Positions 1 through 13,143 of a DNA stretch of 13,143 bases are shown here, piece after piece. The stretch comes from an uncultured Nitrospiraceae bacterium. GTDB taxonomy: Bacteria > Nitrospirota > Thermodesulfovibrionia > Thermodesulfovibrionales > Dissulfurispiraceae. The stretch covers positions 1 to 13,143 of the forward strand of contig CAMTVO010000052.1 of NCBI GenBank assembly GCA_947085205.1, given 5' to 3'. The translations under genes and the position numbers were made by a program. Positions within the stretch are counted from its first letter, which is position 1. Each line of letters opens with the position of its first letter. The notes under the pieces were generated by a model. The model did not search any database. It saw only the letters and a list, made by a program, of their open reading frames with translations, and was not told the origin of the DNA.

Positions 1-46
1 TAAAACCTAGCCTGCTTCCCCAATGGCTTCTCCCAAGCTTTTTCAT
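1..46 (-). CDS. N-terminus (partial, runs off window) of a sodium-dependent NSS/SNF-family transporter
   Basis: Not in the ORF track. ATG at 46 preceded by GAGGT..AGGA; translates MKKLGRSHWGSRLGF, matching the typical 'WxSRLGF' start of bacterial NSS transporters. Only 15 codons are visible. Confidence 0.65.
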   Translation of the reverse strand, partial: MKKLGRSHWGSRLGF

Positions 47-162
47 TCCTATACCTCTTGCTGCCTGAATAGTTGAAAATAATTTAATTATACTCAAATT
101 TATCATCTTGTGGAAGTGGGGAAAGGGGCTGAAATGAGGCAAGTAACAATCCTTCTCGTGGA

Positions 163-300
163 ACTGATATATTCAATTGAGTTATTGTGTTTATCGGGTT
201 TTCGGGTTCATTAAGTTCATTGAGTTTATCGGGTTTATTGTGTTAACTCAACAAACTCAATAACTTAACAAACTCAATAAACTCAACACTGATATATTCA
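163..300. repeat. Palindromic array of degenerate 8-9-mers flanked by a 13-bp direct repeat
   Basis: Eight ATTGAGTTT-like units (176-244) followed by five AAACTCAAT-like units (245-287, reverse complement), centred on GTTAAC 242-247. ACTGATATATTCA occurs at both 163-175 and 288-300. Confidence 0.85.
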
Positions 301-335
301 TTTGTAATCGTTTTATATTTCAGGCAAGGCCTGTG

Positions 336-944
336 TTATCCAATCCACACGGTCTTTTGAAAATCTTTCATGCCTTCCACAATGTGATTTGTCGTGCCTC
401 TGTAGCCGACTTTCAGTTCGGATTCGAGGTTATAATGTTTCAGGCATGTGCCGCATGAGAATATCTCGACTCCCATTCCTTCAATCTCTTTTAAAATTGG
501 GACTATATCCTCATTGATGGTGGTGAGTTTTACTCCTGCATTGAGGAAAAATATCGTATGCGGGATTTCTTTTGTAACTATAATAGTTTCAAAAAACGGC
601 TTTACAAGAATCCTGCCCAGTTCCTCATCTTTGCCCAGCGTATCTGTACCAACTATAAGTAAAATATCTTTTTTGACTTCTGCTTCTAACTCCGAACTCT
701 GAATTCCTAACTCCGAACTCTCAATTTCACACGGATAGCCCTTTACTATCTTTACTGCCCAGTAATGGTCTTCCTTTGACGTCTCTGAATAGAAGGCATT
801 TTTTGAGGCAAATCGTTCAAGATTTTTCAGTGATGCCTCGTTATCAACGAGTATTACAATGATACCCTCGCTTATTTTAGATAATGCATCCTCAGCCATT
901 ATTACTGGCTTCGGACACCCTATTCCTCTCGCATCAATAAGCAT
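336..944 (-). CDS. yedF: Sulfurtransferase-like selenium metabolism protein YedF (TusA/SirA domain + DsrE-like domain)
   Basis: N-terminal IDARGIGCPKPVI (TusA CPxP motif) and VDN; C-terminal LG..DEELG.IL...FF, FLNAGVKL and SCGTCL motifs. SD AGGAGG overlaps the upstream stop. Confidence 0.88.
   Translation of the reverse strand: MLIDARGIGCPKPVIMAEDALSKISEGIIVILVDNEASLKNLERFASKNAFYSETSKEDHYWAVKIVKGYPCEIESSELGIQSSELEAEVKKDILLIVGTDTLGKDEELGRILVKPFFETIIVTKEIPHTIFFLNAGVKLTTINEDIVPILKEIEGMGVEIFSCGTCLKHYNLESELKVGYRGTTNHIVEGMKDFQKTVWIG
688..722. repeat. Five tandem degenerate heptamers inside the yedF interdomain linker
   Basis: aactccg aactctg aattcct aactccg aactctc; encodes ESSELGIQSSEL. Confidence 0.7.
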
Positions 945-952
945 AATCCCTC

Positions 953-1975
953 CTACAGTTCCTTAAAACTTATTTTGTATCCAAGATTGAACCCAAATAA
1001 ATCCTCATTCAATGCCTTTCCATCAGCCTCTGCATAAGGATACATAAAGTAGTTAAGTTTTCCGTCTTTTTGAGGCGGATTTAATGTAAGGTCCCTTCCA
1101 GACTGATATGCAATTCTGTTTTCTTCAACCGCTCCGAAAAAATAGCTAATGAGGTCTTTTATCTGATTCCTGTCTGTAGTCTTTTTCTCGAGCATTGCCT
1201 TTAGCACATCCGATGGGTCAACAGGAATCCAGCCGTATCCCGGCATATAAAACTCTGCCCAGCAGTGCTGCGCCTTTGTAATATCCCCCTCTTTGCCTTT
1301 TGCCATACGGATTCCATTGATCTCCCTTGCTGGAACACCAGCGCTCCGTGATAGCGATACAAATACAGAGTGAATATCCCCGCATCTGCCTCCCATTGAA
1401 ACGAGGAGTTTGTCAACTTCACCGAAGCCGCAGCCCTTTACATTAGGGTCGCGGTGCATGTTATAGACAATCCATTCATAGATTGCCTTTGCCTTGTCAA
1501 TGTTTGTCTTTTTGCCTTTTGTTATCTTGTCTGCATATTCCTTTGTTTTTCCATCTATTGGTCCAAGTCTCGTTGCCTTCAAATATTTCTTAAATTCCTC
1601 TTTTGAAAAAGGCAATTCTTTTTTGGGAAAATCTTTTTTAACAACTTCTTTTCTCTTTACTTTGAATGTATATGTCAGTGTTCTATCATTAGAGGGGATA
1701 CCCCATTCGGCATAAAGGGACATATTTCCGTTTTCACCTTCCCTGTAAACACTACTACTTGAAAAATTGCCGTTTACCTTAATGTCCCATATATCCTGAT
1801 TTTCATCAGATACAGGATAGGGAATCCAGAGTCTTACATGCTTTGCATCTGCCGGTGCATTGAGATTAAACTGAAGTGTCACTTCGCCCTGCCTTTCCTT
1901 TGCAAAAGCTGGATTTGCAAAGGATGCAAGGATGATGAGCGAAAAAACAAAAGAGACGGCCTTCAAAATAGACAT
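953..1975 (-). CDS. Secreted transglutaminase-like (Cys-His-Asp) domain protein
   Basis: Sec-type signal peptide ending AFA|KE; GGRCGDIHSVF (catalytic Cys), RSAGVPAR, HCWAEFY and GWIPVDP motifs; extra GCG motif; SD AGGAGG. Confidence 0.88.
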   Translation of the reverse strand: MSILKAVSFVFSLIILASFANPAFAKERQGEVTLQFNLNAPADAKHVRLWIPYPVSDENQDIWDIKVNGNFSSSSVYREGENGNMSLYAEWGIPSNDRTLTYTFKVKRKEVVKKDFPKKELPFSKEEFKKYLKATRLGPIDGKTKEYADKITKGKKTNIDKAKAIYEWIVYNMHRDPNVKGCGFGEVDKLLVSMGGRCGDIHSVFVSLSRSAGVPAREINGIRMAKGKEGDITKAQHCWAEFYMPGYGWIPVDPSDVLKAMLEKKTTDRNQIKDLISYFFGAVEENRIAYQSGRDLTLNPPQKDGKLNYFMYPYAEADGKALNEDLFGFNLGYKISFKEL

Positions 1976-2016
1976 ACCCTAACCTCCTAAAGTTTTTGTT
2001 TAAAATAATCTTTTTG

Positions 2017-2045
2017 AAAATAGAATTTCCAATAGTTAATTTCAA
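2017..2045 (-). promoter_or_regulatory. Candidate sigma70 promoter for transglutaminase-yedF
   Basis: Minus strand TTGAAA (2045-2040), N17, TATTTT (2022-2017). This places the LysR box about 60 bp upstream of the start site. The region is AT-rich, so a chance match is possible. Confidence 0.35.
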
Positions 2046-2062
2046 TTTATAAACATAGGACT

Positions 2063-2077
2063 ATAGATAAAATCTAT
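2063..2077. promoter_or_regulatory. Putative LysR-type operator (ATAG-N7-CTAT, T-N11-A)
   Basis: ATAGATAAAATCTAT palindrome, 14/15 identical to the box at 4476-4490. Confidence 0.65.
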
Positions 2078-2092
2078 CGGAGTGATTGGATG

Positions 2093-2177
2093 TGGAGAGG
2101 GGTAGTGGGAATCGAACCCACCATGGCTTCTTTCACCGTGACTCTGGTTTTGCAGACCAGGCGGGGCGCCAGCCCCA
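2093..2177 (-). pseudogene. 5'-truncated copy of the tRNA-Sec-like tRNA-Cys(GCA)
   Basis: 2093-2128 = 4303-4338 (36/36) and 2141-2177 = 4380-4416 (37/37). Short variable arm CACGG-TGAAAGAAG-CCATG. The 5' 9 nt (acceptor strand) are replaced by transposase sequence. Confidence 0.85.
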
Positions 2178-2826
2178 CTGGCAGCTTCCGCCATGGATGA
2201 TCTAAGGGCGGTCTATAGGTTACTTTCCGCCTCGCCTTGAGTTTTTGCTGTTGCACTTTTTCCGGCCTATTGTCTATCTCTTTGTACTTTATCCTCACCT
2301 CCTGATGCGTTATTATCATAGAGCCGTCTACTCGCTCTTGTACGACTATTTTTGCTTTTTTAGGGAATGCCTCTTTAAGCTGATAAAGCTTTGAGTTATG
2401 CGTTATGGTGTTGTCATTACGTACCGTCCGCTCTGTCCGTATACATAATATCTTGTCAAAATTCAGCCCCTTGATCACAGCCCTATGAATGTCTTCTTTG
2501 TACTGCGCTTTGACCATAAATCTTTTGTTAAAGTCAGCCCAATAACTTTCCTCCAGAAATATGTTCGCTTCTTGTATCGTGCTGATGCCTCTGATTCGGA
2601 GTTCTTTTACCAGTCTGTCCTGTAGCATTGCAAACAGCCTTTCTATTCTCCCTTTGGCCATGCATAAATGAGTTCTACATTAAGTTCCCTCAATGCCCTG
2701 CCGCTCGCTTAACGAGATTATCTTTGCCGCTTCTCCCTGTGTGAGTTCCCCTTCTATCACTTTGTGTATCACATGCAATCTCTTTAGTTCCTTTTGCCTT
2801 ACCATGATTATGTCCTTTCCTGCCAT
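2178..2826 (-). pseudogene. Fragmented ISNCY/IS1202-like DDE transposase
   Basis: ATG 2826 with SD AGGAGG gives the HTH start MAGKDII...LSERQ. It then jumps out of frame to RALRELNVELIYA (large core deletion). A second frameshift removes the usual NSPQ before AKGRIERLF..LQDRL..EL. The C-terminal PPLDHPWRK reads through into the tRNA copy to a stop at 2074. Confidence 0.82.
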
Positions 2827-2916
2827 CCCGCCTCCTTTCAAAATAGGCAGTATAGCAATTCCAAAATAGGACATTTCTACTTTGCTCTAATAGGACATTA
2901 TCACTTTGGCGTTACA
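2178..2916 (-). mobile_element. Decayed IS1202/ISNCY-type insertion sequence (left end intact, right end missing)
   Basis: Left end begins TGTAAC at 2916, with two CAAAGT-N3-AATGTCCTATT repeats 24 bp apart (2889-2908, 2865-2884), followed by transposase fragments. No inverted copy of the end is found downstream. Confidence 0.8.
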
Positions 2917-3070
2917 GGTCTAATTTTTCATAGGGCCACGGCCACTTTTTAGTTTCTCCCCCTTTAGCCTCTGCCTTTGATAAAAGGCTGAATTGTGCAA
3001 AGGCAGCTCCGATTGCCAGAGTTCCTGCTCCTGCAATAATCTCCCTCCTCGATAAATTGTTTTCAGACAT
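2912..3070 (-). pseudogene. Tat-exported protein N-terminus truncated by the IS; resembles split-Soret cytochrome c / C_GCAxxG_C_C family precursors
   Basis: Not in the ORF track. SD AGGGGG, then MSENNLSRREIIAGAGTLAIGAAFAQFSLLSKAEA|KGGETKKWPWPYEKLD. The IS end (TGTAA) supplies a stop. Twin-arginine SRREII, AEA cleavage site and WPYxKLD(P) motif. Confidence 0.7.
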
Positions 3071-3129
3071 GTTACCCCCTTATTAAATATAAAGTATCCC
3101 CCTGTAAAACAGGTTCCTTAATTTATCCG

Positions 3130-4215
3130 TCAATCTTTCATAGGTTTTATGAACATGAAATAGACCATTGTCCAGTTGCCGAGCACCATGAATATAGTTG
3201 CGACTATGCTTGATAACGCCAGAGAAGAAACGCCTGTCAGTGCATGTCCCACTGTGCATCCTCCTGCTGTTGCAGCGCCAAATCCCATTATAAGGCTGCC
3301 GAAAAATACTCTCATAATCTCATTTGCAGGTGGAGCCTGAAATTTAAACTCACCAAGTCCCCTTGCACTTAGATAAGCGCCCAGTGGAATGCCGAAGATA
3401 TATAATGCGCTCCATGTCCCTTTGAATATCCCCCAGAAGTTAAACATGGGGTCAAATTTTGACATGCTGTCTTTCAGCGTCAATGCAAGAAACGCCTCTG
3501 CAGTTGGACCTGCAGCAGACAGTCCCCTTGTCTGTCCGCCCCAGTAGTTTGACGCCCATAATGCAAATATCAGGATAAATCCGAGCAATGCTCCGGTAAG
3601 CGACCACGAATAGCCCTTTTTAGGACCCTTTGCAAATGGTTTGCCTTTTAAAACTATGGAAATAATTATGGCAGCGATGACGACAATAACCACCCACTTC
3701 ATGCCCTGACCGCCAAATAAATCCCACAGCGCAGGATTGCTTATAGCCCCGTCTTCTTTGCCAATGGATATTTTGATGCTTTTCAAAAACTGATTGACCG
3801 GCTTAAGGGGGCCGTGAATAGTGGCAAGGAGTGAAGATGCAAAGCCGAGCGTCGCAACAAAGGCTGAAACATATCCTTCTCCTGTTCTGTAAACGATCCC
3901 GCTACCGCAACCTCCGGCCATTACAATCCCGATACCGAAAATATATCCGCCTGCAATATTTGCAACTACATTGAACGTTTGACGCCTTAAGCCTTCACCC
4001 ATAAAACCGAGGTCTTCAAGAAAGTTTGCACCGATTATGGCGATTAAAAGGGCAAGAAGATATGAACGGAAGATGGTAAAATCATTTACAAAGATAATAT
4101 CTCTGAAAGCAGAATTCATGCAGTAGCGTCCCCTCTGGAGCACAAAACCGAAAAGAACACCAACCAATAGACCGCTCAGTAAAACCATGATGCTTGCCTG
4201 TCGTATCTCTTCCAT
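3130..4215 (-). CDS. YeeE/YedE family thiosulfate/selenium transporter-like membrane protein
   Basis: Multi-TM protein with LQRGRYCM, GGCGSG and GGCTVGH motifs typical of YeeE/YedE; SD GGAGG. Confidence 0.92.
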   Translation of the reverse strand: MEEIRQASIMVLLSGLLVGVLFGFVLQRGRYCMNSAFRDIIFVNDFTIFRSYLLALLIAIIGANFLEDLGFMGEGLRRQTFNVVANIAGGYIFGIGIVMAGGCGSGIVYRTGEGYVSAFVATLGFASSLLATIHGPLKPVNQFLKSIKISIGKEDGAISNPALWDLFGGQGMKWVVIVVIAAIIISIVLKGKPFAKGPKKGYSWSLTGALLGFILIFALWASNYWGGQTRGLSAAGPTAEAFLALTLKDSMSKFDPMFNFWGIFKGTWSALYIFGIPLGAYLSARGLGEFKFQAPPANEIMRVFFGSLIMGFGAATAGGCTVGHALTGVSSLALSSIVATIFMVLGNWTMVYFMFIKPMKD

Positions 4216-4265
4216 AAATCCTCCAATTTAATTTTTTTTAAAGTTGCTCGAAATACAATGTATTT

Positions 4266-4300
4266 AAAAACCACACAAAAATCCCAAGATTTTTTGTGGC
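4266..4300 (-). terminator. Intrinsic terminator-like hairpin immediately after the tRNA
   Basis: Minus strand GCCACAAAAAATC-TTGG-GATTTTTGTGTGGT followed by TTTT; starts 2 nt after the CCA. Confidence 0.6.
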
Positions 4301-4302
4301 AT

Positions 4303-4425
4303 TGGAGAGGGGTAGTGGGAATCGAACCCACCATGGCTCCTTCCATAGGGACAGGCTTATGAAACCTGCTTATACCATGACTCTGGTTTTGCAGACCAGG
4401 CGGGGCGCCAGCCCCATTACCCCCC
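4303..4425 (-). tRNA. Non-canonical tRNA-Sec-like (selC*-like) tRNA-Cys, anticodon GCA, 123 nt
   Basis: Acceptor GGGGGGTA/TACCCCTC (8 bp); D arm TGGGGC-TGGC-GCCCCG (6 bp, 4-nt loop); anticodon arm CTGGT-CTGCAAA-ACCAG; 51-nt variable region closed by CATGG/CCATG; T arm GTGGG-TTCGATT-CCCAC; discriminator U; encoded CCA. Confidence 0.85.
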
Positions 4426-4445
4426 TTAGAAGTCATCTTTGAGTA

Positions 4446-4475
4446 AAGATATGATAGAAATATTCAATAAGTCAA
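4446..4475 (-). promoter_or_regulatory. Candidate sigma70 promoter for the tRNA
   Basis: Minus strand TTGACT (4475-4470), N18, TATCTT (4451-4446), about 20 bp upstream of tRNA G1. Confidence 0.4.
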
Positions 4476-4490
4476 ATAGATAATATCTAT
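4454..4490. promoter_or_regulatory. Putative tandem LysR boxes (strong site plus degenerate site)
   Basis: ATAGATAATATCTAT (4476-4490, perfect arms) and ATAGAAATATTCAAT (4454-4468), 22 bp apart, directly downstream of the lysR gene. Confidence 0.65.
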
Positions 4491-4558
4491 ATAAAAAGCG
4501 AAACTTATAGAGTAATATTAGTTTCGTATGGTTGTTTTTTGAGGTGATTTGAAGGGCT

Positions 4559-5446
4559 TTATCTGTTATGTGTTTTTAGATATTCTAAAAATATGTTATA
4601 CACTGCCGGCAATGTTCTCTTTTTATGGGTAACGATATAGAATTTTCTTTTCATCTGAATATCTTTCACCTTTATTTCTTTAAGTGTTTTGAACTTTAAT
4701 TCGTCGGCAACAGATAGCTTAGAGAGTATCGAAATCCCCATGCCGCCTTTTACTGCCTGTTTTACTGCATCTGTTGAGCCGAACACCCCTGAAATTTTGA
4801 TGCTGTCAAGAGCAATGCCTTTCCCTTCTAAAATCCTTTCTGTTTCTCTTCGAGTGCCAGAGCCTTCTTCTCTAAAAATCATGGGTATTTGGGTTAGCTC
4901 CTCCAATGTTACCTTGTCTTTTTTTATCAATGAAGGTGAAGACACCACTATCAACTCGTCTTCCAGAAAGGGGATGAAGTTCATCTGTCCGTTGCTTAGT
5001 TTTGCTCCAACGATACCCATAAGCAATTCATGCCTTGAAACCTTTTCTATTATCACCTTGGAGTCGGATATGACTACATGAAAAGAAACGGAGGGATGTT
5101 GTTTTTTGAAGCTCGCAATAGCGAGGGGCATTAGATATGTGCCGGGAATTGTGCTTGCACCGATAATCAAATCGCCTGTTATTTCTTTTTTAAACTGTCC
5201 GATAATGTCTTTAATGCTGTCTGCTTTCTCTATTAGTTCGATTGCGTGATTATATAAGACATCTGCTTCCTTTGTGGGCATAATAGACCTTCCCAGTCTG
5301 TCAAAGAGTTTGCAGTCAAGTTCTCCTTCTAAAGTTTTTATGTGGTCGCTTACGGTAGGCTGTGTGAGATGTAGTTCCTCCGAGGCTTTTGAAAAGCTTT
5401 TGTTTTTAAATACTGAGACAAATATCCTTAGCTGATGTATGTCCAT
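4559..5446 (-). CDS. LysR-family regulator, CysL-like / selenium-metabolism-associated type
   Basis: HTH SFSKASEELHLTQPTVSDHIKTLE..L...LFDR; IGASTIPGTY and REEGSGTR motifs of the CysL-like substrate domain. Confidence 0.92.
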   Translation of the reverse strand: MDIHQLRIFVSVFKNKSFSKASEELHLTQPTVSDHIKTLEGELDCKLFDRLGRSIMPTKEADVLYNHAIELIEKADSIKDIIGQFKKEITGDLIIGASTIPGTYLMPLAIASFKKQHPSVSFHVVISDSKVIIEKVSRHELLMGIVGAKLSNGQMNFIPFLEDELIVVSSPSLIKKDKVTLEELTQIPMIFREEGSGTRRETERILEGKGIALDSIKISGVFGSTDAVKQAVKGGMGISILSKLSVADELKFKTLKEIKVKDIQMKRKFYIVTHKKRTLPAVYNIFLEYLKTHNR

Positions 5447-5501
5447 GAATTAAATTTTAACATACTTTGACCGTGCTTATTAAAACATGATAGATTACTT
5501 C

Positions 5502-6398
5502 ATGGATCCGGTAACTCATGCCCTTTCAGGAATAGTAATACACCAGCTTGGGTTTAAAAGAAAGGCAGCATTATTTGTCCTGATTTTTTCAGCCATTGCC
5601 CCTGACCTCGATTATATAACAAGATTCTGGGGCACCGATATTTTTCTCAGGTATCATAGAGGCATAACTCATGGAATATTTGCCCTTTTTGTTTTTCCAC
5701 TTATTATGGCATTTATCTTCAGAAAAAAAGGCGGCTTTTTTTACTATTATTTTATCTCTTTTTTAGGTTACGGTATGCATCTCCTTTTGGATCTTACAAA
5801 TCAGTACGGCACGCGGATATTGTCTCCGCTTGACTGGAGTCAGTATTCCCTCGACCTTACATTTATTATAGACCCGTATATAACCGTCGGACTTTTGCTC
5901 TCTATTATCATGGGCAGAGTAAATAAACACCGGGCAATACTGGTTGCTATCTGCAGTGTAATATTGCTTGCTGGATATATAGGAGGTAGGGCATACCTCC
6001 AGAAGGAGGTAAGACTGTTCTTAAAAACGAAGGTTGATGCTAACATCTATAGAATTTATCCGCTTCCCAATGATTTTCTGAGGTGGTGGTTTATAACAAG
6101 ATCCGGGGATGAGATTAATACAGGTTTTGCAGATTTATTCACCAAAAAAGTCTGTATTCATGACAAATATAAACCGAACAATAACGATCCTGCAGTACTG
6201 GAGTCAAAGAAAAACAGGGTGGTTCAAAACTTTCTCTATTTTGCCAAGTATCCATATGCTGAGGTTAAGAGGGAACACAATAAGATAATAGTTACATGGA
6301 AAGAACTGACATACTCTTTTTTAGCAGGCGAGAGGTTTTTTGCAAGGGTTGTGATGGATAAAAATGGAAAGGTTGTAGAATCGTATTTTAAGTTTTGA
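5502..6398 (+). CDS. Membrane-bound metal-dependent hydrolase (YdjM/DUF457-like)
   Basis: MDPVTHAL, PDLD, HRGITHG and HLLLD motifs plus TM helices. Family-typical start is ATG 5502 (the ORF track starts at 5487). Confidence 0.85.
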   Translation: MDPVTHALSGIVIHQLGFKRKAALFVLIFSAIAPDLDYITRFWGTDIFLRYHRGITHGIFALFVFPLIMAFIFRKKGGFFYYYFISFLGYGMHLLLDLTNQYGTRILSPLDWSQYSLDLTFIIDPYITVGLLLSIIMGRVNKHRAILVAICSVILLAGYIGGRAYLQKEVRLFLKTKVDANIYRIYPLPNDFLRWWFITRSGDEINTGFADLFTKKVCIHDKYKPNNNDPAVLESKKNRVVQNFLYFAKYPYAEVKREHNKIIVTWKELTYSFLAGERFFARVVMDKNGKVVESYFKF

Positions 6399-6400
6399 TT

Positions 6401-7036
6401 ATGAAAGTCTGTGAGATTTTTGCGAGCATTCAGGGTGAGTCAACATATGCGGGGTTACCTTGTGTTTTTGTAAGGATGACAGGGTGCAACCTCAGGTGTA
6501 CATACTGTGATACCACGTATGCGTATGAAGAAGGTGCTGAAATGTCTGAAGATGAAATTATAGAATCCATCAAAAGTTACGGCATAAAGCTCGTCGAAAT
6601 TACAGGCGGCGAACCTTTATTGCAAAAGTATGTTCTATCATTAATAGAAAGACTTCTTGACGATGGTTTTACTGTCCTCTTAGAGACAAATGGAAGTGTG
6701 AGCATAAAGGATGTTGATAAAAGGGCTGTTATCATTATGGATATCAAGACTCCTAAAAGCGGGATGTTTGAAAAGATGGACCTGCTGAATCTGAAATATC
6801 TTAAAGCAAGCGATGAATTGAAGTTTGTTGTTTCGGACAGAGAAGATTACAAATGGGTAAAAGATTTTATAAGATATTACGGATTAACCGATAAATGCAA
6901 AATCCTTCTTTCGCCTGTTTATGATATGCTTTCTCCTGAAAGCCTTTCCCAGTGGATAATTGAAGATAGATTACCTGTGAGACTTAATCTTCAGATGCAC
7001 AAGTATATCTACGGCCCTGAGACAAGGGGGGTCTGA
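6401..7036 (+). CDS. queE: 7-carboxy-7-deazaguanine synthase (radical SAM)
   Basis: EIFASIQGES, FVRMTGCNLRCTYCDT (CxxxCxxC), ITGGEPL, ETNG and LQMHKYI motifs. ATG 6401 preferred over TTG 6395. Confidence 0.88.
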   Translation: MKVCEIFASIQGESTYAGLPCVFVRMTGCNLRCTYCDTTYAYEEGAEMSEDEIIESIKSYGIKLVEITGGEPLLQKYVLSLIERLLDDGFTVLLETNGSVSIKDVDKRAVIIMDIKTPKSGMFEKMDLLNLKYLKASDELKFVVSDREDYKWVKDFIRYYGLTDKCKILLSPVYDMLSPESLSQWIIEDRLPVRLNLQMHKYIYGPETRGV

Positions 7037-7086
7037 TTATTACAGGCTTTTTTCTAACAGGGTAAAGACTTTAAAAGAAAATTTGT

Positions 7087-7114
7087 TTGACAGTCGCATT
7101 ATTTTATGTATAAT
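7087..7114 (+). promoter_or_regulatory. Consensus sigma70 promoter
   Basis: TTGACA (7087-7092), N16, TATAAT (7109-7114); about 400 bp upstream of the kinase ATG. Confidence 0.75.
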
Positions 7115-7252
7115 ATGTTCATATTTTTTACAATTATCTTTTTAAATCAAAATGCCCTTGAATTTCTGGCGAGGATTCTGAGATTGATACGGTAGGCTAC
7201 CAAATAAAAGGTCTTTTGGAATTGTAAAAAAAGATGTAAGAAAAATAAATTG

Positions 7253-7291
7253 ATGGCACAGATATTACACACACACACACACACACAATAG
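7253..7291 (+). CDS. Putative leader peptide MAQILHTHTHTQ spanning the (AC)n tract
   Basis: ATG 7253 to TAG 7289-7291. SD is weak. Lies between the promoter and the terminator. Confidence 0.4.
   Translation: MAQILHTHTHTQ
7267..7287. repeat. (AC)10A dinucleotide microsatellite
   Basis: Directly visible perfect tract. Confidence 0.97.
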
Positions 7292-7317
7292 TACCTTATC
7301 AGGAATCTTTGAATCCA

Positions 7318-7354
7318 AAAAGGGCGTGTTTTTTACTGCACGCCCTTTTCATTT
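7318..7354 (+). terminator. Intrinsic terminator/attenuator hairpin in the kinase leader
   Basis: AAAAGGGCGTG (7318-7328) / CACGCCCTTTT (7339-7349) perfect 11-bp stem, followed by CATTT; could act in both directions. Confidence 0.7.
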
Positions 7355-7520
7355 CTATCCATCCTGCGTTTATTCTTGGTGGCCTAATTTATTCAATCAC
7401 AGAAAACTTTAATTATGGATTTGCTTCCCATAAAACACCTCTTCGTTCTAATATCACTGACTTTTCGAGGTGTCTATCAATTCGGGGAAACATAAAATTT
7501 ATTATCAGAGAGGTCACTTT

Positions 7521-9095
7521 ATGAGACTTTATTCCCTGAAAACAAAATTCGTCATCATAGCTTTTATGTGCCTTCTTATGATAAGCGTATATCTCTTTTT
7601 TGATTTTCGTTTTACACACCACATTAAAGGTGACGCCACAAGGATTAATCTTGCAGGTCAGTTGAGATTTCGCTCCTTTGAGATGGCATGGCTGGCTCAC
7701 AGGATTATCGGAGAAAAGAATCCTGATGTAAGAGATTCCTTTGTTATGGAACTTAAACATGAGATGAGCATGTTCGAGAGCATTGCCGAAGATATAAAAA
7801 ACGGCAATATACAGCTCAACTTAAGACCGCTTGAATACAAAGAATCACTGGTAATGCTTAATGGTATTCTCATCGAATGGAATAGCATATTAAAGCCAAT
7901 CCTTTTGAATATCGCAGAACCACCAGCATATCTGTCCGAAGATAAAGCAAGACAGTTCTTATATCAATATGACTCAAGAATTGAGGAGTATGTGTATGGG
8001 ATTGACAGATTCGTCAGTTTTCTTGAAAAGGATTATAAGAGGGAGATAGAAGATCGCAATTATTTTAGGATCTATCTTATAGGACTCTCTGTTTTAGTGG
8101 CAGTCTTTGTTTACATCTATGTAAGGAAGGCCATGATTAGTCCCATCTATAAATTCAGGGATACAGCAAGGGAAATAGAGAAGGGAAATTTTGACGTCAG
8201 GGTGGATATAGAAAGTAAAGACGAAATAGGAGAATTTTCTCAGGCATTCAATAACATGATAAGTGCCTTGATACAGCGTACTGAGGCAGAAAAGGCGAGG
8301 CTTATGGCAGAGGCAGCAAACAGGGCAAAGTCTGAATTCCTTGCCAACATGAGCCATGAGTTAAGGACACCCCTTAATTCAATCATTGGATTTTCAGAGA
8401 TTTTTAGGGATAGTTTATTTGGTGAACTCAATGAAAAGCAAAAGGAGTATGTTAATTACATCCTCCAGAGTGGCAGACACTTACTCAAACTCATCAATGA
8501 CATTCTTGACCTTTCAAAGATAGAATCAGGGGAAATGGAACTTGAGGTAAGCAGGTTTACTATTAGGGAAATGCTTGAAAGCTCGATGGTCATATTTAAA
8601 GAAAGGGCAATAAAGCACAGGATAAAGATGAGCCTTGAGATAGAGCCAGATGCAGACATAGTGTGGGAGGCAGATGAGAGGAGACTCAAGCAGGTGATGT
8701 TTAATTTATTGAGCAATGCGATTAAATTCACGACTGACGGAGGCAGAATTCATGTAAAGGCGCGGGTTGTCAATCGTGGGCAATTAATCCAGAGGCAAAT
8801 AGGAAGTCTCGGTGATTATTTAGCGAAAACAGATAGTGAGGAGTTTATAGAGGTTTTTGTAGAAGACACAGGGGTAGGGATAAAGATAGATGACATGCCG
8901 AAACTCTTTCAACCCTTTTCTCAGCTTGAATCACCTTACACGAAGATGCATGAAGGGACCGGTCTGGGATTAGCATTAACAAAGAGACTGGTGGAGCTTC
9001 ATGGTGGGACCATATGGGTTGAAAGCGAATTTGGCAAGGGGAGCAGATTTACATTTGTAATACCTGTAAAGAAAACAGAGGATGATCAGATATGA
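7521..9095 (+). CDS. Membrane sensor histidine kinase: TM, NarX/PilJ-like periplasmic domain, TM, HAMP, HisKA, HATPase
   Basis: DATRINLAGQLRFRS (P-box-like), HAMP ..DEIGEFSQAFNNM, H-box FLANMSHELRTPLN, NLLSNAIKFT, DTGVGI and GTGLGL. Start ATG 7521 with SD GAGG is more likely than the track start at 7470. Confidence 0.92.
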   Translation: MRLYSLKTKFVIIAFMCLLMISVYLFFDFRFTHHIKGDATRINLAGQLRFRSFEMAWLAHRIIGEKNPDVRDSFVMELKHEMSMFESIAEDIKNGNIQLNLRPLEYKESLVMLNGILIEWNSILKPILLNIAEPPAYLSEDKARQFLYQYDSRIEEYVYGIDRFVSFLEKDYKREIEDRNYFRIYLIGLSVLVAVFVYIYVRKAMISPIYKFRDTAREIEKGNFDVRVDIESKDEIGEFSQAFNNMISALIQRTEAEKARLMAEAANRAKSEFLANMSHELRTPLNSIIGFSEIFRDSLFGELNEKQKEYVNYILQSGRHLLKLINDILDLSKIESGEMELEVSRFTIREMLESSMVIFKERAIKHRIKMSLEIEPDADIVWEADERRLKQVMFNLLSNAIKFTTDGGRIHVKARVVNRGQLIQRQIGSLGDYLAKTDSEEFIEVFVEDTGVGIKIDDMPKLFQPFSQLESPYTKMHEGTGLGLALTKRLVELHGGTIWVESEFGKGSRFTFVIPVKKTEDDQI

Positions 9096-9106
9096 GGTAA
9101 GTCTTT

Positions 9107-9472
9107 ATGAAGAAGATACTGATAGTAGAAGATGATGAAAAGAATCGGATTTTGTTAGGAGACATACTGAGATATTATGGTTACGAGGTCATAGAGGCAG
9201 TAGATGGCAGAGAGGGTATTGAAAAGGCAAAAGAGCACAAGCCTGAATTGATATTCATGGATTTACAGATGCCAGTTATGAATGGTTTTGAGACACTGAA
9301 GATATTGAGAGATGATCCAGACACAGAGGGTATAAAGATTATTGCAGTTACATCTTTTGCCATGAAGGGTGACAGAGAGAGGGCACTTGAGACAGGCTTT
9401 GATGATTATATAGCAAAGCCTATCAATACGAGGCAGTTGCCAGAGATGGTGAAGAAGTTTTTAGGAGATTGA
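9107..9472 (+). CDS. Single-domain response regulator (DivK/CheY-like receiver)
   Basis: ILIVEDD, FMDLQMPVMNG (phospho-Asp), AVTSFAMKGDRE and YIAKP motifs; no output domain. Confidence 0.92.
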   Translation: MKKILIVEDDEKNRILLGDILRYYGYEVIEAVDGREGIEKAKEHKPELIFMDLQMPVMNGFETLKILRDDPDTEGIKIIAVTSFAMKGDRERALETGFDDYIAKPINTRQLPEMVKKFLGD

Positions 9473-9522
9473 GGACAGGTACTCAGGGCATTCAAAGAGA
9501 CAGTCTCTCTACTGGAGGAAAC

Positions 9523-9639
9523 ATACGAGAGACTAAAAGGATAAGACAGACAATATGCCTTCCGCCAGAACTCGCAAAAGAAGTTGAGGAAATAGTACGT
9601 TTGATTGATAAGCTATCCTATGGTAGTATTTATTCATAA
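9523..9639 (+). pseudogene. Possible CopG/ribbon-helix-helix remnant
   Basis: GGAGG, 4 nt, ATA (possible mutated ATG), then RETKRIRQTICLPPELAKEVEEIV, resembling the RHH 'TISLPPEL..EV' pattern. Confidence 0.3.
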
Positions 9640-9642
9640 AAA

Positions 9643-10095
9643 ATGAAGGTTTTTCAATTTCTATCGAAAATCATCGCCACCGTCTTTTTCATTGGCTATA
9701 TCCCTTTCGCGCCCGGCACGTTAGGGAGCCTCGCGGCGTTGGCGTTCGTTTGGTTTTTAAAACCCCATGATGCCCTTCTGCTGTTGGTATTAATAGCAGG
9801 TTTTATCTCCGGCGTATTGAGTTCCCATGCCGTTGAAAAAAATACCGGAATAAAGGACAGCAAACATATTGTCATTGATGAATTCATTGGCTATCTTGTA
9901 TCCATTATATTTCTTCCCATTACCATCGGCTATATTATTGCAGCCTTTCTTTTGTTCAGATTTTTCGATATATTAAAGCCGCCGCCCATAAGAAATGTTG
10001 AAAAAACGTTTCATGGCGGGCTTGGTATAATGTTTGACGACTTGTTAGCCGGAATATTTACGAATATAATATTGCAGATATGGAGAATGATTTAA
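9643..10095 (+). CDS. pgpA: Phosphatidylglycerophosphatase A
   Basis: GYIPFAPGTLGS, IVIDEFIG, FRFFDILKPPPI and GIMFDDLLAG motifs. Confidence 0.95.
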   Translation: MKVFQFLSKIIATVFFIGYIPFAPGTLGSLAALAFVWFLKPHDALLLLVLIAGFISGVLSSHAVEKNTGIKDSKHIVIDEFIGYLVSIIFLPITIGYIIAAFLLFRFFDILKPPPIRNVEKTFHGGLGIMFDDLLAGIFTNIILQIWRMI

Positions 10096-10568
10096 TCAAG
10101 GCTGCCGAAAAACTGCTCTTGTCGCTGTCAGGGAGAGGATTGACCTTGAGTCTCGCGGAATCATGCACCGGCGGCCTCATATCCCATGCGATCACCTCGA
10201 TACCCGGGGCATTAAAAGTCTTTCATTCAAGCATTGTGGCTTACTCTATAGATTCAAAGCTGTGTCTTCTCGGTATCGATGAGGATGTTATTGATGCATC
10301 CGGCGTAATAAGCGCAGAGACCGCAAAGTCGATGGCCGAAAATATTCGTCTAAAAACCGGAACTGACGTGTCATTATCCGTTACCGGGAATTTAGGCCCG
10401 GACGCATTGGAAGGAAAAGATGTAGGAGTGGTATATTTTGCGGTGAGCAGCGGGGAGGGAGTTGTTTGTATGGAAAGGCATTTTCACGGAAACAGATACC
10501 ACAATAAATATAATGCCGCGATGGAAGGCATTAATCTTTTAATTAAGGTTATCTCCGAAAACATATGA
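10080..10568 (+). CDS. cinA: CinA C-terminal domain protein / NMN amidohydrolase (PncC-like)
   Basis: AESCTGG, AYS..SK, GVISAETAKSMA and SVTGNLGP motifs. No N-terminal MoCF-like domain. Located between pgpA and thpR. Confidence 0.85.
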   Translation: MENDLIKAAEKLLLSLSGRGLTLSLAESCTGGLISHAITSIPGALKVFHSSIVAYSIDSKLCLLGIDEDVIDASGVISAETAKSMAENIRLKTGTDVSLSVTGNLGPDALEGKDVGVVYFAVSSGEGVVCMERHFHGNRYHNKYNAAMEGINLLIKVISENI

Positions 10569-11131
10569 GGTGCTTTATAGCCATAGACATCCCCGCGGAT
10601 ATAAGGCAGTCGATTACCGACGTTATCGGGAAATGCAATCAGGGATCGAAGGGCGTTAAGTGGGTGGCGCCGGAAAAAATCCATATCACGCTGAAGTTCT
10701 TAGGCGAGGTGAAAGAAGACCGGATACCGGCTGTACAGGAAAAACTTGTCCCGGTATGCGCTGAGCGCGACATATTCAGTATCGCTATCAAGGGCGCTGG
10801 AGCATTTCCTAATTTTAAATACCCCAATGTTTTATGGATTGGAATAGATGAGTCCGAAGAGTTGAAAAGGCTCTATGAGGATATAGAAGATGTTTTGTCG
10901 AAACTTGGATTCGAGAAGGAGAACAGAAAGTTTTCTCCACACCTGACCATAGGCAGGGTGAAGGACAGGAGGGGCATAGAGCCTGTGATTAAAGAGTTAT
11001 ATACATTTAAAGACATGTTTTTTGGTAGTATGGAAGTAAAAGAAGTTTTGCTCATGCGGAGTATTTTAAAGCCCGCAGGGGCAGAGTATTCGAAGATAGC
11101 GGGATTTAAATTATCTAAGCCGGAAGCCTAA
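10565..11131 (+). CDS. thpR: RNA 2',3'-cyclic phosphodiesterase (2H family, LigT)
   Basis: MRCFIAI start and two HxT motifs (HITLKFLG, PHLTIGR). Confidence 0.93.
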   Translation: MRCFIAIDIPADIRQSITDVIGKCNQGSKGVKWVAPEKIHITLKFLGEVKEDRIPAVQEKLVPVCAERDIFSIAIKGAGAFPNFKYPNVLWIGIDESEELKRLYEDIEDVLSKLGFEKENRKFSPHLTIGRVKDRRGIEPVIKELYTFKDMFFGSMEVKEVLLMRSILKPAGAEYSKIAGFKLSKPEA

Positions 11132-11284
11132 TTAAAAAAAACGAATTCAGTTGCGTGGATTAGCTGTTTTGAGATACGGTTTTCAGGTATGGTTTTAAGG
11201 ATATGATATAATGTATTTAATATATGCGCTTAGATATAAGAATATCCGATAGAATAAAAGTAAGTCTGAAAGGAAGGGGGATAT

Positions 11285-11524
11285 ATGTTAAAAACATTAG
11301 ACCGGATAACAATTGATCCTGAAATTTTTCAGGGTCAGCCTTGTATTAGGGGAATGAAAATACCGGTAACTCTTATCCTTAAACTGCTTGCTATCGGCAA
11401 AACACATGCAGAAATAATTGACGACTATCCAGAGCTTGAAGAAGAAGATATAAAGCAGTGCATAGAGTATGCCGCATGGCTTGCCAGTGAACGAAATGTT
11501 GCTATCGCAGGCTCTCATGCATGA
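11285..11524 (+). CDS. DUF433 family antitoxin (VapB45-like)
   Basis: RITIDPEIFQGQPCIRGMKIPV and EIIDDYPELEEEDI...IEYAA; ATGA overlap with the next gene. Confidence 0.9.
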   Translation: MLKTLDRITIDPEIFQGQPCIRGMKIPVTLILKLLAIGKTHAEIIDDYPELEEEDIKQCIEYAAWLASERNVAIAGSHA

Positions 11525-11814
11525 AACTTCTTGCCGATATGCCTATCTCGCCAAAAACAGTTGCACATTTGCGTTCTCTCGGTAATGATGTTTACCGTAT
11601 AAGCGAAAAAGGACTTTATAAGGCAAAAGACCATGACATTATAGAAATAGCCGTCAGAGAAAATAGAGTAATTCTCACAATGGATCTCGATTTCGCAGCA
11701 ATTTTAAAAGGCGGGGATTTTTTGATTAATCTACAGGAACCTTTGCAATTACTTCATCAACGGTTGTTATCCCGTCTCTTACCTTATTCCATGCGCCTTC
11801 AAAAAGAAAAGTGA
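11521..11814 (+). pseudogene. DUF5615 PIN-like toxin (VapC45-like), apparently C-terminally truncated
   Basis: MKLLAD..ISP, D.DII..A..ENRVILTMDLDF. Homology appears to stop at about aa 62; the rest of the frame runs 89 bp antisense into the ATPase 3' end. Confidence 0.7.
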
Positions 11815-13143
11815 CCCCTTCGTTCTTGGCTGCCATTATGAGAGAACTTTCACTGGCGTCATTAGAGATTAATTTTCTTAATGCAGGTATTATTGGAAGA
11901 TATTCATAAACAGCTATCCTTCCGGAATATCCCGTATTGGAACATTTTTGACAGCCTGTGCCATGATAATGTTTTTTCATTACAGGAAGATTGTGTGTTT
12001 CCATAAAAGATAGGAGTTCTTCTGTAATCTCTGATTCGACCTTACAATAACTGCATATCTTCCTAACGAGTCTTTGAGCTAAGATAGCGCTTACAGCAGA
12101 ACTTATAAGATAGGCTGAAATCCCGAGGTTGATGAGTCGAGTAATTGTTGCAATCGTACTGTTTGTGTGCAAAGTGGTCAGGACAAGATGTCCTGTAAGC
12201 GCTGCTTTTATAGCAATCTCTGCTGTTTCGATGTCCCTTATCTCTCCTATCTTTATGATATCGGGGTCCTGGCGGAGAATTGACCGAAGAACCGATGCAA
12301 ATGTACGGCCGATTGATTCATTAACAGGTATCTGTGTGATTCCCTCCAGCTTATATTCAACAGGGTCCTCTATTGTTACAACGTTTTTTGATTCGGAGCG
12401 AAGCTGGGAGAGACATGCATAAAGAGTGGTGGTCTTCCCGCTGCCGGTTGGCCCTGTAACAATAAGCATCCCCTGCGGGCGTTTAAATATTTCTATTATG
12501 GAGTTTTTGATATATTCAGGCATTGCCAGGTTCTCAAGGGGTATCAGTCCAACACTTTGATCAAGCAGTCTGAAAACTATCTTTTCTCCATAAAGGGATG
12601 GAAGGGTTGATATTCTGAGGTCTATCTCTTTGCCCTGAAAAGATACATGGGTGCTTCCGTCCTGAGAAAGCCGTCTGTTTGTAATATCAAGATTTGAAAT
12701 TATTTTTATCCTCGATATTACTGAATCGTGGATATTTTTGTCGTACTTGAATATATTGCGCAGTTCTCCATCTATTCTGAATCTCACCTGAACATATTTC
12801 TCCCTCGGCTCAATGTGAATATCGCTTGCCATAGCCTTAGCCGCCTCTGCGATAACCATTGCCACGAGCTTTACAATCGGCGGGAACTTACTCCTTGAAT
12901 ACAATACCTCTATATTTGCATCGTCAACAGCTGATTCTTTTTCTTCTATAAACTTAACCTCCTTGTCAGCAGTGATATTTGCGCTAAAGACATCAAATAT
13001 ATTCTCATCTTCTACATAATTCTGCTCTATCGCCCTGAGGATAGCCCAGTCGTAGGAAATCACAGGCAAAACTTTTACATGCTCCCTGAAAGAAACGGCA
13101 TCTATTGTCCTGTAGTCCAGAGGGTCAGCCATGGCAAGGATAA
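11726..13143 (-). CDS. GspE/PulE/PilB family secretion/pilus ATPase (5' part outside window)
   Basis: Frame is open beyond the track's ATG (..ILAMADPLD). ASDIHIEP, Walker A GPTGSGKTT, TIEDPVEY, LRQDPDII.IGEIRD, GHLVLTTLH and CxxC..CxxC motifs. Confidence 0.93.
   Translation of the reverse strand, partial: ILAMADPLDYRTIDAVSFREHVKVLPVISYDWAILRAIEQNYVEDENIFDVFSANITADKEVKFIEEKESAVDDANIEVLYSRSKFPPIVKLVAMVIAEAAKAMASDIHIEPREKYVQVRFRIDGELRNIFKYDKNIHDSVISRIKIISNLDITNRRLSQDGSTHVSFQGKEIDLRISTLPSLYGEKIVFRLLDQSVGLIPLENLAMPEYIKNSIIEIFKRPQGMLIVTGPTGSGKTTTLYACLSQLRSESKNVVTIEDPVEYKLEGITQIPVNESIGRTFASVLRSILRQDPDIIKIGEIRDIETAEIAIKAALTGHLVLTTLHTNSTIATITRLINLGISAYLISSAVSAILAQRLVRKICSYCKVESEITEELLSFMETHNLPVMKKHYHGTGCQKCSNTGYSGRIAVYEYLPIIPALRKLISNDASESSLIMAAKNEGVTFLFEGAWNKVRDGITTVDEVIAKVPVD

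Follow-up and report, generated by a model that had tools for sequence, protein, structure and literature searches.

Bacterial tRNA-Sec is described as longer than all other tRNAs, measuring 90-101 nt with an extra stem of 6-9 bp (PMC5330540, PMC3711452), and a class of tRNA-Cys with a similar body has been described. These selC* tRNA-Cys are tRNA-Sec-like, carry U73 and a GCA or UCA anticodon, and include a Nitrospirae type (Mukai et al. 2017, PMC5389517); the table of that paper holds 52 selC* sequences, none of which, judged by eye, exceeds about 98 nt. Short Thermodesulfovibrio members are labelled tRNA-ReC(GCA) in a supplement table of 2026 (PMC13582414), in which 14 rows contain the family's anticodon-arm motif in genes of 93-97 nt. 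The GCA-bearing, tRNA-Sec-like tRNA-Cys of Desulfotomaculum nigrificans decodes UGA as cysteine via SelB and does not bind EF-Tu (PMC11415595), and this decoding is SECIS-dependent (PMC13582414). The original study of the D. nigrificans tRNA-ReC is reportedly that of Vargas-Rodriguez et al. 2018. The class is known, and has been studied in few organisms.

This study concerns a gene of this kind in an uncultured Nitrospiraceae bacterium of the order Thermodesulfovibrionales (GCA_947085205.1), located in contig CAMTVO010000052.1, of which the 13,143 nt analyzed are called the window. The class and its Nitrospirae type are known already, and what is new, as far as the literature was searched, is a branched form of 118-132 nt. 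Its conserved variable arm of 48-61 nt widens the known range of size and shape of bacterial tRNAs.

Materials and Methods

Relatives were collected with a search pattern built from the anticodon and T arms of the window tRNA, which matched in 100 of the 317 genomes of the host's order and in at least 120 stretches of GTDB contigs, with records mostly from Thermodesulfovibrionales or Nitrospirota, plus Betaproteobacteria. After merging of duplicates, and with one locus skipped for a cut end, 115 distinct sequences were obtained (94 with U73, 20 with G73, and one out of register). The 93 U73 sequences analyzed are these 94 minus the broken second copy of the window. The 20 long forms among them were gathered regardless of the arm, and 8 further long sequences from metagenomes brought the total to 28; these 8 are not independent support, because their search pattern required the arm's letters.

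A tRNA gene with a long variable region

Positions 4303-4425 of the window contain, on the minus strand, a genuine tRNA gene of 123 nt with U73 at 4306 and an encoded CCA at 4305-4303. An initial sequence-only reading had proposed a tRNA with GCA, U73, and encoded CCA here, and the cloverleaf was indeed found; that reading did not note that the gene is on the minus strand, that a second copy exists, that selenium genes surround it, or what function has been published for the class. According to the cloverleaf and the pairing in relatives, the acceptor stem has 8 bp including one G-U (4425-4418 with 4314-4307), on which a T stem of 5 bp (4331-4327 with 4319-4315) is predicted to stack, giving a 13-bp acceptor-T helix (8/5). 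The D arm (4402-4415) consists of a 5-bp stem and the 4-nt loop UGGC, and the anticodon arm (4381-4400; GCA at 4392-4390) of 5 bp and a 26:44 pair across one bulged base, while the variable region, between anticodon stem and T stem, measures 51 nt. The predicted fold had a z-score of -2.60, beating 197 of 200 shuffles, with 3 equally stable. The gene scored 55.2 bits with the Rfam tRNA-Sec model (RF01852; gathering cut-off 47, E 4e-09), and ARAGORN called no tRNA anywhere in the window, this one included.

The pairing is conserved among the relatives. All five T-stem pairs are kept in 93 of 93 distinct U73 sequences, and so is the eighth acceptor pair, which changes from A-U to G-C in three of them. 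Of the two folds initially offered, 8/5 is thus retained, and 8/4 with an unpaired C is unneeded. The 4-nt D loop stands as well, and the proposed D stem has 6 bp only when a U4416-G4401 wobble is included; this sixth pair is open in the predicted fold and, while pairable in 62 of 92 relatives, is not conserved, in contrast to the other five (91-92 of 92). In six relatives (L010, L074, L095, L102, L082, L014) the D loop is of 8 nt and not of 4, a second deviation from a body like that of tRNA-Sec. The 26:44 pair occurs in all 20 long forms (C-G in 17, A-U in 3) and in 73 of 93 sequences overall; the equivalent of position 48, a G in 66 of 93, pairs into the basal stem of the variable arm with C-G to U-A swaps. 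A pseudogene lacking covarying homologues, which had been named as one outcome that would overturn the assignment, fails as an explanation because covarying long-arm homologues exist.

Assignment to the selC* class

U4306 and GCA are combined in this tRNA with a tRNA-Sec-like body, i.e., a long acceptor, a long variable arm, and an extended anticodon stem, as in selC*/tRNA-ReC. The 7/5 fold and short variable loop of canonical tRNA-Cys are absent, and the 13-bp acceptor branch departs from the 12 bp (8/4 or 9/3) of allo-tRNAs. Outside the variable region the gene is identical at 68 of 72 positions to a relative, L073, which equals, letter for letter, one entry of the PMC5389517 table. By these identities it is classed as a long-arm member of the Nitrospirae-type selC* tRNA-Cys (tRNA-ReC), bearing out the resemblance to the class of Mukai and colleagues that had been pointed out at the outset.

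With the Nitrospirae-type entries (Thermodesulfovibrio and two metagenome entries; PMC5389517) the window tRNA shares GCA, U73, CCA, the 8-bp acceptor, and near-identical D, anticodon, and T arms, as well as a full Sec apparatus in the host, as reported for the class. It differs in its variable region, which in those entries is a simple stem-loop of approximately 22-30 nt and in the window is branched and of 51 nt (48-61 nt in the long group), and in total length (93-98 nt as listed, compared with 118-132 nt for the long group). The window tRNA is about a quarter longer than any listed class member, in agreement with the earlier remark that a 51-nt variable region goes beyond the known class, given the 52 catalogued entries. 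The suggested comparison with published selC* sequences thereby yielded a class match, and the long arm is missing from the available tables. Five usable long-arm motifs were absent from the available supplement table of PMC13582414, the long cells of which may be incomplete. Literature searches found no report of a branched or >110-nt selC* tRNA; the 2018 tRNA-ReC paper or Figures S1 and S11 of PMC5389517, which lay outside the search, could show one.

The tRNA-ReC of D. nigrificans (PMC11415595, PMC13582414) likewise has a tRNA-Sec-like body, Cys identity, GCA, and a normal tRNA-Sec in the same host, but is of a clostridial type with a short arm; its function has been shown. Bacterial tRNA-Sec (RF01852; Aquifex aeolicus structure, PMC3711452) has in common with it the 8/5 fold, the 4-nt D loop, the 26:44 pair with bulge, and the long extra arm, as well as the C15:G20a pair, which is present in most relatives of the window tRNA. 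In contrast, tRNA-Sec carries UCA and G73 instead of GCA and U73, its D stem of 6 bp and invariant unpaired G48 contrast with five conserved D-stem pairs and a position 48 paired into the variable stem in the window family, and the window arm far exceeds the published stem and tRNA lengths. The GCA-anticodon tRNA-Sec (Aeromonas salmonicida, PMC11415595, and the G73 sequences collected here) also bear GCA on a tRNA-Sec-like body, but retain G73 along with a normal arm (97-98 nt) and serve in the insertion of Sec, unlike the U73 family of the window. The 20 GCA/G73 genes (L035 and 19 similar ones; records from Rubrivivax, Rhodoferax, and other Betaproteobacteria) are likely of this published type of tRNA-Sec that recodes sense codons. 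The deltaproteobacterial selC*-selB*-cysS* system (PMC5389517) shares the tRNA class, but is distinguished by a modified 8/4 fold, an often UCA anticodon, and a dedicated SelB* and CysRS*. The 8/4 fold with bulge 51a is not found in the window family, where the five T-stem pairs are invariably kept, and its earlier mention in connection with this gene pertains to the deltaproteobacterial type. Likewise, no dedicated selB* or cysS* lies beside the window tRNA; the host genome (89.7% complete) contains one SelB and one CysRS, neither of them in the window, and one SelB match was found in each of the 21 genomes with a long-arm gene and one CysRS in each of the six checked.

Length classes and distribution of the relatives

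Variable-region lengths of the 93 sequences are bimodal, with 73 of 22-34 nt, 20 of 48-61 nt, and none between. Long forms (118-132 nt) were found in 21 of the 317 genomes of the order (among the 100 with matches), representing 8 genera and 4 families; such counts are lower bounds, because exact patterns miss variants. All 28 long forms retain an intact anticodon, U73, and CCA, and G008, a closed genome, has no selC* match besides its long form. Other anticodons were sought with an anticodon-tolerant long-arm pattern, which returned GCA in 16 of 16 matches in metagenomes and in 18 of 18 matches in 401 genomes of the phylum, its gap range leaving out the longest arms. A phage origin was considered and rejected, viral contigs containing 0 matches to the family pattern. 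U73/GCA selC*-like genes were also seen in two Chloroflexota records and in Desulfitispora alkaliphila (L079, L110, L048), with a LysR gene or one encoding a TusA domain next to them; Chloroflexota are absent from the phyla for which PMC5389517 reports selC*.

It had been predicted that standard annotation would miss or miscall the gene. ARAGORN missed 10 of 10 long loci and a 109-nt intermediate, and called 5 of 5 short ones; all 8 long forms tested passed the Rfam tRNA-Sec cut-off, as which they are scored. Long genes would consequently be either absent from annotation or miscalled, and it is plausible that the long form has stayed unlisted because ARAGORN misses it.

In a quick SelB tree search with 41 chosen genomes, one short and one intermediate form were nested among long ones, and the long label needed 6 changes, at least 3 of which were forced by strong branches; the tRNA tree (84 columns) was weak. 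The tree suggests that the arm extension was lost repeatedly, and because of this nesting and these label changes the extension seems dispensable for the core job of the tRNA. With regard to co-adaptation of SelB, no alignment column at threshold separated the 14 long-arm from the short-labelled hosts.

A branched variable arm

The variable arm (4332-4379, minus strand) is branched according to its predicted fold and to pair counts in relatives. It comprises a basal stem P1 of 6 bp (4379-4374 with 4337-4332), an A-rich linker of 4 nt (4373-4370), a hairpin P2 (4369-4351), and a purine-rich strand of 13 nt with a weak 3-bp hairpin (4350-4338). The arm is therefore as long as the sequence-only reading had it, but it is a 6-bp stem bearing a second hairpin and a 13-nt strand and not a simple hairpin. 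In each of the 20 long forms, none of the six P1 positions is unpaired, and swaps occur (e.g., C-G 13, U-A 6, A-U 1). Beyond P1 the long forms share the 4-nt A-rich linker, P2, and a strand of 12-14 nt with a conserved purine-rich motif at its end; the length of P2 ranges from 14 to 28 nt, and its loop is not conserved. The inner hairpins were not recovered by RNAalifold from a plain alignment because their lengths differ, and pairs were therefore counted from anchored ends; since the ends of P2 were chosen per sequence, its pair counts are inflated. In 28 long forms the inserted part folded slightly better than its own shuffles (mean z -0.97), and the 3' strand alone had a predicted fold in 17 and none in 11. 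From these elements, the arm likely forms a three-way junction, an asymmetric loop being possible instead.

An Rfam search with the arm of 8 loci, at E up to 5, returned no family besides tRNA. The arm contains a Shine-Dalgarno-like AAGGAG, which is missing from several long forms. Mimicry of a SECIS element by P2 was considered and rejected: GG is present in the P2 loop of only 9 of 28 long forms, and not in that of the window, whereas the seven candidate SECIS loops of the host all contain it.

Selenium apparatus of the host

The host genome encodes a canonical tRNA-Cys (C12:5017-5092), a tRNA-Sec(UCA), and, over cut-off, one each of SelA, SelB, SelD, and CysRS, and thereby possesses selA, selB, selC, and selD as expected for hosts of the class. 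SelB was found in 293 of the 317 genomes of the order and is thus nearly universal, which makes its co-occurrence with the tRNA uninformative. In 7 of 11 UGA-interrupted frames tested in the host, the match to a protein family spans the UGA (SelD, formate dehydrogenase alpha, peroxiredoxin, DsbC, ExtKL, rhodanese, and NuoB), and in each of the 7 a hairpin whose loop contains GG lies shortly 3' of the UGA. NuoB, the complex I subunit B (G000:C28:23212-23736, L228), is a candidate selenoprotein, with the in-frame TGA at the first Cys of a Cys-Cys motif and a GG-loop hairpin after it.

Two further arrangements were observed. In the host, cysE and cysS share one stop-free frame of 719 aa (G000:C33:15200-17500, L231), as they do in five of five relatives (G008, G036, G070, G032, G058; 706-727 aa); cysE was named by eye as serine acetyltransferase-like, and a purine-rich stretch precedes the internal ATG, such that a fusion or an internal start is possible. 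In family f12, short-arm selC* genes lie directly upstream of a selB (L216:8858-10735; G167:C20, G168:C15, G180:C228; L039, L060), a pairing that resembles the one described for Deltaproteobacteria. The genomes concerned mostly have two selB matches, and three such SelBs form a branch of their own (support 99).

Genomic neighborhood and promoter

The tRNA lies between an upstream gene for a selenium metabolism-associated LysR regulator (4559-5446, minus strand; NF040786, 311.6 bits, cut-off 250) and a downstream gene for a YeeE/TsuA-like sulfur/selenium transporter of 361 aa (3130-4215, minus; best match NF052577, 241 bits, below the cut-off of 400). Further downstream on the same strand are the first 52 codons of a split-Soret-cytochrome-like/C-GCAxxG-C-C gene (2912-3070; 66% identical over 47 aa to its full-length counterpart in G008), which ends at an insertion sequence, a transglutaminase-like gene (953-1975; named via the Pfam hit PF01841 of relatives), which is a recurring selC* neighbor in the order, and a gene for the selenium metabolism protein YedF (336-944; TIGR03527, 192.1 bits, cut-off 110). 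Up to 1.5 kb upstream, the LysR gene accompanies 9 of the 24 long genes and 19 of the 50 short ones. Over the same distance downstream, the YeeE family of the window occurs with 14 of the 22 long genes and 0 of the 51 short ones, an association that is confounded by kinship.

A sigma-70-like promoter, TTGACT-18-TATCTT, is found at 4446-4475 (minus; 2 such sites compared with 1.5 expected by chance, weak on its own), and a palindrome, ATAG-N7-CTAT, adjoins its -35 hexamer at 4476-4490 (minus). From T-N11-A sites, we take this palindrome to be a putative LysR-type binding site. It recurs in the upstream 130 nt of 18 of the 28 long genes and 25 of the 71 short ones, whereas shuffles gave 0.7 and 1.4, respectively, and a comparison group had it in 0 of 21; 27 of 46 matches are at -51/-52, and TTGAC follows in many relatives. 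In a genome-wide scan, palindromes were mostly scattered, and the full palindrome with TTGAC before a clear target was found at the window site alone. Directly after CCA, an A/U-rich hairpin followed by a T run (4270-4300, minus), which was not called by the terminator scan, is possibly a terminator or processing signal.

A degraded second copy

A second selC* copy is present at 2093-2177 (minus), 2.2 kb away, with a short variable arm (29 nt fewer), one basal-stem mismatch, and no 5' acceptor strand; its identity to the intact gene is 92% for one half and 90% for the other, and it is classed as a pseudogene. It sits at the end of ISNCY-type transposase remnants (2190-2908, minus; N-terminal piece 2874-2680, C-terminal piece from 2661, repeats 2865-2908), and another ATAG-N7-CTAT palindrome (2063-2077, minus) lies upstream of the transglutaminase-like gene. 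Its place, before the transglutaminase-like gene and yedF, is that of the short-arm gene in G070, while the place of the long copy, before yeeE, is that of the long-arm genes in G008 and G036. Judged by these positions, the locus looks like a junction of two arrangements in which the short copy was later destroyed while the long one survived, a conjectural sequence of events.

Proposed function and alternatives

The window tRNA probably serves as a backup during selenium shortage, being charged by CysRS, delivered by SelB, and used to insert Cys at UGA. This function is proposed by analogy with one distant relative, the tRNA of D. nigrificans, because the window tRNA retains the 13-bp helix as well as a basal stem as long as that of tRNA-Sec. 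Ordinary CysRS would charge the tRNA through GCA and U73, and the 13-bp acceptor-T helix together with the basal variable stem would steer it to SelB and away from EF-Tu. In a model of SelB, domain 3 touches the T and extra arms and is oriented by the 13-bp helix (PMC4605307), a placement with which PMC7026636 agrees. On a SECIS hairpin, SelB would then bring Cys to in-frame UGA codons, although the anticodon matches them imperfectly, such that SelD, formate dehydrogenase, and other selenoproteins would still be produced, as Cys forms. As all 21 long-arm genomes have one SelB, the tRNA would share it with Sec-tRNA. The neighboring LysR regulator, to judge by its family name and the palindrome only, could, under selenium shortage, switch on the tRNA and the selenium/sulfur importer. 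Beyond P1, the hairpin and the purine-rich strand that have been added are most likely retained in the mature RNA, and our best guess is that they tune stability or protein contacts (SelB affinity, SerRS exclusion) without being needed for the core job.

It is rather unlikely that, in a working, intron-free tRNA longer than the tRNA-Sec and selC* tRNAs of the cited sources, the branched arm acts as an independent functional module, binding a protein or ligand and thereby setting how strongly Cys competes with Sec for the single SelB, or linking tRNA processing to importer expression. In that case the tRNA would contain its own regulatory domain, and nature would have proved that a variable arm with a three-way junction can travel through the ribosome. 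We consider it unlikely that the long form is mainly regulatory, serving as a leader in the shape of a tRNA or as a decoy for SelB, with an arm that, by binding a protein or ligand, makes yeeE expression depend on the selenium/sulfur status. The skewed occurrence of yeeE beside long genes, a tRNA-yeeE gap of just 21-22 nt in some loci, the bimodal arm lengths, and the sequence conservation of the purine-rich strand would all fit such a role, but the yeeE association is the one confounded by kinship, long forms in two families stand beside other downstream genes, and the arm at 8 loci matches no Rfam cis-regulatory family. Invariably intact decoding and acceptor elements, and the standing of the long form as sole selC* match in G008, likewise speak against it.

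Two other decoding roles appear very unlikely. The tRNA could be serylated and its Ser either converted to Sec or inserted as such, like the GCA tRNA-Sec that recode Cys codons. SerRS recognizes the extra-arm stem (PMC3711452), the host tRNA-Sec has an identical T arm, a long arm with U73 can mark serine acceptors too (Mukai et al., PMC5389517), and GCA-bearing tRNA-Sec do exist (PMC11415595; 20 G73 sequences, mostly Betaproteobacteria records). Against this stand U73 instead of G73 in all family members kept, five conserved D-stem pairs without the free G48 linker of tRNA-Sec, and a host whose selenoprotein candidates use UGA and which has a UCA tRNA-Sec. With an equally low probability, the gene is an extra ordinary tRNA-Cys reading UGC/UGU via EF-Tu, boosting the Cys supply for Cys-rich proteins; its anticodon is cognate for Cys codons, and a deltaproteobacterial selC* tRNA was active in opal suppression in Escherichia coli and recognized by EF-Tu (PMC5389517), but that tRNA has a 12-bp branch compared with 13 bp in the window. 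Moreover, the host already has its canonical tRNA-Cys, the neighborhood is selenium-specific, and the short forms of one family lie directly upstream of a second selB. Slightly less probable still is that the insert is an intron-like or selfish piece removed in processing, or neutral junk in a decaying gene. A short copy without the 29 nt in the same window, and a P2 of variable length with no conserved loop, could be read in this way; however, no fixed-end piece is missing from short forms, self-splicing introns are far larger than this insert, the architecture recurs in 21 genomes of 8 genera, and the broken copy in the window is the short one. The backup tRNA-Cys delivered by SelB is the reading that we prefer.

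A long-arm tRNA of this kind should still, according to the model, meet CysRS, SelB, and the ribosome. The natural long, intermediate, and short forms with near-identical cores amount to a deletion series for the arm tolerance of SelB and the ribosome, which bears on the engineering of tRNAs for Sec and Cys insertion. In addition, the promoter palindrome and the LysR-yeeE-yedF neighborhood are the first handle found on the timing of expression of the backup tRNA.

Minor features of the window

Two low-complexity stretches, at approximately 170-290 (degenerate short repeats after yedF) and 7260-7290 (a TG run), gave weak and meaningless Rfam matches. At 11285-11814, on the plus strand, two small overlapping ORFs of 79 and 97 aa are found, which have no NCBIfam match and by eye have the look of a DUF433/DUF5615-type antitoxin-toxin pair.
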